Source: a virus. From it: a stretch of DNA of 64,000 bases. The translations under genes were made by a program, and so were the position numbers. The number at the start of each line of letters is the position of its first letter. Within the stretch, counting starts at the first letter, position 1. The stretch lies in IMG/VR virus record IMGVR_UViG_3300008114_000013; one strand, written 5' to 3'. Shown here piece by piece: positions 1-64,000 of the stretch. Under the pieces are notes generated by a model. The model did no database searches. It had not been told where the DNA came from and saw only the letters and a program-made list of their open reading frames with translations.

Positions 1-1224
1 TTTTACTTTTATAGCTACCTCTTTATCAAATGATTTAGCAATTGGTTTAGAAGTTTTTGCTACTGCTAATAATTCGTTTGCGTCATTATACAAACCAACG
101 GTTGTAATATATACATGCGGGTCTCTCTCAAACAAAGGTTGTACAAATGCACCTACTGAACCAGTTACGAATGTAGGATTGTTAGAGAAGTTAAATTCTC
201 TATTGTTTGCTCTTACAAAGTAATGAGATGTAGAAACATTTTCAGTTCTACGAGCTTGGAAATCAGCTCCTTTCTTCAATGCATCATATAATTTCAATGA
301 ACCAGATACTGAACCTGATTGATGATATAATGCGGTTGTTGAACCCGCTGCTGCTGATAATTCACCACCAACCGATGCAGAAAGTGCAGTTGGGTTTAAT
401 AAGATGATACCCATATCAGGATAGAATAAACCGTATCCTTGTTGTGTATATGTATCGGAATACTGTGCAATTGAAGCAGTTAAAGATGTTCCAATGTTTA
501 ATGCACCACTAACCATATTATAAACTCTACCCGCAGTTGTTACATTTTCACCAGTTCCACCTGAATCATCAATTAAGGTGATATATCCAGCTGAACCTGA
601 TAGTGCAATTTGTATATTTCCTGGGTCTAATTTTTCTTTATATCTAGCTCTATTAATGTTAAGTACATAGAATGATGATAAATCATGTCCTCCTGCAGTT
701 GAACCAGTATAAACACTAAAATATGCATCAGCTGCATCTAACAATACATTCTTAAATTGGTTATAAACCGCAGTTGTTTGTAAATTTGAATCATCATTTT
801 GAGATAATGTAGGTGTTCCTTTTCCATCTACATCACCATACGCAATTGAGAATTGAACCTCTGCGGAAGTGGATGATGTTGCAAGATTGTATACATCCAA
901 ATAGTATTTACCACTTACAGAGTTCAACTGTGTCGATGATGTGAAAAAATTAGTTAATGAACCCTCATCACCACTCCATATTCCAGAAGTTACAATTTCT
1001 GTTCTGTTGGTTACCTTATCAATTGCTCCAAATTTCTTATATATACCATTTGTAATGGTGGTTATATCCGAACTAATCTGTTCACCCTGACCTAAAAATT
1101 GGTTTACAATGCTAACTAATTCATTTGTATCGATAGGAGTACCTGCTACATTTGACTGTCCTGCCAAGTATTGAGCTATATTACTTGCTAAAAGGGCTCC
1201 TCTATTGTCTCTAATTAATGCCAT
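1..1224 (-). CDS. Tail/baseplate-associated virion protein with a C-terminal tail-collar-fibre (DUF3751-like) motif; runs off the window edge
   Basis: Not in the ORF track. ATG at 1224 (MALIRDNRG...), open to base 1, ending ...VGLYNDANELLAVAKTSKPIAKSFDKEVAIKVK, typical of fibre-attachment domains. Confidence 0.7.
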   Translation of the reverse strand, partial: MALIRDNRGALLASNIAQYLAGQSNVAGTPIDTNELVSIVNQFLGQGEQISSDITTITNGIYKKFGAIDKVTNRTEIVTSGIWSGDEGSLTNFFTSSTQLNSVSGKYYLDVYNLATSSTSAEVQFSIAYGDVDGKGTPTLSQNDDSNLQTTAVYNQFKNVLLDAADAYFSVYTGSTAGGHDLSSFYVLNINRARYKEKLDPGNIQIALSGSAGYITLIDDSGGTGENVTTAGRVYNMVSGALNIGTSLTASIAQYSDTYTQQGYGLFYPDMGIILLNPTALSASVGGELSAAAGSTTALYHQSGSVSGSLKLYDALKKGADFQARRTENVSTSHYFVRANNREFNFSNNPTFVTGSVGAFVQPLFERDPHVYITTVGLYNDANELLAVAKTSKPIAKSFDKEVAIKVK

Positions 1225-1232
1225 AGTTTATT

Positions 1233-1856
1233 TTATTGAACGTAAGTTATCGTTACTGGTATTGTTTGTGAACCACCAGTTTCGTTACCATAAACTGTAA
1301 TTGTAGTTTTGATAGTCGAAGTTAATGATGGGTTTGGAATAAATTTAAATGTCAATCCTTTTGCAATTGCCGCAGTTGCAGATACATCATCACCAATAAA
1401 TACTGGTACTGAACCTACATCGGAAGTCACACCTTCACCTACAATATCACCTGCGTTTTTGTTAGAAAGAACAATAGTATATCCTAAACTTCTATTTCCA
1501 GCTGGGGATGTAGTTGGAGATAATGATACCTCACCACTTCTTTGATTAACCGAAATAGTTGGTATACCGAACTCTACAACAGGAATACGAGTTGTGTTTT
1601 TAGGTAATGTTACTAATTTGTATTTCATTACTTGAGTTTCATCAGGATTAGCTTCCAATACTGGCATACCCTTAATAGCTGCATCATAATATGCAGAACC
1701 AAGTGGGTGTGCTGGTTCGTATAAAGTGTAATCAATCTCATCATCTGCTAACGCAAATTGAGTGATGTTTAATCCTTGACCTGATGCTAATTTTTCTCTA
1801 CCCTTTTTAGTAAGAATTGCATCGACAGTTAATTCGCTATTACTTAAATATCCCAT
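1233..1856 (-). CDS. Virion structural protein (tail-collar/baseplate-associated)
   Basis: N-terminal ILTKKGREKLA...ITQFALADD motif; structural context; late-type promoter upstream. Confidence 0.6.
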   Translation of the reverse strand: MGYLSNSELTVDAILTKKGREKLASGQGLNITQFALADDEIDYTLYEPAHPLGSAYYDAAIKGMPVLEANPDETQVMKYKLVTLPKNTTRIPVVEFGIPTISVNQRSGEVSLSPTTSPAGNRSLGYTIVLSNKNAGDIVGEGVTSDVGSVPVFIGDDVSATAAIAKGLTFKFIPNPSLTSTIKTTITVYGNETGGSQTIPVTITYVQ

Positions 1857-1878
1857 AATATTTTATTATTCTTTTGTT

Positions 1879-1886
1879 TATAAATA
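1879..1886 (-). promoter_or_regulatory. Putative late promoter TATTTATA
   Basis: The same TA(T/C/A)TTAT(A/T) element recurs shortly upstream of starts at ~6900, 13460, 16148, 22222, 30210, 31912, 42936, 47922 and 63804. Confidence 0.6.
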
Positions 1887-1905
1887 TAATAATTTTTAAA
1901 TTTCG

Positions 1906-4900
1906 TTATTCTACTTCCAAAATAGGTTCGGAAGAATCTCTACCAGTCTTATTTACTCTTAATGTATTTGGATTAGATGTAAATGTTTCAATAGGTGAAC
2001 TTCCATCCAATGTAGTTGCCGAAGTATTTTTAGAACCTCTAAAGAAACTATTTTGCAATCCTCTTGTTAAATCGGATGTAAATTTATTATGTGTTGGTAA
2101 ATAACCATCTACATTTTTTACTTCTATTATATTACCTTTAACAGTGGGTACGGTAGAACCACTAAATGGTTGTATATTTAATTTTGTTTCAGTATATGTT
2201 TCAATATCCGAAACATAACCACCACGAGGGTCACCCAATCCGTTAGCCGAAGCAGTTATTGCAAATTTCTGTATAATTCTTTCTTTTTCTTCCGTAACCA
2301 ATTGTACTCTAACTCTTTCTTTTACTACTCTGTTATCCTTATTAAAATATGTTCTAATTGCGGAGCCACTCTGTGCATAAATACCAAACCCAATTGTTTC
2401 AAATTCAGTTTGTCCTATAATTTGATTTGAATTTGAACTAACAATTTCACTTACAATTGTAGGGTCTCCCAATTCTGCATCTATAGTAATTTCTTTTTGG
2501 TAATAATCCGAATTAAAAACAAAATTAGAATTCATATCAATAGTAGAATCCTGTTGATAGTTTTCGGCCAATAAATTATTTACCGATGCAGTTGAAATTA
2601 ATGCTTCATACTGATTATTTTCTGCCGTTAAATTTTGTGATATATTGGCATCTATTAATGTTTCTTTTTGAATATCTTCAAATGAAATAACACTAGTATC
2701 AGATAATTTTATTTCAGTTTCTTTCTGATAATCATCTGCAGTAGGTTTTTTGTGAACAACTTTACTTCTTTCTAAAAAGTGTGGTTCTATTAATAGACCA
2801 GTGGTTGCTTTAACCCTTGCAGGTAACATTTTCTTTAAATCTTCAAACATAGATTTCTCATATAGTTTGATTAGATTTATATAAGAATAAATATCTCTAT
2901 TATCAAATCTTTGGAAATAATAATTTCTTAAATTATCCAATGATTTGTAATTTGGTTTATAATCATCTGATGGGTCCCCAATATAATTATCGATATTCAA
3001 TCCACCAAAAGTTTTGGCAATATCCATATTCAACTCTTTTGTAGGAGAAAAGAATAAACCAACCCTGTTAGAATCGGTTGGAGATTGGTCAAATGCCTTT
3101 TTAGTTGCTCTACTTTTTATTGATAAATCTACACCGACACTTCCGGATATTTTTTGATTAGTTAGAGTATATTGGTCTTCAAATCTAATCTTATTAGTTG
3201 AGAACCTACTCGCTCCACCATCTGGATATTCCATCACAATCGTTCTATCAATTACTTCAAATTGGAATGGGTATTCACTTACAGATGGAAAACCAATTGC
3301 TGATGCGGATAATAATGGTGTAAGGTTTACTGAATATAATGAAGCGGTAGTTCCGTTTTCATAATGATTTCTAGTCAAACCATTTTCAAAATAAATGTTA
3401 GTATCAACATTTATTAACGAAGATGTTTCTGCTAAATTTTTAGGATATTCAAAATCTAAACGGAAATATAAATCATCGGTTGAAGATGAAACACTATTTC
3501 CATTAATCATTTCAGGGAATGAAACGTGTTCGTAGAATTTTTCAGTATCCAATACTTCAGACCATAAACGAAATTCATCCACACTACCAATATAGTTTCC
3601 ACCCAATTTAATCGTAGAACCATTATTCCAATTTGTATAATTAGAAGATGATATTGATTCTTGGAATATAGTTCTTTCTTTATCGGCTTGTCTTACATCT
3701 AATTTTAATCCAGCGGAACCACTACTTACGGATATACCAAAAAACTTACCATTAAATATTGGTAATGTTGAAGTTTCTATTGATAGTGAACCACTATAAT
3801 TAAATTTAACTTTACCATAATCACTATTTGTAGAACCACTTAAATTTACATTCCAACCACTACCACTTATTAAAGTATATTGGGATGATTCTAATGGTTT
3901 TACAAATAACTCAATCGTATTTGGTTTAAGACTAGAAGTATTATTTGTTTGTTTCCACTCCATCTCTATTGATGAAGTTAATGTCATATTAAGACCTGTA
4001 GTGATATTATCTAATACCAACTTACTTTTGGATGTATCACCTACTTCAGGACCTCCAAATTCTAAAATTGAAAGATTAGATGATGGAATTCCATAACATG
4101 CCATTAAAGCATGTATACCTCTTCTAGTACCTTTATGTTTAAGTAAATATGGTAAGTTGTTTACAATTCTTCTCCAAACTTCGTTAGTTCTTTGTTTTGC
4201 TGGGTTTGATTCCCTATCATTACCTTCTTTATCTTTACCAAACACATAACTCCACAAATCAGCATCTGCTGCTAAATTTTTAGCGTCCCAACTAAATGAT
4301 TTTAATGTATCAAAAAGTAATTTGTCAGAAATACCATCTTTCGATTTATATCCTAATCCCCTACTTTTTTCAATTGATTTGGTATGGAAATAGATATTAT
4401 CAAAATGATGTCCAATCATTGAAAAGAATAATAATAAACTTTCATTTTCATTATTATTAACAATGTATTGAGGTATATTGTTTAATACATAATTTGAATT
4501 ATTGGCATCATATATATTTGCAAGTTCTTCTATATTACTGTACCAATTAGAAACTTCATTAGATGTACTCAATCTTCGAGTCGCTCCGTTATAAGGCCAA
4601 CTTAAAGAAGATGATGTGTATAAGAATTTTTCAAATCCATCAAATCCGTTTACTAATTGATTTTTCTTTAATTGTTGTCTTTCTGCTTCCTGTATAGATG
4701 GTAACGAACCACTATGTGCCTGTGATGCGTTAGCTGCTGCTAAAGCAGTTTCATACACTTCAATGAGTTGAACTTTATAAACAAAATTAGCAATACGTTC
4801 ATTTGCAGAACTAAAATGAACAAAATTTTCCCATAAATAAGTAGAACCAGATGAGTATTCGATATTTAATTCATCCGTAGTTATTAACGATGAACTTAAA

Positions 4901-6882
4901 TATAGTGATATTAACTCATTAGAAGATGTAGAACTATCTAGTATTATATTATCTAATGATTCATAATTAGTAGATTGTCCTTTTACAAAATCTACATCAA
5001 TTGTAAAATTAGGTCCTTTTATTGGTGGACAACTTACATCATTATTTTCCGTTAATACAACCGTTTCAATTAAAGGATTACTCATTAATTTTGTAATCCA
5101 GAATGTTGAATTATTCTGTATATTAGCAGGTAATGGTGAATATAATTTTAATATAATTGAATTAACAACATCATTTGGAGCAACAAACGTATTACCTAAA
5201 TTATCCGTAGATTTTTTAGATAATGTAAAATCATCGGTTTCCCATGATGAAATTATAATTTGTTCATCGTTTCCAAAATTAGCAAGGTGAGTTAAATACT
5301 TACTTTCTTTTGAAGGTTCATCAATTTTTAATTTTTCAGAAAAAGCATTAAATAAAGCGTTAGTAATTATATCTTCATTTAATGAAAGTGTTGGAAGTGT
5401 TAATTTTGTCAACACTTCGTATTCATTACCAATTAACTCCTCTGCTCCACTTCGATTATATGGTTTTAGTATTAATGTTATATTGTCACTACCAACCCAA
5501 TTTGGATAATTTTCTCTTAATTTTTTAAGATTAATTTTTATAGAACCGTTTGGTGGTTGATTACTTAATAATCCAATTTTACTGCCATCTTTTTGTTTTA
5601 ACCAAACATCAACCGATGAAACTGCAAAAGAGGAATATGAAACTTCATAATCAATGTTAAAATCAGAAAATGATGGTACATCAATTGATTCTGCATATAT
5701 AACCTCCGTAATAGCAGGGAAATCATTTATTGCAGTAAATGTTACAATTGCTTCTACTCTAGTGCCTGTTCCGAATTTATTACTGGTTGGAACAAAAAAT
5801 ATCTTTTTAGAACCGTAAACCTCATTGAAATCTTTTTGAAAGAATAAGGTTACTTCTTTATCTGAAGCTGGAATTTCTAAAACTTTATCAGCTGAAAGAT
5901 ATACTAAAACAGAATCTGCAAATTCAGTATTAAATGGAATTGCTATACTTTTTTCTGTATCAGAATCTTTTACGTTAACATTATATTGTATTTGATTTAA
6001 TACTACTACAGGTGCTTCTGATTTAACTTCTTTTTCCGCTTCGATTACAACTCCTAATCCAGAATTTAGTAATGATGCTGGTAATTGGAATGCATAATTT
6101 TGTTTTGTTAATCTATCGTAATTAACTGAATCTGAACCAAATTGTTGAGTAGTTCCTGAATATATGTTTTTAATAAAAATGCCATCGGGTACATTACCTT
6201 TAATTTCAAAATTAACAACAGCACTATCTAAAACATTTTTAGGTATACTTCCAATCTGATTATTAGATAATTGCAATTCTCCATCTACACCTATGTTACC
6301 TTCAAATACAATTTGATATTTTAAACTTAAAGTAGTTAATTCTTTTATATTTGAATCAAACAAAATTTCATATCCAACCATCGGATTATCAACGGTTACC
6401 ACATCTGCAGGAGGTGGAGGTGGAGTTTGTGTTCGTCTTGCTACTTCTGTTTTAAATCTTAAACTTATAGTTCCAAAATTGAAATTTTGAGTTTGTTGTT
6501 CTTCCCATACATCATCTATTAATGAGTATTCAGTTACACCAATTCCTTCAACTATTTCATTTGCATATTGTAGTTGTTTGGTATTAATTATAAATTTAGA
6601 TAATACTTTACCATTATCTAAATTTGCAGTATAAGTTTTGGGACCATTAAATTGTAAAGATGAATTATATACAATATCAACAGATTTACCATATCCAGTA
6701 GATACACCTTCTTCAAAAAACTCTAAATCATTAGTTTCACTTACTAAATAAATTTTTAAACTAGAGGGAGGACTACTTGGTCTATATGTGGGGGCATTAA
6801 AAGGAGCCTCTCCATTGCTAGATGGGATTCCTGCGTTATTAGTAAAATCAGGATAGGAGTATAGACCGTTTTGTTCTGCCAT
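1906..6882 (-). CDS. Large baseplate wedge/tail protein (P2 gpI/T4 gp7-like motif plus LamG-like domain)
   Basis: 1658 aa; LPYLLKHKGTRRGIHALMACYG wedge motif; TIELFVKP...GSVDEFRLWS LamG-like segment. Confidence 0.65.
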   Translation of the reverse strand: MAEQNGLYSYPDFTNNAGIPSSNGEAPFNAPTYRPSSPPSSLKIYLVSETNDLEFFEEGVSTGYGKSVDIVYNSSLQFNGPKTYTANLDNGKVLSKFIINTKQLQYANEIVEGIGVTEYSLIDDVWEEQQTQNFNFGTISLRFKTEVARRTQTPPPPPADVVTVDNPMVGYEILFDSNIKELTTLSLKYQIVFEGNIGVDGELQLSNNQIGSIPKNVLDSAVVNFEIKGNVPDGIFIKNIYSGTTQQFGSDSVNYDRLTKQNYAFQLPASLLNSGLGVVIEAEKEVKSEAPVVVLNQIQYNVNVKDSDTEKSIAIPFNTEFADSVLVYLSADKVLEIPASDKEVTLFFQKDFNEVYGSKKIFFVPTSNKFGTGTRVEAIVTFTAINDFPAITEVIYAESIDVPSFSDFNIDYEVSYSSFAVSSVDVWLKQKDGSKIGLLSNQPPNGSIKINLKKLRENYPNWVGSDNITLILKPYNRSGAEELIGNEYEVLTKLTLPTLSLNEDIITNALFNAFSEKLKIDEPSKESKYLTHLANFGNDEQIIISSWETDDFTLSKKSTDNLGNTFVAPNDVVNSIILKLYSPLPANIQNNSTFWITKLMSNPLIETVVLTENNDVSCPPIKGPNFTIDVDFVKGQSTNYESLDNIILDSSTSSNELISLYLSSSLITTDELNIEYSSGSTYLWENFVHFSSANERIANFVYKVQLIEVYETALAAANASQAHSGSLPSIQEAERQQLKKNQLVNGFDGFEKFLYTSSSLSWPYNGATRRLSTSNEVSNWYSNIEELANIYDANNSNYVLNNIPQYIVNNNENESLLLFFSMIGHHFDNIYFHTKSIEKSRGLGYKSKDGISDKLLFDTLKSFSWDAKNLAADADLWSYVFGKDKEGNDRESNPAKQRTNEVWRRIVNNLPYLLKHKGTRRGIHALMACYGIPSSNLSILEFGGPEVGDTSKSKLVLDNITTGLNMTLTSSIEMEWKQTNNTSSLKPNTIELFVKPLESSQYTLISGSGWNVNLSGSTNSDYGKVKFNYSGSLSIETSTLPIFNGKFFGISVSSGSAGLKLDVRQADKERTIFQESISSSNYTNWNNGSTIKLGGNYIGSVDEFRLWSEVLDTEKFYEHVSFPEMINGNSVSSSTDDLYFRLDFEYPKNLAETSSLINVDTNIYFENGLTRNHYENGTTASLYSVNLTPLLSASAIGFPSVSEYPFQFEVIDRTIVMEYPDGGASRFSTNKIRFEDQYTLTNQKISGSVGVDLSIKSRATKKAFDQSPTDSNRVGLFFSPTKELNMDIAKTFGGLNIDNYIGDPSDDYKPNYKSLDNLRNYYFQRFDNRDIYSYINLIKLYEKSMFEDLKKMLPARVKATTGLLIEPHFLERSKVVHKKPTADDYQKETEIKLSDTSVISFEDIQKETLIDANISQNLTAENNQYEALISTASVNNLLAENYQQDSTIDMNSNFVFNSDYYQKEITIDAELGDPTIVSEIVSSNSNQIIGQTEFETIGFGIYAQSGSAIRTYFNKDNRVVKERVRVQLVTEEKERIIQKFAITASANGLGDPRGGYVSDIETYTETKLNIQPFSGSTVPTVKGNIIEVKNVDGYLPTHNKFTSDLTRGLQNSFFRGSKNTSATTLDGSSPIETFTSNPNTLRVNKTGRDSSEPILEVE

Positions 6883-6915
6883 CGATTACTTTTGTTTTAT
6901 ATAAGTATTTTAATA

Positions 6916-8220
6916 TTATTTTATTGCCCCACGAGGTCTTTTAGTTGTTACCAATCCAGCTGCTTCATCTCTAAACGAAATTTCACCAGGTGTGAACACA
7001 TCAACAGTTCCTTCACCCATTGTTACAGTTTGTTCACCAGTTCCTCCGCCTGTTGTTACAACTGGTGGTTCAAAAACAGGCTCTGGCATTGTTACAGGAG
7101 CCTTCTCTTCTACTACAGGTATTTTCGGAGGAGGTTGTAATGCAGGTGGTTGTGGTGGTATAACTTCAACTGGTGTGGGTGGAGTTACATTTGAGATACC
7201 TTCAAATGATACTGCTACCAATTCTGGGGAATACACATTTCTTACAATTTCTACTTTAGTATCATAAGCTTCCACTAAATTTTGAATTTCTTTTTTAACT
7301 TCTTCTACTCCAAATTCAATAGGTAACTTTTCATATTTTACAACCCTTCTACTTAATGTTTTTATATTAAATGTTATAGAATTATTTAAAATATTTTTTA
7401 TTTCATTTAATAAATAATTGAAATCATATTGTTCACAATCATCAAATCGTTTCTCCGATGGAGAACCAAATGTAGATTGAGCAATATCATAATTTTTATT
7501 GTTTAACCAATAATTAACACTATCTCTGAAATCTGTAAATATTTTAGTTTTAAATGCATTAAAGTTACTTAATCCAAAATCTTTTTTAAGAACTGATTGA
7601 AAATCATTTCCAAATTTTGCTGTCAATGCATCATCTATAGATTGTAAAGATGTTCTTTCAAACGAATCCAATCCATCTAATATATTTTTTTTATAGTATT
7701 TAAAATCTCTATTTAGATTGTTTAAGTTTAAAAATTGTTTAGTATTAGTTGCGTTTATTTCAGGACTGTTAGTTTTTAATGGTATAATACGAAGTTCTGC
7801 TCTTGATGGGGATATTTCATGTATCCAAACTCTTTCTAGTTCGTTTTCACTACCAATTCTACTACGAACAAAGTTTATATTAACTTTAAGGATTCCGTTT
7901 GTAAATCCTAAATCATTCAATAATTTTTCAATATTAATAGCAAGTTCTTTTTTACCTAATGTATTAGTAAGTGAATACATATATGAACCTATATTATTTT
8001 TTTTTATATATGCTACATTTTTTCCTGATTTTTGGGGTAAGAGTATATTGTTAATATCATATACAGATACTTCCATTACATCATATTTACATTCACCAAA
8101 TTCGGCTTCCTCTGTTTGATTTTTAGTAACAATAAATAAATCTTCAGCAACGAGAAATTGTCCTTCATTGGTTGAATTTGAATTTATGCTATCAAAATTT
8201 GTATATTTTCTAATACTCAT
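6916..8220 (-). CDS. Putative virion protein with Pro-rich C-terminus
   Basis: 434-aa ORF in the structural operon. Confidence 0.5.
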   Translation of the reverse strand: MSIRKYTNFDSINSNSTNEGQFLVAEDLFIVTKNQTEEAEFGECKYDVMEVSVYDINNILLPQKSGKNVAYIKKNNIGSYMYSLTNTLGKKELAINIEKLLNDLGFTNGILKVNINFVRSRIGSENELERVWIHEISPSRAELRIIPLKTNSPEINATNTKQFLNLNNLNRDFKYYKKNILDGLDSFERTSLQSIDDALTAKFGNDFQSVLKKDFGLSNFNAFKTKIFTDFRDSVNYWLNNKNYDIAQSTFGSPSEKRFDDCEQYDFNYLLNEIKNILNNSITFNIKTLSRRVVKYEKLPIEFGVEEVKKEIQNLVEAYDTKVEIVRNVYSPELVAVSFEGISNVTPPTPVEVIPPQPPALQPPPKIPVVEEKAPVTMPEPVFEPPVVTTGGGTGEQTVTMGEGTVDVFTPGEISFRDEAAGLVTTKRPRGAIK

Positions 8221-8230
8221 AATTTATATA

Positions 8231-9379
8231 TTAATACGAACCCGGATTTGCTTTTACAATATTACATGGGTATTCTTTAAATTCAGTTGTACCATCTTTT
8301 TTAGTTGCAATAACTTTTATAGTTCCTTTATATTCGGTAGTAGACCCCCAACCAATAAATTTGGATTCGGATTCAGCACTTTTTGGTACTGCGTTAGCTT
8401 TTATTTTAAATTCTATAGTTTCATTTCCACCACCAGCTAAATCAAAATTATTCTTTGGTATAATTAACCAATTCCAATTGTTTGCCAATTTAACTTGAAA
8501 TGTTATGTTTACAGGTTGAGTATCGTTGTTTGTTATAGCCAATTGACCACCTGCTTCCCATTTAGTTGCATTGTAATCTTTTGCATTAATTTTACCAGCT
8601 AATCCCTTTGTTATATCAGTTCTAGTTGTTGCGCCTGACCACTTAATGATTGTGGTTTTAACTAAAATATCACCACCACTTGCTAATGCGGTATTGGATG
8701 CAGATTGTTGTATGGCCTGTTGTTGTTGAACTGCTCCTAATTGAGATTGTAATCCTTCAATTATGGAATTCAACGAATCAATTTGTTTAATTAGGGCTTC
8801 AATTTGTGCTTTAAATCCTGCATTTTGAGATTGTAATGATGCTCTTAAAATGGATTCATCTACTGATTTTTGTACTGCAGATTGTATCTGTGTTGCAAAT
8901 TGTTCAATCACTTTTGATAACGCATCCAACTGATTAGCCAATATATCATTGGTTTGCTCTATTGCTAATCTTTTATTAGTTTCAGATAACACTTGTGATG
9001 TTAAAGTGTTGATTTCAGCATTTAAAACTTCAATATCCGTTGTTAATTTTTGAACCTGTTTTCTTAAATCCGCATTAGTAAGAACTTCAGCGTCGTATAA
9101 TGGTTTAGGTACTAAATCAAGATTTACTGTAGGGATATTTGGTTTTAATTCCTTAACTTCAGTATCAATTGCTTTTAAAAGTTCAACATCATCTAATTTA
9201 GATTTAACCAATGGTTTGAATATCAAAGATGATGCGATATTATCTTCACTAACTACGGTTACACCATATTCATTTTTAGAAACAGCAGCAGACCCTGATA
9301 CTTTTAGAATGTTTTCTAAATCAGTGTTTCTTTTTTCTTCTAATTTTAATGCAATTGCTTCTAATGATGTTAATGCCAT
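8231..9379 (-). CDS. Coiled-coil virion protein with Ig-like C-terminal domain
   Basis: Long heptad/Gln-rich segment followed by a beta-rich C-terminus. Confidence 0.5.
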   Translation of the reverse strand: MALTSLEAIALKLEEKRNTDLENILKVSGSAAVSKNEYGVTVVSEDNIASSLIFKPLVKSKLDDVELLKAIDTEVKELKPNIPTVNLDLVPKPLYDAEVLTNADLRKQVQKLTTDIEVLNAEINTLTSQVLSETNKRLAIEQTNDILANQLDALSKVIEQFATQIQSAVQKSVDESILRASLQSQNAGFKAQIEALIKQIDSLNSIIEGLQSQLGAVQQQQAIQQSASNTALASGGDILVKTTIIKWSGATTRTDITKGLAGKINAKDYNATKWEAGGQLAITNNDTQPVNITFQVKLANNWNWLIIPKNNFDLAGGGNETIEFKIKANAVPKSAESESKFIGWGSTTEYKGTIKVIATKKDGTTEFKEYPCNIVKANPGSY

Positions 9380-9381
9380 TG

Positions 9382-10443
9382 TTATACTATTTGAAATGTT
9401 AATTTATCATCAATTATAGTAGATATTTCACCATCAATTATTTTTAATTTTAATCGGTATGTTCTATACAATGGTAATGTATTTAAATCTAAAATAAAAT
9501 AATTAGATGTGTTATCACATGAAATTTTAGTGTATTCTCCAAATGGAAATATAACATCGTTTGTGATATAATCTTCTAATTGATAATATGATGTTGTAGG
9601 TAAATACTTTGATTGGTCGTATTCAAATGTTGTTGAAAATGACTTTAAAGGAAACATATCTCTACCTTTAATTCTAATTTTTATTCTACTATCTTTAGTA
9701 TATTCCGTTTTTAAATTGGTAATAACTACCTTATAATCATCTTCAGCATAGCCAGTTACTGGTAATAAACTTCCAGTTGCAAAGGATGTGTCATTCCAAA
9801 CTACCTCTAATTTTGGTTCATATATCGTATTGGTTTCTTTAGAAAAGAATTTTAATACACCATAATCTAATGTATTTTCTTCGTTTTCTAATCCATGATG
9901 TACGATAAACCCATTATTTGGTATAGAACCACTTAACCATCCATTAACTATACCTGTCACATTGATTCTAATATCTGCATCTTCGTAGTTGTAAGATTGA
10001 GATGCCTGTGATGCCGTATACCATGTACCACCTTCCGCATTTGCAGAACCAGTTGTACCCGGTGTAAACACTGCGGTTCCTGCCGTAACATTATCTTGCC
10101 AAGTATTAACACCATTTCTGTATTTCCAACTTACACCATCTGATGTAATGTTATCGAATTTAGTACCAGTACCCATTGACCAACTCTGTGATATTGCGTT
10201 AGCGTGTATCGTATATTCTAAAGGAATTTCTTCCGCTTGGGAGGATTTTAGATTTAAATATACAATAGAACCACTTGGGATTCCCATATTAGCTACATCA
10301 AATTTTATTAAAGTTCTAGCTATATCTTTACTAGAACCATAATACAATTTACCAACCTCTAATATCTCATCTCTACCTGCATTTTGGTCTGGTTGTTGTA
10401 AGTAAATACTGGCATCGAACGATGATGTGAATAATTTATGCAT
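9382..10443 (-). CDS. DNRLRE-domain (carbohydrate-binding-like) virion protein
   Basis: DASIY...NAG...LEVG...RTLIKFD...FFSKE...PKLEV pattern. Confidence 0.65.
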   Translation of the reverse strand: MHKLFTSSFDASIYLQQPDQNAGRDEILEVGKLYYGSSKDIARTLIKFDVANMGIPSGSIVYLNLKSSQAEEIPLEYTIHANAISQSWSMGTGTKFDNITSDGVSWKYRNGVNTWQDNVTAGTAVFTPGTTGSANAEGGTWYTASQASQSYNYEDADIRINVTGIVNGWLSGSIPNNGFIVHHGLENEENTLDYGVLKFFSKETNTIYEPKLEVVWNDTSFATGSLLPVTGYAEDDYKVVITNLKTEYTKDSRIKIRIKGRDMFPLKSFSTTFEYDQSKYLPTTSYYQLEDYITNDVIFPFGEYTKISCDNTSNYFILDLNTLPLYRTYRLKLKIIDGEISTIIDDKLTFQIV

Positions 10444-10444
10444 A

Positions 10445-12472
10445 TTATAAAGCTCTTCCTTTTATATCTTTGTTAGGGTATCTTACTTCGAAAACACAAG
10501 GGTCTAATGATGGGTATACCACTTTACCTCTAGTTGCTTCATCGATATTGTATTTATTTGGTGAATAATTTCCATCTCCACCACATAAGTTTGAAATCTT
10601 AACAGATGGAACACTCATGACTCCTTCTACATTTGCAAGTATTAATTCTAATTCAGAAATGTTTATTGGTTTATTGAATGTCCAATTATCTATATTAAAA
10701 TAATCTTGTATTTTAACTAAACAATTAGCAACCACTTCTCTTTTATTGTAATTTGAATAACATATTACATCAAAGTCAACACCTATGTTTACAATGAATC
10801 CATCAATCATATTTACCGCATCGGTAATCAATCGATATTCACCTAAATAAGTTTTAAGATTTTGTTTAACTGCTTGATTTAAATTTACCAAATGTTTGTT
10901 AGAATCATACCCCAAAACATACATATTGATAGCAAATGGATTATTTACTTCATTTAATGATGATTTTTTAGTTGAAAGGTATTTAATTAATTGTCCTTGA
11001 ATATCCGATTTACTCATACCCTTAAATCCATCTACTAAATTAGTAAATTCTGCAATAGATGCTGGGCTAGATAAAATAGATGCAGGTGAATTGTTGTCTA
11101 TCTCTCCATCTTGAGATACATACACCTTCGCAACTGAACCATATCTTTCTGGCAATGATAATGCTCTTACTATATAATCCTGTTTAGTTACTGCTCTGTT
11201 TTGTGAACCAAATGTTGCTAAAGCGTTTTGTCTGATTTCTTCAATAGATTCTGCCCCTCTACCACCTATTGCAGGTTCTAAATTTTCTACTGCAATTGAT
11301 GATTTGAATGAGTTATACATACCAACAATGTCCGTTGGGATAGCCAGTAAATCATCATCGAATTCAATTTTTTGAATTTTTGTTAAATCACCAACATTAA
11401 CATTTGATGCAATTCCTCCACCTGTTAAGTATTTTATACTCAACACTTGCCCAGCAGGTGCTATGCCAAATGTGTTTGTTTTTAAAAAGTTAGATGGGTC
11501 AATTCCTTGATTCAATCTATTAATAGAATTTGCCAAACCTAATCCTATATTTTTTGTATTAGGTAGTATTTGCTCATCTCTTAAATTAACATCACCACTA
11601 CCAAATTGTATTTCAGTTGTATTATCCGAATTAATTTTTACAGAAAATCTACGAGGTACTTTTTGTACTTCTAAAATATATGGTACTGAACCAGAATACT
11701 GTGATAAATCATTCACATTGGGTTGTTCTACAAATATACTTTCTTGAGCCAAATATGGAACTTCATAATATCTGTTGTTATTGGAATCAGTTATTGATAC
11801 TATTTGTATGATATTAGTTTCGGATAATTGAATAGATGGGTAATCAGTATCACTACCCAATGTAATAGCAGTAGTATTTTCTTTAGCTGAAATGGCTTTA
11901 ATTTTTTTGGATACTAAATATTGAGTAGGGGTACCAGTTGTAGCATCCCTTTCGTATACTTCAATTGTTCTATCCGTTGGATTTTCAAAATCGATTGCAT
12001 CGGTAGTTATAAAAGATACATTACTATTTGTGGAGGATTGTACCTCAAATCCAGCTTTTATTTTAAAATAAAATCTACTATCTGCGGAATAATTAACACC
12101 ACCATTTTCAACTTCAAAAACCGATGGTATTAATTGATAAACAGTCAGTGTGGTTATAGCGGGTGAAGTTACTTTAGGTTTATATCCCATAGATTGAGCC
12201 AATGAAACCACATTTTTACGTTCCGTAGCATGGGATAACATTGATTCTTTTAATTGAGTATCTTGGTAAAATGAAAGAACATCTCCAATTGCAGCAGCCT
12301 GTTCAATAAACACCATACCAGGTGATGCTTCATTAAAATCTGAATATGTATTTGGGAAATAGGTTTTAGTAAAATCTATTAAATTTTGCTTAAACGTGGC
12401 AAAATCTTTACCAATGTAATTGATGTTTTTAGTATCACTACCCCAACTTTTGTTTGATGGATTAATTGCCAT
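10445..12472 (-). CDS. Baseplate wedge subunit (T4 gp6/baseplate J-like)
   Basis: KDFATFKQNL...YFP.TYSDFNEASPG; GGRGAESIEEIR...QNRAVTKQDY motifs. Confidence 0.9.
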   Translation of the reverse strand: MAINPSNKSWGSDTKNINYIGKDFATFKQNLIDFTKTYFPNTYSDFNEASPGMVFIEQAAAIGDVLSFYQDTQLKESMLSHATERKNVVSLAQSMGYKPKVTSPAITTLTVYQLIPSVFEVENGGVNYSADSRFYFKIKAGFEVQSSTNSNVSFITTDAIDFENPTDRTIEVYERDATTGTPTQYLVSKKIKAISAKENTTAITLGSDTDYPSIQLSETNIIQIVSITDSNNNRYYEVPYLAQESIFVEQPNVNDLSQYSGSVPYILEVQKVPRRFSVKINSDNTTEIQFGSGDVNLRDEQILPNTKNIGLGLANSINRLNQGIDPSNFLKTNTFGIAPAGQVLSIKYLTGGGIASNVNVGDLTKIQKIEFDDDLLAIPTDIVGMYNSFKSSIAVENLEPAIGGRGAESIEEIRQNALATFGSQNRAVTKQDYIVRALSLPERYGSVAKVYVSQDGEIDNNSPASILSSPASIAEFTNLVDGFKGMSKSDIQGQLIKYLSTKKSSLNEVNNPFAINMYVLGYDSNKHLVNLNQAVKQNLKTYLGEYRLITDAVNMIDGFIVNIGVDFDVICYSNYNKREVVANCLVKIQDYFNIDNWTFNKPINISELELILANVEGVMSVPSVKISNLCGGDGNYSPNKYNIDEATRGKVVYPSLDPCVFEVRYPNKDIKGRAL

Positions 12473-12474
12473 TA

Positions 12475-12912
12475 CTAATTATTTATGTTTATTTGTACTG
12501 ATTCTGTTAAATTTGGATTTGATGCTAAAGAAAATTGAATGTCCAATGATATTCTGTTTGTATCAATATCATTATCATCGTAATCAAATACTATTGAAGT
12601 TAAACTTAAATATGGTAACCAAGTATCAACTGCATCTACAATAGATGTTTCAATTCTTGACTCAATAGTAGCACCGTCCATCTGTTCAAATAACACCAAC
12701 CAAACATCACACCCAAATTCAGGATTCATTAATCTTTCTCCTTTTTTTGTTAGGATTAGGTTTTTTAAATTATCTTTTGCTTGAGTTAGAGTAGTATAAT
12801 TTGTAGAAAATACACCATTAGAATTTGAAGATTTGTTTATCCCAATTCCTAATACTTTATAATCATTTTCAGCTAAATCCGCTACTTTTACATTACCTAA
12901 CTCTATTGCCAT
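12475..12912 (-). CDS. Baseplate wedge gp25-like protein
   Basis: NLKNLILTKKGERLMNPEFGC...WLPYL signature. Confidence 0.9.
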   Translation of the reverse strand: MAIELGNVKVADLAENDYKVLGIGINKSSNSNGVFSTNYTTLTQAKDNLKNLILTKKGERLMNPEFGCDVWLVLFEQMDGATIESRIETSIVDAVDTWLPYLSLTSIVFDYDDNDIDTNRISLDIQFSLASNPNLTESVQININN

Positions 12913-13436
12913 TATTTAAATCTTTTTACTAATTCTGAATAATCTCTTGATAATGCCTTTATTGTAGCATCTTGTAATCCATCACCCGTAGATTCAAAGT
13001 TTGGAACATTAGATGGTACATTTACCTCTCTAAAATCCATAGTTTCCCATTCACTCTCATCAACTCTTAATTCAGGTTTAATCATATCTAATACACTCCC
13101 AACTGCTTGAGCACCTTCCTTACGTTGTTCTGATGAAAATGGTTGGGTCATATTTAGAATCTCATTTATCATCGGGTCTTTTGAAAATTCCTTTTTGATT
13201 TGAGGTTTTTGTTGAGGTTGTACCACCTTTCTACTTTGTTGTAAAGCATTATTCGCAGCTGCAAATGGGTCTACTGATTTAATAGCCTCCTTTAAAGTAG
13301 GTGCGGTTGATGCTTTAGGTAAATTTGGAGTAACTGCACCAGATTTGATAAGTTTAGCAACTTCCTCTTTTACTTGTGCTTTTACTTCATTCTTAACCAC
13401 TTCTTTAATTAGTGATACTAAAATGTCTGATTTCAT
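12912..13436 (-). CDS. Hypothetical late protein
   Basis: 174-aa ORF coupled to gp25, with late-type promoter upstream. Confidence 0.6.
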   Translation of the reverse strand: MKSDILVSLIKEVVKNEVKAQVKEEVAKLIKSGAVTPNLPKASTAPTLKEAIKSVDPFAAANNALQQSRKVVQPQQKPQIKKEFSKDPMINEILNMTQPFSSEQRKEGAQAVGSVLDMIKPELRVDESEWETMDFREVNVPSNVPNFESTGDGLQDATIKALSRDYSELVKRFK

Positions 13437-13490
13437 AAAAATTATTGTTCTGTTTGTTAATAAATATAATAAGTTAAAATTTACACCGAT

Positions 13491-14477
13491 TTATCTTGAG
13501 GCAAGTAGTGTAGATGATTCTATTAGTTCTGCTTCATCTCCATATATTATAGATTTTATAGCTGCTGCGATTTCTGGTTCTTGAGTTTGCTCACCTTCTA
13601 TAAATCCTTTAGCGATAGCAGTTCCAATTGCAGAAAGTGTATCAGTTTGATTTTCCGTTTGAGTTATAGCACTCGTTGCATCTAATGCAGTATCTACACC
13701 AACTATTGCTATACCACCCGCGAGTGATACCATATCTTTAAAATCTAAAGAAGATAATGGACTACCACTAAATGGTTTAACAAAATAACCAGCCCATGGT
13801 AAAACTCCAGGAGCAGGTGGGGCAGGTGGAGGGTATGTACAATTACAAGTAAATAATCCACCTACCGTTAGTAAATGTACTGATGCGGATATTATAAAAT
13901 TTAATAAAAATGGTGAAATACTAGCCATTGGTGGTACAACAATTGGTGTCCATATTCCAGGAGATAAATTCAAACCAGTATTTGTTGTTAAATTTGCAAC
14001 TGCACCAATACATGGTATATTTGGAACAGGTATTTTAGCAGAAGTTGCACCTAACCAATATGCCTGAATCGCAGGTCCAATATCTCTTAACAAATCTCCA
14101 GTTTTACTTAATGTAGTTGTATTCAAAATTAAAAGTAAAGTTGACTCCATTAAAGCAACATTGCCTCCTGTGAATGGAACACCTCCTATCAAAGTTTTAC
14201 CACCTCGTATAGCTTTATCATATTCTTCGGTTAAAGATTGAGCGAATGAGTAGTTGTTTGCTATATTATTTAAATCTGTTTCAGGGAAAAAATCACCAAT
14301 AACACCAGTATCACCCAATACAGAAGTACCTCCCACAACCGAAGAAGCTACCGCTGCTATTTTAGATTTAGCAACATTTTCTGCCATTTCTAATGACATA
14401 TTTAAATAAAAGTCCGACCAACTATTAGAAATTCCTCCTTTAAAAAGTTGTTTTGCCGCATTTAAATTTATAGCCAT
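13491..14477 (-). CDS. Putative baseplate/spike-associated protein
   Basis: 328 aa, translationally coupled to the gp5-like gene. Confidence 0.45.
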   Translation of the reverse strand: MAINLNAAKQLFKGGISNSWSDFYLNMSLEMAENVAKSKIAAVASSVVGGTSVLGDTGVIGDFFPETDLNNIANNYSFAQSLTEEYDKAIRGGKTLIGGVPFTGGNVALMESTLLLILNTTTLSKTGDLLRDIGPAIQAYWLGATSAKIPVPNIPCIGAVANLTTNTGLNLSPGIWTPIVVPPMASISPFLLNFIISASVHLLTVGGLFTCNCTYPPPAPPAPGVLPWAGYFVKPFSGSPLSSLDFKDMVSLAGGIAIVGVDTALDATSAITQTENQTDTLSAIGTAIAKGFIEGEQTQEPEIAAAIKSIIYGDEAELIESSTLLASR

Positions 14478-15721
14478 TAGGTTTTACTTAAATAATTATT
14501 AGCAGATAATATGGTTTTTAATTGTGAGTTTATTGATTGAAATGCTGCAGCGTTTTCTGGACCAACTTTCGATGGACCAGATGGTGTTAAGTAATTTTGT
14601 TGTAAAATCGCACTTATTAAATCTTTTAATATCTTAACAAGTTCCCCACCCAATACCATTTGTTGTACAGCCGCTCCTTCTTGTCCTACTCCACTATTCT
14701 TTCCTATAAATACTTTACCACTATCGGAATTAAGAAATATCTGATTAGAACCTTTTGAGTGTAATGTTATATTTTTATTATTGTGAATATAAACTTCTTG
14801 CTCTGCATCAACTGTAAAATTACCATCAGTTAGTATTCCAGTATTTCCTTTTCCAAATATAATAAATTCACTTGCTTTTGATGAAAGGATTATTCTATCT
14901 GAATTTATAAATAATTGGTCACCTTTTAACGAATCGGATGATGGATATCCTTTGAATGCAGTTTTAGTTTTAGCTACGGTTTCTTTAAAAGGTACTTTAA
15001 CTTTATTAGAAGTTATATAAATTGATGTACCATCTTTGTTAATATCTTCATCTACTAATTCACCTATTTTTTTTGAATCTAATTCTGGATTCTGTTTATT
15101 ACGAATGAATATAGATGGGGATGATGTTTTACTATCTTCAGTTAAAAAAAACTCACTAAAACGAATTGTGTTGCCAACTCTACCACTTATAATAGTATCA
15201 CCGTTTGATGGTTTTAAAAATTTAATTTTTTCATTTACCGAATACTCGTTTTTATCTTTAGTTTTAGTTTTTGCATTTGTCTTACCACCAGTAGCAGCAG
15301 TATTAGCCATAGAACCACCACCTTGTTTTCCAGCAGGCACTTCTACATCTTCCTCTAACGTAGCGTAATAGGTTGTGTAATCTCTTCTATAATTTGAATA
15401 AGGAGTATTGGTATATGGTAGATAAAATGATTGATTGTGTAATTTTACTATCACTACCGTTTCTCCTTTGATTGGAAATGTAAAATTATTTTTATCAAAT
15501 GGAAATGCGTAATCATCTACTTTGATATTACTTTCTCTTCGATAAGTAATGGCACCGTACATTCTAGCATCTTTGTCAGAAAATGCTTTATTATCGTTGT
15601 ATACCGAAATAGCATCAAGTCCAGCTTCACCTGCTTCTTTAGTTAATAATTCGGTTGTTGTACCATATACATTATCTACTGTTGCTAAAAATCCAAATAT
15701 GTTACTTTGGGTATCTGCCAT
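14477..15721 (-). CDS. Baseplate hub/central spike (gp5/VgrG-like)
   Basis: FPIKGETV OB-fold motif; GDTIISGRVGNTIRF; beta-helix-like repeats; MVLGGEL...TPSGPS C-terminus. Confidence 0.7.
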   Translation of the reverse strand: MADTQSNIFGFLATVDNVYGTTTELLTKEAGEAGLDAISVYNDNKAFSDKDARMYGAITYRRESNIKVDDYAFPFDKNNFTFPIKGETVVIVKLHNQSFYLPYTNTPYSNYRRDYTTYYATLEEDVEVPAGKQGGGSMANTAATGGKTNAKTKTKDKNEYSVNEKIKFLKPSNGDTIISGRVGNTIRFSEFFLTEDSKTSSPSIFIRNKQNPELDSKKIGELVDEDINKDGTSIYITSNKVKVPFKETVAKTKTAFKGYPSSDSLKGDQLFINSDRIILSSKASEFIIFGKGNTGILTDGNFTVDAEQEVYIHNNKNITLHSKGSNQIFLNSDSGKVFIGKNSGVGQEGAAVQQMVLGGELVKILKDLISAILQQNYLTPSGPSKVGPENAAAFQSINSQLKTILSANNYLSKT

Positions 15722-16125
15722 TATAATTTAGTTTTTATCTCTTCAATTTCGACCTGAATATCTAATAACTTTTCATCGTTCTTCTTGTCCAATTCATTTA
15801 CCGTATCTTCTAATTCGGTAAGCAATTGAGCCTTTTCATGTTCACTCAACCAACCATCTTCACCTATACCTTTAGCTTCAGCCTGTGCCAATCTCTGTGC
15901 AATTGTAGCCAACTTAATTAAATGGTCATCATTCTTAATGGATGAATCGATTAGGTCTCTAATAATGGGAGCTATTACAGTTGCTTCACCTACACTTTTA
16001 ATTAACTTACGAAGTGATTCAATCATTTCTGAAATGTTCTTCTTCTTTACTTGTTGATTATCGTAAATATCTTTGAATAGTGATGATAAGTTTTTACCAT
16101 CAAATAATTGAAATTCTGCGCTCAT
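15721..16125 (-). CDS. Hypothetical helical phage protein
   Basis: 134-aa ORF with late-type promoter. Confidence 0.6.
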   Translation of the reverse strand: MSAEFQLFDGKNLSSLFKDIYDNQQVKKKNISEMIESLRKLIKSVGEATVIAPIIRDLIDSSIKNDDHLIKLATIAQRLAQAEAKGIGEDGWLSEHEKAQLLTELEDTVNELDKKNDEKLLDIQVEIEEIKTKL

Positions 16126-16184
16126 ATTATGTTGTTCTTTACTATATAATTATAAAGTTATTCACTTATTAGATTGTATTCGTA

Positions 16185-17882
16185 TTATATCTTACTTATT
16201 ATGTAATTACCAATAACTAAATAATCCATATCACAATTTTTAAATGTGTTAACCGCAGTGTACGGGTCATTAACCATTGTTTGTCCTCTTAAATTAAAAG
16301 ATGTATTCAATAGTATAGGTGTTCCACTTACTTTTTCAAATGCTTTTAACAATTCATAATACAGAGGATTTTGTTGACTTTTTACCGTTTGAATTCGTGC
16401 ACTATTATCTACATGAGTTACGGATGGGATTGGTATTTCGGAAATTACTTGTACAACCTGATTCATGTATGGAACATCTTCTTCTGATTTAAAGTATTGT
16501 TGATAATCTTCGTGAGTTACGGATGGAGCAAATGGTCTAAACATTTCCCTCTTTTTGACAACCTTATTTATCCTATCTCTAACATCTGGTAAATGTGGAT
16601 TGGCTAAAATAGAACGATTACCTAATGCTCTTGCACCGAATTCAGTTCTACCTTGAAACCATCCTATGATATTACCTTCATTGATTAACTCTGCGGTTTT
16701 ATTTAATAACTCATCTGAATTTTTATAGTATTTAAACGATATATCTCCGATTCTATCTATAATGTTTAATACATATTCTTTACTAAATTCGGGTCCTAAA
16801 TATGGGGATTGGTTATCACCACCTTTTACTTTAGGATTTCCAATTACATCATGCCACACATATAAACATGCTCCAATTGCAGAACCCGCATCAGATGGTG
16901 CGTATGGAATCCAAACATTTTTTATTGCACAATGTTTTTTTATTTTACCATTAGCAGTTCCATTATATGCACATCCTCCACCTAATACTAAATTTGAATT
17001 ATCGGAATGACTGCATGAGTTATTGATAATATAATACAAACATCTCTCATACCATCGTTGTAAAGCAGCAGCTAAATCCATATGATGTTGTTCTAATTTA
17101 GATTCAGGTTCACGTGGTTCAAATCCTATCAATTTAACCAAATCCAATGTAAACATATCCGTATTAGAATACTCCCATGTAAAATACTTCTGATTTATAT
17201 CAACCAAATTAACAGTATCCAATGATGCGAATGTATCAAATAATTCGTTATATTTTGAAGAATCTCCGTATGGAGCCAATCCCATTACTTTGTACTCACC
17301 ACTATTTGGTTTAAATCCCAAATATGAAGTTATAGTTGAATATATTAATCCCAATGAATTTGGGAATTTGACTGTTTTAATTTCAATAATACCATTTGAA
17401 TTACATTCTGCAATGGATATGGTATCCCATTCACCAACCCCATCAATTGAAATTCCAATAGCTTTATCAAAAGGTGAGGTATAAAAAGATAAAGCCAAAT
17501 GAGATAAGTGATGTTTTGTAAATGTAATTACTCCATCGTATCCAATAGCATCTTTTATATATTTTTTTAAATTACCTTGAGTTGCTTTAAATTCTTTTTT
17601 AAATTTATTCCAAGTTTTGAAATACTTAATCCATCTCTTTCCTAATGTCTTACTAACTCTATCATATTTGATATTTGGTACTTCATACCAACACACCATA
17701 TCAACTTCATCTATTGTAATTTGTGCATGAGATAGACATGCTTCTATGGCCTTAAACGGAAAAGAGTTGTCGTGCTTTATACCCGACAACTTCTCTTCTT
17801 CTATTGCAAATACTACCTTACCATCTATAACTAATGCCGCAGCTGAATCGTGGTAAAATGCTGATAATCCTAATTGAATCAT
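16185..17882 (-). CDS. O-carbamoyltransferase (NodU/CmcH/TobZ family)
   Basis: HDSAAAL, HHLSH, DGVGE, EYKVMGLAPYG, GGCAYN, EFGARALGNRSIL, RPFAP and LLNTSFN motifs. Confidence 0.95.
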   Translation of the reverse strand: MIQLGLSAFYHDSAAALVIDGKVVFAIEEEKLSGIKHDNSFPFKAIEACLSHAQITIDEVDMVCWYEVPNIKYDRVSKTLGKRWIKYFKTWNKFKKEFKATQGNLKKYIKDAIGYDGVITFTKHHLSHLALSFYTSPFDKAIGISIDGVGEWDTISIAECNSNGIIEIKTVKFPNSLGLIYSTITSYLGFKPNSGEYKVMGLAPYGDSSKYNELFDTFASLDTVNLVDINQKYFTWEYSNTDMFTLDLVKLIGFEPREPESKLEQHHMDLAAALQRWYERCLYYIINNSCSHSDNSNLVLGGGCAYNGTANGKIKKHCAIKNVWIPYAPSDAGSAIGACLYVWHDVIGNPKVKGGDNQSPYLGPEFSKEYVLNIIDRIGDISFKYYKNSDELLNKTAELINEGNIIGWFQGRTEFGARALGNRSILANPHLPDVRDRINKVVKKREMFRPFAPSVTHEDYQQYFKSEEDVPYMNQVVQVISEIPIPSVTHVDNSARIQTVKSQQNPLYYELLKAFEKVSGTPILLNTSFNLRGQTMVNDPYTAVNTFKNCDMDYLVIGNYIISKI

Positions 17883-17886
17883 AATC

Positions 17887-18576
17887 TTAAATTTTTATGT
17901 CACCATCTCTTTCGAACTCATTATATAGTTCCATTTGTCTTTCTCTCATCTTATTAACAACTTTAGTAATATAATGAGTTGGGTGTCCTGTCATTTCTCT
18001 AATAAGTAGATATAATGATTTTTTATTAAAATTTTCTATGTATTCTGCTCTTCTAAATAATTCCAATACGGAATCTGCTATTTGTAAATCTCTTTTTTTA
18101 GGAAAGAAGTTTTCCAAATGTTTATCCCAATAGTTCAACATTACTACATTAAAAGTTCTATGGTCATCATTACGAACTTCTTCTGTAAAATTGTTTTCAG
18201 TATCCCAATGGTCTGGCATTGCAGACATTATATCGGTATCTTTGTATCTTTTGTAATTTGCGTTGTTATTTAAAATTAAATAATTCCTAGCAACAATTGT
18301 AAAATACGAAAAGGCTTTACCCTTTCCATTTTTATACATATGAATCTTCTCAATCATAAACGCAACTACTTCACACATCACATCCTGTGGGTCATCATCG
18401 AAATATGAAAACTTCCATTTGTTATAAACTATTTCTGCTAGTTTATCAAATGCAGGTTTAATTCTATCTCTATATAATAAATCTTTAACACGCTGATTAT
18501 CCGATAGATTATATTCGATAATAGCTTGTTCCGTATCTGATGTAAAGTATTGTTTATTTTTGGCTTTTCTAGGCAT
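17887..18576 (-). CDS. Phage sigma factor, T4 gp55-like (late transcription)
   Basis: N-terminal K..YF motif and GKAFSYFTIVARNYLI region-2-like motif; suitable size. Confidence 0.7.
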   Translation of the reverse strand: MPRKAKNKQYFTSDTEQAIIEYNLSDNQRVKDLLYRDRIKPAFDKLAEIVYNKWKFSYFDDDPQDVMCEVVAFMIEKIHMYKNGKGKAFSYFTIVARNYLILNNNANYKRYKDTDIMSAMPDHWDTENNFTEEVRNDDHRTFNVVMLNYWDKHLENFFPKKRDLQIADSVLELFRRAEYIENFNKKSLYLLIREMTGHPTHYITKVVNKMRERQMELYNEFERDGDIKI

Positions 18577-18577
18577 T

Positions 18578-18820
18578 TTAATTAAATTGTTTGAATCTTT
18601 CGATAGTTTCTTTTATTTGATAAAATATAGAACCTACTTCATCATCCTTCTCAAACATTTCACGACTATCAATTTGTCGTAATGCCTCCAGTAATGCTTC
18701 GTTTCTTTGAGTTTCTATTTCTACAAACTCTTCGTATTTTTCTAACTTTTTTAATAAGTTAAAAATAATGTAAATACATAATACGAATAATAAGGTGATT
18801 ATAAATAAAGCTATTTCCAT
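18578..18820 (-). CDS. Small membrane-anchored protein
   Basis: N-terminal TM helix followed by a coiled coil. Confidence 0.6.
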   Translation of the reverse strand: MEIALFIITLLFVLCIYIIFNLLKKLEKYEEFVEIETQRNEALLEALRQIDSREMFEKDDEVGSIFYQIKETIERFKQFN

Positions 18821-18822
18821 AA

Positions 18823-19470
18823 TTACACTATTTCATATCCTTGTAAAAAATAATTATTTGCTTTTTTGTATTTAACCTCAACCAGTTCACCAGTTGGTGA
18901 TTTCATTACAATTTTATCATTTCTACCATAATTATTTTTCTTTACGATAGTTGTAGAATAAACCCTATCTTTAATAGTTATTCCATCTAAATGGTCAATT
19001 TCATGCTGAACGATAACAGTCATCATTGTTTCAATTGAAACTCTTTCATCAGCTTTATCTCCTTCTGGATTGATTTCAAATTCCAATTCTCCCAAATTAT
19101 CAGTTTGAACTTTAATTTTACAAGACCTAATAGTTCGTAATGGGTTTTCAATGGTTTTAGGAATGGATAAACATCCTTCATAAAAAAGAAATCCTTCTTT
19201 AGACCGTTCTGTAATAACGGGATTCACTAAAAATAGTTCTCTACTATCTTCATCGTACCCAAACTTAATATAACATGCTCTTTTTTTAATACCCAATTGA
19301 GTTGCAGATATACCTAATCCTGGGTATTCGTTTAATCCATCTTTCAGAGTTTGTTCTAATTCATCTGCTTCTTTAGCAGTAATTTCGGTTTTGGGGACGC
19401 GTGTTAAAAGAAACTCGCTAAATTCTTTAGATTGTAATCCGTTTGATGCTTTGTCTGTAATTAATTTCAT
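18823..19470 (-). CDS. def: Peptide deformylase
   Basis: GLGISATQLG, EGCLSIP and QHEIDHLDG motifs. Confidence 0.95.
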   Translation of the reverse strand: MKLITDKASNGLQSKEFSEFLLTRVPKTEITAKEADELEQTLKDGLNEYPGLGISATQLGIKKRACYIKFGYDEDSRELFLVNPVITERSKEGFLFYEGCLSIPKTIENPLRTIRSCKIKVQTDNLGELEFEINPEGDKADERVSIETMMTVIVQHEIDHLDGITIKDRVYSTTIVKKNNYGRNDKIVMKSPTGELVEVKYKKANNYFLQGYEIV

Positions 19471-19474
19471 ATTT

Positions 19475-19684
19475 TTATTTATTTTTAAGTCCGTATTTTA
19501 TAAATTTATACCATATTCTTTCATGTAGAAAGTATTGTATGGGTTTGTACACTAATTCAACCACTCCGAAAGCAGCACCTATTTTAATAGAACCACTTAT
19601 CCACCACATTATTAAGAATCCAATTAAAGTACTTACAATGCGGTATGAGATGGTTTTAGCTATGTGTCTTTTTACCTGTGGCAT
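19475..19684 (-). CDS. DUF2061-like small membrane protein
   Basis: RHIAKTISYR...YFLHERIW signature. Confidence 0.8.
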   Translation of the reverse strand: MPQVKRHIAKTISYRIVSTLIGFLIMWWISGSIKIGAAFGVVELVYKPIQYFLHERIWYKFIKYGLKNK

Positions 19685-20021
19685 CTATTTCTCCATTTCT
19701 GATTGCAGTTCCACTAATTTCGGCTATATTTGTGGGTGGTTCGTGATAAATTACATCATACCCTACTCCTCTACCATAATTTACTGATTCAATATCAGGA
19801 ATAATTGATATATGAATTTTATCCCAATTATCAATAAAAAAAGATTCTTTAGTTAAATCTATCATAACCTGTTGAGCAGTTTTTGGATTATTCTCATCTG
19901 TTGGAACATCTCTAATTGCTAACCAAACATTTTTACCCTTTTCTAATTGTTGATTGATTAACCACTCATGTCCTTTGTGCCAATTCTGCCATCTTCCGAT
20001 GTATAGTGCGTATTTTTTCAT
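19656..20021 (-). CDS. HxGH-family nucleotidyltransferase (cytidylyltransferase-like)
   Basis: IGRWQNWHKGH and ISGTAIR motifs. Confidence 0.85.
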   Translation of the reverse strand: MKKYALYIGRWQNWHKGHEWLINQQLEKGKNVWLAIRDVPTDENNPKTAQQVMIDLTKESFFIDNWDKIHISIIPDIESVNYGRGVGYDVIYHEPPTNIAEISGTAIRNGEIDATGKKTHS

Positions 20022-20917
20022 AACATTATTTTTATAAAAGGTAAAATTGCTAATTCTTTTCCTTTTGCTTCAACCATAATGTCCAAATCCAACTCGTATG
20101 TATTGGGGAGGGCATTAATAAGATAGGAATGTGCTTGCGGTTTTTCTTTTGGGTTGTTTTCATGTAATGCCTTCGATTCTGAATAATGAACTTCTTGCGT
20201 AATACCTTTTGGCCAAGTAGTTGCTGCTAATTTAAGAGCTTCTTCTTCCGTTAATCCACCTGTACAAAATTGGTGGTGGTGATAATCGAAAACAATAGGA
20301 ATACCAGTATGTTCGTGGATATACATCAAATCTTTAACAGAGTACATAGATGCTTTATCATCATTCTCCAATGTCAATCGTTTTTGTACGCTTGGTGAGA
20401 GTCTTTTGAAGTTTTGTATCAATCTATCCATTGCAGACTTTTTATCTCCGTAGACACCATTACAATGGATATTTATATTGTTGTAATGTGTTTTTGATAA
20501 CCCCATCATATCAAAAATCTTACCATGTAGTTCCAAATCGGCAAAAGTCTTTTGAATAACTTCTTCGTTTGGAGATGGTAATACATTAAATGGACCTGGA
20601 TGTGAATTAATACGGATATTATGAAATTTAGCAAAATCACCTGCTTTTTTAAGCTCTGATTTGATTTCTTTGTAATCCTTTAATTGAGTAATGTCGAAAT
20701 TATCACCCCACGGAATGATAGTAGATGAAAGACGGAAGAACTTAATACCATTCATCCTATTCCACTCTAAAATCTTAATAACATCCTTTGCATTGAGTAA
20801 TGCAAGTTCGGAAACGTAATCTAAACCTTTTTGATTGAAGGTTTTTTTGACCATTGTACGATTAGTGGTAATTTTCTTACCTACGGTCATATTAATACAT
20901 GCATATCCTATATTCAT
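20018..20917 (-). CDS. uvsE: UV-damage endonuclease UvsE/UVDE
   Basis: IGYACIN, FFRLSS, HPGPF, LENDD, VFDYHHH, HYSE and MVEAKGKE motifs. Confidence 0.95.
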   Translation of the reverse strand: MNIGYACINMTVGKKITTNRTMVKKTFNQKGLDYVSELALLNAKDVIKILEWNRMNGIKFFRLSSTIIPWGDNFDITQLKDYKEIKSELKKAGDFAKFHNIRINSHPGPFNVLPSPNEEVIQKTFADLELHGKIFDMMGLSKTHYNNINIHCNGVYGDKKSAMDRLIQNFKRLSPSVQKRLTLENDDKASMYSVKDLMYIHEHTGIPIVFDYHHHQFCTGGLTEEEALKLAATTWPKGITQEVHYSESKALHENNPKEKPQAHSYLINALPNTYELDLDIMVEAKGKELAILPFIKIML

Positions 20918-20921
20918 ATGT

Positions 20922-20952
20922 TAAATATAAGAAAATTATTTCGTATTTACAA
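20922..20952 (-). promoter_or_regulatory. Bacteroidota-type housekeeping promoter (near-leaderless uvsE)
   Basis: TTG-N20-TATATTTA ending 4 nt before the ATG. Confidence 0.65.
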
Positions 20953-20956
20953 GCGT

Positions 20957-22039
20957 TTAGTAAATTTTGATGTTTTCATCCTCTGTGCGGAATCTAGCTA
21001 AATCTCTAACATTCCCTTTTTTAGTATTTAACCAATAATTTACCGCTTTTGGATTATTTATCCACAATTTACGATTATTCCATGGAAATTCTGGATGCAT
21101 ATACTCTTCCCATTTTAAATTCGGTAATTCTTCTTCTTCTTTAGGGGGATTTTCTACTATATCTTCATTTACCGTTGGTTTATCTTCCAATCCGTCGTTC
21201 AAAATTACATCCCAATCATCATACAGACCATCTTTCTCATCTGCTTGTATGATTTCTTTAAGAAGTTCTCTTTGTTTTTCTTTATCACCGTATACTTCGT
21301 ATTCTTTTTCTTTTTTATCAGAAATTAATCCGTTAAATGCGATAATTAGAGCAACTGCGAGTGGGTCAAAGACAATTACAATCAAAAATATGAAGAATTT
21401 TACTACATTTTTCAATTCTATATCAAATGCCTCTGCTACAAATCGAAATCCACCCACTTCTTTCTCTAAATCTAGGTTAGTAACCTTAATTTCGTTAATT
21501 TTTTCGGTTTCGGCTGCATTTTCTTCTTGTAAAATTGAAATTTTATCATTAATTTTACTGATTTCTTTATCTCTAGCATCAATTGAACGCAGTAAACGAG
21601 AATTTACCGTACCTCCATCGATAATTTTACCTTGATTAGTATTAAATTCACTAATTTGAGTAGAAAGTTGAGTGATTTGAGCAGTGTTTTGGTCAATTTT
21701 AGTTTGATGAACTTCAATTTCTCTATCTACCTGTTGTAACTGAAGAGATTGTGCCTGAAAAGCATTAGAAAGGTATCCGAAAATACCTGCAGAGGTGATT
21801 AACATAAGAACTCCTACTGAAAGTGTAAGATACCATTTGTTAAACCCACCAATTACATCCCATTTTTGTTTTAAGTATGTTGCAGCAACTAATTTAGCTA
21901 ACTCCAACGAAGATGCCATCACTATAACAGATGTAGATGCTCCTGCAAAAAGAACACCTAATCCAGTTACAGAGAAATAAGCAGCACATCCGGCTATAAT
22001 AATAGCAGATAACCCCACTAATACTTTTAGCCAATTCAT
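20957..22039 (-). CDS. Multi-pass membrane protein with a long coiled coil
   Basis: Three N-terminal TM helices, coiled coil, fourth TM helix, acidic tail. Confidence 0.65.
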   Translation of the reverse strand: MNWLKVLVGLSAIIIAGCAAYFSVTGLGVLFAGASTSVIVMASSLELAKLVAATYLKQKWDVIGGFNKWYLTLSVGVLMLITSAGIFGYLSNAFQAQSLQLQQVDREIEVHQTKIDQNTAQITQLSTQISEFNTNQGKIIDGGTVNSRLLRSIDARDKEISKINDKISILQEENAAETEKINEIKVTNLDLEKEVGGFRFVAEAFDIELKNVVKFFIFLIVIVFDPLAVALIIAFNGLISDKKEKEYEVYGDKEKQRELLKEIIQADEKDGLYDDWDVILNDGLEDKPTVNEDIVENPPKEEEELPNLKWEEYMHPEFPWNNRKLWINNPKAVNYWLNTKKGNVRDLARFRTEDENIKIY

Positions 22040-22040
22040 A

Positions 22041-22217
22041 TTATCGATTTATTCTGGATAATTCTGCTACGCGTTCTACTAACATTCTAGCATCTGCTAA
22101 TGTAGCATGTGCTTCAGATGGTGATAAATGTTGTGCACCACTAATTCCATTCTGTAAAATTCTCAATTTACCATCAATGGCTTCCAATAGGTTTTTTATT
22201 TTTTCGTCGTATATCAT
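22041..22217 (-). CDS. Small hypothetical protein (58 aa)
   Basis: Read manually: MIYDEKIKNLLEAIDGKLRILQ...; TACTTATT late-type motif upstream. Confidence 0.55.
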   Translation of the reverse strand: MIYDEKIKNLLEAIDGKLRILQNGISGAQHLSPSEAHATLADARMLVERVAELSRINR

Positions 22218-22237
22218 AGTAATAAGTATTTTTAAAT

Positions 22238-22268
22238 AAAAAAAGGTGGTAAGTTTACCCTACCACCT
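22238..22268 (-). terminator. Rho-independent terminator after hsp20
   Basis: AGGTGGTA/TACCACCT stem plus T-run on the minus strand. Confidence 0.75.
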
Positions 22269-22292
22269 ATAAATATACAAAAAATAATTCAC

Positions 22293-22673
22293 TTAATCAA
22301 CTTTAATTGAAATTGATTTTGATTTCCTTTCGTCTTTCTTATCAATTGTTAAAGTAAGTAACCCATTAGTGAATTTTGCCTCCGTTTTAGTTCCATCATA
22401 ATCTTTGCCTACACTGAATGTGACATCGATGTCCTGTACTAACGGAGAACTACCTTCTTGCTTTTTTGCTTTAATTGTTACCTTATCTTCGGTAACTTCT
22501 AATTTAATGTTTTTAACATCATGCCCTAATACATTAAATGTTAATTGTTGTTTACCATCCTCCAACTGCGTTACATCGTAATCTGCCGCAAATGTATTGT
22601 AATTAGTTGTGGTAGTGTACCAGTTTGGAGAATTAAATAAATTTACTAATTTTTTTAAATCTGAATTGTACAT
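22293..22673 (-). CDS. Small heat-shock protein (Hsp20/alpha-crystallin)
   Basis: TEAKFTNGLLTLTI motif; start moved to MYNSDL because the longer ORF overlaps the promoter. Confidence 0.85.
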   Translation of the reverse strand: MYNSDLKKLVNLFNSPNWYTTTTNYNTFAADYDVTQLEDGKQQLTFNVLGHDVKNIKLEVTEDKVTIKAKKQEGSSPLVQDIDVTFSVGKDYDGTKTEAKFTNGLLTLTIDKKDERKSKSISIKVD

Positions 22674-22716
22674 AGTTAATTTGTTTAAGTTTTTGAAATA
22701 ATTTAAATTCATATTA

Positions 22717-22788
22717 TCCAATACTATACCAACCAAATTAATATGACAAAGTGTCAGTATTCTTTAATAAATATCTGACACAATGTCT
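22717..22788 (-). promoter_or_regulatory. Sigma54-like promoter with two TGACA-N3-TGTC(A/T) upstream palindromes
   Basis: TGGTATAGTATTGGA (GG-N10-GA) at 22717-22731; palindromes at 22744-22756 and 22776-22788. Confidence 0.5.
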
Positions 22789-22791
22789 GTA

Positions 22792-23445
22792 TTATTTAGA
22801 TTTATTGTAATTTTGTCTTTCAATAACAGTACTCATATGGTCTGCCCAATGCATTATATACTGAATGTTTGATTTAAGATACTTGGATACATCAAATACT
22901 TTATAGTATTTTACATTATCCTCATCATACATACCATCTGTAAGTTTAATACCAAAGTATTCATTTTCATTATACTGAATACCATACCTATTAAGTAAGA
23001 AGAAAGTTCTATCAGTAATAGCCATATACGAGTTCTTACTATTTCTAGTATAGACTTCACCTTTATTTTTTACATGCCAATCTGATTCATTAGGATGATA
23101 ATGTAATTCTTCTTTGGTTCCTAACTTACCTAAATCATGATGTAGTGCTACAAAAATTAATTCTTCATCTGTAAAATCAGGTTCACCACCTTGTGATGTA
23201 AATAGATTTTTTACAGCAAGTGCATTCTTGCAAACATTAAAAATATGGTCGATATAACCACCTGGATATGCATTATGAAAATTTAAATTACCAGAAGCTG
23301 GTGAAATCATAAGGTTACCACCTAATTCTGATTCAGAATACATATGAAGAAGTTTTTCTAATCTTTCACCTGTGAAGTACTTTTCTAGGATTTTGAGAAA
23401 CTTTTCGTAATTTGCTTTTAATTCTTGTTCTGTTTTTTGCTTCAT
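22792..23445 (-). CDS. HD-domain phosphohydrolase
   Basis: HNAYPGGYIDH, HHDLGK and HWAD motifs. Confidence 0.85.
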   Translation of the reverse strand: MKQKTEQELKANYEKFLKILEKYFTGERLEKLLHMYSESELGGNLMISPASGNLNFHNAYPGGYIDHIFNVCKNALAVKNLFTSQGGEPDFTDEELIFVALHHDLGKLGTKEELHYHPNESDWHVKNKGEVYTRNSKNSYMAITDRTFFLLNRYGIQYNENEYFGIKLTDGMYDEDNVKYYKVFDVSKYLKSNIQYIMHWADHMSTVIERQNYNKSK

Positions 23446-23483
23446 TTTCTTGAGTAGTAATGAGTTTAACTATTAATAATACC

Positions 23484-23514
23484 CAAACATACGAAAAATT
23501 TTCAAATTTTCCTA
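23484..23514 (-). promoter_or_regulatory. Bacteroidota-type promoter
   Basis: TAG-N20-TATGTTTG (exact TAnnTTTG). Confidence 0.65.
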
Positions 23515-23518
23515 GTCA

Positions 23519-23833
23519 TTACATAAAAAGTTTTTTCTTTGTTAGGATTTCATACAGAATTTCAACTTCTTCTTCAGTAGTTAATTCAGGTAAATCATCA
23601 TCAAATAATCGAACGGTGTAGATTGTGTTTCCGTTTTCATCAAAAAATTCATCAGATTCGGAACTGAATAATACTGGAGCAAATTCTATATTTTCTATAT
23701 CATCTTCATCTATATCTACCAATGGTATGACGTAATAATGGTAGGAATCTATACCATCTTCTACTTCTATTTTATGACACTTCCATCTATTGAAGCTATT
23801 TTCGGTTATTGGATTCTGCGGTAATATAATCAT
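23519..23833 (-). CDS. Acidic hypothetical protein
   Basis: 104-aa ORF with its own promoter motif. Confidence 0.6.
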   Translation of the reverse strand: MIILPQNPITENSFNRWKCHKIEVEDGIDSYHYYVIPLVDIDEDDIENIEFAPVLFSSESDEFFDENGNTIYTVRLFDDDLPELTTEEEVEILYEILTKKKLFM

Positions 23834-23893
23834 AATTAAAATTTTTACAAGTAAATATAGTAAAAAAATATGAATTTTACAAATTACCGTTTC

Positions 23894-24544
23894 TTATAAT
23901 AATTTTTTACCATCTTCATTAAATAATGATGAGTATACATAATTAGCGAATTGTTTATGCCCAAGAAAACTTAAATGGTAATCTTCCATTTTACCTTTGG
24001 TAGCATCTTTTATATTCTGTGCGTGTGAATCCTCCCAAATAGTTTGTGTATAAAATTCAAAATATTTATAACATTTTATTATAGATTTTAAAAAATCATA
24101 TCGTTTCTCGTGACGTTTACGATATACATCGTGTCCACTAAAGTAATATGAAAAATTAACAATAGTTTCATATTTTTCTTTATTTTCAATTGTGGTCTTA
24201 TAACCAGTATCGGATTTAATAACCTCACCACATACATTATAAAATTCATCTGGATTATGAGATGGTATATCAAATCTATATGAAAAAGTTTTATTAACAA
24301 TTACAATATCGTTTTCCGAAATTGAATGATAATTATCTATTATCTTATCAAATATATAATCGTTAGATGCTCCACATTTTCCTAAATTATTTAATTTATA
24401 ACCTAATTTATTAGCCAATATAACAGGCCAAATCAAATCATCATCTGATTTTTTATATTTTTTATAGTATTCATCTCCCTCATAATTTGGTACACACCCG
24501 TGTCCAAAGGTCATTGAATCACCAAAAGTCCAAAGTGTTGCCAT
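23894..24544 (-). CDS. SGNH/GDSL-like hydrolase/acyltransferase
   Basis: FGDS, GASND and DYH...GH motifs. Confidence 0.7.
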   Translation of the reverse strand: MATLWTFGDSMTFGHGCVPNYEGDEYYKKYKKSDDDLIWPVILANKLGYKLNNLGKCGASNDYIFDKIIDNYHSISENDIVIVNKTFSYRFDIPSHNPDEFYNVCGEVIKSDTGYKTTIENKEKYETIVNFSYYFSGHDVYRKRHEKRYDFLKSIIKCYKYFEFYTQTIWEDSHAQNIKDATKGKMEDYHLSFLGHKQFANYVYSSLFNEDGKKLL

Positions 24545-24547
24545 TAT

Positions 24548-25597
24548 TTAAATTAAAGGTTTTTCAGTTGTATATAAATGATGAAAATTATGTATTACAT
24601 TTGGAATATTTTTAACTTTATCCAATTCTAACAAAAACGAATTATATTCAGCATGGTCTGGATTTGCTACATTTTTAATTTTAAATTCAGCTTCACTAAA
24701 TGTACCCCAATCAGAAATCACATTGGTTCTAATATCCCATTTTACTTTAGTTTCTCTTTTATCCATATATGATTTAATCATTTTATAAAAATCGTACATT
24801 TCTTTATAATTAGTATCTTGCACTACAAATGAAAAAATATATTCTTTTATAGTTGGTATTTTTGTTATAAACTTTAAATTTTCATGCAACACATCCCAAT
24901 TACCTCCAATTCTAGTTTTAGTTTCGTATGTTTCTTTTGTAGCAGCATCTATTGAAATCTCACAAGTATTAACATAACGATGTATACCATTCATTTTCTC
25001 CCACATTTCAGGAGTCCATAATGAACCATTTGTATGTAAATGAATTGATTTTAATTTTTTAAATCTATTTGAATCCAATGTAATAAGAAACTGTCTGAAT
25101 GATTTTGAGAAAAATGGGTCAGCTGAACCACTTAATACCAATCGTTCAACGAACGGTGATATTTCATCGTTAATTTCAGTTAGTTTTTTTTCTACGGATA
25201 TTCGTTTACTACCTTTATAATTTATTAATTCAACCCTACAAGATGGGCATTGAAAATTACAGCTTCTATCAAATGTAAAATTAATTATTTTAGGCCCCTT
25301 TGTTTTATGTAAATAATCAACATTTTCGGATGTATTGGGTATGAATTTAGAAGGTATTCTATTACTTTTAAAACTTGCTAAATATGGACACAAAAATTCA
25401 TTACAGTATTTGTAACTACCATCAGTTACACTATCTCTTATTTTTTCAGAAATTTCAGAATTAAAACTATCCAATATCCCTTTACCACTATTAATATCCG
25501 TACTTAACCAAGATGGACAACATAAAAATTGTTTATTATCTTCTACCTCTGTAAAGAAGAATGGAGTTGTGCATATATATTTTGATTTATCAATCAT
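24548..25597 (-). CDS. Radical SAM protein with N-terminal Cys-rich (SPASM/twitch-like) domain
   Basis: CNFQCPSC motif; N-terminal C..P...CC...C....CP; TNG and ISID motifs. Confidence 0.9.
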   Translation of the reverse strand: MIDKSKYICTTPFFFTEVEDNKQFLCCPSWLSTDINSGKGILDSFNSEISEKIRDSVTDGSYKYCNEFLCPYLASFKSNRIPSKFIPNTSENVDYLHKTKGPKIINFTFDRSCNFQCPSCRVELINYKGSKRISVEKKLTEINDEISPFVERLVLSGSADPFFSKSFRQFLITLDSNRFKKLKSIHLHTNGSLWTPEMWEKMNGIHRYVNTCEISIDAATKETYETKTRIGGNWDVLHENLKFITKIPTIKEYIFSFVVQDTNYKEMYDFYKMIKSYMDKRETKVKWDIRTNVISDWGTFSEAEFKIKNVANPDHAEYNSFLLELDKVKNIPNVIHNFHHLYTTEKPLI

Positions 25598-26076
25598 ACT
25601 AATTTATTCTTTAATAAATCTTTACTTAAAAATGCAATTAGAGACCATCGTTCACCACTAGTAACCTCTGTTACTTCGTGTAATCTACTACCATAAAAGG
25701 TATAGATATTTCCGGCAATTTTAGGTACAATAAATTTTGGATTATAGCAAATGAGTTCTCCTCCTTGATAATCATCATTTAAACAAGCACCTATGTTATA
25801 TAAACTATGTTTATCAATATGAGGTTCAAATTTATTTCCCTTTTGTACATTTTGTAAATGAATCACATTGAGTGGTTTATTCAATGTGATGTTTGTATTC
25901 ATTTTAAGATAGTTTAACAATCGTTCAAATATCCATTCAGTTATTTCATTTCTTTCTATATGCCAAGCAAAATAAATAGTTTCATTACTTTCCCACCATT
26001 CATTTGATAAATGTTTTTGAAATAAATTTGATAATGATATTATTTCGTTACATTCTTCTTTTGTAAAGTTTATCAT
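25594..26076 (-). CDS. 2OG-Fe(II) oxygenase (prolyl-hydroxylase-like)
   Basis: HID...YQGGEL...HEV...RWSL. Confidence 0.85.
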   Translation of the reverse strand: MINFTKEECNEIISLSNLFQKHLSNEWWESNETIYFAWHIERNEITEWIFERLLNYLKMNTNITLNKPLNVIHLQNVQKGNKFEPHIDKHSLYNIGACLNDDYQGGELICYNPKFIVPKIAGNIYTFYGSRLHEVTEVTSGERWSLIAFLSKDLLKNKLV

Positions 26077-26112
26077 TATAAAAATTATTTTTTTATTAAG
26101 TCAATCAGAACA

Positions 26113-26646
26113 CTATATTAGTGATTTATTTAATGCGAAATTATCAATTGATAACCAAAAAACAATACTATATCGTATACCATCTTTAATTTTATTAACA
26201 CTATGTTCGATAGATGAATCAAACATTATAACATTTCCAATTTCTTTTGAAGATACTATTGTATCATCATTGTGAAAAATACATAATTCACCACCATCAT
26301 AATCGGTTTCATTTGAAAGTTGTATTATTAAAGTTTTATATCTGTTTGGATATTCAATGCCTGAATCGGTATGTCTTTTGAACTCTTGATTTTTATCATA
26401 TTTCAGAATTATAAAAAAATCAGGTAAATTTTTTATTTCAAATTCTTTCAACTTTTCTAACATCATATTTGATAAATTATGTGTTAGCTCTATAGTTAAC
26501 TCACTTGAAGTTCTATGTTCTGATATAACATCAATATTACTATATCCTGTTACTTTACTGCGTTTGAATGATTCATCATCAGATAATGATTTAAAGTAAT
26601 GACAATCATCTTTATTGAATAATTTTTTTTGAATAATAGATTGCAT
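26113..26646 (-). CDS. 2OG-Fe(II) oxygenase (prolyl-hydroxylase-like)
   Basis: HTD...YDGGEL...HSV...RYSIV. Confidence 0.9.
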   Translation of the reverse strand: MQSIIQKKLFNKDDCHYFKSLSDDESFKRSKVTGYSNIDVISEHRTSSELTIELTHNLSNMMLEKLKEFEIKNLPDFFIILKYDKNQEFKRHTDSGIEYPNRYKTLIIQLSNETDYDGGELCIFHNDDTIVSSKEIGNVIMFDSSIEHSVNKIKDGIRYSIVFWLSIDNFALNKSLI

Positions 26647-26647
26647 C

Positions 26648-27124
26648 TTACATTAATTTTGGTTCTCTAACTCTCTCGTATGCTAATATCATACCAACTA
26701 ACCAATCCGATGTTAATGTATCTCTTTCGTGAAATATTTTACTTCCTTCGAATATTACCCCATCACCTTGTTCTAAAATTATTTCAACTTTTTCACCACC
26801 AATCCAAAGATATAAAGGACTTGCAATTGTATCAGATTGTTTAATTAAAACACTAATAACAAGTTCACATACATCTTTGTGCTTGTGAAGTTTTTGTCCT
26901 TTAAGTGATTTTCTAGTATACCCTAAAACGGTATTTACTTTGGTTGAATAAAATTTTTCAACTTCTATTTTTAATTTTTCGGTATACCTATCAGATATTT
27001 CCCATTTATGTACTATATCAGAATCTTTAACTAGCCAATCTTTTTTCTTTTCTAGTTTTTCAAATTCAGAAAAAATGAATTCACATTCATCTAACGATAA
27101 AGCATTTTTAAGTATTTTATACAT
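26648..27124 (-). CDS. 2OG-Fe(II) oxygenase-like protein
   Basis: LHKHKD...GDGVIFEG...HER. Confidence 0.75.
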   Translation of the reverse strand: MYKILKNALSLDECEFIFSEFEKLEKKKDWLVKDSDIVHKWEISDRYTEKLKIEVEKFYSTKVNTVLGYTRKSLKGQKLHKHKDVCELVISVLIKQSDTIASPLYLWIGGEKVEIILEQGDGVIFEGSKIFHERDTLTSDWLVGMILAYERVREPKLM

Positions 27125-27126
27125 AA

Positions 27127-27708
27127 TTAAATTAAATCTTTATCTTCGATTTTAAAATCAACAAAAGGTTCATTTACATTAAGTAGTGTATGTATTTTTT
27201 TATACATTTCATAACACCCCTTTGGTCCAGGATGGTCATCTCGTTTTTCACCAGCACCTTCTTGCCAATTTGAACTAACTTGTATTAAGGATACAAAATC
27301 TTCTGTACCCTTATTAAAAGTTTCATTCCAAGTAACAAATACTGGATTATACTCCTTTAGTAAAGTTTGAAGTTTTTTAAAAAATTTTATTTCATTATTT
27401 CTCTCACCATCTAACCATCGATAGTGTTCATCTACTTTCAAACAAGCTAATTTATTTATTAAATTACCATTTGCATAAAATCGAGTAGGTATTCTACCAG
27501 GTTCGGTAAACATAATCAAAACTCTATCCCCAGGCTCAAATTCTGGTAAATCTCCTAATTGAAATATTATGGAGTTATTATCTGACCCACGCACCGCGAA
27601 TTTGTAAAATTCGTAATGGTGTGACAGATAATATGTCCAATGGTATTTCGGAATATCAAAATCAACGAATGAATCTCCAAAACAAAATAACCTAGGTTTC
27701 ATAATCAT
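27127..27708 (-). CDS. SGNH/GDSL-like hydrolase/acyltransferase
   Basis: FGDS, GSDN and DDHPG motifs. Confidence 0.7.
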   Translation of the reverse strand: MIMKPRLFCFGDSFVDFDIPKYHWTYYLSHHYEFYKFAVRGSDNNSIIFQLGDLPEFEPGDRVLIMFTEPGRIPTRFYANGNLINKLACLKVDEHYRWLDGERNNEIKFFKKLQTLLKEYNPVFVTWNETFNKGTEDFVSLIQVSSNWQEGAGEKRDDHPGPKGCYEMYKKIHTLLNVNEPFVDFKIEDKDLI

Positions 27709-27713
27709 TTGTA

Positions 27714-27866
27714 TTACAAATGTTTTGCAATAAATAATTCAAAAAATTTATTAACTACAAGTTGAACTCTTCCCTTTTCTTCTGGTGTTAATTGAGATGT
27801 AGTTCTATTATTGACAGCATTTAATGCCTTTTTTTTGTACAACGGCGGGTGGTTGGTTATGTTCAT
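27714..27866 (-). CDS. Small basic protein (50 aa) downstream of the Hint polyprotein
   Basis: Read manually: MNITNHPPLYKKKALNAVNNRTTSQLTPEEKGRVQLVVNKFFELFIAKHL; fills the intergenic gap. Confidence 0.55.
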   Translation of the reverse strand: MNITNHPPLYKKKALNAVNNRTTSQLTPEEKGRVQLVVNKFFELFIAKHL

Positions 27867-27885
27867 GATTATTTATTTTTATTTA

Positions 27886-30183
27886 TTATGCATTAATACT
27901 TGTTTGATAAAACTCTTGTCTTTTAAAAGTTTTATTTAGTAATTCATTATCTCCTAAACCGGAAACTATAAAATCCTCTACTATAAAGTTATGTTCACTT
28001 TCAAATAAAACATCACCATCTATTTCCAAATTATAAAAGTTATCTACATATTGAATACCAAGTTCAACACCTTTTGCTTCACAAATTGGTTTCCATTCTC
28101 CATTATCATAGAATGGATGTAATCTATCGGAAATCATTCCCTTATATTTTACAACTTCAACAACATCATTGGTAGGATGTGGTATTTTATCAGTTACAAC
28201 ACCTCTTACATATTCACCATTTTTATAACTCAAAACATAATCACCAATCTCAATGTCTACTATGTTTTTAAAACTACCATCTTCCATTTTTACTTTAGTA
28301 TCGGCAGTGAAACACGAAGGTGGACGTAGGTTATGAACTAACACATTATTTGCAAAATAATTGTGATATGTTTCAATTTCTGATAAGTTGTATACGATAG
28401 TAGATTCTTCTACTATATTTACATTAATCAATTTAACATCTCCATTATGTAACTTTACAACATCACCGATTTCTATTTTTTCTACTTCTATTTTTTTAAC
28501 AGGCTTAATTCCTTCAAATGAATCATCATTATATTGTTCTGGTTCACCTAAATAGTTAACCCATCCCTTATTGATGACGTAAATTGGATGGTCTAATGTT
28601 GCTTTTAAAATACTTCCATCTGAAAATTCATATTCAACAATCTTATCAATTTGTTTAGAAAAAGTATTTAAAACTTTACTAACTTTTGGTTCGTTATTTT
28701 TTAAATCAAATGAAACTACATAATCACCTACAACTACATCTTCGATATTTTTTGTAAGTCCATTTTCTAACAAAATTTGTGTACCTGCAACGAAGCAAGG
28801 TGCGTTATGAGAAACTACTGAATTGAATGCAGTAGAACCACTTATAATATAGGTATCGGTATCTTCAACATCTAATTCTATATAAGTTAAATTATTGTCG
28901 GTAGATACATAAAAATTTAATTCATCTATATCAATTAGATTACCATTGGCATCGTATAAATAATCTACTTCAGGATTTATATTATATATTTCTTTAAATG
29001 AACTTGCATTAGAGCTAGAATCAAAAATTAAAAACGATTTTGCTATTCCAGAGAAAAGAGAATCATCATCTACTTTTAATTCAAACATACTATTATATTT
29101 TAAGTTTTCATACTTTTTATAAATTACAATAGATGATGTTAAGTATGAACCAATTGGAAACTCATTTGTTGGAAAACTATAATTAGTATCCGTCTCCTCT
29201 TCAACAGAACGAGATATATAATAAGATTTTACATAATCACCCACAACAAACTCTGATATAGGTTTGTAAGTATTTTCATCAGTTAGTATTTGGTGAGTTG
29301 ATAGTATTCCTGCTGAATCATTTTTGAATAAGTTAGTTGTAAACTCATAGTAGTGATAATCGGCTATTTTATTTGTATATTGATTTTCAACTACTTCAGA
29401 ACTTAAATCGGTTGGTAAGTCAAATATTGAACTAATTTTATAAGTATGTAAATTTACTACTTCTAAATTAGAGCCATATACTATTCCAAAAAATCTATAA
29501 GATGTTATGTGGTTATTATCATCTACATTAGATGGGTGAAAATGATATTGCTCTATTAACTTATCTTCTGCTGCGTTTTCACTAATAAAGTTATTCCATC
29601 TATCTTCTGATGATTCGTTTTCAGTTTGAAAACCTATTTTAAAGAAATCAATTGGATTATGAATTTCATTCACATCCTTTATAGTTACATCTGGTATATT
29701 GTTTGGGTTTATCTCATTTGTAAGAGTGTTTTTTTCACCAAATGATGATGAATGATAATATGAAATAGAATAATCATTTATAGAATTATCCGTAAATAAA
29801 TTAAAAACATTTAATCTATTTTTACAGTATTCACTATCAAACAGAGCAGATTCATCATACGCTAATCTCAAAATAAATTTATTATCAGAATCCTCAACTT
29901 GTGTTGGGTATATTGTACCATTACTTTCTTTATGTAAATTTATAACGGTTGTATCTGATGATAGAGAAGATGTAAGTTGGTTTACAAATTTTTGATGAAT
30001 ATCTGGTTTATAGATAATATCTAATTCAGAGATACTATTATCTACAAGTATTTGGTTAAAATCAGAAAAATCAAAATTAACTAATTCCTGATTTATAAAT
30101 CCAGTATCAGTATTTAATTCTAATAATCTCAAATTACCAGTTGAGTCTTTTACAAAATCTGCGGAAAATAGTGTTCCTTTCAT
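27886..30183 (-). CDS. Circularly permuted ATP-grasp-like domain fused to three tandem Hint (intein-like/BIL) domains
   Basis: N-terminal DF...LLELNT, later IK, LIEQY and YR motifs; Hint1 G292..HN460; Hint2 C463(FVAGT)..TLDH..HN618; Hint3 C624(FTADT)..H..FIVSG. Confidence 0.8.
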   Translation of the reverse strand: MKGTLFSADFVKDSTGNLRLLELNTDTGFINQELVNFDFSDFNQILVDNSISELDIIYKPDIHQKFVNQLTSSLSSDTTVINLHKESNGTIYPTQVEDSDNKFILRLAYDESALFDSEYCKNRLNVFNLFTDNSINDYSISYYHSSSFGEKNTLTNEINPNNIPDVTIKDVNEIHNPIDFFKIGFQTENESSEDRWNNFISENAAEDKLIEQYHFHPSNVDDNNHITSYRFFGIVYGSNLEVVNLHTYKISSIFDLPTDLSSEVVENQYTNKIADYHYYEFTTNLFKNDSAGILSTHQILTDENTYKPISEFVVGDYVKSYYISRSVEEETDTNYSFPTNEFPIGSYLTSSIVIYKKYENLKYNSMFELKVDDDSLFSGIAKSFLIFDSSSNASSFKEIYNINPEVDYLYDANGNLIDIDELNFYVSTDNNLTYIELDVEDTDTYIISGSTAFNSVVSHNAPCFVAGTQILLENGLTKNIEDVVVGDYVVSFDLKNNEPKVSKVLNTFSKQIDKIVEYEFSDGSILKATLDHPIYVINKGWVNYLGEPEQYNDDSFEGIKPVKKIEVEKIEIGDVVKLHNGDVKLINVNIVEESTIVYNLSEIETYHNYFANNVLVHNLRPPSCFTADTKVKMEDGSFKNIVDIEIGDYVLSYKNGEYVRGVVTDKIPHPTNDVVEVVKYKGMISDRLHPFYDNGEWKPICEAKGVELGIQYVDNFYNLEIDGDVLFESEHNFIVEDFIVSGLGDNELLNKTFKRQEFYQTSINA

Positions 30184-30226
30184 AATGCTTTTTTTATATG
30201 TGTATTCTTATATAAATATGATTGTT

Positions 30227-30817
30227 TTAAATTAAACTTCTTTTTGATTTAACATCAATTACATTTCGTAATCTATTTCTATTATCTAAAAGAGAATGAG
30301 AATTTATTTTTTGAATCCCCAAATAATGAGTTAACCTATTAATATCCTCATTACCTTGATATATGTTCTCATATGATACCATTAATTCAATTTGGGGTAT
30401 ATTAGATATTATCTCTTTATATTTCTGCAATCTAGATTCCTCCTCTTTGATTTCTTTTTCATTTTCTATTAACCATTGATTAGATATTTCATAGCATTCT
30501 CTCCAAGTAATAGAATTTGAAGATAGTGCCCAATAATGTGATATTGCACACTCTTGTATATCGTTTCGTATTAACCCAATGACCTTATCCCAATTACTCC
30601 AATTGAATGTATCTAATTCATTTTCTATTTCACTAATCAAATACTTTACTACTATATTGTTTTTATTTTTTTCCAATAACCTGATTTTATAGATACTCAA
30701 CATATCAAAATTATCTTTTGTTGGTTCATGAATAGTTTGATATTTTTTTTCTGAACCTATCCAATTAAGTAAAGAATACCCACCACTTCTACCCATCGCG
30801 ATTATTAGTATTCTCAT
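30227..30817 (-). CDS. Sulfotransferase-like P-loop protein
   Basis: AMGRSGG..L, HEP, LIR...AIS and SYE motifs. Confidence 0.65.
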   Translation of the reverse strand: MRILIIAMGRSGGYSLLNWIGSEKKYQTIHEPTKDNFDMLSIYKIRLLEKNKNNIVVKYLISEIENELDTFNWSNWDKVIGLIRNDIQECAISHYWALSSNSITWRECYEISNQWLIENEKEIKEEESRLQKYKEIISNIPQIELMVSYENIYQGNEDINRLTHYLGIQKINSHSLLDNRNRLRNVIDVKSKRSLI

Positions 30818-30833
30818 ATTTACAAAATTGAAA

Positions 30834-31334
30834 TTAAATAACTGAATGTAGTATTAACTCATGTAATCCTTCAACGATTCCGTAATCTTTACTATCTACC
30901 CAAAAATGTAATTTTGAATGGCTTCCAAAGTTAGATTTCAATTTATTCTTTTCAGAATGACCCGACATTGTAATCATATCAATGGAATTATCTACACAAT
31001 ACTTCGCACAATTCAATATGTTTTTTGAATTACCAGATGATGATATTAGTATTACCAATGTATCTCCTTCTACAAAATGTTCTAAAAACATCTGATATGC
31101 ATTATCCCAACCGTAATCATTCGCATAACAACTCATTCTAGGTGTATCACCAAATGTAATTGTTTTAATTCCCAACATTTTATGGTAATCTTCGGCTATG
31201 TGTAACGCAACCGCATTACTTCCACCATTACCCAATATAATGATATTACTATGATGGCGTATTAAGTTATTTAATGTTGCTAATTTACCTGTCTCTATTT
31301 CAGCTAAACATTTTTTATATTCTTGTAAATTCAT
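30834..31334 (-). CDS. SIS-domain sugar-phosphate isomerase (GmhA-like)
   Basis: GNGGS, ANDYG, ISSSGNS and VEGLH motifs. Confidence 0.85.
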   Translation of the reverse strand: MNLQEYKKCLAEIETGKLATLNNLIRHHSNIIILGNGGSNAVALHIAEDYHKMLGIKTITFGDTPRMSCYANDYGWDNAYQMFLEHFVEGDTLVILISSSGNSKNILNCAKYCVDNSIDMITMSGHSEKNKLKSNFGSHSKLHFWVDSKDYGIVEGLHELILHSVI

Positions 31335-31341
31335 ATATTCT

Positions 31342-31578
31342 TTATAAATTTTCTACACTATTCCATTTTTTTAAATCACAACTACCCATAACAGGTGTGA
31401 ATATCTTTTTACCTAATGGGCATCCACACTCACCGCATATCTCTGTAAATACTACGGAAGGAGTTCTTGATGGACAAGTTTGACAAATAGTGTATCGTTT
31501 TCCGGCTAATGTAGTTTGTTCGGGAGTTGGATTTGCCGCTCTTCTCCAACTTAAAAATATCTCTGATGCTTTATTCAT
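31342..31578 (-). CDS. Small Cys-rich metal-binding protein
   Basis: RYTICQTC...CGECGC...C...KW pattern. Confidence 0.7.
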   Translation of the reverse strand: MNKASEIFLSWRRAANPTPEQTTLAGKRYTICQTCPSRTPSVVFTEICGECGCPLGKKIFTPVMGSCDLKKWNSVENL

Positions 31579-31877
31579 AAAGATTTCACTATATCATTGA
31601 TTCGTTTACATTGCTCAAAGAGTTCAAAATCTATCATTCTCTGATGTATCCAATCTAATATCGAACTATACTCCTCCTTCTTAACAGTAACGTATGCAGG
31701 TACTCCTTCAAATCTAAATATAACTAACTCTTTAGTTCCTTTGATTTTTTTGAAAATTTCGATTAAATCAATAATCTTAACCATCTGCTCCGCCGTCATT
31801 TCTATTTTACAAATATAATCTTTCCAATCTAATTGGATATAACTTTTTTCTAAACTAGATAAAACCTTGGCGTTCAT
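31575..31877 (-). CDS. Hypothetical protein with a UvrB/C-like C-terminal motif
   Basis: ELFEQCKRI motif; the same type of motif occurs in 47931-48230. Confidence 0.55.
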   Translation of the reverse strand: MNAKVLSSLEKSYIQLDWKDYICKIEMTAEQMVKIIDLIEIFKKIKGTKELVIFRFEGVPAYVTVKKEEYSSILDWIHQRMIDFELFEQCKRINDIVKSL

Positions 31878-31949
31878 ACAGATGTAAATGATTAGAGTAT
31901 AACAATATACTAATAATTATTAAATTTTCCAAAATAATCGATGAAATAC

Positions 31950-31980
31950 TTGTTTTTTATTTCGGAATTTCGTACATTGT
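31950..31980 (+). promoter_or_regulatory. Bacteroidota-type early promoter
   Basis: TTG-N20-TACATTGT followed by a GTAATAAAG leader. Confidence 0.6.
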
Positions 31981-32002
31981 GATTGTAATAAAGATACCCT
32001 AT

Positions 32003-32149
32003 ATGAAAAACGAAACAGATATTCTAATAAAAATATCAGAGTTAGAACTTGCACTCTCAAAAGAGATGAAACTCGATATCTTACACGATATTAATATATT
32101 AAAAATACAAACTCAAATCGATACTCTTAATTGGGTATTAGAAAAATAA
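32003..32149 (+). CDS. Small hypothetical protein (48 aa)
   Basis: Read manually: MKNETDILIKISELE...LNWVLEK. Confidence 0.55.
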   Translation: MKNETDILIKISELELALSKEMKLDILHDINILKIQTQIDTLNWVLEK

Positions 32150-32161
32150 TTACGAAAGTAC

Positions 32162-32192
32162 TTGGAATTGCGAAAAGTTTTTCGTAGATTAG
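32162..32192 (+). promoter_or_regulatory. Bacteroidota-type early promoter
   Basis: TTG-N20-TAGATTAG; near-identical copy at 33084-33114. Confidence 0.75.
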
Positions 32193-32230
32193 TAGAGTAA
32201 TAAGAAATGAACCTTTAACCCCCCTTAATT

Positions 32231-32560
32231 ATGAATTACCTTATTGACCCCCAAAGTTTAGTGTTCAACTCTCATAGAGTTAGTGGTTTCACCAAAATGG
32301 TTGGTGATGAGCATATCCCACAATGGGATTTGTTGGAAGTAGCAACCGAAGTTGCTGAAGAATGGACAGATGATTGGCCTGAAGACCAAGGATTTGGTTC
32401 ATCTGATGGAACTTATATGATGAAAGATTTCATCGATAATGTGATTTGGAGATATGCTAGTGGTAGATTGATGACCAAATTTACTCCATCACTTTCGATA
32501 GTGGAGTATTCGGAAGCCGAATATCACAATAGAGTTCAACGAATGGAAAGCGGACTATAA
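32231..32560 (+). CDS. Hypothetical early protein
   Basis: 109 aa, downstream of promoter and C-rich leader. Confidence 0.75.
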   Translation: MNYLIDPQSLVFNSHRVSGFTKMVGDEHIPQWDLLEVATEVAEEWTDDWPEDQGFGSSDGTYMMKDFIDNVIWRYASGRLMTKFTPSLSIVEYSEAEYHNRVQRMESGL

Positions 32561-32561
32561 T

Positions 32562-32822
32562 ATGAGAAAGACAGAATTCTTTAAAAACTATGGTGGAGCA
32601 TTAGTTGCTATAACCGCCGATGATGCAGAGTATGGTGATTTCCTACTACTTCATCCAGAAGAAATAGAAATGGCAAAAGTATATGAAAGTTTAGGTTGTA
32701 CTATCGTATCCGTACATGAAATGGAAGATGGTGATGATGATATTGATATGAATCAGCCCTGTGATTATGGTAACCAACCATTTAAAATTGGATACTTTGC
32801 ATTAGATAACCCAAACTTTTAA
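32562..32822 (+). CDS. Hypothetical acidic early protein
   Basis: 86-aa ORF in the + strand island. Confidence 0.7.
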   Translation: MRKTEFFKNYGGALVAITADDAEYGDFLLLHPEEIEMAKVYESLGCTIVSVHEMEDGDDDIDMNQPCDYGNQPFKIGYFALDNPNF

Positions 32823-32844
32823 TTAACCAAATCCCCTAAATTAT

Positions 32845-33060
32845 ATGTATAATTACAGAACTCTCTCTAAATCCCAACTTATCGAATTGGTAAACGGAAT
32901 TGAATCCACTCTTTCGAATTCAATCTACACTGCGGAAAAAGAAGCAAAAGAGTATTCCACCGAACTACCATCCCAACTGGCATTTGAAGTTGGGTATTTC
33001 AAAGGGTATGTTAAAACCGTACTATCTCTAATTGAAGAATACAAAAATTGTTCAAAATAA
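32845..33060 (+). CDS. Hypothetical early protein
   Basis: 71 aa; LAFEVGY motif; C-rich leader. Confidence 0.7.
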   Translation: MYNYRTLSKSQLIELVNGIESTLSNSIYTAEKEAKEYSTELPSQLAFEVGYFKGYVKTVLSLIEEYKNCSK

Positions 33061-33083
33061 TTTTAAAATATTTTCACAAACCC

Positions 33084-33114
33084 TTGGAATTACGAAAAGT
33101 TTTTCGTACATTTA
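33084..33114 (+). promoter_or_regulatory. Bacteroidota-type early promoter
   Basis: TTG-N20-TACATTTA followed by GTAATAAGAG. Confidence 0.75.
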
Positions 33115-33152
33115 TAAAGTAATAAGAGATAACCCCTAAAACCCCTAACAAA

Positions 33153-33683
33153 ATGAGTAAGAAAATCAAAATCCAAATCAGTAACCAAACTTTCGAACTT
33201 CCTTCCAACGCATTGTGGTTCGATAAGTGGAAGAACGAACCATACATCAATATGAATGCGAAGAACACCGCATCTCTTATCAAACAATTTGTGAAGAAAA
33301 ACTTCCCTAATATAAAAGTGTGGTCAACCTCTGATGTATATAGTGGAGGTTCTTCGGTAAGAGTGAATGTTTCCAACTCCGATGGTTCATCCGTATCGGA
33401 AAAAATTTACAAAGAAATCAAAGGATTTTCAGATTCCTTTAAAGCTGGATACTTCGATGGTATGAGTGATTGTTATGAGTACTACGATGAGAAATTAAAA
33501 ACAGATAATGGTACTTCCTTAAAATCCTTCCCCTCTTATATCTTCGTAGAGAATAAGGCAACTTGGGGTTCGGTAGAGTACTGGGTAAATGAAATTAAGA
33601 ACGAGGGTAGAACCTTGGAACAAGAAATTACTTATATGAAAGCTGGTATGAAAGATAAAGTAGTAGCAGCACTTTCTATGTAA
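33153..33683 (+). CDS. LPD29-like (large polyvalent protein domain) early protein
   Basis: TASLIKQFVKKNFP...YSGGSSVRV...FDGMSD pattern. Confidence 0.6.
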   Translation: MSKKIKIQISNQTFELPSNALWFDKWKNEPYINMNAKNTASLIKQFVKKNFPNIKVWSTSDVYSGGSSVRVNVSNSDGSSVSEKIYKEIKGFSDSFKAGYFDGMSDCYEYYDEKLKTDNGTSLKSFPSYIFVENKATWGSVEYWVNEIKNEGRTLEQEITYMKAGMKDKVVAALSM

Positions 33684-33759
33684 TAAATAACGATTAAAAC
33701 GGTGTAAGACTTCATAGGTAATGAAAGATACTCGAGCAACCGTATAGTTATTTTTTCAA

Positions 33760-33796
33760 TCGGCGGGGGTTGGGGGGCCTCCGTCGAACTTTTTTT
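33760..33796 (+). terminator. Rho-independent terminator ending the + strand island
   Basis: TCGGCGGGGGT/GCCTCCGTCGA stem plus T-run. Confidence 0.8.
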
Positions 33797-33827
33797 AAGA
33801 AAAATTTTTTATATCCCAATTGATAGT

Positions 33828-34463
33828 TTATAACAATTTCACTTTGTTATTTACAACATACTCATAATACTCCCTATCTCCCCTCATTAAGGTAAGCATC
33901 CTCTCCCATTGAATTGGATATTCACTCTTTACCATTTCTACAATCCACTCTTTCGATTTCCAATCTTCAATGTGATGGAAACTATATTCATCTTTAATAT
34001 ACTCTATATCCCATCCCAATTTAGCTAGGAACTCCGTAGTTTCCGTAATTTGTAGAATCTTAAACCGTTTGATATTATGGTTCTTATATAGAAAGTGTAT
34101 TTTTTTAAAAAATGAACCACTCCAATGAGTAGTACCAGTAGGTGAAGCAAATTCATCCACTATTGAACTCACCTTTTCCGTATCCGAGTAGCAACTAACC
34201 AATTCCGTATGCAATGCACTTTGTAACCATTCATACGGGTCTCTCACCACTAACCATTCTACACCCTTCCACAAATCGTAATCCTCAATTCGGGATGGTG
34301 TTCCTTCTACCGTTTGTGTAATATCCGATTGTTGGGGTAAACACGATACAATCCGTTCCATGTACCCGACTTGCCGTTCGGCCGATTTCACACATTTAGA
34401 AAAATAACGAGTTCCACATTTTGCGGGTACGGCGATATTCCTATTGAATATCTCTATTACCAT
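33828..34463 (-). CDS. Sulfotransferase-2-family-like protein
   Basis: PAKCGTR and VRDPYEWLQS motifs. Confidence 0.55.
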   Translation of the reverse strand: MVIEIFNRNIAVPAKCGTRYFSKCVKSAERQVGYMERIVSCLPQQSDITQTVEGTPSRIEDYDLWKGVEWLVVRDPYEWLQSALHTELVSCYSDTEKVSSIVDEFASPTGTTHWSGSFFKKIHFLYKNHNIKRFKILQITETTEFLAKLGWDIEYIKDEYSFHHIEDWKSKEWIVEMVKSEYPIQWERMLTLMRGDREYYEYVVNNKVKLL

Positions 34464-34582
34464 CTCTTATCCCTTCGAAGTAGCCAGATGGGAAAGTATA
34501 TCAACCCAGTCACGATAACTGCTCCTACCCCCAAAAGAATGAGTGTAGAGACCAATGCGAATTTAACCCAGCTTACCATCAT
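34457..34582 (-). CDS. Small single-TM protein (41 aa)
   Basis: Read manually: MMVSWVKFALVSTLILLGVGAVIVTGLIYFPIWLLRRDKRW; overlaps both neighbours by a few bases. Confidence 0.5.
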   Translation of the reverse strand: MMVSWVKFALVSTLILLGVGAVIVTGLIYFPIWLLRRDKRW

Positions 34583-35535
34583 CTCCTGCTCATACTTTCA
34601 GTTATTCTTCGATTCCTTTCTACATCTCCTATCACCCCATTTAAATCCGCTACCACTTCCGTTACGGCTAGAGATGCACTCATAGGTGTAATGGTTTCCG
34701 TTACGGTAGTTGAATTCGGTGTTTCCACCACACTAACCGTTTCGGTTTCTTTTCTCACCGATTGTCGTGGTGCAGATTCTTGAGTATCCTCTGTAGATGC
34801 TACCCGATTTTGTATCTGAATCTTACCCTTATTGATTGGTGGTACTCCGTTATAGAATGTATCCTTAATACTATTGAAATCCTTTCTTAACTCTGTTAAC
34901 CTCTCACCTAATGACCCCAAAAATTCTTTGAGTTTGGCAGTATCCAATTTGCCATCCTCCTGCGCAGTGGTTACGTTTAGTGCCTGGATAGAGTATAGAG
35001 TATCATCCCCCAAATTCATATCCCATAGAGAATAAGAATCTCCTGGCCGTTGAGCACCTTCCTTTAAAGTGTAGTTCAATTGGTTAATCAAACCTTTGGG
35101 AATTCCCATCTCCATCTCCGTTTCGTAAATGTATTCCACAGATTCAACCCCTGCGTTTAAGATTTTTTGGTCTTGCTCATCTCCACTCTTCACTAACTTC
35201 GATACATCTATCTTTATGATTGGAATGGAACTCCCTATGGGTTTGTTTTTAATCGTGCCGTTTTGTTGGTAATCCCAATGAGGGTTAGAGGATAATCCGA
35301 TTCCTACATTGGTTGCTGGTGAAATCAAGTACTTATCATCAATCTGAATCACAATCCCATCAACTTCTAATACTGTATAAATCGATGAGTTGGGGATTGC
35401 CGTTCCTTCGGTTATAGTTATGGGAACAATCTCTCCGTTTACATTACCGTTGGGTGAATCCGAAACAGAGGAAACCAACCAACCATCGTTAGTACGAATA
35501 TATCTGTCTGGGTTTTGTACTGGTCTTACTTCCAT
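34579..35535 (-). CDS. Hypothetical protein
   Basis: 318-aa ORF. Confidence 0.65.
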   Translation of the reverse strand: MEVRPVQNPDRYIRTNDGWLVSSVSDSPNGNVNGEIVPITITEGTAIPNSSIYTVLEVDGIVIQIDDKYLISPATNVGIGLSSNPHWDYQQNGTIKNKPIGSSIPIIKIDVSKLVKSGDEQDQKILNAGVESVEYIYETEMEMGIPKGLINQLNYTLKEGAQRPGDSYSLWDMNLGDDTLYSIQALNVTTAQEDGKLDTAKLKEFLGSLGERLTELRKDFNSIKDTFYNGVPPINKGKIQIQNRVASTEDTQESAPRQSVRKETETVSVVETPNSTTVTETITPMSASLAVTEVVADLNGVIGDVERNRRITESMSRR

Positions 35536-35848
35536 TTTCTTTCTTTGATTTTTTTAAGGAGTTGATGGTTTTCATCGCCTCTCTATATATAGTTAGTTCG
35601 GATATTTTCCTTTTACCCTTACTTCGTTTGATACGGTATAGTTCCCTTTGGAGGGTTTTGTATTCCCCGATTTCAATACATTCGGTTATGATTTTGTTAA
35701 TCATCAAGTCGGAACTCATTCTTTTGTAGGTGGATTTATCAACCTCGCTTTTCGAATCCGTTAGAGGGGAAAACCTTACTGCGTTTGCAATACCTACGGA
35801 TACTCCGAAATCGTTTGCCGTCTTTAAGTATACTTCCGTTTTTAACAT
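35489..35848 (-). CDS. Basic hypothetical protein
   Basis: 119-aa ORF. Confidence 0.55.
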   Translation of the reverse strand: MLKTEVYLKTANDFGVSVGIANAVRFSPLTDSKSEVDKSTYKRMSSDLMINKIITECIEIGEYKTLQRELYRIKRSKGKRKISELTIYREAMKTINSLKKSKKENGSKTSTKPRQIYSY

Positions 35849-35861
35849 GCTTCGTTTTTGA

Positions 35862-36020
35862 TTAGTTAATATCTACCTTTCTTTTCGTTAAGTAAAATGC
35901 TCGTGCTTGTCTTGCGAAGTGTGCGTTACCACATCTCGTTAGGTAATCCTCATCTGATTCTCCATCGATTCTAGCACAGGCTCTCTCAAACACTTTAATC
36001 AATAATTCCTTTAGTTTCAT
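35862..36020 (-). CDS. Small late protein (52 aa)
   Basis: Read manually: MKLKELLIKVFERACARIDGESDEDYLTRC...; TATATATT motif just upstream. Confidence 0.55.
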   Translation of the reverse strand: MKLKELLIKVFERACARIDGESDEDYLTRCGNAHFARQARAFYLTKRKVDIN

Positions 36021-36312
36021 ACTAATATATATCGAATTAGGTAAAAAGAAATCGGTTCATATAGGGGTTAATGTGTCAACATTAGTGTCAAAAAAGGGTT
36101 CCCACCACAAAAAAAGTCCCCCCGGTATTTAAACGAGTCCGACTGGGTCTTGGAGGGTTCCGCTTTTCCTAGCTACATGAAACTCGTCAAACCCCTATTC
36201 GGATAACCGTATATTCGGATAGGCAAATATGCGAGTGTGTAGACGTGAAAAAACCTGCAGAGTTTCCTCCACAGGTTGTACGAATCTACTAGCTTTGAAT
36301 GAGTTTTGTATG

Positions 36313-36504
36313 TTAAGCGAATGCCTCTTTGAGTATCCTCATTGCGGTTCGAATTTCGTTTAACCTCTCACTAGCAGCGTACTTTGGTTTACCATCTCTC
36401 ATAACTCTAATCCTATTCACTAGGACAGATTCAGCTGACTCTAATACTACGAGGGCTTCATGCCTACGAGTTTCCACTTCTTGTACTTCTATAAAATTGC
36501 TCAT
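36313..36504 (-). CDS. Hypothetical protein
   Basis: ORF track 36313-36537; the internal ATG (MSNFIEV) is the more plausible start. Confidence 0.55.
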   Translation of the reverse strand: MSNFIEVQEVETRRHEALVVLESAESVLVNRIRVMRDGKPKYAASERLNEIRTAMRILKEAFA

Positions 36505-36542
36505 AATTATGTATATTATATTTTGTATGTTTTTCAAAAATA

Positions 36543-36572
36543 AAAAGGTGGGGGCCAGAAACCTCCACCTTT
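36543..36572 (-). terminator. Terminator-like hairpin
   Basis: AAAGGTGG(G/A)GG...CC(T/C)CCACCTTT with A/T runs. Confidence 0.6.
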
Positions 36573-36640
36573 ATAGGCCTAGCTCATAGAGTAATAAGAA
36601 TAGAGTATAAATCGAGAATAACCGTTTATATGAGCTAACC

Positions 36641-36681
36641 TTGAGCAGAGTGGGGAGTCGAACCCCAACTTACCTCTCTCC
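36641..36681 (-). ncRNA. tRNA-like minihelix (T-arm plus acceptor-like stem)
   Basis: GGAGAGAGGTAAGT-TGGGG-TTCGACT-CCCCA-CTCTGCTCAA; canonical T-loop, no D or anticodon arm. Confidence 0.45.
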
Positions 36682-36683
36682 AC

Positions 36684-36857
36684 TTACTGTACTGCAGGTT
36701 CTACCACAGGGGCTTCAGCAGCGGTAGTATCTACTGTAGTCACTCCGGTAGTATCAGCTGCTACTGCAGTTGAGTCCGTAGTACCTTCGGTAGTACCTTT
36801 ACCTCCACATGCTACCATAAGAGATGCGAGGGCCAAAATTGCGATTACTTTTTTCAT
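36684..36857 (-). CDS. Small lipoprotein (57 aa) with Bacteroidota O-glycosylation sequons
   Basis: Read manually: MKKVIAILALASLMVA-CGGKGTTEGTTDSTAVAADTTGVTTVDTTAAEAPVVEPAVQ; lipobox Cys17; DST, DTT, DTT. Confidence 0.85.
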   Translation of the reverse strand: MKKVIAILALASLMVACGGKGTTEGTTDSTAVAADTTGVTTVDTTAAEAPVVEPAVQ

Positions 36858-36923
36858 CTTTCTTTTGTTTGTGTAGTGAGTCCGTTGATATAGGTGGTAC
36901 TCTTTGCCTATCTTATTGTGGTA

Positions 36924-36954
36924 TAAATATACGAAATAATTTCCATTATTCCAA
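36924..36954 (-). promoter_or_regulatory. Bacteroidota-type promoter of the lipoprotein gene
   Basis: TTG-N20-TATATTTA. Confidence 0.7.
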
Positions 36955-36967
36955 GTACTTTCAAAAA

Positions 36968-37354
36968 TTAATGTCCAAGGGTACGATTTACGTTATCTAG
37001 GTATATACCATCTATCTTGGGTTGGCTCTGGTTACTTAACCAACTACTAGCCTGTTGTTCCAGCTCTATGGCTGCCTCCATATCCTTATGTAGGGCGGCT
37101 ACTCCCTTAACTGCCTGGTATCCGTTAACTCGTAGTGCCTTCTTCTCTAGCTTCTCTCTTTCGAATGTGGAGATAAATCGGTATACACTATCGATAGTAC
37201 TAAACACCTTATTCAGGCCATGTCGCTTGTTAGATAGTCCGTATAGTATAACATCCTCCACACCATCTTTGGTACGAAGTGTTTGTCTGACTGGGTTGAG
37301 TTTGTATCCTTTAGGTAGTGTACAATCCATGTCGTTTGGTAGTAGATAATCCAT
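36968..37354 (-). CDS. Hypothetical early protein
   Basis: 128-aa ORF. Confidence 0.65.
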   Translation of the reverse strand: MDYLLPNDMDCTLPKGYKLNPVRQTLRTKDGVEDVILYGLSNKRHGLNKVFSTIDSVYRFISTFEREKLEKKALRVNGYQAVKGVAALHKDMEAAIELEQQASSWLSNQSQPKIDGIYLDNVNRTLGH

Positions 37355-37357
37355 TGT

Positions 37358-37549
37358 TTAGTTATTTAAGAATTTTAAGAATGATTTCCAGTCAACACAC
37401 ATTAGGGAGAATAACCCTATTCCGAAGAAGAATGCGGATACACCTTCATTCGAGTCAACATACATCCATTTCGATAGTTCACCAGAGTTGATGAAGTACC
37501 CTATGGTAAGGGAAGCGAGGGAAAGGAGGAGGATTTGATAATTTTTCAT
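37358..37549 (-). CDS. Small two-TM membrane protein
   Basis: Start moved to MKNYQILL, which follows the C-rich leader. Confidence 0.6.
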   Translation of the reverse strand: MKNYQILLLSLASLTIGYFINSGELSKWMYVDSNEGVSAFFFGIGLFSLMCVDWKSFLKFLNN

Positions 37550-37560
37550 AGTATAGGGGA

Positions 37561-37886
37561 TTAGGGAGCGATTAACCATTCGTTGTAGATGTACTCATAG
37601 TCATGACCAGTGATTTCAGAGAACTTTTCAAATACCCTCTCTCTTATCACACTATCATGCACTCCGATGTACTCATATACACACCCACCTCTAATCTCGC
37701 ACCGAAGTGTCCGAACTCCATCACATCGTAGTAACCGAGGTCCACCTTATACAGATGGGTTGGGTACTTACCACTACCATAGTACACGCGGTGTTGTATG
37801 TTCTCCCGCTTCACATTCGGAAGCTTCATTAGAGAAGTGATACGGCTGGAAGAGGCGGAGACGGTGAAGAAATCGAAGTCGTTCAT
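37561..37886 (-). pseudogene. Early gene with an apparent frameshift near 37675
   Basis: The ORF ends at 37647, but an alternative frame continues EYIGVHDSVIRERVFEKFSEITGHDYEYIYNEWLIAP to a stop at 37561. Confidence 0.4.
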
Positions 37887-37922
37887 AGAATAGGGGGGTT
37901 AGGTTGAACTCTTATTACATAG

Positions 37923-37953
37923 TAAAGGTAAGTAATTCTCGCGAATAATCCAA
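37923..37953 (-). promoter_or_regulatory. Bacteroidota-type early promoter
   Basis: TTG-N20-TACCTTTA plus GTAATAAGAG; near-copy at 38709-38739. Confidence 0.75.
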
Positions 37954-37970
37954 GCACTTTTGAAATTATT

Positions 37971-38210
37971 TTAGAAATTATATGCGTTCCATACATACTC
38001 TACTGGCCGCTCATATCTATGGCCGGCAGTGTGGTTTTGTTGCCAGGCCCAGCTTCCCTCATATGGTGATGGGATTACTTCCATAGTACACATACCATTG
38101 GAGTTGATACTAACGAGCTTTGCCCGTAGGGTTGGTGAGAAGTTCTCCGATACCGGAAAGCCAATGCGAGGTTTAAGTTCTTCTGCGTAGTTTATTTTGA
38201 AGGGGTTCAT
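37971..38210 (-). CDS. Hypothetical early protein
   Basis: 79-aa ORF. Confidence 0.6.
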   Translation of the reverse strand: MNPFKINYAEELKPRIGFPVSENFSPTLRAKLVSINSNGMCTMEVIPSPYEGSWAWQQNHTAGHRYERPVEYVWNAYNF

Positions 38211-38211
38211 A

Positions 38212-38361
38212 TTAGTTGTGATTTAGGGTCCATACTCCATTTGCCATCATTGCGGTGAATGCTTTTCTCGGCATTACTCTTTCTACTCCATTGGGGAATA
38301 GGACTAGGACGATGGATTGTCCGTAGTGTAACCATGTTCTGGTGATGTGTGGTTCTGTCAT
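38212..38361 (-). CDS. Small hypothetical protein (49 aa)
   Basis: Read manually: MTEPHITRTWLHYGQSIVLVLFPNGVERVMPRKAF...; fills the operon gap. Confidence 0.55.
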   Translation of the reverse strand: MTEPHITRTWLHYGQSIVLVLFPNGVERVMPRKAFTAMMANGVWTLNHN

Positions 38362-38365
38362 ATCT

Positions 38366-38671
38366 TTAGATGATTGATTTTAGAATTGAATTAGAGAAGT
38401 TGTACTGAAGTTTCAGTTGGTTACCAGCCTCTTTAGGAGATAACTCATTAAGGATTCTATCGATAACATTCCCTTCAGATTTGTAAATCTTTAAGAAGTT
38501 CAAAATCGCTTTATGTTGTGGTCTGGTACGGAAGGAGAAAGTAAATCCATACTTACTAATGGTTGGTGCCCCACTTCGTACTGCCAAACCTTTTTTAGAA
38601 GTTGGTTTGAAGATTCCGGCTTCTTCTACATTCACGGATGAGTAACGGGGGTTGTTTCTGTAACTGGTCAT
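38366..38671 (-). CDS. Hypothetical early protein
   Basis: Start moved to MTSYRNNPRY, downstream of the promoter and C-rich leader. Confidence 0.6.
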   Translation of the reverse strand: MTSYRNNPRYSSVNVEEAGIFKPTSKKGLAVRSGAPTISKYGFTFSFRTRPQHKAILNFLKIYKSEGNVIDRILNELSPKEAGNQLKLQYNFSNSILKSII

Positions 38672-38708
38672 AATCAGGGGGGTTAGTAGTTCATCATTCA
38701 TTACATAG

Positions 38709-38739
38709 TAAAGGTAAGTAATTGTGAGCAAAAATCCAA
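38709..38739 (-). promoter_or_regulatory. Bacteroidota-type early promoter
   Basis: TTG-N20-TACCTTTA. Confidence 0.75.
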
Positions 38740-38797
38740 GCAATTATGAAATTATTTTTAGTGACAATGTGTCACACTTTGAGTTGTCCGATTGGAT

Positions 38798-38855
38798 GGG
38801 ACGACTGAACTGTAGACATTCTGTCGATGGTTACTATACTCCGCCCGCCCGTCCC
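38798..38855 (-). ncRNA. Putative promoter-driven small structured RNA
   Basis: Promoter at 38857-38887 points into GGGACGG...TCGTCCC (paired ends, internal GACA-GAA-TGTC hairpin); no ORF. Confidence 0.45.
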
Positions 38856-38950
38856 TTAAAGGTACAAAGAATATTTCAGAAAGTCAAGCATTTTGATGGA
38901 TTTATTTTTCATCTATTTTTGTCCAATTCTTTCTACGATTTGTCCGTCCT

Positions 38951-38978
38951 ATTTAACATAATCTGGATTATATAACAA
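38951..38978. other. dif-like XerC/XerD recombination site
   Basis: ATTTAACATAA-TCTGGA-TTATATAACAA; the left arm is the exact reverse complement of the XerD arm TTATGTTAAAT; 6-bp spacer. Confidence 0.75.
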
Positions 38979-39022
38979 ACTTTTTGTACTTTTCTTTCAC
39001 AAGCTTGTACTTTAATGTAATG

Positions 39023-39119
39023 TTAGGCTCGTCTAAACTTTCCGATTTAGGTTCGTCTAAATTACTGACATTGTGTCAGACGAATTTACAATTGTAAACA
39101 AATTTTAGGCCCATCTAAA
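39023..39119. repeat. Three TTAGG-N4-TCTAA imperfect palindromes (DtxR/MntR-box-like) and a TTTACAATTGTAAA palindrome (BlaI/CopY-box-like)
   Basis: 39023-39036, 39046-39061, 39104-39119; 39085-39098. Confidence 0.55.
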
Positions 39120-39345
39120 CTTTTTGGTTTTATCTCGTAGACTACCAAAGTTAATCAGGGCAATGGAAATGGGGTTTTCGTTTTTATGACAATGTGTCAG
39201 ACTACCTCTCTATAAAAAAATTTTGCTACGGACGATGTGAATGGGTGGGATATTCCCTTTCTTTATGACAGTGTATTACTGATGTGTGTGTTTATTGTAG
39301 TGTATCGGTATGTGAATATCTATTTTGACAGATGTAAGTGTTTTA

Positions 39346-39389
39346 CCACACCTTACCACTCTGTCCCACTTCACCCCACTCTCTCCCAC
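39346..39389 (-). repeat. Five GTGG direct repeats at exact 10-bp period (MraZ-box-like)
   Basis: GTGGGAGAGA GTGGGGTGAA GTGGGACAGA GTGGTAAGGT GTGG. Confidence 0.75.
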
Positions 39390-39418
39390 CTTATTTGCTA
39401 CACTACTATCTCCCTCTC

Positions 39419-39709
39419 TTAATCGATTAATGGAATGGAATTGTAGATACCTATTACCCCTACTACCAACCAGAATGCATTGAGTAGAATGTAGGGTTTG
39501 TTTCCTCTTTGATAGGCACAATAGGTTAGTAATACGGCATCTATTGAGTTCCATATCCACATCCATAAGAACGGTGTGTCTTTACCCATTATGGATAGTA
39601 ATCCAAAGGCAAGGATTCTCATTAGGACTCCTATACCTTCTAGTCTTTCTATTGTTCTTTCGGATTTAATAGATTTTATTTTCATTTGTTTCCGATGGGG
39701 TTTAATCAA
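39419..39709 (-). CDS. Small three-TM membrane protein
   Basis: Hydrophobic helices; ILLNAFWLVVGVIGIY. Confidence 0.65.
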   Translation of the reverse strand: MIKPHRKQMKIKSIKSERTIERLEGIGVLMRILAFGLLSIMGKDTPFLWMWIWNSIDAVLLTYCAYQRGNKPYILLNAFWLVVGVIGIYNSIPLID

Positions 39710-40112
39710 AAAATGATGTTATTATACTCTTTATATTATGGATGTCCTTTACCATCCATACGGGTCGAATTATGGGTTTCCATCCCGCATCTCTTTTTAC
39801 CCATATATCTATCACTTTATCTCCCATCATTCCTATATAGGGTATGGGTTGTAGTGCTTGTGTTTGTGATACGGGTGTTACTACTCCGTTTATATCTCTT
39901 TCTCCTGCATAGGTAGAATGAATGGGTTTATTGATTTGTAGATAACCTTCCCACTTTCCTACAGGGTATGAGTACACACTCCATAAGTAGTTATCTACTC
40001 CTACCTTTAGATTCCTTCCTTCGTATATTATATTCCATAACTTTGTTCCTTTTACTATTGAACTCTCTCCTAGCTTTTGGGGGTTCTGTATATGGATATT
40101 TGCTTTATTCAA
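39702..40112 (-). CDS. Hypothetical protein
   Basis: 136-aa ORF overlapping its neighbours. Confidence 0.6.
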   Translation of the reverse strand: MNKANIHIQNPQKLGESSIVKGTKLWNIIYEGRNLKVGVDNYLWSVYSYPVGKWEGYLQINKPIHSTYAGERDINGVVTPVSQTQALQPIPYIGMMGDKVIDIWVKRDAGWKPIIRPVWMVKDIHNIKSIITSFFD

Positions 40113-40794
40113 CTGAATTATTTTTTGTATGATTGTCAGACTTTTTGGAAACTGCTCTGCCTTCCATCTTCTCCCAATCTCTATCCCATCTCACTGCATC
40201 GTTTGTCCTTTGTGCTGCCGATAGAACATTGTCGATAGTACCCAACTCCTTCGTCAGGTAGAGAAATGCTGCCAGGTCCTTCGGGAAGCAGTGTCCACCG
40301 AATCCAAAATCTCCATCATGTCCCGGTACTCCCCAATGGGAATCTCCTAATCTCTCATCCATAGTAGCATACTCAATTACCTTATCGTAATCTGCTCCTA
40401 CCTCATTACACAATTGATATATCTCATTAGCAAAGGATACCTTTACAGATAGGAATGTGTTGGTTACATACTTCACCATTTCTGCGTATGTCGAATTCGT
40501 CTTAATGATATGTGCCTTTGGGAATACCTTTGAGAATATCTGTTTAATACCATTCGTCTTTCCAATCTCGTCGATTTGTTTAATAACTCCCTCAACAATG
40601 TCCGTATTGCATGACCCATCCTCATTCATTGGGGTTGGTAAGCAAACGAATACATAATCGGATTCAGCTACGGATTCAAATGTGGAATTCGCTTTACTCG
40701 AATCCAAATCGAATGTACTCACTTCATAATACTTTTTGAACTTCTGGTAAACTGCGTTACCTACGAACCCTTGTCCTACTATTCCTAATTTCAT
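40105..40794 (-). pseudogene. UDP-glucose/GDP-mannose dehydrogenase family protein with an in-frame internal deletion
   Basis: GQGFVG, VCLPTP, AEMVKY..N and GFGGHCFPKD are present; the KST and NPEFL segment is missing. Confidence 0.65.
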
Positions 40795-42068
40795 CTAAAA
40801 AACTGATTTAATTTATCTACTACTTCTGCTTTTACTTCTACTTTTTTATCACTTTCTTCCTTATATGGATTACTAATTTCATAGTTTATTCTATTTTCAG
40901 CAATCTCCATATATTCTTTTTCTCTTTCAATACCAACGAAGTCAAAACCACCTCTAATTGCAGCTTTTCCAGTAGAACCACTACCCATAAAGGGGTCAAG
41001 AGTTGTTCCACCTTTCGGTGTCACTAAACGGATTAGATATAACATCAAATCGGTTGGTTTGACGGTTGGGTGTATGTTTCCTTCGTTTCTGTCACCTTTA
41101 GAAGTTTTGGGACAATAGAAGAAACGAGATACTCCTTCATATTGCTCATCTAATATCTTACCCGCTTCCTCATCAAAGATTATGTTTGCAGGAAATCTGC
41201 CAAGAGTTTGAGAGTGTTCTACTTTTTGTTTCATTTTCTCACCAAACTCTTTCATCTTCTCTTCATCGTGCATCCACGGTCTATCAAATCCTTCAATATC
41301 CAATACTGAACCATTTGTTGCACCACCACCAAGATTATCATTAGTAGGTATTCTACTATCATCTATATTTATTCCACCAGTGCCCCACTCTAATACATTA
41401 TTGCCTACCGTTTTTTCACTCAATGGTTTTCTTGCCATTACAATAGGTTCATGTGCGGGTTTAAGAGCAGTTCCCCAACCTCCCCATTCGTTTGTTATTT
41501 CATATACAGGTATATCACCAGATATTTGTTTTCCACCCATAGATTTACCAGGAACATATTCTTTTGAGTATGAATAACCACTTGTACCAGTTTCTACTTT
41601 AATTCCTTGTTTTGTACCAATCTGTTTTAAGTTTTTTATACCACCAACTTTAATCTTTTCAATATCTTTACCAATATCTCTTGATTTAGGAAATCCGGAA
41701 CCATATATCCACATCATTTGGTCTCTAATCTCAAACCCAGCATTTTCCACTCCACTTGCTAATCGGTGATACATTCTACTTCCACCAAAGGCTAACATAT
41801 ACCCACCTGGTTTTAGAACTCTCATACATTCTATAGACCATTCGGTCACCCATTTCTCAAACTCAATGTTATCGGCAAGGGTGGTCATTTTCATACCAGC
41901 TCCTAAACCTTTAACTACTTGTGATTGGGTTTCTCTAGTTGCCTTTACTTTATCCCAATCTTTACCCATAAAGGAAAGTCCGTAAGGTGGGTCTGTTACG
42001 ATTGAGTCAATAGAATTATCGTCTAACTCTTTTAGTTTATCTAAACAATCTCCTAATAATAATTTCAT
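40791..42068 (-). CDS. DNA amino-methyltransferase (N6-adenine/N4-cytosine, beta class)
   Basis: TDPPY, HPTVKP and DPFMGSGSTG motifs. Confidence 0.92.
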   Translation of the reverse strand: MKLLLGDCLDKLKELDDNSIDSIVTDPPYGLSFMGKDWDKVKATRETQSQVVKGLGAGMKMTTLADNIEFEKWVTEWSIECMRVLKPGGYMLAFGGSRMYHRLASGVENAGFEIRDQMMWIYGSGFPKSRDIGKDIEKIKVGGIKNLKQIGTKQGIKVETGTSGYSYSKEYVPGKSMGGKQISGDIPVYEITNEWGGWGTALKPAHEPIVMARKPLSEKTVGNNVLEWGTGGINIDDSRIPTNDNLGGGATNGSVLDIEGFDRPWMHDEEKMKEFGEKMKQKVEHSQTLGRFPANIIFDEEAGKILDEQYEGVSRFFYCPKTSKGDRNEGNIHPTVKPTDLMLYLIRLVTPKGGTTLDPFMGSGSTGKAAIRGGFDFVGIEREKEYMEIAENRINYEISNPYKEESDKKVEVKAEVVDKLNQFFR

Positions 42069-42084
42069 AACCTATTTTGTGATT

Positions 42085-42918
42085 TTAATTTACTAATTTT
42101 ACTCCATATTTCTTCAAAAATGCGGGAATATCTTTGGATTTGATTACTTCAACATTTTGGTATTTGGATGTCAATTTATCAATTAGTCCTTTATTCGAAG
42201 TTAGGGCACTTTTAGCAGCTAAACCTATACCATAACTATCTTCAATTACCCCAATCTTTTCTACTTTAATTTTACTTAAAACTATCTCATTCCAATTTGC
42301 TCTTGAACCTAGGTAAGTAGAATTGATATATTTATTTTGAAAGGATTCTTTATTTTTCAACATTAACTTATACGCAGTATCTATGTAGGTTTTGATAAAG
42401 TATGCCTTTTCTTCCTTTGTCAAATCAGGTTGATTTTTATGAATATCATTGTATGAGGATGTGAATTTTTCCCATTTTTCTTTGAGCGGTTTTAATTGAG
42501 GAGTAGAATCTATGGTTTTGATTTCTTCACTAAATTCTTTATAAAAAGCATTGCCAGGAGCAACCCATCTTCTACCACCTTCATCTGGTTTTGTCCATAA
42601 ATCTTCAACACTTTCTGCTAAAACTATACCAGAAAGTAGAACCAAAACTCCACCCTTCGTCCACATTCCAGCACCTGTGGCAGGACCTGAATCCGTACTC
42701 GTAGTTACTTTGTTAAATGCGGAAATAGATTTACTCTGTCCTTCCATACTTACTAATTTTGGAAGATTATCAACATCTGTTACATGGAATGCAGTTGTCC
42801 GTTTCGTTTCTACCATTTGTTTTATAATTGGTAGTGATAGAGGAATCATGCCATTCATACACATTTCGAGTGTGGATGCCTGCCATTTGATTTCTTTTAG
42901 TAGTTGGGCAAGTTTCAT
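42085..42918 (-). CDS. Late-expressed hypothetical protein (possible internal head protein)
   Basis: MKLAQLLKEI N-terminus; TATTTATA upstream. Confidence 0.55.
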   Translation of the reverse strand: MKLAQLLKEIKWQASTLEMCMNGMIPLSLPIIKQMVETKRTTAFHVTDVDNLPKLVSMEGQSKSISAFNKVTTSTDSGPATGAGMWTKGGVLVLLSGIVLAESVEDLWTKPDEGGRRWVAPGNAFYKEFSEEIKTIDSTPQLKPLKEKWEKFTSSYNDIHKNQPDLTKEEKAYFIKTYIDTAYKLMLKNKESFQNKYINSTYLGSRANWNEIVLSKIKVEKIGVIEDSYGIGLAAKSALTSNKGLIDKLTSKYQNVEVIKSKDIPAFLKKYGVKLVN

Positions 42919-42946
42919 AGAAAAAGGTATATACTATAAATATAGA

Positions 42947-43270
42947 TTATATTGAGAAACTTTCTCCACAACCACAAGTTCTACTAGCATTTGGATTGAC
43001 AAACTGAAATCCTTTACCATTCAATCCATCGGAGTATTCCAATTCAGTTCCGATTAGATACAATAGTGACTTTCTATCTATTAGTATTTTCACACCCTTA
43101 TCTTCAGCGAGTGTATCGGCTGGGTCTTGTGTATTATCAAAAGAAAGGTCATACGCTAATCCACTACACCCTCCACCTTTTACGGATACTCTAACATACG
43201 GATTCAATGCTCCACCCTCTTCTATTAAAGAGTTTAGTTTTTTAGCGGCGGATTCAGAGACTGTTACCAT
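42947..43270 (-). CDS. iscA: Fe-S cluster carrier, IscA/HesB family
   Basis: GGGCSG and NPNASRTCGCGESF motifs. Confidence 0.95.
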   Translation of the reverse strand: MVTVSESAAKKLNSLIEEGGALNPYVRVSVKGGGCSGLAYDLSFDNTQDPADTLAEDKGVKILIDRKSLLYLIGTELEYSDGLNGKGFQFVNPNASRTCGCGESFSI

Positions 43271-43407
43271 TACCTTTCTAATGTATCTAAAATCTGTTGA
43301 ATACTTTGGATTCGCATCTTATCTTCTACTGAATGAATTTCTTGTAGTTTCAATTTAAGCAGTTCCATTTTCAATTTTTCTTTATTCTCTTTTGTCAGTT
43401 GTATCAT
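43270..43407 (-). CDS. Small coiled-coil protein (45 aa)
   Basis: Read manually: MIQLTKENKEKLKMELL...; coupled stop/start on both sides. Confidence 0.55.
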   Translation of the reverse strand: MIQLTKENKEKLKMELLKLKLQEIHSVEDKMRIQSIQQILDTLER

Positions 43408-43640
43408 TATTGAAAATTAAAATATGCATCTATATTATCGTTCATTGGTTTGTTCAATATCTCCAATTCAGTTGTCAAACTCCTTAAAAATTCCTCTGAC
43501 ATCAACCCCCACGTTCTATTTTTGTTTTCAGAGAAATAGTAAAATCCATCCACATTAATGAATTGTCCGACTATAATACCAGTAGATTTTAAATTTATAT
43601 TATAAACTTTATCTTTGACCTTTTCTTCTATAAATATCAT
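43407..43640 (-). CDS. Hypothetical protein
   Basis: 77-aa coupled ORF. Confidence 0.6.
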   Translation of the reverse strand: MIFIEEKVKDKVYNINLKSTGIIVGQFINVDGFYYFSENKNRTWGLMSEEFLRSLTTELEILNKPMNDNIDAYFNFQ

Positions 43641-43882
43641 TCTTTGGTAGTAAATTTTATAACTATTTTAGTTCCATAATCTTCAATACTATATCCACTC
43701 CATCTATTATCCAATAGAAAAAACTTTGTAAAGTTATATATAATAACTTCTCGTCCGTTCAAATACGACACCAATGAGTTTAGGGCGTAATCTATCGAAT
43801 ATCCACCTTCAAGTTTGCCACCTAGTATCAAATCTGCTATATGAGGTGCTAAATCGGTATGAGTTGATAGTACTAACTGCAT
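43637..43882 (-). CDS. Hypothetical protein
   Basis: 81-aa coupled ORF. Confidence 0.6.
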   Translation of the reverse strand: MQLVLSTHTDLAPHIADLILGGKLEGGYSIDYALNSLVSYLNGREVIIYNFTKFFLLDNRWSGYSIEDYGTKIVIKFTTKE

Positions 43883-43885
43883 AGT

Positions 43886-45070
43886 TTAGTTTGAAAGAGG
43901 TGCTTTGATTTTAGGATGTGATTGATAACCTACCAACTCAAAACAATCAGGTCTATAACTCATAATCTTTTCACTAAAAGTTTTTTCACCCAATCTTTCT
44001 TTTACCAATTGGTGTTGATACCAATTTCTTTCGGTTATTTGTACCTTTGGTAATTCAAATGGTTCCCTACTGATTTGTTCTTTCGCTTGCTCAATGTGGT
44101 TTGAATATAGATGCACATCTCCCAAATTACCAATCAATTCGTCCGCATACATCCCCACTTCCTTTGCAATAATAGCCAATAACAATCCATAAGAAGCAAT
44201 GTTAAATGGTAATCCTAAAAATGTATCCACACTTCTTTGATTCCACATTAAAGAGATTGCTCTCTTTGGTGTTGAATCGTAATACTTGTCATCAAAATCA
44301 GGTATCAGTTCATCGTTGAATTCCATACCAGTCTCATAGTTCTTATTGAACCAGATTCTGTATCTTTCCTTATTACTCAACTCTCTTGTATAAACCTGGA
44401 ATCCATAATGACAAGGTGGTAAAACCATTTGGTCTAACTCACCTACATTCCAAGCAGATACCATCAATCTTCTACTATCGGGATTTGTTTTGAGTTCGTT
44501 GATTAGGTTTGTGATTTGGTCTATATTGATATTATGATGTGTTGGTTGACCCGCCATCACATAATGATTTTTCTTGCTTTGATAATTCCACTTTCTCCAT
44601 TGCTTACCATAGATAGGTCCTAAATCACCCCACTTCTTTGCAAACTCTTCATCGGTTTTGATTTTGTTGGTAAATTGTTCCTTTGTTAATGGTATAAGTT
44701 TATCTGAATCGCTGAACATAGATTCAATATGTGGTTGTGTTCCGATAATGTCACCAGACCTATACCCATCAATGATTTCATCTACTGCTTTAGTGTAGTT
44801 TTTAAATGCATCACCATCCCAAATGTGGCAATCGTAATCCAATAGAAATTTGATGTTTGTATCTCCTCTTAAAAACCATAGGAGTTCGGTTACAATTGAA
44901 TTCCAATGCATCTTCTTTGTAGTAAGTAATGGAAACCCTTCACTCATCTTATGGCGGATTTGATGTCCGAATTCAGATATAGTACCTGTTCCAGTTCTAT
45001 CTTTTTTTTCTACTCCAAACTCAATAATATCGGAAAGTAGTTGTTGGTATCTTTTATCTAATGTATTCAT
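43886..45070 (-). CDS. thyA: Thymidylate synthase (with insertions)
   Basis: DRTGTGT, FPLLTTKK, LPPCH and QRSVDTFLGLPFNIASY motifs. Confidence 0.97.
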   Translation of the reverse strand: MNTLDKRYQQLLSDIIEFGVEKKDRTGTGTISEFGHQIRHKMSEGFPLLTTKKMHWNSIVTELLWFLRGDTNIKFLLDYDCHIWDGDAFKNYTKAVDEIIDGYRSGDIIGTQPHIESMFSDSDKLIPLTKEQFTNKIKTDEEFAKKWGDLGPIYGKQWRKWNYQSKKNHYVMAGQPTHHNINIDQITNLINELKTNPDSRRLMVSAWNVGELDQMVLPPCHYGFQVYTRELSNKERYRIWFNKNYETGMEFNDELIPDFDDKYYDSTPKRAISLMWNQRSVDTFLGLPFNIASYGLLLAIIAKEVGMYADELIGNLGDVHLYSNHIEQAKEQISREPFELPKVQITERNWYQHQLVKERLGEKTFSEKIMSYRPDCFELVGYQSHPKIKAPLSN

Positions 45071-45073
45071 TTA

Positions 45074-45370
45074 TTAGTCTATAATGATATGACATTCAAT
45101 CCCATCTTCACTGTGGAATATCCATTCAGTAAATTGAAGTGTTTCACCATCGTCAAAAGTTTCCAAAATAGGGTTTTCCTCAACAAATGTGAATCTTCTA
45201 CTGTTATTAGTTTTTGGATTATGAATGTAGAATTGTTTCTTTTGACTAGGGAATGATTCAGGATGTATGCCTCCATCTGGCATAACACAATCTAAAAACA
45301 TTGCGTGTCCATAGAAAGAATTATGCTCTTTTTTCCATGTAAATTGTCGTATATGATATATGTAATCCAT
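45074..45370 (-). CDS. Hypothetical protein
   Basis: 98-aa ORF. Confidence 0.6.
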   Translation of the reverse strand: MDYIYHIRQFTWKKEHNSFYGHAMFLDCVMPDGGIHPESFPSQKKQFYIHNPKTNNSRRFTFVEENPILETFDDGETLQFTEWIFHSEDGIECHIIID

Positions 45371-45374
45371 TTTG

Positions 45375-45923
45375 TTAAATTAGTTTATTTAATGCATCTA
45401 AAAATTTATTAATTCCTTTGCTATGATTCGCATCCCAGTCATCCGATGCACCACTATCGCTTATGTATTTATACGAAACGAAATCGAAACGATTTAGTTT
45501 ACATACTTTTGCGATTGAGTATGCTTCCATATCAAAAACTCCGTTTGGATTCATCTCAAATTTATCTTGAGTTCTACACACTTCCCCATCACCAAATGTT
45601 AATACAGATTCTTTAAGTTGAGAATGAGTAATTTCATCAAATGGAGTTGAATACTTTTCTCCAAAAGGAGTGTCCATATCCTGTTGAACAAAATGTTTAC
45701 ATTCAACAAGTGTTCCAACTGGTAATGTATTTGAACCAGCAGAACCATAATTTATTACCAACACATCATTTGAGTAATTTCGTATCTGTGATAATACTTG
45801 CGTTGATTTGATTGCTGCATTTACTTTACCCACACCTGTGTAATATACATCTACGGAATTTGGTATTATATCCTTTGGTAATTCGGATTCCAATGCTACA
45901 AATAGTATGATTCGTTTATCCAT
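45375..45923 (-). CDS. MTA/SAH nucleosidase-like (PNP/UDP family)
   Basis: TGVGKVNAA, NYGSAG, DMEA and KYISD motifs. Confidence 0.85.
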   Translation of the reverse strand: MDKRIILFVALESELPKDIIPNSVDVYYTGVGKVNAAIKSTQVLSQIRNYSNDVLVINYGSAGSNTLPVGTLVECKHFVQQDMDTPFGEKYSTPFDEITHSQLKESVLTFGDGEVCRTQDKFEMNPNGVFDMEAYSIAKVCKLNRFDFVSYKYISDSGASDDWDANHSKGINKFLDALNKLI

Positions 45924-46416
45924 TGTATTGAATCAGAGAATGTACTGGCTTCCCACCAACTAGAATTTCACCATGTAGGTACTTCAAATCAATTAGTACA
46001 ACTGCTCCTAACACATTGTATCCTGCCATAGTTAATAGAGTTTCTGCTGCTTTCAATGTTCCACCTGTTGCCAACACATCATCGATAATCCAAACATCAC
46101 CACTTCCAGCTTTGACCTCCAACACCTCATTACCATATTCTTTGGTAGAATCAATTGACTCAACTGGTGGAGGTAGTTTACCCGCTTTACGAATAGGTAT
46201 AAATCCACACTCATTTATGGTTGCAACTGCCGAACCAAATATAAATCCCCTGCTTTCAATACCAGCAATCGAAACATTTTCATCTATAAACATAGACATG
46301 TCATCGATTGCTGCATTAAACATATTTGAATTTGCGAGTAACGGTGTAATATCTTTGAATAGGACACCTTCCACTGGCCAATTGACAACATCTTGGATAT
46401 AATCTTTGTAATTCAT
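45916..46416 (-). CDS. apt: Adenine phosphoribosyltransferase
   Basis: FKDITPLL, GIESRGF, RKAGKLP and IIDDVLATGGT motifs. Confidence 0.95.
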   Translation of the reverse strand: MNYKDYIQDVVNWPVEGVLFKDITPLLANSNMFNAAIDDMSMFIDENVSIAGIESRGFIFGSAVATINECGFIPIRKAGKLPPPVESIDSTKEYGNEVLEVKAGSGDVWIIDDVLATGGTLKAAETLLTMAGYNVLGAVVLIDLKYLHGEILVGGKPVHSLIQYNG

Positions 46417-46431
46417 TTGATTTTACCTGTA

Positions 46432-46710
46432 TTATTTAACTGAAAGAATTTTGAAGAAATTGAACATTCTCCATCCCTGCTTATCCAAATCAAAGACCGT
46501 GATATTATCACTTACTATTGGATTACCTTCTGAATCGGTTTGTGGTGTTTTGTTTCCCTTCGGATGAAACTCTTCTGGAATGCTTGTAAGCATTTGAGTA
46601 CAATTCATAACTCGTTCCGAACCATCTGCTTTGATAAATGTAACTTCAATTGATTCGGTCTGTAACCTATCAATCAACTCTTGTTTTGTAATTTCTAACT
46701 CTGCTATCAT
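46432..46710 (-). CDS. WYL_2/Sm-like SH3 barrel phage protein
   Basis: VTFIKADGSERVMNCT...VFDLDKQGWRMF. Confidence 0.75.
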   Translation of the reverse strand: MIAELEITKQELIDRLQTESIEVTFIKADGSERVMNCTQMLTSIPEEFHPKGNKTPQTDSEGNPIVSDNITVFDLDKQGWRMFNFFKILSVK

Positions 46711-46733
46711 ATTTGTTTTATTTTGTTTGTAAA

Positions 46734-46925
46734 TTATTCCTCATCAGGTTCAATCATAGATTTAAAAAGTTGAGTCAATGGCAATGATAAACAATATATT
46801 CCAATTGATTCTAAAAAGTTTAAATCGGGTACTAAATCCGATAGTAATGTTGCGTAGGATATTGCTAATCCAACTACAACAGTTATTAAAATTACATGCA
46901 GCACTGCTCTTATTCTATACATCAT
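46734..46925 (-). CDS. Small membrane protein
   Basis: Two hydrophobic helices. Confidence 0.55.
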   Translation of the reverse strand: MMYRIRAVLHVILITVVVGLAISYATLLSDLVPDLNFLESIGIYCLSLPLTQLFKSMIEPDEE

Positions 46926-46944
46926 AACATATTTTTTATTTTAT

Positions 46945-46975
46945 CAAATATAATAATAATTTATTAAAATTACAA
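46945..46975 (-). promoter_or_regulatory. Bacteroidota-type promoter
   Basis: TTG-N20-TATATTTG, exact consensus. Confidence 0.8.
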
Positions 46976-46978
46976 GTC

Positions 46979-47003
46979 AAAAGGGGAAATTTAATTCCCC
47001 TTT
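46979..47003 (-). terminator. Rho-independent terminator
   Basis: AAAGGGGAA...TTCCCCTTT hairpin. Confidence 0.75.
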
Positions 47004-47004
47004 A

Positions 47005-47103
47005 TTAGTTTACTTTCTTATAAATTCCCTTTTTCTGTTGGGACTTTATGGTCTGTTTAGCCATTCGTTTACGATTGGCGGTTTTACGTTGTCTGTTTGT
47101 CAT
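47005..47103 (-). CDS. Very basic 32-aa peptide
   Basis: Read manually: MTNRQRKTANRKRMAKQTIKSQQKKGIYKKVN; stop directly before the terminator. Confidence 0.5.
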   Translation of the reverse strand: MTNRQRKTANRKRMAKQTIKSQQKKGIYKKVN

Positions 47104-47317
47104 TTTCTGTTTCTGTTTTAGCTTCCTGAATTAGATTCACGAATACATATTCATTTGTTTGATTACTTTTTAATATCTTTTCACAATTATACAATTGTTT
47201 TAAAAAAGTAGTGGCTTCACCTTCTATTGAAATTTTGAATTTACTGAATGGTATTCGTTTTACCACTTCGTATAATTCTTCTCCAACGGTTAATAGTTCA
47301 AATTTTCTCATTTCCAA
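47084..47317 (-). CDS. Hypothetical protein
   Basis: 77-aa ORF. Confidence 0.6.
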   Translation of the reverse strand: MEMRKFELLTVGEELYEVVKRIPFSKFKISIEGEATTFLKQLYNCEKILKSNQTNEYVFVNLIQEAKTETENDKQTT

Positions 47318-47649
47318 AATATCTGAATACCCAATATACTTGCTGCTAATAATAAACAGATTAATGTTTTAAAAGTCAAAGGTTCTTTAAAAAGTAGGAT
47401 ACTCAAGCTCACAAAAACTACAATCCCAATACCAAACCCTATCAATCTGCTAGGCCATAGTTGTCCATTGAAGTGATTGACAAACCCTTCAACAGATTTA
47501 ATGTAGAACCATGCACATGGAATTGATATTAATAGTAATATAATTGGATACTTATGATACCAACCATATTTTACACTACCTTGTAGTTGTAAAAAACTAA
47601 CTACTTGTCCTAATATACCAAATATAAAACCTTTTAATAAATCATTCAT
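47308..47649 (-). CDS. DMT-superfamily small membrane protein
   Basis: Four TM helices; LLFKEPLT motif; start moved to MNDLLKG, after the promoter. Confidence 0.65.
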   Translation of the reverse strand: MNDLLKGFIFGILGQVVSFLQLQGSVKYGWYHKYPIILLLISIPCAWFYIKSVEGFVNHFNGQLWPSRLIGFGIGIVVFVSLSILLFKEPLTFKTLICLLLAASILGIQIFWK

Positions 47650-47652
47650 AAA

Positions 47653-47683
47653 CAAATATAACAAATTATTATCAAATACACAA
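47653..47683 (-). promoter_or_regulatory. Bacteroidota-type promoter (leaderless)
   Basis: TTG-N20-TATATTTG, 3 nt before the ATG. Confidence 0.75.
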
Positions 47684-47720
47684 GTTGTATATGATTATAC
47701 TAAAAGTATTTTAGAAGTAA

Positions 47721-47909
47721 TTAGATTGAAGTATCTTCGTCATCCCATATATCTATTACAGATATGGCATCGTCTTCGTATATTTCTTCTTCGATTTCAG
47801 TTAATGAATCGTATATTGAATCCAACAATTCATGTTGTACTCCGTCATTATCTATATCTTTTAAGTCTTCCTTAATACGATTTACGATTTTTAATATGTT
47901 TTCTTTCAT
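47721..47909 (-). CDS. Small acidic protein
   Basis: 62-aa ORF with late-type motif upstream. Confidence 0.55.
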   Translation of the reverse strand: MKENILKIVNRIKEDLKDIDNDGVQHELLDSIYDSLTEIEEEIYEDDAISVIDIWDDEDTSI

Positions 47910-47930
47910 AATGATTTTTCAATAAGTATA

Positions 47931-48230
47931 TCATTTAATTAAAAACATTAAATCTCTGATTTCTGCACACTTTTCATACTCTTCGATTTCCATAAAGTAT
48001 TCCATTGCCAGATTCAGAGTTAAATCTAACTCATCTCTTTTTGCAATTAAAACAATGTTGTCAGATAAATTTGATATTAATAATACCTGTATCGATTCTT
48101 CATCGCTCTCTAATAGTATGCGTATATAACGGAGTATTTCGGAAAATATTATGTACTTATTTTCCTTTATCCAAGTCGATAGAGATTGGTTACCCAAGTC
48201 TATGTGTAATATAATGGGTTCTCTGCTCAT
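47931..48230 (-). CDS. Hypothetical protein with a UvrB/C motif
   Basis: EEYEKCAEIRD. Confidence 0.65.
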   Translation of the reverse strand: MSREPIILHIDLGNQSLSTWIKENKYIIFSEILRYIRILLESDEESIQVLLISNLSDNIVLIAKRDELDLTLNLAMEYFMEIEEYEKCAEIRDLMFLIK

Positions 48231-48721
48231 GCAAACAAATGTTCCAATCCGTTTGTATTTGACCTTCTTAACTGAATATCAATCTCGGAGTATGTTGTCA
48301 CTTCTTTAACTTGCTTCTTATACCACCAATACAGGTCTTCTATCGTACCCTTACCTCGTTTTTTGCTCATTGCCTTATCCCACAAATCAGTACCGAATTC
48401 GGATTCCAATTCCTTTCTCAAATCATGTAGGATTTTCAATTCGTTTTTATGAGCTTCATCCATTAGCTTTAGAGCCTTTACTCGCTTCATTCTCGCAGAA
48501 TCCTCTGCAGCCATTCTACGGTTTGCTTCATCAGTTCCAATGTAATTTCTGTACGCTTTATCGTACACATCAATTGCTTCTTGTCTAACTACTTTTACTT
48601 CATCAAACATATATGAGTAATCGTAATCACCATTTCTGATTTTAAGTAAAAGTGGTGCTTTAGATGGTAGTGGTTTGTTTTTTCTACCTTTTGTCCACCA
48701 TCTGAACGGATTATATCCCAT
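48227..48721 (-). CDS. Hypothetical protein
   Basis: 164-aa ORF. Confidence 0.65.
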   Translation of the reverse strand: MGYNPFRWWTKGRKNKPLPSKAPLLLKIRNGDYDYSYMFDEVKVVRQEAIDVYDKAYRNYIGTDEANRRMAAEDSARMKRVKALKLMDEAHKNELKILHDLRKELESEFGTDLWDKAMSKKRGKGTIEDLYWWYKKQVKEVTTYSEIDIQLRRSNTNGLEHLFA

Positions 48722-48726
48722 AGTTT

Positions 48727-48930
48727 TTAAAGTTTTTCCTCAACAGATTTTTTCTTATCCTTCTCACCGTAGTATTTACTAACTACATTTGTTATAAAAG
48801 AAATACTTTCCGAATCACCAGTAATAGCATCGTATTTGTGGTATCTTTCGGCGAATTTTTGTAATCCCAACTCATCCAATTCTTTATGGATTTGTAATAT
48901 ATTACTTACATAACATCTGTTAAATCCCAT
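48727..48930 (-). CDS. Hypothetical protein
   Basis: 67-aa ORF. Confidence 0.55.
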   Translation of the reverse strand: MGFNRCYVSNILQIHKELDELGLQKFAERYHKYDAITGDSESISFITNVVSKYYGEKDKKKSVEEKL

Positions 48931-48932
48931 TA

Positions 48933-49145
48933 TCAGGCATCAAAGTATTTCTGAAGTGCTTTCAATCTATCATCTGCATCCACCAACATTTTCAATGCTT
49001 CTTCAGCATTGTTATAGAAATCTGTAGTAGAATGGTCACCAATGCCAACACCGGTGTTTCCCAATAAATCTAAAGTTAGTAATGCTTTAGCTCTATCTGC
49101 TTCTGCTGATGTTTTTAACATCAAAATTAAATTTGTATTCATCAT
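48933..49145 (-). CDS. Conserved small phage protein
   Basis: VGIGDHS motif. Confidence 0.65.
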   Translation of the reverse strand: MMNTNLILMLKTSAEADRAKALLTLDLLGNTGVGIGDHSTTDFYNNAEEALKMLVDADDRLKALQKYFDA

Positions 49146-49159
49146 TTTATCGTTTAGTA

Positions 49160-49489
49160 TTAATCAAACCATTGCGAACGATGGGTTTTTACTTTTATCG
49201 TACTATCTTTAAATTTAGGATTACCACCTAATTTAATTTCAGCATTAACAATTTCTTCCATTTTAGCTTCATCACCTGCTTTACCAATTTGTTTTGCTCT
49301 TTTCAATTCTTCAGTAGTAACTTCACTACCTTTGGTAGCGGCTAGAAATTGCTTGGTATGGTATGTATCTAATGGTTGAGTAAATTGTTTTAAGTATTTA
49401 GCCTTCGAATCTAAATATTCAAAAAAAGAATTTTCATCCAAAGAATCCATCTCTTTATCTGTTAATTCATTTTTAGGGTCATACTTCAT
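49160..49489 (-). CDS. Hypothetical protein
   Basis: 109-aa ORF. Confidence 0.6.
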   Translation of the reverse strand: MKYDPKNELTDKEMDSLDENSFFEYLDSKAKYLKQFTQPLDTYHTKQFLAATKGSEVTTEELKRAKQIGKAGDEAKMEEIVNAEIKLGGNPKFKDSTIKVKTHRSQWFD

Positions 49490-49860
49490 ATCTGTTTCTG
49501 CGCAATATCGTTTGAAATAGTTTCTAATAATTCAACTTCATTTTGAAAAACCGCATTTTCAAATTCATCTCTACTCTTTTCAATAGCAGTTTCTACTATC
49601 TTAATTAATTTCGATTGATAGGTTTGCGGAGCCATGTGTGTAAATGTAAATTTATGGTTTGTGATTGTAATACCATCTTCCCACACACGCACCCAATACT
49701 CCAATTTTTTATTAACCAAAAAGTATCTACCGGTAAGCGGAGCCATCTTAATATCGGTTTCGGAATGAGTACACAAATGTGTAATAATATCCAAAATCAA
49801 TTGTTCTTTTGAATTTAATTTGTAAGATGGAATTAGTTTGTTTTTTATCCAATTCAACAT
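49486..49860 (-). CDS. Hypothetical protein
   Basis: 124-aa ORF. Confidence 0.6.
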   Translation of the reverse strand: MLNWIKNKLIPSYKLNSKEQLILDIITHLCTHSETDIKMAPLTGRYFLVNKKLEYWVRVWEDGITITNHKFTFTHMAPQTYQSKLIKIVETAIEKSRDEFENAVFQNEVELLETISNDIAQKQI

Positions 49861-49878
49861 AGTGTTATAATTTAATGA

Positions 49879-50226
49879 TTAAAGATATGATGGTCCGTAT
49901 GTACTATAACGAGCAGTTCCATCCATAATGTTACCTCTCGCATGCTTTGCTGGTGCTTTCCAACTGGCTGGTTTTAACAAGTCACCTTTCTTAATTGGTG
50001 CACCTTTTAAATCACCATCAACTCTACTGATGAATCCCCAACAGGTTGAACCTGTCCACAATCGAAGGAATTTGTTACCAACTTCCAACACCAAGTGTGT
50101 AGGAGTTAAACTACTTAAATTTTTTGCGTAATACGCATCGATGTCAGCGTTTACTTTTTTAATAAATTCAGAAACGGCTGGATTGTTCTGAAGATAATCT
50201 AGGGATTTTTGTGTCATTACTCTCAT
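49879..50226 (-). CDS. Conserved early phage protein
   Basis: GDLLKPASWKAPAKHARGNI motif; promoter at 50265-50295. Confidence 0.7.
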   Translation of the reverse strand: MRVMTQKSLDYLQNNPAVSEFIKKVNADIDAYYAKNLSSLTPTHLVLEVGNKFLRLWTGSTCWGFISRVDGDLKGAPIKKGDLLKPASWKAPAKHARGNIMDGTARYSTYGPSYL

Positions 50227-50309
50227 TTTATTAGGGGGTTTAGGTTTTAACTCTCACTACTCTGTAAAACTACAAAAAAAACTTGGTAATTCCAAGTCTT
50301 TTGTTAAAT

Positions 50310-50561
50310 TTAATTTAAGTATGCGTAATCACACGCTGCCACAATTACTTTGAGGTTCTGCAAACATTGAGTATCTGCATTTGAAATTGCACCTGACAAA
50401 TCATTATCTACTACCGATTCAACGAAACTACCACCCCGTATTCCTTTACCATCTCTTGTCATCATTACCGATGCAATGATATTAATGATATGGGGATTGG
50501 TTACCTCATATTCCAATGCAAACTCTTGTGCTGCTGATTGATACTGATTTACTATGTCCAT
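50310..50561 (-). CDS. Hypothetical protein
   Basis: GGSFV...NDL..A...AD motif. Confidence 0.6.
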   Translation of the reverse strand: MDIVNQYQSAAQEFALEYEVTNPHIINIIASVMMTRDGKGIRGGSFVESVVDNDLSGAISNADTQCLQNLKVIVAACDYAYLN

Positions 50562-50564
50562 ATA

Positions 50565-50792
50565 TTATTTTTTATAAAATTGATAAGAGTATAAAGTTTT
50601 ACGGTCATCATCGTCAAGTTCATGCTCTACGATTACCGCTTCATTGCCAACAATTTCTTGCAGTTTATTAAAATCAACTCGTCTTCCAAGTGGAAATTTG
50701 AGAAAGTTATTATTAGTACCGAGTACTCTATCTACTACAAACGAACCAATTTCAGTTTCAATTTTTTCAATTACTTCTAAAGAAAAATACAT
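50565..50792 (-). CDS. Hypothetical protein
   Basis: 75-aa ORF. Confidence 0.55.
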   Translation of the reverse strand: MYFSLEVIEKIETEIGSFVVDRVLGTNNNFLKFPLGRRVDFNKLQEIVGNEAVIVEHELDDDDRKTLYSYQFYKK

Positions 50793-50804
50793 AGTTTTAG
50801 GGGT

Positions 50805-51212
50805 TTAAAGTTTTTGTATTTTTTCCATTACATCTGTTACATCCTCTGGTCTTAAATATCCAATCACATCGGAAGTAATTGGTGTATCATAGCAGATACT
50901 ACCATCTTTGAGTACTGCCAACTCATACAATCCTATTCTACCACCATAGCTATATGCGTGTCTAACTACACTAGCACCATATCCATTATCAAAATGTTCT
51001 CTAGCCATCTCCCCACCACCAGGGTATGGTTGAAAGTTTAAATCTTTAAATGTCTTCATAACTTCTTCTCTTTCTATTTCCTCTAACTTTATAGCAATTT
51101 CTAAATCTGTTAATTGTTTAGGTTTTTCAATAAACTTATCAAAACCATAACCACCAACTGTAATCTCTGAACCAAACTCATTTACAGGAATTAACTCAAT
51201 TTTATTTTTCAT
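50805..51212 (-). CDS. Conserved phage protein
   Basis: FDNGYGASVV...GLYELAVL...DVIGYL motif. Confidence 0.7.
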   Translation of the reverse strand: MKNKIELIPVNEFGSEITVGGYGFDKFIEKPKQLTDLEIAIKLEEIEREEVMKTFKDLNFQPYPGGGEMAREHFDNGYGASVVRHAYSYGGRIGLYELAVLKDGSICYDTPITSDVIGYLRPEDVTDVMEKIQKL

Positions 51213-51230
51213 AACTTTATAGGAGTTTAA

Positions 51231-51392
51231 TTAAGCGTTTTCAAATATGTAATCTATTTCCGTTTCATTTAAGGAATCCACTAGCTCTTCCAATTCATCA
51301 GCTGCTTCTAAATTAGCAGAACCTGTCAAATCAATCTGGAAGTTAATCATTTCTTGCAATTGGAAAAATCGTTGTACTCTATCAGTATTCAT
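51231..51392 (-). CDS. Small acidic protein (53 aa)
   Basis: Read manually: MNTDRVQRFFQLQEMI...; C-rich leader. Confidence 0.55.
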   Translation of the reverse strand: MNTDRVQRFFQLQEMINFQIDLTGSANLEAADELEELVDSLNETEIDYIFENA

Positions 51393-51403
51393 AGTATAGG
51401 GGG

Positions 51404-51601
51404 TTAAAGATAATCGTATCGTGAAGCTTCTAATTCGTAATCGTACTCAACTGCGTTATCCACATCCCAATCGTAATCATGGGACTCCTCAACAAATGTG
51501 GAGGTTTCTCCGGAGATGGTATCGAGTCCATCCCAGCACTCCTGGTCGGTGATAGAACCATTCACATAAAGAGCAATCAAATCGTTTAATTCAGTATTCA
51601 T
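51404..51601 (-). CDS. Small acidic early protein
   Basis: Start moved to MNTELND, after promoter 51639-51669 (TATGTTTG). Confidence 0.6.
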   Translation of the reverse strand: MNTELNDLIALYVNGSITDQECWDGLDTISGETSTFVEESHDYDWDVDNAVEYDYELEASRYDYL

Positions 51602-51693
51602 ATTTTTAGGGGTTAGTAGTATCTCTCTCATTACCTTACAAACATACGAAATTCCGCTGAATAATCCTAGCACTTTCTCAAATATTTTTTAAT

Positions 51694-51957
51694 TTATTTT
51701 ACCCATTCCATATATCCGTAATCAATGGCATCTAAATAATCTGAAATGTTTAGATTATCCCATCCACCTTTTAATTCAGAATCTACTTCTAAATGCCTGT
51801 GTGCAAACTCCATTACTTCGTATAACACACCAGTTTCATCGGCATTGAGAACAACATAATCAAAAGTTCCATGATATTCAGGATATTCATCACACATTTT
51901 ATGTTTGAATAACCAAAACCATTTACTTAAATTATTCTCTGCAACTTCTTTTGTCAT
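51694..51957 (-). CDS. Hypothetical protein
   Basis: 87-aa ORF. Confidence 0.6.
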   Translation of the reverse strand: MTKEVAENNLSKWFWLFKHKMCDEYPEYHGTFDYVVLNADETGVLYEVMEFAHRHLEVDSELKGGWDNLNISDYLDAIDYGYMEWVK

Positions 51958-51961
51958 ATTA

Positions 51962-52144
51962 TTATAATTTATGTCCTAATTTTTGATTTATTGATTTCAT
52001 GTGTTTGCAGGGTTGGTATCTTCTAAACATCCTAGCATCACAACTACAATCTTTGATTACCCAATCTTTAACTACCACTTTGTAATACTTCAACTTACCG
52101 GTTTTTTTATCCCGCGAACCCATTTCATTATAAAACCATTCCAT
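51962..52144 (-). CDS. SWIM zinc-finger protein
   Basis: CSC...PCKH. Confidence 0.75.
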   Translation of the reverse strand: MEWFYNEMGSRDKKTGKLKYYKVVVKDWVIKDCSCDARMFRRYQPCKHMKSINQKLGHKL

Positions 52145-52150
52145 AGTATA

Positions 52151-52729
52151 TTATTTTAGAGTTTCGATAAATTTGTTTTGATTCAGTATCAATTCATCGG
52201 ATAGATTAAAACAACTATCCTCCGTCTCAAAATACTTTTCTTTAGGGATTCTACCATTTTCCGATAGTGGGAAGTACAAAAATTTGGATTTCAATAGTGT
52301 AACAATATCTTCTCTATACAATTTGAACCTCCTATCACAAATGGAATCGTAGTTATTCATTTTTGTAGGTGAACTGATTACAAAAAATGGGATTTCGATA
52401 CCCTTGTCCAAACATTCGGAGAATATTTCAGCAGCATTGGAAATTGCTCTACCCAAAAAGCAAGAATCAATATAGTGACCTTTGTCCTCTTCGAGTATTA
52501 GTACTTTATCACCTTTTTTGACAACCGTATCACAATTGTAAGATGAACCAAATACTTTCTTACCATTACCAATAGTAAACCCACAGGTTTGGTAATACAT
52601 CCTCCTAAAGGATTCGTACTGCTCTCCGATAATATCTTTACCTGCTTTTTCTGAATCTACTCTCCAGCGTTGGTAGGATTTGTCATAGAATTCGGAGTTG
52701 AATAAATTTTTGAAATCTTGAATTTCCAT
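52151..52729 (-). CDS. Putative PD-(D/E)xK nuclease-fold protein
   Basis: GEQYE...CDTVV...EEDKG pattern; early promoter at 52767-52797. Confidence 0.5.
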   Translation of the reverse strand: MEIQDFKNLFNSEFYDKSYQRWRVDSEKAGKDIIGEQYESFRRMYYQTCGFTIGNGKKVFGSSYNCDTVVKKGDKVLILEEDKGHYIDSCFLGRAISNAAEIFSECLDKGIEIPFFVISSPTKMNNYDSICDRRFKLYREDIVTLLKSKFLYFPLSENGRIPKEKYFETEDSCFNLSDELILNQNKFIETLK

Positions 52730-52798
52730 AGTTTGGGGGGTTAAAAGTTATCTCTCACTAACAAATTAAATGTAGTAAAAATAATTCACAATTCCAAG

Positions 52799-53323
52799 TT
52801 ATCGATTAAGTTTCTTTATACATTCATCAACCTTATCTCGCAACATTCCACCATTACCCCAATCACCACTAACCTGTACATGATGCCATTGTGGGATACC
52901 TAATGATTTGTATTCAAAGTTTAATTGCATATCATCGATAGAAATCCAATTGGTAGGTTTGAATGATTTGACCCATGTCTCAATCTCGCATGCCCTATCC
53001 CATTGGCCAGATGAACTCAATTTCTTTTTAGGATTGAAATGGGTTGTGGTATCTAATAAGTTCCATCTACCAATACCATAGTATTCGAATATCATAGCCA
53101 AATCGGGAAGAGTATAATGCTTCCTCCAATCAGATGATACTACTAATCTAGCATCGGTTTGTTTTATGATTTCACTCAATGCATCGCAATTCTCCTTATC
53201 CCAAGGGTATGGTATTGTAAACTCGTGTGCGGTATTTTTCATTATCTTAACTTTACCATCTCCCCAAGTTCCCCAAGCTAATGGACCATCAACATCAATG
53301 AATATAATTTTCCCTTCCATCAT
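52799..53323 (-). CDS. HAD-family protein (Swiss-army-knife RNA-repair type)
   Basis: IFIDVDGPL, VVSSDWR and ISIDD motifs. Confidence 0.85.
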   Translation of the reverse strand: MMEGKIIFIDVDGPLAWGTWGDGKVKIMKNTAHEFTIPYPWDKENCDALSEIIKQTDARLVVSSDWRKHYTLPDLAMIFEYYGIGRWNLLDTTTHFNPKKKLSSSGQWDRACEIETWVKSFKPTNWISIDDMQLNFEYKSLGIPQWHHVQVSGDWGNGGMLRDKVDECIKKLNR

Positions 53324-53326
53324 TTG

Positions 53327-53812
53327 TTACCAAGAAGATGTGTAAGAAAAATCAGCAGGATAATAATCTCTACCCTTTTCATTTACTACTTTTTCTAGCA
53401 ATACTTGCTCTAAAATTTCAATAGTATATTCAATATCTCGCATATAGTATTCATCATAATCCGTTCCACCAAAGAAAAATCCTTCAGTTGTTGGCAGCAA
53501 TTCATCTGCTTTCGATGGGTTTTCCTTTACTTGCTTACATACTTCTAGCAAATTTATCAAATCGGAAACTTCCACATAGTATTCTCCGCAGTTATCATTA
53601 CCATCCTGAACATTATCTACGAACCATTTGTGAATGTGGTTTGCCTTTCTCCAATATCCAGCTTCTTCTACAATGTACTTTACTCTTTTTGGTTGTATGT
53701 GTTTTACTGGCTTTCCACCTCTGGTAATCTCCACATCATATCTTTCTTCCGGAGTGTGATGCTCCCAATTTTGAACATAAGTTTTTTTGTTCAAATACAT
53801 ATCTAGTCCCAT
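53327..53812 (-). CDS. Conserved phage protein (MGLDMY family)
   Basis: MGLDMYL...YWRKANHIHKWFV...YTSSW. Confidence 0.8.
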   Translation of the reverse strand: MGLDMYLNKKTYVQNWEHHTPEERYDVEITRGGKPVKHIQPKRVKYIVEEAGYWRKANHIHKWFVDNVQDGNDNCGEYYVEVSDLINLLEVCKQVKENPSKADELLPTTEGFFFGGTDYDEYYMRDIEYTIEILEQVLLEKVVNEKGRDYYPADFSYTSSW

Positions 53813-53816
53813 ATCT

Positions 53817-53981
53817 TTATTTTTGTTTATTTTTCAAAAACTTATCAAGAGCATCAAGCATTCGTTGTACCGGATAAGTACCTTTTTCAGCAGGGTCCCA
53901 TAAATGATAATCTTCACAAGCAATGTAGTAGAATTCTTCCAATTCACTAACTGGCATCATGTTTGTAGTTTTAGTTTTCAT
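53817..53981 (-). CDS. Small hypothetical protein (54 aa)
   Basis: Read manually: MKTKTTNMMPVSELEEFYY... Confidence 0.5.
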   Translation of the reverse strand: MKTKTTNMMPVSELEEFYYIACEDYHLWDPAEKGTYPVQRMLDALDKFLKNKQK

Positions 53982-54018
53982 AACTTTATTTTTTAGTTTT
54001 TAATTAATTTGTAAATTT

Positions 54019-54052
54019 AAAAAGGAAGAGGGGACAATTTGTCCCCCCGTCC
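54019..54052 (-). terminator. Terminator after the AAA gene
   Basis: GGGGACAATTTGTCCCC hairpin with A-run on the + strand. Confidence 0.6.
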
Positions 54053-54067
54053 ACCATTAAACTATTA

Positions 54068-55294
54068 CTACCACACAATAGTATTTTCAGGTTCTTCGTC
54101 CTTAACCTCGTTGAAAAGTGTTTCATTAGAATCACTTACAATATATTTTTGAATCAATTGCTTCATAAACACTCTTTCAGAATCCAACCCACCATCATTA
54201 GAGAAGTAAGGTAGGATTGCGATTTCCGCTGCCTCCATAAGTGAGAACCCATCGTAAATCAACCCAGCAGCTTCCACATTGGTACGGGTAGAAATCATAG
54301 TTGAAATCTTACTCGCATCCGTTTTAATCAAATCACGAGTGGTAGATGCAATCTCTGCCAATGCGTTGAGTGAGTAATCATCTGCTTCAGAATAGATAGT
54401 TTTTAACAATTCGTATTCTGATTTCTTATCTAGCAAATCCATTTCGATAGTTACAAATCGGTCCATCATAGCTCTATCCATGATGCGGGTAGATGTGTAT
54501 TCATTACCCACGTTAGCCGTAGCGATAAAGGTAACTCCTTCAGCAACTTTCACAATTGGTGAACCATCTGCCTCATCCAATCGTAGGTATCGTTGTCCTG
54601 CATCCAACACAGTCATTAGGATGTTCCAAGCCTCTGGGTGTGCTCTACTCAATTCATCCAATAGAATGATTGCGTTTGGAGTTTTGATTGCTCTAACAAA
54701 TGCGGATTCTGAAAAGAATGTACCCTTAACTTTGTCGAAGTGAGTATTACCAATTAGGGTTGCTCTCGGGTCTTGTGTTGCTCCCAAGTTGAAGTAGTAA
54801 TCAGGTCGGTTAAGTGATTTAACCAATGATTGAGCTGCCAATGTTTTACCACATCCAGTCGGTCCAGTCATCATAATGTTCTTACCTCTAACTGCTGAAC
54901 GAAGTAGATACTTCCACTTCAATTCATCCATAAACAACCCATTAGGTTTTAGTTGGTAACCTGTGTTGTGGATAAATGATTTGAGTGCCTCATGTGTTTC
55001 AAACACTTCATTTACCGATTCCGCTTTGGTTTCTTCAGTAGAATGAGTCATTTTTTTGAACTCGTCAATTTCAACAAGTTTGTAAGTTGTTTTGCCAGAT
55101 TTGGAAACATAACCACGAATGGCTTTGTTTTGGTCAAACGCCGTTTTCATACGGGTTTTTGTAACACCTGCCACTTTTGTAGCAGTTTGGTTATCAGCGG
55201 TGAGCATTGCGAATGTACGTCCTACTTTGATAACTTGGTAGATTTCATTAGTGAAACCTACAATAACATCGGATTTTCTTTTGGTAGTAGCCAT
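54068..55294 (-). CDS. MoxR/CobS-like AAA+ ATPase
   Basis: Walker A GPTGCGKT, Walker B LLDELSR, ATAN, DRAMMDRF; promoter at 55352-55382. Confidence 0.9.
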   Translation of the reverse strand: MATTKRKSDVIVGFTNEIYQVIKVGRTFAMLTADNQTATKVAGVTKTRMKTAFDQNKAIRGYVSKSGKTTYKLVEIDEFKKMTHSTEETKAESVNEVFETHEALKSFIHNTGYQLKPNGLFMDELKWKYLLRSAVRGKNIMMTGPTGCGKTLAAQSLVKSLNRPDYYFNLGATQDPRATLIGNTHFDKVKGTFFSESAFVRAIKTPNAIILLDELSRAHPEAWNILMTVLDAGQRYLRLDEADGSPIVKVAEGVTFIATANVGNEYTSTRIMDRAMMDRFVTIEMDLLDKKSEYELLKTIYSEADDYSLNALAEIASTTRDLIKTDASKISTMISTRTNVEAAGLIYDGFSLMEAAEIAILPYFSNDGGLDSERVFMKQLIQKYIVSDSNETLFNEVKDEEPENTIVW

Positions 55295-55462
55295 AATGGT
55301 ATATTTAAGTGTTTTAGAGTTTAAATGGAGAACCGTTCCCTCATTGTTTACACAATATATGAAGAAAAATCGGTTTTTCCAAGCGTTTTAGATAATATTT
55401 TTTTAATTAATGAGATGTGAAAATGGGGAATTTCACCCCAAGTTCACAGGCTTTCCGAGCCA

Positions 55463-57691
55463 TTATTTTTGTAAGAATAATTCGTTCATTGTTCTGGCAA
55501 CATCAAACATATTTGCTACATTTACTGATTTTGCTCCCTTGCCATAACATTGTTCGAAGATTCTCCAAGCTGCAGATTGTTTAACATCACCATGATAATC
55601 ACTAATAAAGTAAGATAGAGTCTTAATACCTGCTTCTTGCATTTTATTAATCTGCTTTCTAGTATGTTTAGCAGCTGCCATCCCACCATAGTTAATTTCA
55701 TCATCATTTCTGTTAATGGAAAAACAAGGTTCACCATCGGAGAAGTTTAAGAAATATGAATCCGAATCATTATTAGATGGAATCAATTGCTTCTGAATTG
55801 CTTCGAAACACAAACCTTCTGGTGTGGTGTTGTTTGCCTGTAAGATACTCATGTTCTTACAGAACTCTTTGAAACTTTTTTTAGTAGAATCATGTACAAG
55901 TGCGATATAAGGTAATCCACCATAACTCGAATCCGTAGAACGAATCGATACTTGCACATTGATGTTTCTTGCCATCTCACAAGCTTTAACAATCGCCACA
56001 GTCGAAGTAACTGCTTTTCTTAACTTCTCACCACTCATTGAGCCAGAGTAATCGATTGATATGTGTAGGTTAGCTTTCTTATACTGGTCAACCTCACGAG
56101 TGTAAAACACGTTGCTGTTATCGTATCCCAAAGAAGCAATCATTCTACCATCAATCTTACCTTTAGTCAGTCTGGAGTAGATGGTTTCACGACTCTCATT
56201 ACGAACTTGCAATTTCTTACCCAACATAGTTCCTAATACAACACCACTCTTAACTTCTTCTTCTGCCCAACGATACGCTTTCTTTGTACTCCAATCCAAT
56301 GAACTGAATGGGAATGATTCATCATTGATTAATGCTTCAGTTAGATTTTTAACTACAATACAATCTACACCCTTTCCAATAGGTCTACCACGCTCATCAA
56401 CATACTCATTACCAACACGTACCATTTCAGTGCCTGATTCGTTTATGTTTTCTAATTTTACAAGTTCACCTTTCTGAAGTTTTTTCTTTCTAACTTTATT
56501 GTTTAGAAAATCCTTCTGTTTTTGGAATTTGTTACTCAATTGTTTGGATGCAGATTTGGTTGGTTTACCGTTGGTATCGGAATCGGATGATTGAGAATCA
56601 GAATCACTATCTGAATCAGATTCCTCTCCTTCGATACCTTCGGAACTGGCATTCACACCACCTTGTTCATCTGATTTCTCATCACCACTCTGTCCACCAC
56701 CTTGTCCTTCTTCTCCATTGGAATCATTACTTTGCTCACCATTTTCTCCATTGGATTGTTCTGATTCTGATTCAGAGATTGGTACATATTTAAGGATTTC
56801 AGACATCACATTAATTGCCAACATAAATGCATCTTCGGTGGATTTTAATCGGCCGATGTTTTTCAAATCAATCATACGATAGATTGCTCTCAATCCTTTC
56901 AACTTACTCAAATCAGTTTTCTCATTGTGTAAGTTAATGATACGGAACATATACGATTCGAAATTCTCATCAGTATACTCGTCTGAAATAACACCTTTGG
57001 TAATTACTTTATCATTGAAGTAATAATCGTACATAGATGTATAGTAATCTCTATATCCAGGTGCAGTTGTAAATATATGATAATCAATTCTTCGGTCCTC
57101 AATCCAATTGGTTAGGTTACCAATTAAACCATTAACTTCATAAGTTAATCTACCATACGAACCAACTTTACCGGTAGATAAATACATTTCTTTGAATCCA
57201 GCATAGTATTTTAGATTGCTCAACAATCTATCTATTTTGTAATCGATAGAAAATGTGGGGTCAGCAATACTATTTTCATAAGAAATATATGCCCAGTCCA
57301 CTTCTTGCCACGCTTTACCCATCTCTTCTAGCAATTTGAAGTCAGAAAGTACAATGTGAGAACCTTCGTGTAATGCCAACCCAACGGATACATCAAAGTT
57401 ATCATTTACATCCGCTGATAGAATTACCTGCTTACCATCGGTTTGGGAAGAGGATTTACTCGCAAAGGTAACAGGAATGTTCTTTTGTGTTACAATTTGA
57501 ACGAAGTTTGCAATTGCTCTCCTAGTCGCGGATAGCTTATAGAGGTCATTTGTTTTCTTAAATGCCTCCAATTTGGTGGAATCCATATCGGAATATGTAT
57601 CCAAATAATCGTATGATGTGTTGTAATCATCATACCAAAAGGAACTGGCTGATTTCTTTGAATCACCCTTAAATTTGTTGTACCAACTCAT
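55463..57691 (-). CDS. CobT-like protein: HExxH metallopeptidase-like domain, acidic linker, vWA domain
   Basis: LHEGSH...EDRRID; DYSGSM MIDAS motif; FSDGEP; promoter at 57735-57765. Confidence 0.85.
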   Translation of the reverse strand: MSWYNKFKGDSKKSASSFWYDDYNTSYDYLDTYSDMDSTKLEAFKKTNDLYKLSATRRAIANFVQIVTQKNIPVTFASKSSSQTDGKQVILSADVNDNFDVSVGLALHEGSHIVLSDFKLLEEMGKAWQEVDWAYISYENSIADPTFSIDYKIDRLLSNLKYYAGFKEMYLSTGKVGSYGRLTYEVNGLIGNLTNWIEDRRIDYHIFTTAPGYRDYYTSMYDYYFNDKVITKGVISDEYTDENFESYMFRIINLHNEKTDLSKLKGLRAIYRMIDLKNIGRLKSTEDAFMLAINVMSEILKYVPISESESEQSNGENGEQSNDSNGEEGQGGGQSGDEKSDEQGGVNASSEGIEGEESDSDSDSDSQSSDSDTNGKPTKSASKQLSNKFQKQKDFLNNKVRKKKLQKGELVKLENINESGTEMVRVGNEYVDERGRPIGKGVDCIVVKNLTEALINDESFPFSSLDWSTKKAYRWAEEEVKSGVVLGTMLGKKLQVRNESRETIYSRLTKGKIDGRMIASLGYDNSNVFYTREVDQYKKANLHISIDYSGSMSGEKLRKAVTSTVAIVKACEMARNINVQVSIRSTDSSYGGLPYIALVHDSTKKSFKEFCKNMSILQANNTTPEGLCFEAIQKQLIPSNNDSDSYFLNFSDGEPCFSINRNDDEINYGGMAAAKHTRKQINKMQEAGIKTLSYFISDYHGDVKQSAAWRIFEQCYGKGAKSVNVANMFDVARTMNELFLQK

Positions 57692-57790
57692 AGCTCGGAA
57701 ATTTATTTGTTGTTAGTTAATTACTGATTGTTCCACAATATACGACTAATTTGGCAAATAAACAAGCTTTAGTGGATTTATTTTTAAAAA

Positions 57791-57961
57791 TTAAAATTCA
57801 AAATTTTCATCCGATTTTAGTCCTTTGGTAGTTTTCTGTCCTTGTCCGTTTCCGACTACCGTAATTTTTGTTGTTGGTTGTTGATTCAGTTGTTGTTCTT
57901 TTAGAGTATCTCTAATTTCTTCCAACAGCTTTTTAATCGTAGTAAATTGTTCTAAATCCAT
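57791..57961 (-). CDS. Small hypothetical protein (56 aa)
   Basis: Read manually: MDLEQFTTIKKLLEEIRDTLK... Confidence 0.5.
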   Translation of the reverse strand: MDLEQFTTIKKLLEEIRDTLKEQQLNQQPTTKITVVGNGQGQKTTKGLKSDENFEF

Positions 57962-57981
57962 ATTTGTTTATTTTATGTTTG

Positions 57982-58124
57982 CTGGTAAGGATGGATTCGA
58001 ACCACCACGAGGACTTTAGCCAAAGGACATTGCATGCATTGTGGTCAACCCATTATCCTTCGTTTATCAGTTACTCCCCACCCCCGAGACAGGAGGGCTT
58101 GTCTGCCAATTTCAACACCTACCA
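57982..58124 (-). ncRNA. Oversized tRNA-like RNA (GTC anticodon position, ~70-nt variable region)
   Basis: Acceptor TGGTAGG/CTTACCA; D-arm TTGAAATTGGCAGAC; stem CCCTC-CTGTCTC-GGGGG; T-arm GGTGG-TTCGAAT-CCATC. Confidence 0.7.
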
Positions 58125-58395
58125 AAAAGTGTTGGTTGATTTGGGTTCAACCAACAAAACCTTGAGAGAAGACCTACCAATGGTAGAACTTTCACAAAAA
58201 AAGATTATAACGTCTGTACGGTTTGTTTCCCATCTACTCCTTTATACGAGTTTCAAAGGTTACCATTTCATTCATAGCGTCCGTTCCGTCATTCGTTTCC
58301 AAATCGTTACAACCTTTTACTACATAACACCCTATGTGTATAGTACCCTTACTTCCAGTTCCCAATCGAGTTCCTTCGTCATAGGATGTTATATG

Positions 58396-58480
58396 CAGAG
58401 GAGGAGGGATTCGAACCCCCGTTACCTTTCAGTAAAACGGTTTTCAAGACCGCCGCGTTCGACCGCTCTGCCACTCCTCT
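58396..58480 (-). tRNA. tRNA-Ser(TGA)
   Basis: AGAGGAG acceptor; GCGGT-CTTGAAA-ACCGT anticodon arm; long variable arm; GTTCGAATC; G discriminator; no encoded CCA. Confidence 0.95.
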
Positions 58481-59172
58481 TAATAAAATTTTTTATTTTC
58501 AATTTTTTCTAAAATTTTGTTAGCTATATAAATATGCCCATCATTATTTAAATGATAATCGTTTGGGATACCTTCTATATTATGTTCTGATATGTCTGCT
58601 ATCCTTAATTTATTCATGCATGCGTATCCATACAAAGAATATGTATTTTCAAATTTTATAAAATTATTCAGTTCATAAAATGAATTTGTATAATACTCCG
58701 AGTCCGCATCGTAGTCCATTGCAAAACAAATAAACTTTACATTTTTTGAACGTAACCATGCGCACATTAAATCCACCTGTTTTCTAAATTCCCTGATTCT
58801 ACCTTTTCTTGAATAAAAGAACTTTAACCAATCATTATAAAAATTAATAAATATTGATTCAGTGTAATCATCTGGGTTTTCTCTCTTACACATTGAAATA
58901 AATTCATCTACCAAATCCGAATATATACCAAATCTATCATTAAAACTAAATTGAATTATATGAATGTCATCACCATTCATACTAGAGTTGCAATGGGTAT
59001 AAACATCATCTATAATTTTTTCATTTGAATTTCCTGCGTGAGAATGGTCCTCACCAATATATTCAACTTTTTCAGAAACTATATTTCTAAAATTATTAAA
59101 TACATGTGTGGTATCACTATTTTCTAATCTAGTAAATGAGCAACCGAAAAAATGCAAGGTAGGTTTATTCAT
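58480..59172 (-). CDS. SGNH-like protein
   Basis: FFGCSF, GNSN and DYHLN..GH motifs. Confidence 0.65.
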   Translation of the reverse strand: MNKPTLHFFGCSFTRLENSDTTHVFNNFRNIVSEKVEYIGEDHSHAGNSNEKIIDDVYTHCNSSMNGDDIHIIQFSFNDRFGIYSDLVDEFISMCKRENPDDYTESIFINFYNDWLKFFYSRKGRIREFRKQVDLMCAWLRSKNVKFICFAMDYDADSEYYTNSFYELNNFIKFENTYSLYGYACMNKLRIADISEHNIEGIPNDYHLNNDGHIYIANKILEKIENKKFY

Positions 59173-59188
59173 AGTTTAGAGTTAATTT

Positions 59189-59488
59189 TTATTTTTGTAA
59201 TTCATATTTACAATCACTAAATTTCAATCCCCACATCAAACAAATCATTCCCATTTCTTTTTCTGCTGCGATTTTCTTGTATTTGAATCTTTTTTGGATT
59301 TCAGTTACACCCCATCGTTTCCACTCATCATTTTGTTCTACGGTCATAGTCCATTCGGTATACCACTCATCCGTTCTACCAACAATATCATCAAAAGTTA
59401 CAGAATGACCCGCAATTTCAAACATCTTATTGATTGAATCTTTGATAAAGCAATCTTGCTTTTCTTGTAATGTTAATCTTTTAGCCAT
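59189..59488 (-). CDS. Hypothetical protein
   Basis: 99-aa ORF. Confidence 0.6.
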   Translation of the reverse strand: MAKRLTLQEKQDCFIKDSINKMFEIAGHSVTFDDIVGRTDEWYTEWTMTVEQNDEWKRWGVTEIQKRFKYKKIAAEKEMGMICLMWGLKFSDCKYELQK

Positions 59489-59491
59489 AAC

Positions 59492-59722
59492 CTATAGTTT
59501 ACCAAATTGTTGATGATTTTGTTTAATATCACTCGATACTTTTATGCCCAACCATACATCACTGAAAAATCTTTTGAGTTTTTTCATAAATGTATTATCT
59601 TCTTTATAGTTTTTAATCACTTCTTCTTCAAGTAATTCTACCATTCTACCATATGAAATTTTTTCTCTCCCAACTTGGAGTTCTAAATCTCTAACAAATG
59701 CGGTTTTAAGATATTTTGCCAT
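59492..59722 (-). CDS. Hypothetical protein
   Basis: 76-aa ORF. Confidence 0.55.
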   Translation of the reverse strand: MAKYLKTAFVRDLELQVGREKISYGRMVELLEEEVIKNYKEDNTFMKKLKRFFSDVWLGIKVSSDIKQNHQQFGKL

Positions 59723-59734
59723 ATTTTTGTTAAT

Positions 59735-60235
59735 TTAATCCCACCAATGTCTGATGTTATGTTCTATGAATCTCCAAAGTAATTTTTCTGCTTTCTTTTG
59801 TTTTTCCCGCGATTGTTTTACGAGTTCCCTTTTTACTTTTTTAATTTCTTCAGCATTATCCCACTTTTCGTATTTGTTTGTAATAAAAGATGAACCAGTA
59901 CCATCACCAGTATCTTCAAACTCCCAATCTAATGCGTCTTCACCGAATTGTTCTTCAATTTTAGCAACCCACTCTATCTCATATCTATCATCATAAACTC
60001 TATCTATTAATTCGATTGCAGTTCGGATTCGGGATGCAGTATTTTTTGCATCTGAAATATATGCTTTACCACTTTCGAAAAACTTTGCCTGTCTTTCTAA
60101 TTGTTTTTGAAAAAGTTCCAAAGAATAACGATAATCAAAATCAAATCCCTTCCAAATAATTGGTAGAAAATCGATTACTCGCTCAATCTGTCTGTATTTT
60201 CTCTTAAAGAAGTAACTTATATTAGTATAGCTCAT
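59735..60235 (-). CDS. Conserved phage protein
   Basis: 166 aa; ...WWD C-terminus. Confidence 0.65.
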   Translation of the reverse strand: MSYTNISYFFKRKYRQIERVIDFLPIIWKGFDFDYRYSLELFQKQLERQAKFFESGKAYISDAKNTASRIRTAIELIDRVYDDRYEIEWVAKIEEQFGEDALDWEFEDTGDGTGSSFITNKYEKWDNAEEIKKVKRELVKQSREKQKKAEKLLWRFIEHNIRHWWD

Positions 60236-60472
60236 TTTATTGTATTGTAATTTGGTTCTAATCGTTTGTTTAATTCATCTAACAACCTAACTTCCAATTT
60301 ATCAGCAGTGGTTGTACCTAATAATTCACCATATTTGCGAGCTATCTCTATACAATAGATTAACTCATTTAATTCTCTCATTGATAATTCCATACTCTAT
60401 CTAATAGTAGTAAATAGATATAGTATTATAGTAACCAATCCAATTAATGCCCAAAATGATGGGTCTTTGATG

Positions 60473-60721
60473 TTATCTTTCATTATCATCAATCAATTTG
60501 ATACATTTTTTGATTGCTCTAAATTGCCCATAAGTAAGACCCAAATGTCTCTCACCACTAGAATCGTAAATATGAATATCATATCCTTCACCATTAGACC
60601 ATTCAGTAACTTCCAAAAAATCACCTTTATTCTTTCTATCTTCACCTACAGACCCCACGCACCAATCTTTCAGTTCTACGAATGCGGCTTTTCGATTTGT
60701 TAAACTAATTTCTTTTTTCAT
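60473..60721 (-). CDS. Hypothetical protein
   Basis: EVTEWSNGEGYDI motif. Confidence 0.65.
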   Translation of the reverse strand: MKKEISLTNRKAAFVELKDWCVGSVGEDRKNKGDFLEVTEWSNGEGYDIHIYDSSGERHLGLTYGQFRAIKKCIKLIDDNER

Positions 60722-60726
60722 AACTA

Positions 60727-60915
60727 TTATTTTCCTCTACCTGCTTTTTTGATGCCTGTATTTTTTATTTGTGGTTGATTCTTATTGATTTTTACCTTCG
60801 TAGTTGGTAAGGATTTCCAATACGAATTTGATTTAGGTTGTGTTAATCCACCTATTAAATTATAATCTTCCAAATGTAAGTTTATCGGTTCTGGGTTTTC
60901 TTCTTCTTCTTTCAT
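60727..60915 (-). CDS. Small hypothetical protein
   Basis: 62-aa ORF. Confidence 0.5.
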   Translation of the reverse strand: MKEEEENPEPINLHLEDYNLIGGLTQPKSNSYWKSLPTTKVKINKNQPQIKNTGIKKAGRGK

Positions 60916-60922
60916 AATTTAA

Positions 60923-61186
60923 TTAAAATGTAGTATGTACCCATATAGGTGTCATTTCTCCAACGAATGTATTAAAGGTATTGTATTCTAACCAGTCTAT
61001 TGCCTCTTCTGGTGTTGTATTGTACTCTTTAGTATATATTTCAATCATCTTTTCAATGGAATACACCAATTTACCATCGTTGGAAATTCCAATCAACGCA
61101 TCGTCATACAGAGAATCATTTCCATTTTCACCTATGGGTTTAAGTGATTCAAAATCTTCTGCCATTGCCAGTATTGCCTTTTTCAT
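60923..61186 (-). CDS. Conserved small phage protein
   Basis: DDALIG...VYS.EKM...EEAIDW.EYN...GEMTP. Confidence 0.7.
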   Translation of the reverse strand: MKKAILAMAEDFESLKPIGENGNDSLYDDALIGISNDGKLVYSIEKMIEIYTKEYNTTPEEAIDWLEYNTFNTFVGEMTPIWVHTTF

Positions 61187-61189
61187 ATC

Positions 61190-61858
61190 TTATATCGGTT
61201 CATCTGGATACCATGTATTTGAAGTTTCTACAATTTCTTTAATCCTTAACTCACTATACAATTTTTCCAAACTTTCTAAATTCGTATTAGTAATTTTAGC
61301 AGTAGGGTCTAATCTTTTAATCTCACCTATCACTTCTTCAATTCTACCTCTTTTGTGGAATCCCCTTTCTATATCATCTGCCAATTCTTGTAGATGTTTG
61401 GGTGCAGATAGAGTAATTCTCAAATCATAATGACTCCATTTGGTTTTATAATCCCATATAAAAATACCTTTGGTTAGTTTTTTTTCTAAATTGTGCAATC
61501 TAAAGTTTCGGACTCTCACAACTGATTTATCACTACCAAAAGTGTGTAGAAAACGAAGAAACCATCTTGGACAACTCTTTGGTCTTGCCTCATAATCCAT
61601 TGCTAGAATAAGTGGATACATTGCCTTAAATATCTCACTATCCTCTCTGTATGGAACTGAACCCAAGTACCCATACTTTTCTTCAAACGATTGTGGAAAA
61701 AAGATTTCTCTAATATCATCCCATTCAATGTTTCTAGTGTATATCATACCTCTCTTTCTACCTCTCCAAAATAGGAGGGATTCCAAAAAATCTACTACCT
61801 TTTCTTTCAAAGGTCTCTTATCTTTAAATACAAATCGTTCTTCAGTCATTTTTTTCAT
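61190..61858 (-). CDS. Hypothetical protein
   Basis: 222-aa ORF. Confidence 0.65.
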   Translation of the reverse strand: MKKMTEERFVFKDKRPLKEKVVDFLESLLFWRGRKRGMIYTRNIEWDDIREIFFPQSFEEKYGYLGSVPYREDSEIFKAMYPLILAMDYEARPKSCPRWFLRFLHTFGSDKSVVRVRNFRLHNLEKKLTKGIFIWDYKTKWSHYDLRITLSAPKHLQELADDIERGFHKRGRIEEVIGEIKRLDPTAKITNTNLESLEKLYSELRIKEIVETSNTWYPDEPI

Positions 61859-62151
61859 CTGCTAATGCCAAAAAAAATACAGTCACAAGAGTTGTCAATA
61901 ACCATCTATGTGGTTCAACTGGTTTGTTAAATATGAATTGACTTGAGGTGTATAAACCCAAAGTAAATATCCCTATAAACGGTAAAATCTTTAATAACTT
62001 ATTTCTCATTTACTTTTTTCTAAACGGTTTTTGACTTTCTTTCTTTTTTCAATTCTACTGCATTCATCCGAAATCAATTTTACAAGCTCTCCCATAGGAT
62101 TGTTCGCTATAAAAAACCTAAATCTTGTATCCGATTCTAACATTCTAACTT

Positions 62152-62565
62152 TCATTCTGTAATAATTAAATACCCTTCACTATTTGATTTAAACTCTTTA
62201 ATTGTTTTACTCATAAATTCCTGTCCAGCTGAAAGATATGGACCTCCACTAGGGTCTACCATATCAATTACATCCATATTGGATTTTACTAATGGACCAT
62301 ATACTCTAGCAACATCAGATGGACCTACCAACTTGCCATCTTCAGTATAAATATATCTATGAACTTCTTCTTTGAATTCTTTCAAATTCATTTCTCCACC
62401 AAAATTGAGATACGCAGCGTATGCTTTAGTGTAATCGTTTGGGAATCCAAATCTAGAGTGCTTAAAACTACCCGACCATTGAATGTTACCATCTTCTAAT
62501 AGAGTGAATGTGTATTTATCACCATATCGATTAGAGTAAGTTGTTTCAGTTATCCTATTTTTCAT
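62152..62565 (-). CDS. Conserved phage protein
   Basis: NRYG...VDPSGGPYL motif. Confidence 0.65.
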   Translation of the reverse strand: MKNRITETTYSNRYGDKYTFTLLEDGNIQWSGSFKHSRFGFPNDYTKAYAAYLNFGGEMNLKEFKEEVHRYIYTEDGKLVGPSDVARVYGPLVKSNMDVIDMVDPSGGPYLSAGQEFMSKTIKEFKSNSEGYLIITE

Positions 62566-62740
62566 CTACTTTTGATTTAAAAGCGAGCATTGCTACTCCT
62601 GAATAATACCCAAAAATAACTCCAATTAGAATATCACTTACGGTTATGGGTCTACCGGGTGTTTCAAACGCAATAATTATTCCTATACACATAGTTACGG
62701 GTAGGAAATTCATAGCAATAGCATTTCTAAATCTCTTCAT
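62555..62740 (-). CDS. Small membrane protein
   Basis: Two TM helices. Confidence 0.5.
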   Translation of the reverse strand: MKRFRNAIAMNFLPVTMCIGIIIAFETPGRPITVSDILIGVIFGYYSGVAMLAFKSKVDEK

Positions 62741-63002
62741 TTTTTGATTGTTTATATTTTTTAGCAGCTTCTTTTAAAACTTCGTTTGGTTCTTCTTCAC
62801 TTTCAAGAGAATCAAAGAATGATTTCGCATCTTCATCAGATAACAATATCGGGTCATCAGATGGTTCCAACTCCTCATCAAAAAGGTCCTCACCCTTATA
62901 ATCGGGATGATTCTTATGCATGTAGTCAATTCCATTGACCCATTGGATTCCGATAAATACCGATACCAATACACATACAAAAATACTAATTATTAATTCC
63001 AT
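62727..63002 (-). CDS. Membrane-anchored acidic protein
   Basis: N-terminal TM helix; near-leaderless promoter at 63006-63036. Confidence 0.6.
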   Translation of the reverse strand: MELIISIFVCVLVSVFIGIQWVNGIDYMHKNHPDYKGEDLFDEELEPSDDPILLSDEDAKSFFDSLESEEEPNEVLKEAAKKYKQSKNEEI

Positions 63003-63048
63003 ACTGCAATATATAATTTTATTTTTAAAATTCCAAGTACTTTGTTTT

Positions 63049-63369
63049 TTATTTTAAAGAGTTAATCAATTGTATTAAAATATAAGAAAGTTTGTATCCT
63101 GTAAATGCACCAAAGGTTGATGAAAATGGAAATACTATTAGTTTTCCCAAATCTGTTACATATTTAGGTCTATTCACAATTTTACCCATAAAGAAATAAT
63201 AGGTTAGATAACCTATCAGAACTGCTAAATCCGTACGAGTTGCGATAAATACAACCAAAGTTGCTCCCAAAAACCCAAATATAAAGTTATCTCTGATTCC
63301 TTCGAATATTTCATACGGAGTTGCATCCTTCCACTCCTTTATAATCTTACTTATTCGTTTTTGTTTCAT
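63049..63369 (-). CDS. Membrane protein
   Basis: Three hydrophobic segments. Confidence 0.6.
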   Translation of the reverse strand: MKQKRISKIIKEWKDATPYEIFEGIRDNFIFGFLGATLVVFIATRTDLAVLIGYLTYYFFMGKIVNRPKYVTDLGKLIVFPFSSTFGAFTGYKLSYILIQLINSLK

Positions 63370-63788
63370 ATTGATTGGTTGAACTTATTTATCTCATTTA
63401 TATCTAAATCCGGATTATGATGTTCTCTATGGCAGTTTGCGCATAAACAAATGACTTTACTAAATTCATTCATAATCCAATCCATATTTCTGTTTGATAA
63501 TGTTCTAGCAGTTAATGTTCCTTCTTTTTCATTTGGGTCAATGTGGTGGAAATCAATCGCTCCTATGTTTTTATTATACCCACAAATTTCACATCCACCA
63601 CCTCTTAACTCAATCAATTTTAACTTCCGTTCTATTGCCCGTTTTGTTTGTGAATGATATGTATTTTGTTGAACTTTAACTCTATGCCAATGTGCCTTTT
63701 GCTTACAATTATTTGAACAATATTTTACTTTTTGCCCACTTATTGGTGTATCACATACTTCACAATTTTTTAAATACTCATTTTTCAT
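63366..63788 (-). CDS. HNH endonuclease (zinc-ribbon type, possible homing endonuclease)
   Basis: CEVC...YCSNNC; CEICG...DFHH...CANCHREHH; next to a tRNA gene. Confidence 0.85.
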   Translation of the reverse strand: MKNEYLKNCEVCDTPISGQKVKYCSNNCKQKAHWHRVKVQQNTYHSQTKRAIERKLKLIELRGGGCEICGYNKNIGAIDFHHIDPNEKEGTLTARTLSNRNMDWIMNEFSKVICLCANCHREHHNPDLDINEINKFNQSI

Positions 63789-63853
63789 AATATATCTTTT
63801 AATATAAATATAAAATTATTATGAAAAACTTCATACCTAACCAATTTTTGTAG

Positions 63854-63927
63854 TGGACCAGATAGGACTCGAACCTATGACCTTCTCGTTATGAGCGAGC
63901 TGCGCTAACCAACTGCGCTACAAGTCC
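63854..63927 (-). tRNA. tRNA with CAT anticodon (probably Ile2, lysidine type; Met not excluded)
   Basis: GGACTTG acceptor; CTCATAA loop; GTTCGAGTC; G1-C72 pair, so not an initiator. Confidence 0.9.
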
Positions 63928-64000
63928 AATTATCATTTAATCTAACGATAAAATCTAATATCATATGTTTCAACGATTAATGCGGTGTTGGAGGTGAGAT

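What the first reader, a model, noticed from the sequence alone, without database searches (positions are those of the whole stretch)
27886..30183. ATP-grasp plus triple-Hint polyprotein arranged to excise thioester-activated micro-peptides (AP and LRPPS)
Seen in sequence: Hint1 starts with Gly (no N-terminal nucleophile) but ends ...VVSHN. The linker is AP. Hint2 is complete (C463, TLDH, ...LVHN618). The next linker is LRPPS. Hint3 starts with Cys624 but lacks the terminal HN. The +1 residues (Ala, Leu) cannot support normal splicing. By known Hint chemistry each linker would gain a free N-terminus (Asn cyclisation upstream) and a C-terminal thioester (N-S shift downstream), like engineered two-intein cyclisation systems. 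The outer, unneeded termini are exactly the inactivated ones. Predicted products are cyclo(Ala-Pro), cyclo-LRPPS, or peptides ligated to a target. The N-terminal ~290 aa has ATP-grasp motifs in circularly permuted order (DF..LLELNT first, then K, LIEQY, R), pointing to a fused amide ligase. This is a candidate new phage peptide biosynthesis or tagging system.
Basis: partly seen in the sequence, partly recalled or inferred. Interest (0 to 1): 0.92.

Follow-up and report, generated by a model that had tools for sequence, protein, structure and literature searches.

The report
Phage ligase with self-released peptide tail
A giant lake phage makes a two-piece ATP-driven ligase fused to a self-cutting domain that carries one highly variable peptide tail, next to a set of tagged modifying enzymes; it looks like an undescribed viral way to make or attach a modified peptide, but not by cutting out the tiny cyclic peptides first proposed.

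Summary
Observation confirmed: a 765-aa minus-strand ORF with a circularly permuted ATP-grasp and three Hint-fold domains (Gly1/HN; complete; Vint-type), with linkers AP and LRPPS. The cyclo-linker reading fails on 228 homologues. Linkers are often empty (27) or one residue (22), none starts with Cys, and the last module is a fully active Hint in 141, absent in 33 and a peptidase S74 in 3. The invariant core is ligase + N-dead Hint1 + ONE hypervariable tail. Extra Hints are swappable type A BIL cassettes placed before Lys/Arg (281/286). Related Cys-rich tails occur intact or interrupted just before their terminal Lys, so the expected product here is AP+LRPPS joined. A missed 50-aa gene (27714-27866) follows the gene in 59/59 loci. 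It is predicted to bind the ligase (0.94 vs control 0.00) and is fused to the C-terminus of a stand-alone paralogue, so the ligase is split. Seven of eight flanking enzymes share a K-x-L-I tail. Best reading (55%): a fused enzyme-precursor, RiPP-like system of uncultured phages. I found no paper on it. The scan noted this family earlier in at least 8 other genomes. No chemistry has been shown.

The parts
29311..30183 (-). Circularly permuted ATP-grasp, large piece (aa 1-291); starts at the D9/E22/N24 metal-ligand strands; keeps K169, R230; lacks the helix supplied by the partner
28804..29310 (-). Hint1 (aa 292-460): Gly1, no TxxH, block F His replaced by invariant Asp443, His-Asn end; stays fused to the ligase; predicted C-terminal cleavage only
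28798..28803 (-). First part of the tail peptide, Ala-Pro (aa 461-462)
28330..28797 (-). Hint2 (aa 463-618): complete type A BIL (Cys1, TxxH, His-Asn) of the clade inserted at xP|R
28315..28329 (-). Second, hypervariable part of the tail, LRPPS (aa 619-623); 26 variants among the 34 closest proteins
27886..28314 (-). Hint3 (aa 624-765, plus stop): Vint-type terminal module, Cys1 and block B His kept, no His-Asn, conserved extension aa 741-756; exchangeable with a BIL ending HN-K or with peptidase S74
27714..27866 (-). 50-aa partner gene: split-off C-terminal strand and helix of the ATP-grasp
23894..27708 (-). Six downstream genes: two 2OG-Fe(II) oxygenases, a third oxygenase-like gene, a radical SAM protein and two ORFs without a Pfam hit that resemble SGNH/GDSL hydrolases (by motif; a similar-looking neighbour in L057 hit GDSL weakly, E 0.02); all end in a K-x(0-3)-L/I/V-hydrophobic tag
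30227..31334 (-). Upstream sulfotransferase-like P-loop protein (tagged; a similar-looking neighbour in L101 hit Sulfotransfer_4 weakly, E 0.0035) and SIS-domain protein (ends SVI, not counted as tagged)

Best explanation
A fused enzyme-precursor, RiPP-like system of uncultured jumbo phages. (1) The large piece and the 50-aa partner assemble into a circularly permuted ATP-grasp amide ligase (fold modelled; binding predicted; activity inferred). (2) Hint1 sits where the partner piece was split off. It cannot cut its N-terminus, so it acts as a permanent leader that holds one C-terminal tail peptide near the ligase and later releases it by Asn460 cyclisation (inferred from conservation). (3) Hint2-type BILs are mobile insertions inside that tail. 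They remove themselves and, by type A BIL aminolysis, rejoin the flanks; a terminal Vint or S74 module cuts itself off at its N-terminus. Here the mature tail would be Ala-Pro joined to LRPPS, with its C-terminus set by Vint (inferred). (4) The ligase forms an amide on the tail; most likely the terminal Lys or the freed alpha-amine attacks an ATP-activated carboxylate, or the tail carboxylate is joined to a polyamine as YgiC does. The tagged neighbouring enzymes tailor the tail or its acceptor (inferred; least certain).
For: Core invariant while the tail varies: D9 301, E22 300, N24 298, K169 295, R230 300, N460 301 of 302. 33 homologues have only Hint1 plus a tail ending at the stop codon, many of them 23-84-aa Cys-rich peptides with shared Cys spacing, which cannot be linkers. 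Lys is in the last three residues of 29/33 such tails (shuffle mean 12.2, maximum 19 in 2000). Cys-rich tails with a terminal BIL have no Lys just before the BIL (0/10) and Lys after it (10/10), and intact and interrupted forms are tree sisters (P0342/P0339 support 1.00; L002/P0345 0.98). All 286 BILs keep Cys1, block B His and terminal Asn, even the 101 followed by a single Lys and stop. Short tails are not loop-like: Asp+Glu 3.7% against 17.3% in indel-prone core columns; Gly/Ala/Arg/Pro 37.7% against 19.6%. Terminal modules swap between close relatives (LRPPV followed by Vint or by BIL-K at 85% core identity). Partner in 59/59 loci; complex score 0.94 against best control 0.00, runs agree in at least 79% of contacts, partner pLDDT at least 71; this mark was reached by 58 of 80 solved and 2 of 110 mismatched pairs, and split halves tend to pass by likeness to solved folds. 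Stand-alone paralogue P0371 carries the partner helix at its C-terminus (E 4e-4, next best 0.6). Oxygenase-like neighbours in 55/59 loci; all 5 large genomes checked have a 2OG-oxygenase gene within 4 kb; tag in 7/8 neighbours against 3/78 elsewhere. Precedent for fused enzyme-core precursors: borosins (PMC8429565).
Against: No chemistry is shown. Type A BILs mostly cleave rather than splice (PMC4031507), and another review says they do not ligate (PMC7765530). Hint1 lacks the block F His that assists Asn cyclisation (Asp in 296/302). The Arg that precedes the first Asp in GspS and GSH synthetase (own knowledge) is Ser/Gly here. This window's tail has no Lys; only 9/51 Vint-terminated tails do, so the Lys rule needs Vint to supply an amine or does not hold in this lineage. 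Some tails are 1-3 residues long (18/228), and LRPPS is no more variable than the most variable loops (rank 11 of 749 windows). K/R at +1/+2 may be a requirement of the BIL itself. Counts are of sequences, not independent events.
Confidence: 0.55

Rival explanations
1. The extra Hints are harmless self-removing passengers that only cleave. In this short-tail lineage the tail is a vestigial spacer, and the ligase works on another substrate (small-molecule acid and polyamine, or a virion or host protein), with Hint1 as a scaffold or docking domain for the tagged enzymes.
For: BIL cleavage dominates over splicing; module number and type change quickly; tails can be a single Lys; the nearest structural relatives act on small peptides and spermidine; Hint1 has a conserved acidic patch D438/E440/D443.
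Against: Does not explain the invariant Hint1 Asn, the terminal Lys of Hint1-only tails, the insertion of BILs just before that Lys, the retention of His-Asn-Lys on terminal BILs, or the acid-free composition of short tails.
Confidence: 0.22
2. Covalent tagging: the ligase activates the conserved K-x-L-I C-terminal carboxylate of the neighbouring enzymes (or of another protein) and joins it to the tail's Lys or alpha-amine or to a polyamine. Hint1 then releases the conjugate, as a single-shot device like BUBL ubiquitin dispensing.
For: Tag in 7/8 neighbours against 3/78 (Fisher p 1.7e-7, region and pattern chosen after seeing them); across 59 loci it peaks at 55-67% at +1 to +3 and falls to 5-10% at -6 to -8. 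GS/GspS/YgiC-type ligases activate peptide C-terminal carboxylates (own knowledge). The conserved feature of the tail is an amine.
Against: One tail per ligase cannot serve eight enzymes; non-covalent docking explains the tag as well; docking of the tag was not modelled.
Confidence: 0.12
3. One reading: each linker is cut out with a free amine and a thioester and becomes cyclo(Ala-Pro), cyclo-LRPPS or a tag. It may occur as a side reaction, because X-Pro thioesters form diketopiperazines readily (own knowledge).
For: Chemically possible from the residues present; an X-Pro first linker occurs in 107 of 192 multi-Hint homologues; S74 and Vint cut only at their N-terminus.
Against: Empty and one-residue linkers (49 of 337); dead outer C-terminus in only 51 of 228; no N-terminal Cys in 310 linkers; X-Pro is tied to one BIL clade with Arg after it (106/106 against 4/82), i.e. 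most likely one insertion event; a five-residue ring closed through Leu has no ligation handle; the model gives the ligase no role.
Confidence: 0.08

Closest known systems
Circularly permuted ATP-grasp ligases: E. coli YgiC/YjfC (peptide-spermidine ligases), GspS synthetase domain, eukaryotic glutathione synthetase
   Same: Fold and strand order; Asp/Glu/Asn metal ligands first; best Foldseek and VIA hits.
   Different: About 10% identity. The matches begin at residue 94-160 of the single-domain relatives: their N-terminal part is missing and a helix comes in trans from a 50-aa gene. No RxD Arg. Fused to Hint and a peptide. Essentially virus-only (one hit, on a 2.8-kb MAG contig, in GTDB).
Type A bacterial intein-like (BIL) domains (C. 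thermocellum BIL, 2LWY)
   Same: Hint2: Cys1, TxxH, His-Asn, no +1 nucleophile, hypervariable setting, mobile.
   Different: Tandem arrays of up to three inside one short peptide; near-obligate Lys/Arg at +1/+2; in 5 large genomes nearly all matches lie in this gene.
Borosin fused precursors (OphMA; types I-III)
   Same: Modifying enzyme encoded in frame as a giant leader before a variable C-terminal core (PMC8429565).
   Different: The enzyme is an amide ligase, not a methyltransferase; release is by a built-in Hint, not a protease; viral.
Ciliate BUBL polyproteins (Tetrahymena BIL2, 6Y75/6TMM)
   Same: Tandem BILs in one polyprotein; best structural match of Hint1.
   Different: No ubiquitin-like domains; fused ligase; 0-10-residue spacers in most members.
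Graspetides (microviridin-type ATP-grasp RiPPs)
   Same: ATP-grasp acting on a ribosomal peptide.
   Different: Non-permuted ligase in trans (7mgv aligns only to 51-288, Z 4.7); cores need Asp/Glu donors, which these short tails lack.
Vint domains (PF14623)
   Same: Hint3 scores above the cut-off; Cys1, no His-Asn.
   Different: No VWA/Vwaint domain; a swappable terminal cassette in phages.

Membership tests
Circularly permuted ATP-grasp (GspS/GS clade) | ATP-grasp fold with the D..E-x-N strands before the lid | tested here: met
Circularly permuted ATP-grasp (GspS/GS clade) | Conserved metal ligands and ATP-binding Lys | tested here: met
   D9, E22, N24, K169 in 295-301 of 302
Circularly permuted ATP-grasp (GspS/GS clade) | Arg two residues before the first Asp; N-terminal helical part in the same chain | tested here: not met
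   Ser/Gly at that place; alignments begin inside the known chains; helix in the partner gene
Circularly permuted ATP-grasp (GspS/GS clade) | ATP-dependent amide ligation | not testable with these tools
   needs an assay
Canonical (class 1) intein | Cys/Ser/Thr at +1 | tested here: not met
   2 of 286 BIL C-exteins; Leu here
Class 2 or class 3 intein (Hint1) | +1 nucleophile, and for class 3 a block F Cys | tested here: not met
   Hint1 here has no Cys and +1 is Ala; block F position is Glu or varied
Type A BIL (Hint2) | Cys1, TxxH, terminal His-Asn, no +1 nucleophile, hypervariable context | tested here: met
   definition from PMC4031507 and PMC7765530
Type A BIL (Hint2) | Autocleavage or splicing activity | not testable with these tools
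   needs expression
Vint (Hint3) | PF14623 match above the cut-off | tested here: met
   52.3 bits for the protein against 27; best stretch 623-759
Vint (Hint3) | VWA-Vwaint-Vint architecture | tested here: not met
   no VWA (PMC2362128)
Two-intein (EPL-type) cyclisation | Freed N-terminal Cys on the excised peptide | tested here: not met
   0 of 310 linkers (PMC7765530)
Graspetide | Asp/Glu donors in the core; non-permuted ligase | tested here: not met
   no acid in this tail; 3.7% Asp+Glu in short tails
Borosin | Enzyme fused in frame to a C-terminal core | tested here: met
Borosin | SAM-dependent alpha-N-methyltransferase | tested here: not met
   domain is an ATP-grasp
BUBL | Ubiquitin-like domains between BILs | tested here: not met
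   spacers of 2 and 5 residues here
RiPP (broad) | Ribosomal peptide shown to be modified and released | not testable with these tools
   genomic hallmarks only

The most novel reading that the evidence does not exclude
A virus-specific class of self-maturing peptide systems: a split amide ligase carries its own substrate on a half-disabled Hint leader, mobile intein-like cassettes splice on Lys/Arg without a side-chain nucleophile to build and diversify the peptide (Vint adding a small amine where Lys is missing), and a C-terminal tag recruits tailoring enzymes to the complex.
Probability: 0.3. Interest if true: 0.92.

Novelty: new variant of a known kind. Interest (0 to 1): 0.78.

Why it matters
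If right, large aquatic phages run a RiPP-like pathway of their own, with hundreds of diverse cores (short Pro/Gly/aromatic peptides and Cys-rich miniproteins) and no cultured example. It would give type A BIL domains, whose natural role is still open, a concrete job that can be tested in one recombinant protein: ligation onto Lys/Arg without Cys/Ser/Thr, which protein engineers want. It would also explain why these phages carry clusters of oxygenases, radical SAM proteins, halogenases and sulfotransferase-like enzymes. The split ligase with a fused relic paralogue records a probably independent circular permutation of ATP-grasp.

Tried and rejected
Pfam, NCBIfam, PHROGs and PDB sequence searches give nothing for residues 1-300; only the fold search named it. 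BFVD fold search: no hit at E<=0.001. Cultured phage collection: no match. Partner: no credible NCBIfam or Atlas family. Cys-rich tails: no NCBIfam match. Shorter homologues were mostly on short contigs and look like fragments; P0344 lies at the end of a 1.8-kb contig and was not used. The idea that BILs are generic C-terminal caps on many phage proteins was rejected: in 5 genomes all but two matches lie in this gene. The partner as ligase substrate is disfavoured: its C-terminal residues lie in the predicted interface and its end varies in length. Linker N-termini (L/F/Y/R/K) resemble N-end-rule degrons; not testable and not pursued. RNA runs hold only three short contigs near the 3' end at depth 2-3, which is no evidence of expression; the 15 DNA holders are flagged as possible sources. 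Promoter scan at chance level (33 against 38.9). Four paper searches aimed at this design found nothing on it; Iyer 2009 was not held; the BUBL search returned no relevant paper. No whole genome is held. A joined partner-plus-ligase query was not run because it has no reference. Four proteins were dropped from the tail counts as truncated or mis-parsed; one tail (P0339) was cut four residues short by the parser, which does not change the Lys counts.

Full report
Setting. The window is part of an AT-rich jumbo phage: it holds a baseplate wedge gene, a thymidylate-synthase-like gene and other T4-like genes. Runs that hold it are mostly lake and freshwater metagenomes, all flagged as possible sources.

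Domains. Residues 1-288 have no family hit by sequence. The AlphaFold model (pLDDT 90.5) matches only circularly permuted ATP-grasps: YjfC, YgiC, GspS and glutathione synthetases, colinear over the whole length, whereas ordinary ATP-grasps align only from residue 50. D9, E22, N24, K169 and R230 are kept in 295-301 of 302 homologues, so the enzyme is probably active (inference). Hint1 (292-460) is a Hint fold by profile and by model. Its first residue is never Cys, Ser or Thr, block B TxxH is gone, block F His is Asp, and Asn460 is kept in 301/302. Hint2 is a complete type A BIL. Hint3 is Vint-type: it keeps Cys624 and His689, has Asp in place of the block B Thr, and ends in a conserved extension instead of His-Asn.

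The family. There are 962 near-length homologues and 330 representatives at 50% identity, single copy in each of five large viral genomes, absent from cultured phages and, but for one small MAG contig, from GTDB. Lengths fall in steps of about 150 residues. After parsing, 228 non-redundant proteins end with a BIL (141), a Vint (51), nothing after the tail (33) or a peptidase S74 (3). The constant part is therefore ligase, Hint1 and one tail.

It predicts conserved dead outer termini and linkers long enough to be products. Neither holds. The outer C-terminus is fully active in 141 of 228. Of 337 linkers between Hints, 27 are empty and 22 are a single residue. None starts with Cys, which engineered two-intein cyclisation needs. 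The X-Pro first linker is tied to one BIL clade followed by Arg (106/106 against 4/82), which reads as one insertion between Pro and Arg. Cyclo(Ala-Pro) remains a possible side product.

One tail, interrupted. Hint1-only proteins end in short tails or in 23-84-residue Cys-rich peptides with shared Cys spacing. Lys lies in the last three residues in 29/33 (shuffle mean 12.2, maximum 19). Cys-rich tails that carry a terminal BIL lack Lys just before it (0/10) and have it after (10/10), and intact and interrupted forms are sisters on the core tree. Of 286 BILs, 281 have Lys or Arg at +1 or +2, and all keep both active ends even when only one Lys follows. Type A BILs can join their flanks through the freed amino group, though cleavage dominates (PMC4031507; a second review denies ligation). 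The simplest reading is that BILs are insertions in one peptide and are spliced out. Terminal modules are exchanged between close relatives. In the closest 34 proteins the second segment has 26 variants; it is as variable as the loosest loops, but short tails are nearly free of Asp, Glu and Asn and rich in Pro, Gly and aromatics, unlike those loops. For this window the predicted mature tail is Ala-Pro plus LRPPS. It lacks Lys, like most Vint-ended tails. That is the main gap in the model, and it suggests that Vint may deliver an amine (speculation).

A split ligase. A 50-aa ORF at 27714-27866 starts 19 bases after the stop. A homologue is the next gene in 58 of 59 distinct loci and two genes down in the other. 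The complex is predicted at 0.94 against a best control of 0.00; runs agree in at least 79% of contacts and partner pLDDT is at least 71; the mark was reached by 58 of 80 solved and 2 of 110 mismatched pairs. This supports binding and does not show it, and halves of a split gene pass by likeness to solved folds. The partner's residues 23-26 lie against strand 247-250 and its helix covers the back of the catalytic sheet, the place of the helix that precedes the Asp and Glu-x-Asn strands in ordinary ATP-grasps (own knowledge). A stand-alone, catalytically degenerate paralogue (P0371, L101) carries this helix at its own C-terminus (E 4e-4, next best 0.6). So the Hint1-tail cassette appears to have entered the loop before the last helix and split the enzyme. 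Because Hint termini lie side by side (established), the tail would start close to the ligase (inference).

Neighbours. Oxygenase-like genes lie within 7 kb in 55/59 loci, sulfotransferase-like in 27 and radical SAM in 23. In five large genomes with only 1-5 detected 2OG-oxygenase genes each, one always lies within 4 kb (the genomes are related, so not independent). A Trp-rich, Cys-rich tail sits near a Trp-halogenase-family gene. Following a lead from earlier scan notes, I tested the shared C-terminal tag: 7/8 neighbours here against 3/78 other ORFs, and a peak of 55-67% just downstream across 59 loci (pattern chosen after the fact).

Mechanism and odds. Shown: domain content, conservation pattern, architecture counts, gene linkage. 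Predicted: folds and partner binding. Inferred: Hint1 C-cleavage, BIL splicing, ligase action on the tail, tailoring. Fused enzyme-precursor with one tail 55%; passengers with a vestigial tail and another substrate 22%; covalent tagging of the neighbours 12%; excised cyclic linkers 8%.

Comparison. It works like a borosin-type fused precursor built on a YgiC/GspS-like ligase with BUBL-like tandem BILs, but it fails a defining test of each family, and of inteins and graspetides. I found no paper on it. The scan has met the family before in at least eight genomes; those notes are not independent support. Two of them call the spacers mere linkers. My counts agree that they are not separate products, but indicate that they are parts of one selected tail. 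Verdict: real, a new variant of the fused-precursor kind, interest 0.78.

Noticed in passing
L101:3659-4567 (P0371): Stand-alone 302-aa paralogue with the catalytic Asp, Glu and Arg lost and the partner helix fused at its C-terminus, three genes after the partner of a full family member.
   Followed up: yes
L022:11724-12224: Stand-alone BIL with a 14-residue N-extein and a three-residue C-extein starting with Lys, 2.4 kb downstream of the family gene.
   Followed up: no
L095:211-1983 (G002 near 80.3 kb): Long Gly/Ser/Thr-rich, virion-like protein ending in a Cys-started Hint with a Hint1-like block F and an eight-residue Ala-Lys tail.
   Followed up: partly
L071:8977-9360: A Hint-like 128-aa ORF lies between the gene and its partner; no Pfam hit.
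   Followed up: partly
P0270, P0296, P0373: A domain of about 150 aa is inserted in the ligase-Hint1 core of some homologues; in P0373 it matches CBM_4_9 (carbohydrate-binding) and sits inside Hint1.
   Followed up: no
window:31342-31578 (-): 78-aa protein with several Cys pairs (phrog_13558); a similar gene lies next to the system in several loci, including L102.
   Followed up: partly
window:33828-34463, 38366-38701, 45375-45923 (-): Three ORFs outside the cluster also end in the K-x-L/I tag.
   Followed up: no
window:16185-17882 (-): Carbamoyltransferase-like gene (by motif); a relative lies within 7 kb of the system in 14 loci.
   Followed up: no
window:32231-33683 (+): A short run of plus-strand ORFs in an otherwise minus-strand window, with a flip in GC and AT skew.
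   Followed up: no
P0333, P0348, P0374: Peptidase S74 (endosialidase chaperone; Pfam E 1e-4 to 3e-3) replaces the terminal Hint; S74 normally works on trimers, which may hint at the oligomer state.
   Followed up: partly

Follow-up and report, generated by a model that had tools for sequence, protein, structure and literature searches.

What does a stretch of about 750 bases without genes do in the genome of a large freshwater Bacteroidota phage? The gap occupies positions 38672 to 39418 of the 64,000-nucleotide stretch of viral DNA analyzed here (the window), which has a GC content of ~30%. A first-pass annotation had described the gap as an array of binding motifs for diverse host proteins, and every motif that it listed is present where it had been placed. 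Two of the six motif classes, a dif-type site and an array of GTGG boxes, did prove host-like, whereas the remaining classes did not. The two host-like elements lie within 440 bp of each other, and each has a link to cell division.

A noncoding gap between two small genes

In ORF maps, the gap extends from the start of a 101-aa gene of unassigned function (38366 to 38671, minus strand), the first gene downstream, to the stop of an 87-aa membrane-protein gene (39419 to 39682, minus strand), the last gene upstream. Its gene-free character, part of the first-pass annotation, held up: the ORFs internal to the gap have no Pfam match, indels with lengths not divisible by three break the alignment with the homologous gap of the related contig L150, and L445, a second independent metagenome contig, carries a gap sequence identical to that of the window. 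The upstream border, in correction of an earlier note, is a genuine gene, with 16 viral relatives at 69 to 78% identity. The motifs had been said to be followed by no credible gene, but the 101-aa gene does follow them; its early promoter lies within the gap, and 26 relatives of it were found in databases, many of them also called at 101 aa. Pfam returned no match for this gene, and a longer, 125-aa reading of it had no relatives in IMG/VR.

The gap also shows no sign of a structured RNA in the searches made, with no Rfam match, fold z-scores between -1.2 and +1.9, no consensus pairs in a six-sequence alignment, and no covariation. A DNA search of a phage collection gave no match, and relatives of the UDP-glucose-dehydrogenase-like gene had no gap sequence in common. 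One related scaffold, L450, has a run of N's where the gap would begin and is uninformative for the gap.

A chromosomal-type dif site with an unusual spacer

The clearest host-like element is a dif-type site at 38951 to 38978 (minus strand), composed of the XerC-type arm TTGTTATATAA, the spacer TCCAGA, and the XerD arm TTATGTTAAAT. The 28-bp site has the dif layout, with an 11-bp arm on either side of a 6-bp spacer, and its conserved XerD arm is identical to that of Escherichia coli dif as printed in PMC3025954. Both arms are those of Bacteroidota chromosomal dif sites. Scanning the window with the 22-base arm pattern and allowing up to 3 mismatches returned this site as the sole match, where 0.02 would be expected by chance. 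Exact dif arms were found in 24 viral contigs, two of which (L150 and L086) were also found by other means. The site occurs in one copy per complete relative, always inside a long gene-poor gap; the complete relative G006 and the L447 lineage have no dif, which is therefore dispensable for the lineage.

The arms are those of the host phylum, but the spacer is not. Its four central bases, CTGG, match 0 of 119 host and 0 of 24 viral sites and are thus unique among 144. The common host spacer centers ATAA and ATTA are found at 91 of the 119 host sites and at none of 25 phage sites. JGI metagenomes searched for the exact dif with the TCCAGA spacer yielded only the same phage. Judged from its sequence, the CTGG spacer would allow the phage site to recombine only with a second copy of itself.

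Four TTGT(C/A)C words (38919, 38940, 38984, and 39005; 38918 to 39013, plus strand) bracket dif in two pairs: TTTGTCC at 38918 and 38939 on one side and TGTACTTT at 38985 and 39006 on the other, with 21 bp within each pair. TTGTAC and TTGTCC were considered as accessory words of host dif and rejected, since neither is enriched beside host dif sites.

Host dif sites and polar words

In Bacteroidota hosts the same sequence has the features of a chromosome terminus. The 22-base arm pattern was recovered in >120 Bacteroidota genomes, at most once per contig, and it is single-copy in all five complete chromosomes even when up to 2 mismatches are allowed. The separation between dif and dnaA (13 to 44% of the circle in five genomes) was uninformative, so GC skew was used to place the host site; in G003, dif lies at the skew switch, the values for the two 20-kb flanks being +0.096 and -0.083. 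Within 4 kb on either side of 120 host sites, the word AGGGGAG points at dif 99 times and away from it once. When the gap was compared with 151 Cytophagales genomes by BLAST, nothing but dif matched recurrently.

The polarity extends to the phages. Within 2 kb on either side of phage dif in nonredundant jumbo contigs, host-type polar words point toward the site 15 times and away from it twice, and in a second tailed-phage lineage all 13 contigs carry polar words directed toward dif within 60 nt of it. The dif site at 38951 proposed in the first-pass annotation was confirmed, both by its arms and by the flip of the polar words at host sites of this pattern. The polar words may orient FtsK, although they could instead be Chi-like.

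The phage site thus resembles the chromosomal dif/XerC-XerD/FtsK-KOPS system in its 11-6-11 layout, its Bacteroidota arms, and the polar G-rich words directed toward it. It differs in lying on a genome without a skew switch and in having a spacer unlike those of hosts. A second comparison is with the plasmid sites cer (ColE1) and psi (pSC101), which likewise place a Xer core with conserved noncoding flanks, and possibly accessory sequence, on an extrachromosomal replicon. Recombination at cer and psi is FtsK independent and uses PepA together with ArgR or ArcA on ~180 bp at the XerC side. In contrast, no such accessory sites were identified at the phage dif, and its polar words point to FtsK.

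An array of GTGG boxes like the mraZ operator

Five GTGG boxes with an exact 10-bp period (GTGGGAGAGA GTGGGGTGAA GTGGGACAGA GTGGTAAGGT GTGG) occupy 39346 to 39389 on the minus strand. The triple-box pattern has 3 overlapping matches in the array versus 0.07 expected, and none of 100 shuffles reached 3. In five complete host genomes the exact triple pattern matched only mraZ promoters, with 0 control matches, and host mraZ upstream regions contain 2 to 3 such boxes. At least three direct GTGG/TGGG repeats with a 10-bp period are characteristic of a MraZ operator, and the phage array, with five, has this architecture, as the first-pass annotation had recognized in calling the boxes MraZ-like. 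Direct GTGG repeats one helical turn apart are common to both, and GTGGGAGAGAGTGGGG of the phage differs from the host GTGGGAGAAAGTGGGG at 1 of 16 positions. The phage array differs in having five boxes rather than 2 to 3 and in lying away from any mraZ/dcw promoter, with the 87-aa membrane-protein gene on one side and the early promoters on the other. Searches for a MraZ gene in the window and in six related records were negative. Arrays of four boxes are present in the relatives L446/L447, L155, and L261/L268, and in L447 the array keeps its place and strand although the neighboring gene is only 64% identical. The array could instead bind an unrecognized phage protein.

Other palindromes and repeats

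The other motif classes of the gap are of a different kind. The palindrome TGACA-N3-TGTCA occurs three times: as TGACAATGTGTCA at 38762 to 38774, ~20 nt upstream of the -33 element of promoter P1 (described below), as TGACATTGTGTCA at 39066 to 39078, and again as TGACAATGTGTCA at 39187 to 39199, with a degenerate copy, TGACAGTGTATTA, at 39266. Beyond the gap, the 64 kb contains one further exact copy, at 22744. A palindrome upstream of an early promoter is found twice in L150 and also in L155, L261, L268, and L266. The palindrome had been put forward as a host regulon motif, but 41 Cytophagales genomes gave 4 matches versus 4 in the control; it is a phage element tied to early promoters. Host matches of 19 to 38 nt to the third palindrome and to 39250 to 39283 were set aside; the two that were inspected (in G134 and G070) lie within coding sequence and are due to chance.

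The three TTAGGYYCRTCTAAA repeats (39023 to 39119, plus strand) are exact copies of TTAGG-N4-TCTAA, at 39023, 39047, and 39105, and the window contains no others. These 15-mers are absent from every relative examined, and their earlier assignment to a host regulator was dropped, as they are confined to this phage. The published SOS box of Bacteroidetes is CTAA-N5-TTAG or GGA-N5-TCC (PMC8565304); the repeats differ from it in half-site order and spacing and were rejected as LexA boxes.

The palindrome TTTACA-N2-TGTAAA (TTTACAATTGTAAA, 39085 to 39098) recurs in L150, as one exact copy and one near copy (TTTACTTATGTAAA), and in L267. Among 31 host genomes there are 59 sites versus 18 in the control, and sites in threes lie beside an XRE-type HTH gene. 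The host neighbors include genes for HTH_3 (XRE) and MORN-repeat proteins (L437), an integrase (L439), and a small protein without a Pfam match (L438). An operator of the BlaI/MecI/CopY type, as first suggested, does not agree with this setting, in which the clustered host sites adjoin the XRE-type gene and no BlaI-family gene.

Two further elements are shared with relatives. The element GTTTTATCTCGTAG-N6-AAAGTTAATCAGGG (39127 to 39160, plus strand) is common to L150 and, in part, L262. The sequence GTGAATGGGTGGGAT (39237 to 39251, plus strand), which lies in a conserved module of ~170 nt adjoining the GTGG array, is matched at 15 of 15 positions in L150 and 12 of 15 in L447. In IMG/VR, the patterns of the TGACA palindrome, the TTAGG repeat, and GTGAATGGGTGGGAT gave single matches only, mostly due to chance except for those in L150 and L155.

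Early promoters, a G-tract, and a shared backbone

The gap contains two early promoters leading into a small-gene operon. P1 (38709 to 38741, minus strand; -33 CTTGGA, -7 TACCTTTA) serves the 101-aa gene and has the leader GTAATGAATG...AACCCCCC. A near-identical promoter and leader precede the gene starting at 37886, further promoters of this class are found at 50226, 51631, 52729, 55294, 57691, and 63002, and P1 is conserved in L150, L447, and L450. A generic scan for sigma-70 promoters and terminators gave counts at background.

The second promoter, P2 (38839 to 38889, minus strand; -33 CTTGAC, -7 TACCTTTA), is an orphan: it leads directly into the G-tract GGGACGGGCGGGCGGAG, and no ORF follows. 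This is the only such tract on the minus strand of the window. The P2/G-tract module occurs once each in the window and in six related contigs, L155, L261, L268, L266, L150 (-7 TATATTGT), and L447 (TATCTTTA), and lies 89 to 156 bp from dif wherever dif is present. The direction of the promoter varies: it faces away from dif in the window and L150 but not in L261, L268, and L266. No conserved RNA fold was found at the module.

Across relatives, the gap consists of a fixed backbone and a variable middle. The backbone has three parts: the GTGG array after the upstream operon, the ~170-nt module, and the promoter that runs into the G-tract, after which comes the promoter for the next operon of small genes. 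The middle often includes dif; in this phage it holds the complete dif, the three TGACA-N3-TGTCA candidate operators, and the three private 15-mers. The first-pass annotation had anticipated that relatives would keep the motifs but shuffle them, and the modules are indeed kept while their order and orientation vary. The lineage is one of large (~190- to 300-kb) Bacteroidota phages coded on one strand; in G008, essentially all genes are on one strand. No integrase or other tyrosine recombinase, ParB, or FtsK was found in the complete relatives searched, so a stable episome is without visible support.

A cis-acting control region as the favored explanation

On balance, we consider it somewhat likely that the gap is a conserved cis-acting noncoding control region that recruits host DNA-binding proteins. 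The host-type dif and the MraZ-like array sit among the phage's own early promoters, which makes a control region likelier than a pure sponge. The region probably uses host XerCD/FtsK and MraZ, as judged by the likeness of its sites to theirs. Host XerC and XerD, activated by FtsK, would recombine two copies of the phage dif and so separate circular products of replication, or an episomal form, by resolution or unlinking. The odd spacer would guard against recombination between the phage site and the chromosome of the host. Host MraZ bound to the GTGG array may gate transcription or initiation events at the gap, and a phage-encoded dimeric regulator may act on the TGACA palindromes beside the early promoters. 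Polar words directed toward dif and the avoidance of host spacers are easier to reconcile with a site acting in cis than with a passive decoy. A phage that packages concatemers would not obviously need dimer resolution.

A replication origin, possibly also the terminus of a circle that replicates in one direction, overlaps with this explanation and is possible, though we regard it as rather unlikely. Here, the G-rich transcript from the orphan promoter would form a stable R-loop and prime DNA synthesis, the GTGG array and palindromes would bind initiator or control proteins, and dif would mark where rounds of replication end. T4 oriF and oriG and the RNA II promoter of ColE1 are promoters without an ORF whose transcripts persist as R-loop primers. 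P2, followed in each of the seven contigs by GGGnGGGCGG and no ORF, resembles them, and a G-tract found just once on its strand in a genome of this GC content, in a long, repeat-rich noncoding gap of conserved position, is what such an origin could look like. The one-strand coding of G008 means that origin and terminus could coincide. A G-tract is not part of the T4 origins. No long AT-rich unwinding element was identified in the phage gap, no replication initiator gene adjoins it, and the promoter does not keep one orientation with respect to dif. Neither the window nor G008 has a GC-skew inflection at the gap, but none is expected under uniform one-way coding.

Still more tentative is the proposal that a dif amid FtsK-orienting words and a supernumerary MraZ operator together couple these integrase-less phages to host division by noncoding DNA alone, either as a division-resolved episome whose early genes answer to MraZ or as a trap for XerCD/FtsK and MraZ; we think it unlikely.

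The decoy suggested at the outset, in which multiplying phage DNA soaks up XerC/XerD, MraZ, and further regulators and thereby, with no phage protein involved, upsets both the resolution of the host chromosome and the regulation of the division operon, is doubtful. Two real host-type sites, both linked to division, do lie close together; with five GTGG boxes against the 2 to 3 at host mraZ, the array could outcompete the host operator; a spacer unlike any host spacer suits binding without recombination; and modules are shuffled between relatives. However, just two of the six motif classes are host-like, the early promoters look functional and the backbone is collinear, which provides candidate cis targets within the gap, and polar words aimed at dif suggest the arrival of a translocase, beyond mere occupancy. 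Some relatives, moreover, have no dif to offer. In E. coli, only a minority of cells suffer when Xer is lost, and the phenotype of mraZ loss is mild, so the gain of such a decoy to the phage is questionable. The models for titration by noncoding arrays are datA of the E. coli chromosome and incA of plasmid P1, which titrate the replicon's own initiator; the candidate ligands of the phage gap are instead two kinds of host protein. Another long, conserved, repeat-rich noncoding phage region with a proposed docking role for a host DNA-binding protein is the untranslated iss region in the left terminal repeat of T5, which has 8 DnaA boxes and a proposed role in injection arrest (Davison, bioRxiv 10.1101/866236). 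It differs from the present gap in its ligand (DnaA), its location in a terminal repeat, and its role.

We find it improbable that the physical termini or a terminal repeat of the genome lie in or next to the gap, with dif kept there as part of an end or packaging region. The 297-kb contig behind L155 starts within the homologous gap, L274 ends 8 nt from dif, and the second lineage has its dif ~3 kb upstream of the terminase gene, with many contigs ending 0.2 to 3 kb from the site. In G007 and G008, though, dif is far from the contig ends, and the window has no terminase gene near the gap.

Xer sites are textbook features of small integrating filamentous phages and microviruses. The least probable reading, that dif is the attP of an integrase-less temperate phage (IMEX) whose genome host XerC/XerD insert at host dif, has exact host arms, the missing integrase, and a same-phylum precedent in the Bacteroidetes microvirus proviruses BMV1 to BMV7 (PMC3091885) in its favor, but a tblastx search found no phage-like coding sequence within 4 kb of ~120 host dif sites in the sampled genomes, the arm pattern is single-copy in the complete chromosomes, TCCAGA equals no host spacer seen, and the genomes, at 190 to 300 kb, have no recognizable repressor or lysogeny module. 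The phages thus resemble CTXphi, VGJphi, TLCphi, and BMV1 to BMV7 as integrase-less viruses with a host dif-like site and differ from them as very large tailed phages with a host-mismatched spacer and no integrated copies.

Significance

A literature search turned up no account of jumbo-phage dif sites or of phage-borne MraZ boxes, and the Tyrovirus paper covers phage-encoded Xer-like recombinases only. By-products of the analysis are a Bacteroidota dif consensus, a candidate FtsK-orienting word (AGGGGAG), and the mraZ operator pattern of the phylum. The main observation is a perfect host dif in very large, lytic-looking, integrase-less tailed phages, with a host-avoiding spacer, polar words, and an array resembling the MraZ operator. 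If these sites work, the phages exploit host segregation and division factors by means of cis-acting DNA. Such protein-free exploitation of host division, of which we found no description for tailed phages, would be relevant to the resolution, maintenance, or timing of giant phage genomes.

The gap and its borders

The window comes from a large phage genome that is AT-rich (~30% GC) and carries almost all of its genes on the minus strand. Close relatives of the phage come from freshwater metagenomes, and its baseplate protein has distant kin in Flavobacterium phage immuto and Microcystis phage Mel-JY01. The gap lies in a segment (34000-42000) with ~40% GC, against ~30% elsewhere, where coding is looser and interrupted by several gaps of 100 to 300 bp; GC content is also somewhat raised in the dif-bearing region of a complete phage relative (G008). 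Two other features were seen in this segment. A ~76-nt noncoding element in a different gap (36068-36143) is 82% identical to positions 842 to 917 of the viral contig L150 and lies upstream of a minus-strand gene in both phages, and a short UDP-glucose-dehydrogenase-like gene (40105-40794) lacks a segment of ~56 amino acids (168 nt), at 40545/40546, that is present in its closest viral relatives.

Upstream, the gap is bordered by a gene for an 87-amino-acid membrane protein (39419-39682, minus strand) with 16 viral relatives. The first-pass annotation held that no credible gene follows the motifs, a statement contradicted by the downstream border, a gene starting at 38671 that encodes a 101-amino-acid protein; databases contain 26 relatives of this protein, many of them annotated with the same length. 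Because both borders are real genes, the gap spans 38672-39418. It had been described as gene-free, and this description stands: its internal open reading frames have no family match, and indels that break the frame distinguish it from its homologue in L150. All of the motifs lie where they had been placed, and an identical gap is carried by an independent JGI contig. The gap matched no Rfam family and showed neither a stable fold nor covariation indicative of structured RNA.

At both gap ends, the related contig L447 is collinear with the window, whereas its middle is different and lacks dif. One common end includes the GTGG array, ATGTCAAAATA, and ATCCCACC..TTCACAT; the other includes a promoter running into GGGnGG..GGGCGG, followed by the next early promoter. 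L150 also shares the gap ends and has a dif-containing middle with a different order of elements, and in L261, L268, and L266 the G-tract promoter is on the opposite side of dif and aimed at it, as expected from the earlier prediction that relatives would keep the motifs but shuffle their order. Since the ends are shared and the middles and orders differ, the gap has a conserved backbone into which a variable cassette of putative protein-binding modules is set. In two further relatives (L448 and L449; 73 to 75% identity), whose alignment covers window positions 32571-32814 and 38759, the homologue of the plus-strand gene at 32562-32822 is fused straight to the early promoter at 38759, making the gap edge a rearrangement point. 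In L261, a 229-kb relative, the dif-bearing gap has ACAAATGTG(A/G)ATAAC directly repeated three or four times (3608-3900); these repeats are missing from the window.

A host-type dif site

The dif site (38951-38978, minus strand) reads TTGTTATATAA-TCCAGA-TTATGTTAAAT, and its 22-base arm pattern has one match in the window at three or fewer mismatches (0.02 expected). The right arm is identical to the XerD arm of Escherichia coli dif printed in PMC3025954. The pattern of the two arms, TTAACATAAT-N4-ATTATATAACAA, occurs, at most once per contig, in more than 120 Bacteroidota genomes among the matches listed, mostly Cytophagales, and is single copy in five complete chromosomes even at two mismatches. 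In a 5.03-Mb Cyclobacteriaceae chromosome, it falls exactly at the GC-skew sign change (+0.096 in the left 20 kb, -0.083 in the right). When the entire gap was compared by BLAST with 151 Cytophagales genomes, the one recurrent match was dif. Judged by sequence, the site is genuine and is the same as the chromosomal site of the host phylum.

The same arms were found in 24 IMG/VR contigs, including L150, first found via another motif, and L086, first found via the membrane protein. Each of two complete relatives (287 and 188 kb) contains a single dif, and a third (288 kb) contains none. No tyrosine recombinase, ParB, or FtsK was found in the complete relatives searched. In L150, L262, and L281, the site is inside gene-poor gaps of 0.9 to 1.2 kb among small one-strand genes. 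A second dif-bearing tailed-phage lineage (the L259-L280 group; e.g., L279:865-890, L263, and L260) encodes terminase, portal, and capsid or major head proteins. In this group, polar words directly adjoin dif, and many contigs end 0.2 to 3 kb from it.

Within 4 kb on either side of the 120 host sites listed (L282-L401), AGGGGAG points towards dif 99 times and away once, TAGGGGA 69 and 3 times, and AGGAGGG 64 and 4 times. Such polarity is the behavior expected of FtsK-orienting words, and these are candidate KOPS-like words for the Bacteroidota. In nonredundant jumbo phage contigs, polar words of the host type at distances of up to 2 kb point towards dif in 15 cases and away in 2; in the second, unrelated lineage, between one and three of these words lie no more than 60 nt from dif, and in 13 of 13 contigs they are oriented towards it. 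The center of the spacer (four bases) is ATAA or ATTA in 91 of 119 listed host sites and in 0 of 25 phage sites, and the CTGG of the window is unique among the sites compared. From the spacer difference and the polar words aimed at the site, we argue that the phage dif is more than a passive copy.

A GTGG array resembling the mraZ operator

Five GTGG boxes (39346-39389, minus strand) follow an exact 10-bp period (expected triples, 0.07). In five Bacteroidota genomes, the mraZ upstream region contains two or three such boxes at a spacing of one helical turn (e.g., GTGGGAGAAAGTGGTGG). Across the five complete genomes, the exact triple pattern was matched twice, both times at mraZ promoters (control, 0), and the array stretch GTGGGAGAGAGTGGGG differs from a host sequence at 1 of 16 positions. 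The array thus appears to copy the architecture of the host mraZ operator. Four-box arrays in L446 and L447 keep position and strand although the neighboring gene is only 64% identical, and L155 and L261/L268 have arrays as well. As the arrays are kept in relatives and searches of the window and six related records revealed no MraZ homologue, host MraZ is the leading candidate ligand. In three Cytophagales (L424, L425, and L426), a second, inverted MraZ-type box pair (CCCCACTTTCTCCCAC) lies ~250 nt upstream of the main mraZ array.

Other motifs

The TGACA-N3-TGTCA palindrome (TGACAWTGTGTCA) showed no enrichment as a host regulon motif (4 matches, 4 in the control; 41 host genomes), contrary to its earlier assignment. 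It lies ~20 to 25 nt upstream of a promoter (-33 CTTGGA/CTTGAC, -7 TACCTTTA) in the window, L150, L155, L261, L268, and L266 and may most simply be read as the operator of a phage regulator. TTAGG-N4-TCTAA has three exact sites in the gap and none elsewhere in the window, and among the relatives examined these repeats are private to the window phage; as Bacteroidetes SOS boxes, they do not match the published motifs. TGACA-N3-TGTCA has three exact sites in the gap, all within 440 bp, and its sole other exact copy in the 64 kb, at 22744, is upstream of the open reading frame at 22293-22736 (labeled "hsp20" in the first-pass annotation), where two palindromes of this type lie 32 bp apart (22744-22788).

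TTTACA-N2-TGTAAA is enriched ~3-fold in hosts, but its proposed identity as a BlaI-type operator did not hold, as host clusters of three adjoin an XRE-type helix-turn-helix gene and not a BlaI gene. Two Cytophagales loci (L437:2523-2625 and L438:2425-2567) each have three TTTACAWWTGTAAA sites within ~100 to 140 bp, flanked on one side by a 3-hydroxyacyl-coenzyme A dehydrogenase gene and on the other by an operon that pairs a small gene with a MORN-repeat gene; the small gene product is an XRE helix-turn-helix protein in L437 and has no Pfam match in L438. This layout resembles the triple operator of lambda.

Interpretation

On balance, we lean towards the gap being a cis-acting control region that would recruit host XerCD/FtsK and probably MraZ. 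A replication origin, a reading that overlaps this one and is based on the orphan promoter and the G-tract belonging to it, is possible but distinctly less probable. A role as a decoy for host proteins would suit the two host-type sites linked to division and the five-box GTGG array; given the promoters in the gap, the polar words, and the phage-specific motifs, it is doubtful. On present data, a genome end is improbable. Use of dif as a phage integration site is more improbable still: there is no sign of integration at host dif, with no phage-like coding sequence found within 4 kb of the ~120 host sites listed. For a control region that recruits host proteins, the nearest printed analogue is the iss region of phage T5 (bioRxiv 10.1101/866236); its feature is DnaA boxes, and it is proposed, as is the gap here, to be a noncoding docking region for a host protein.
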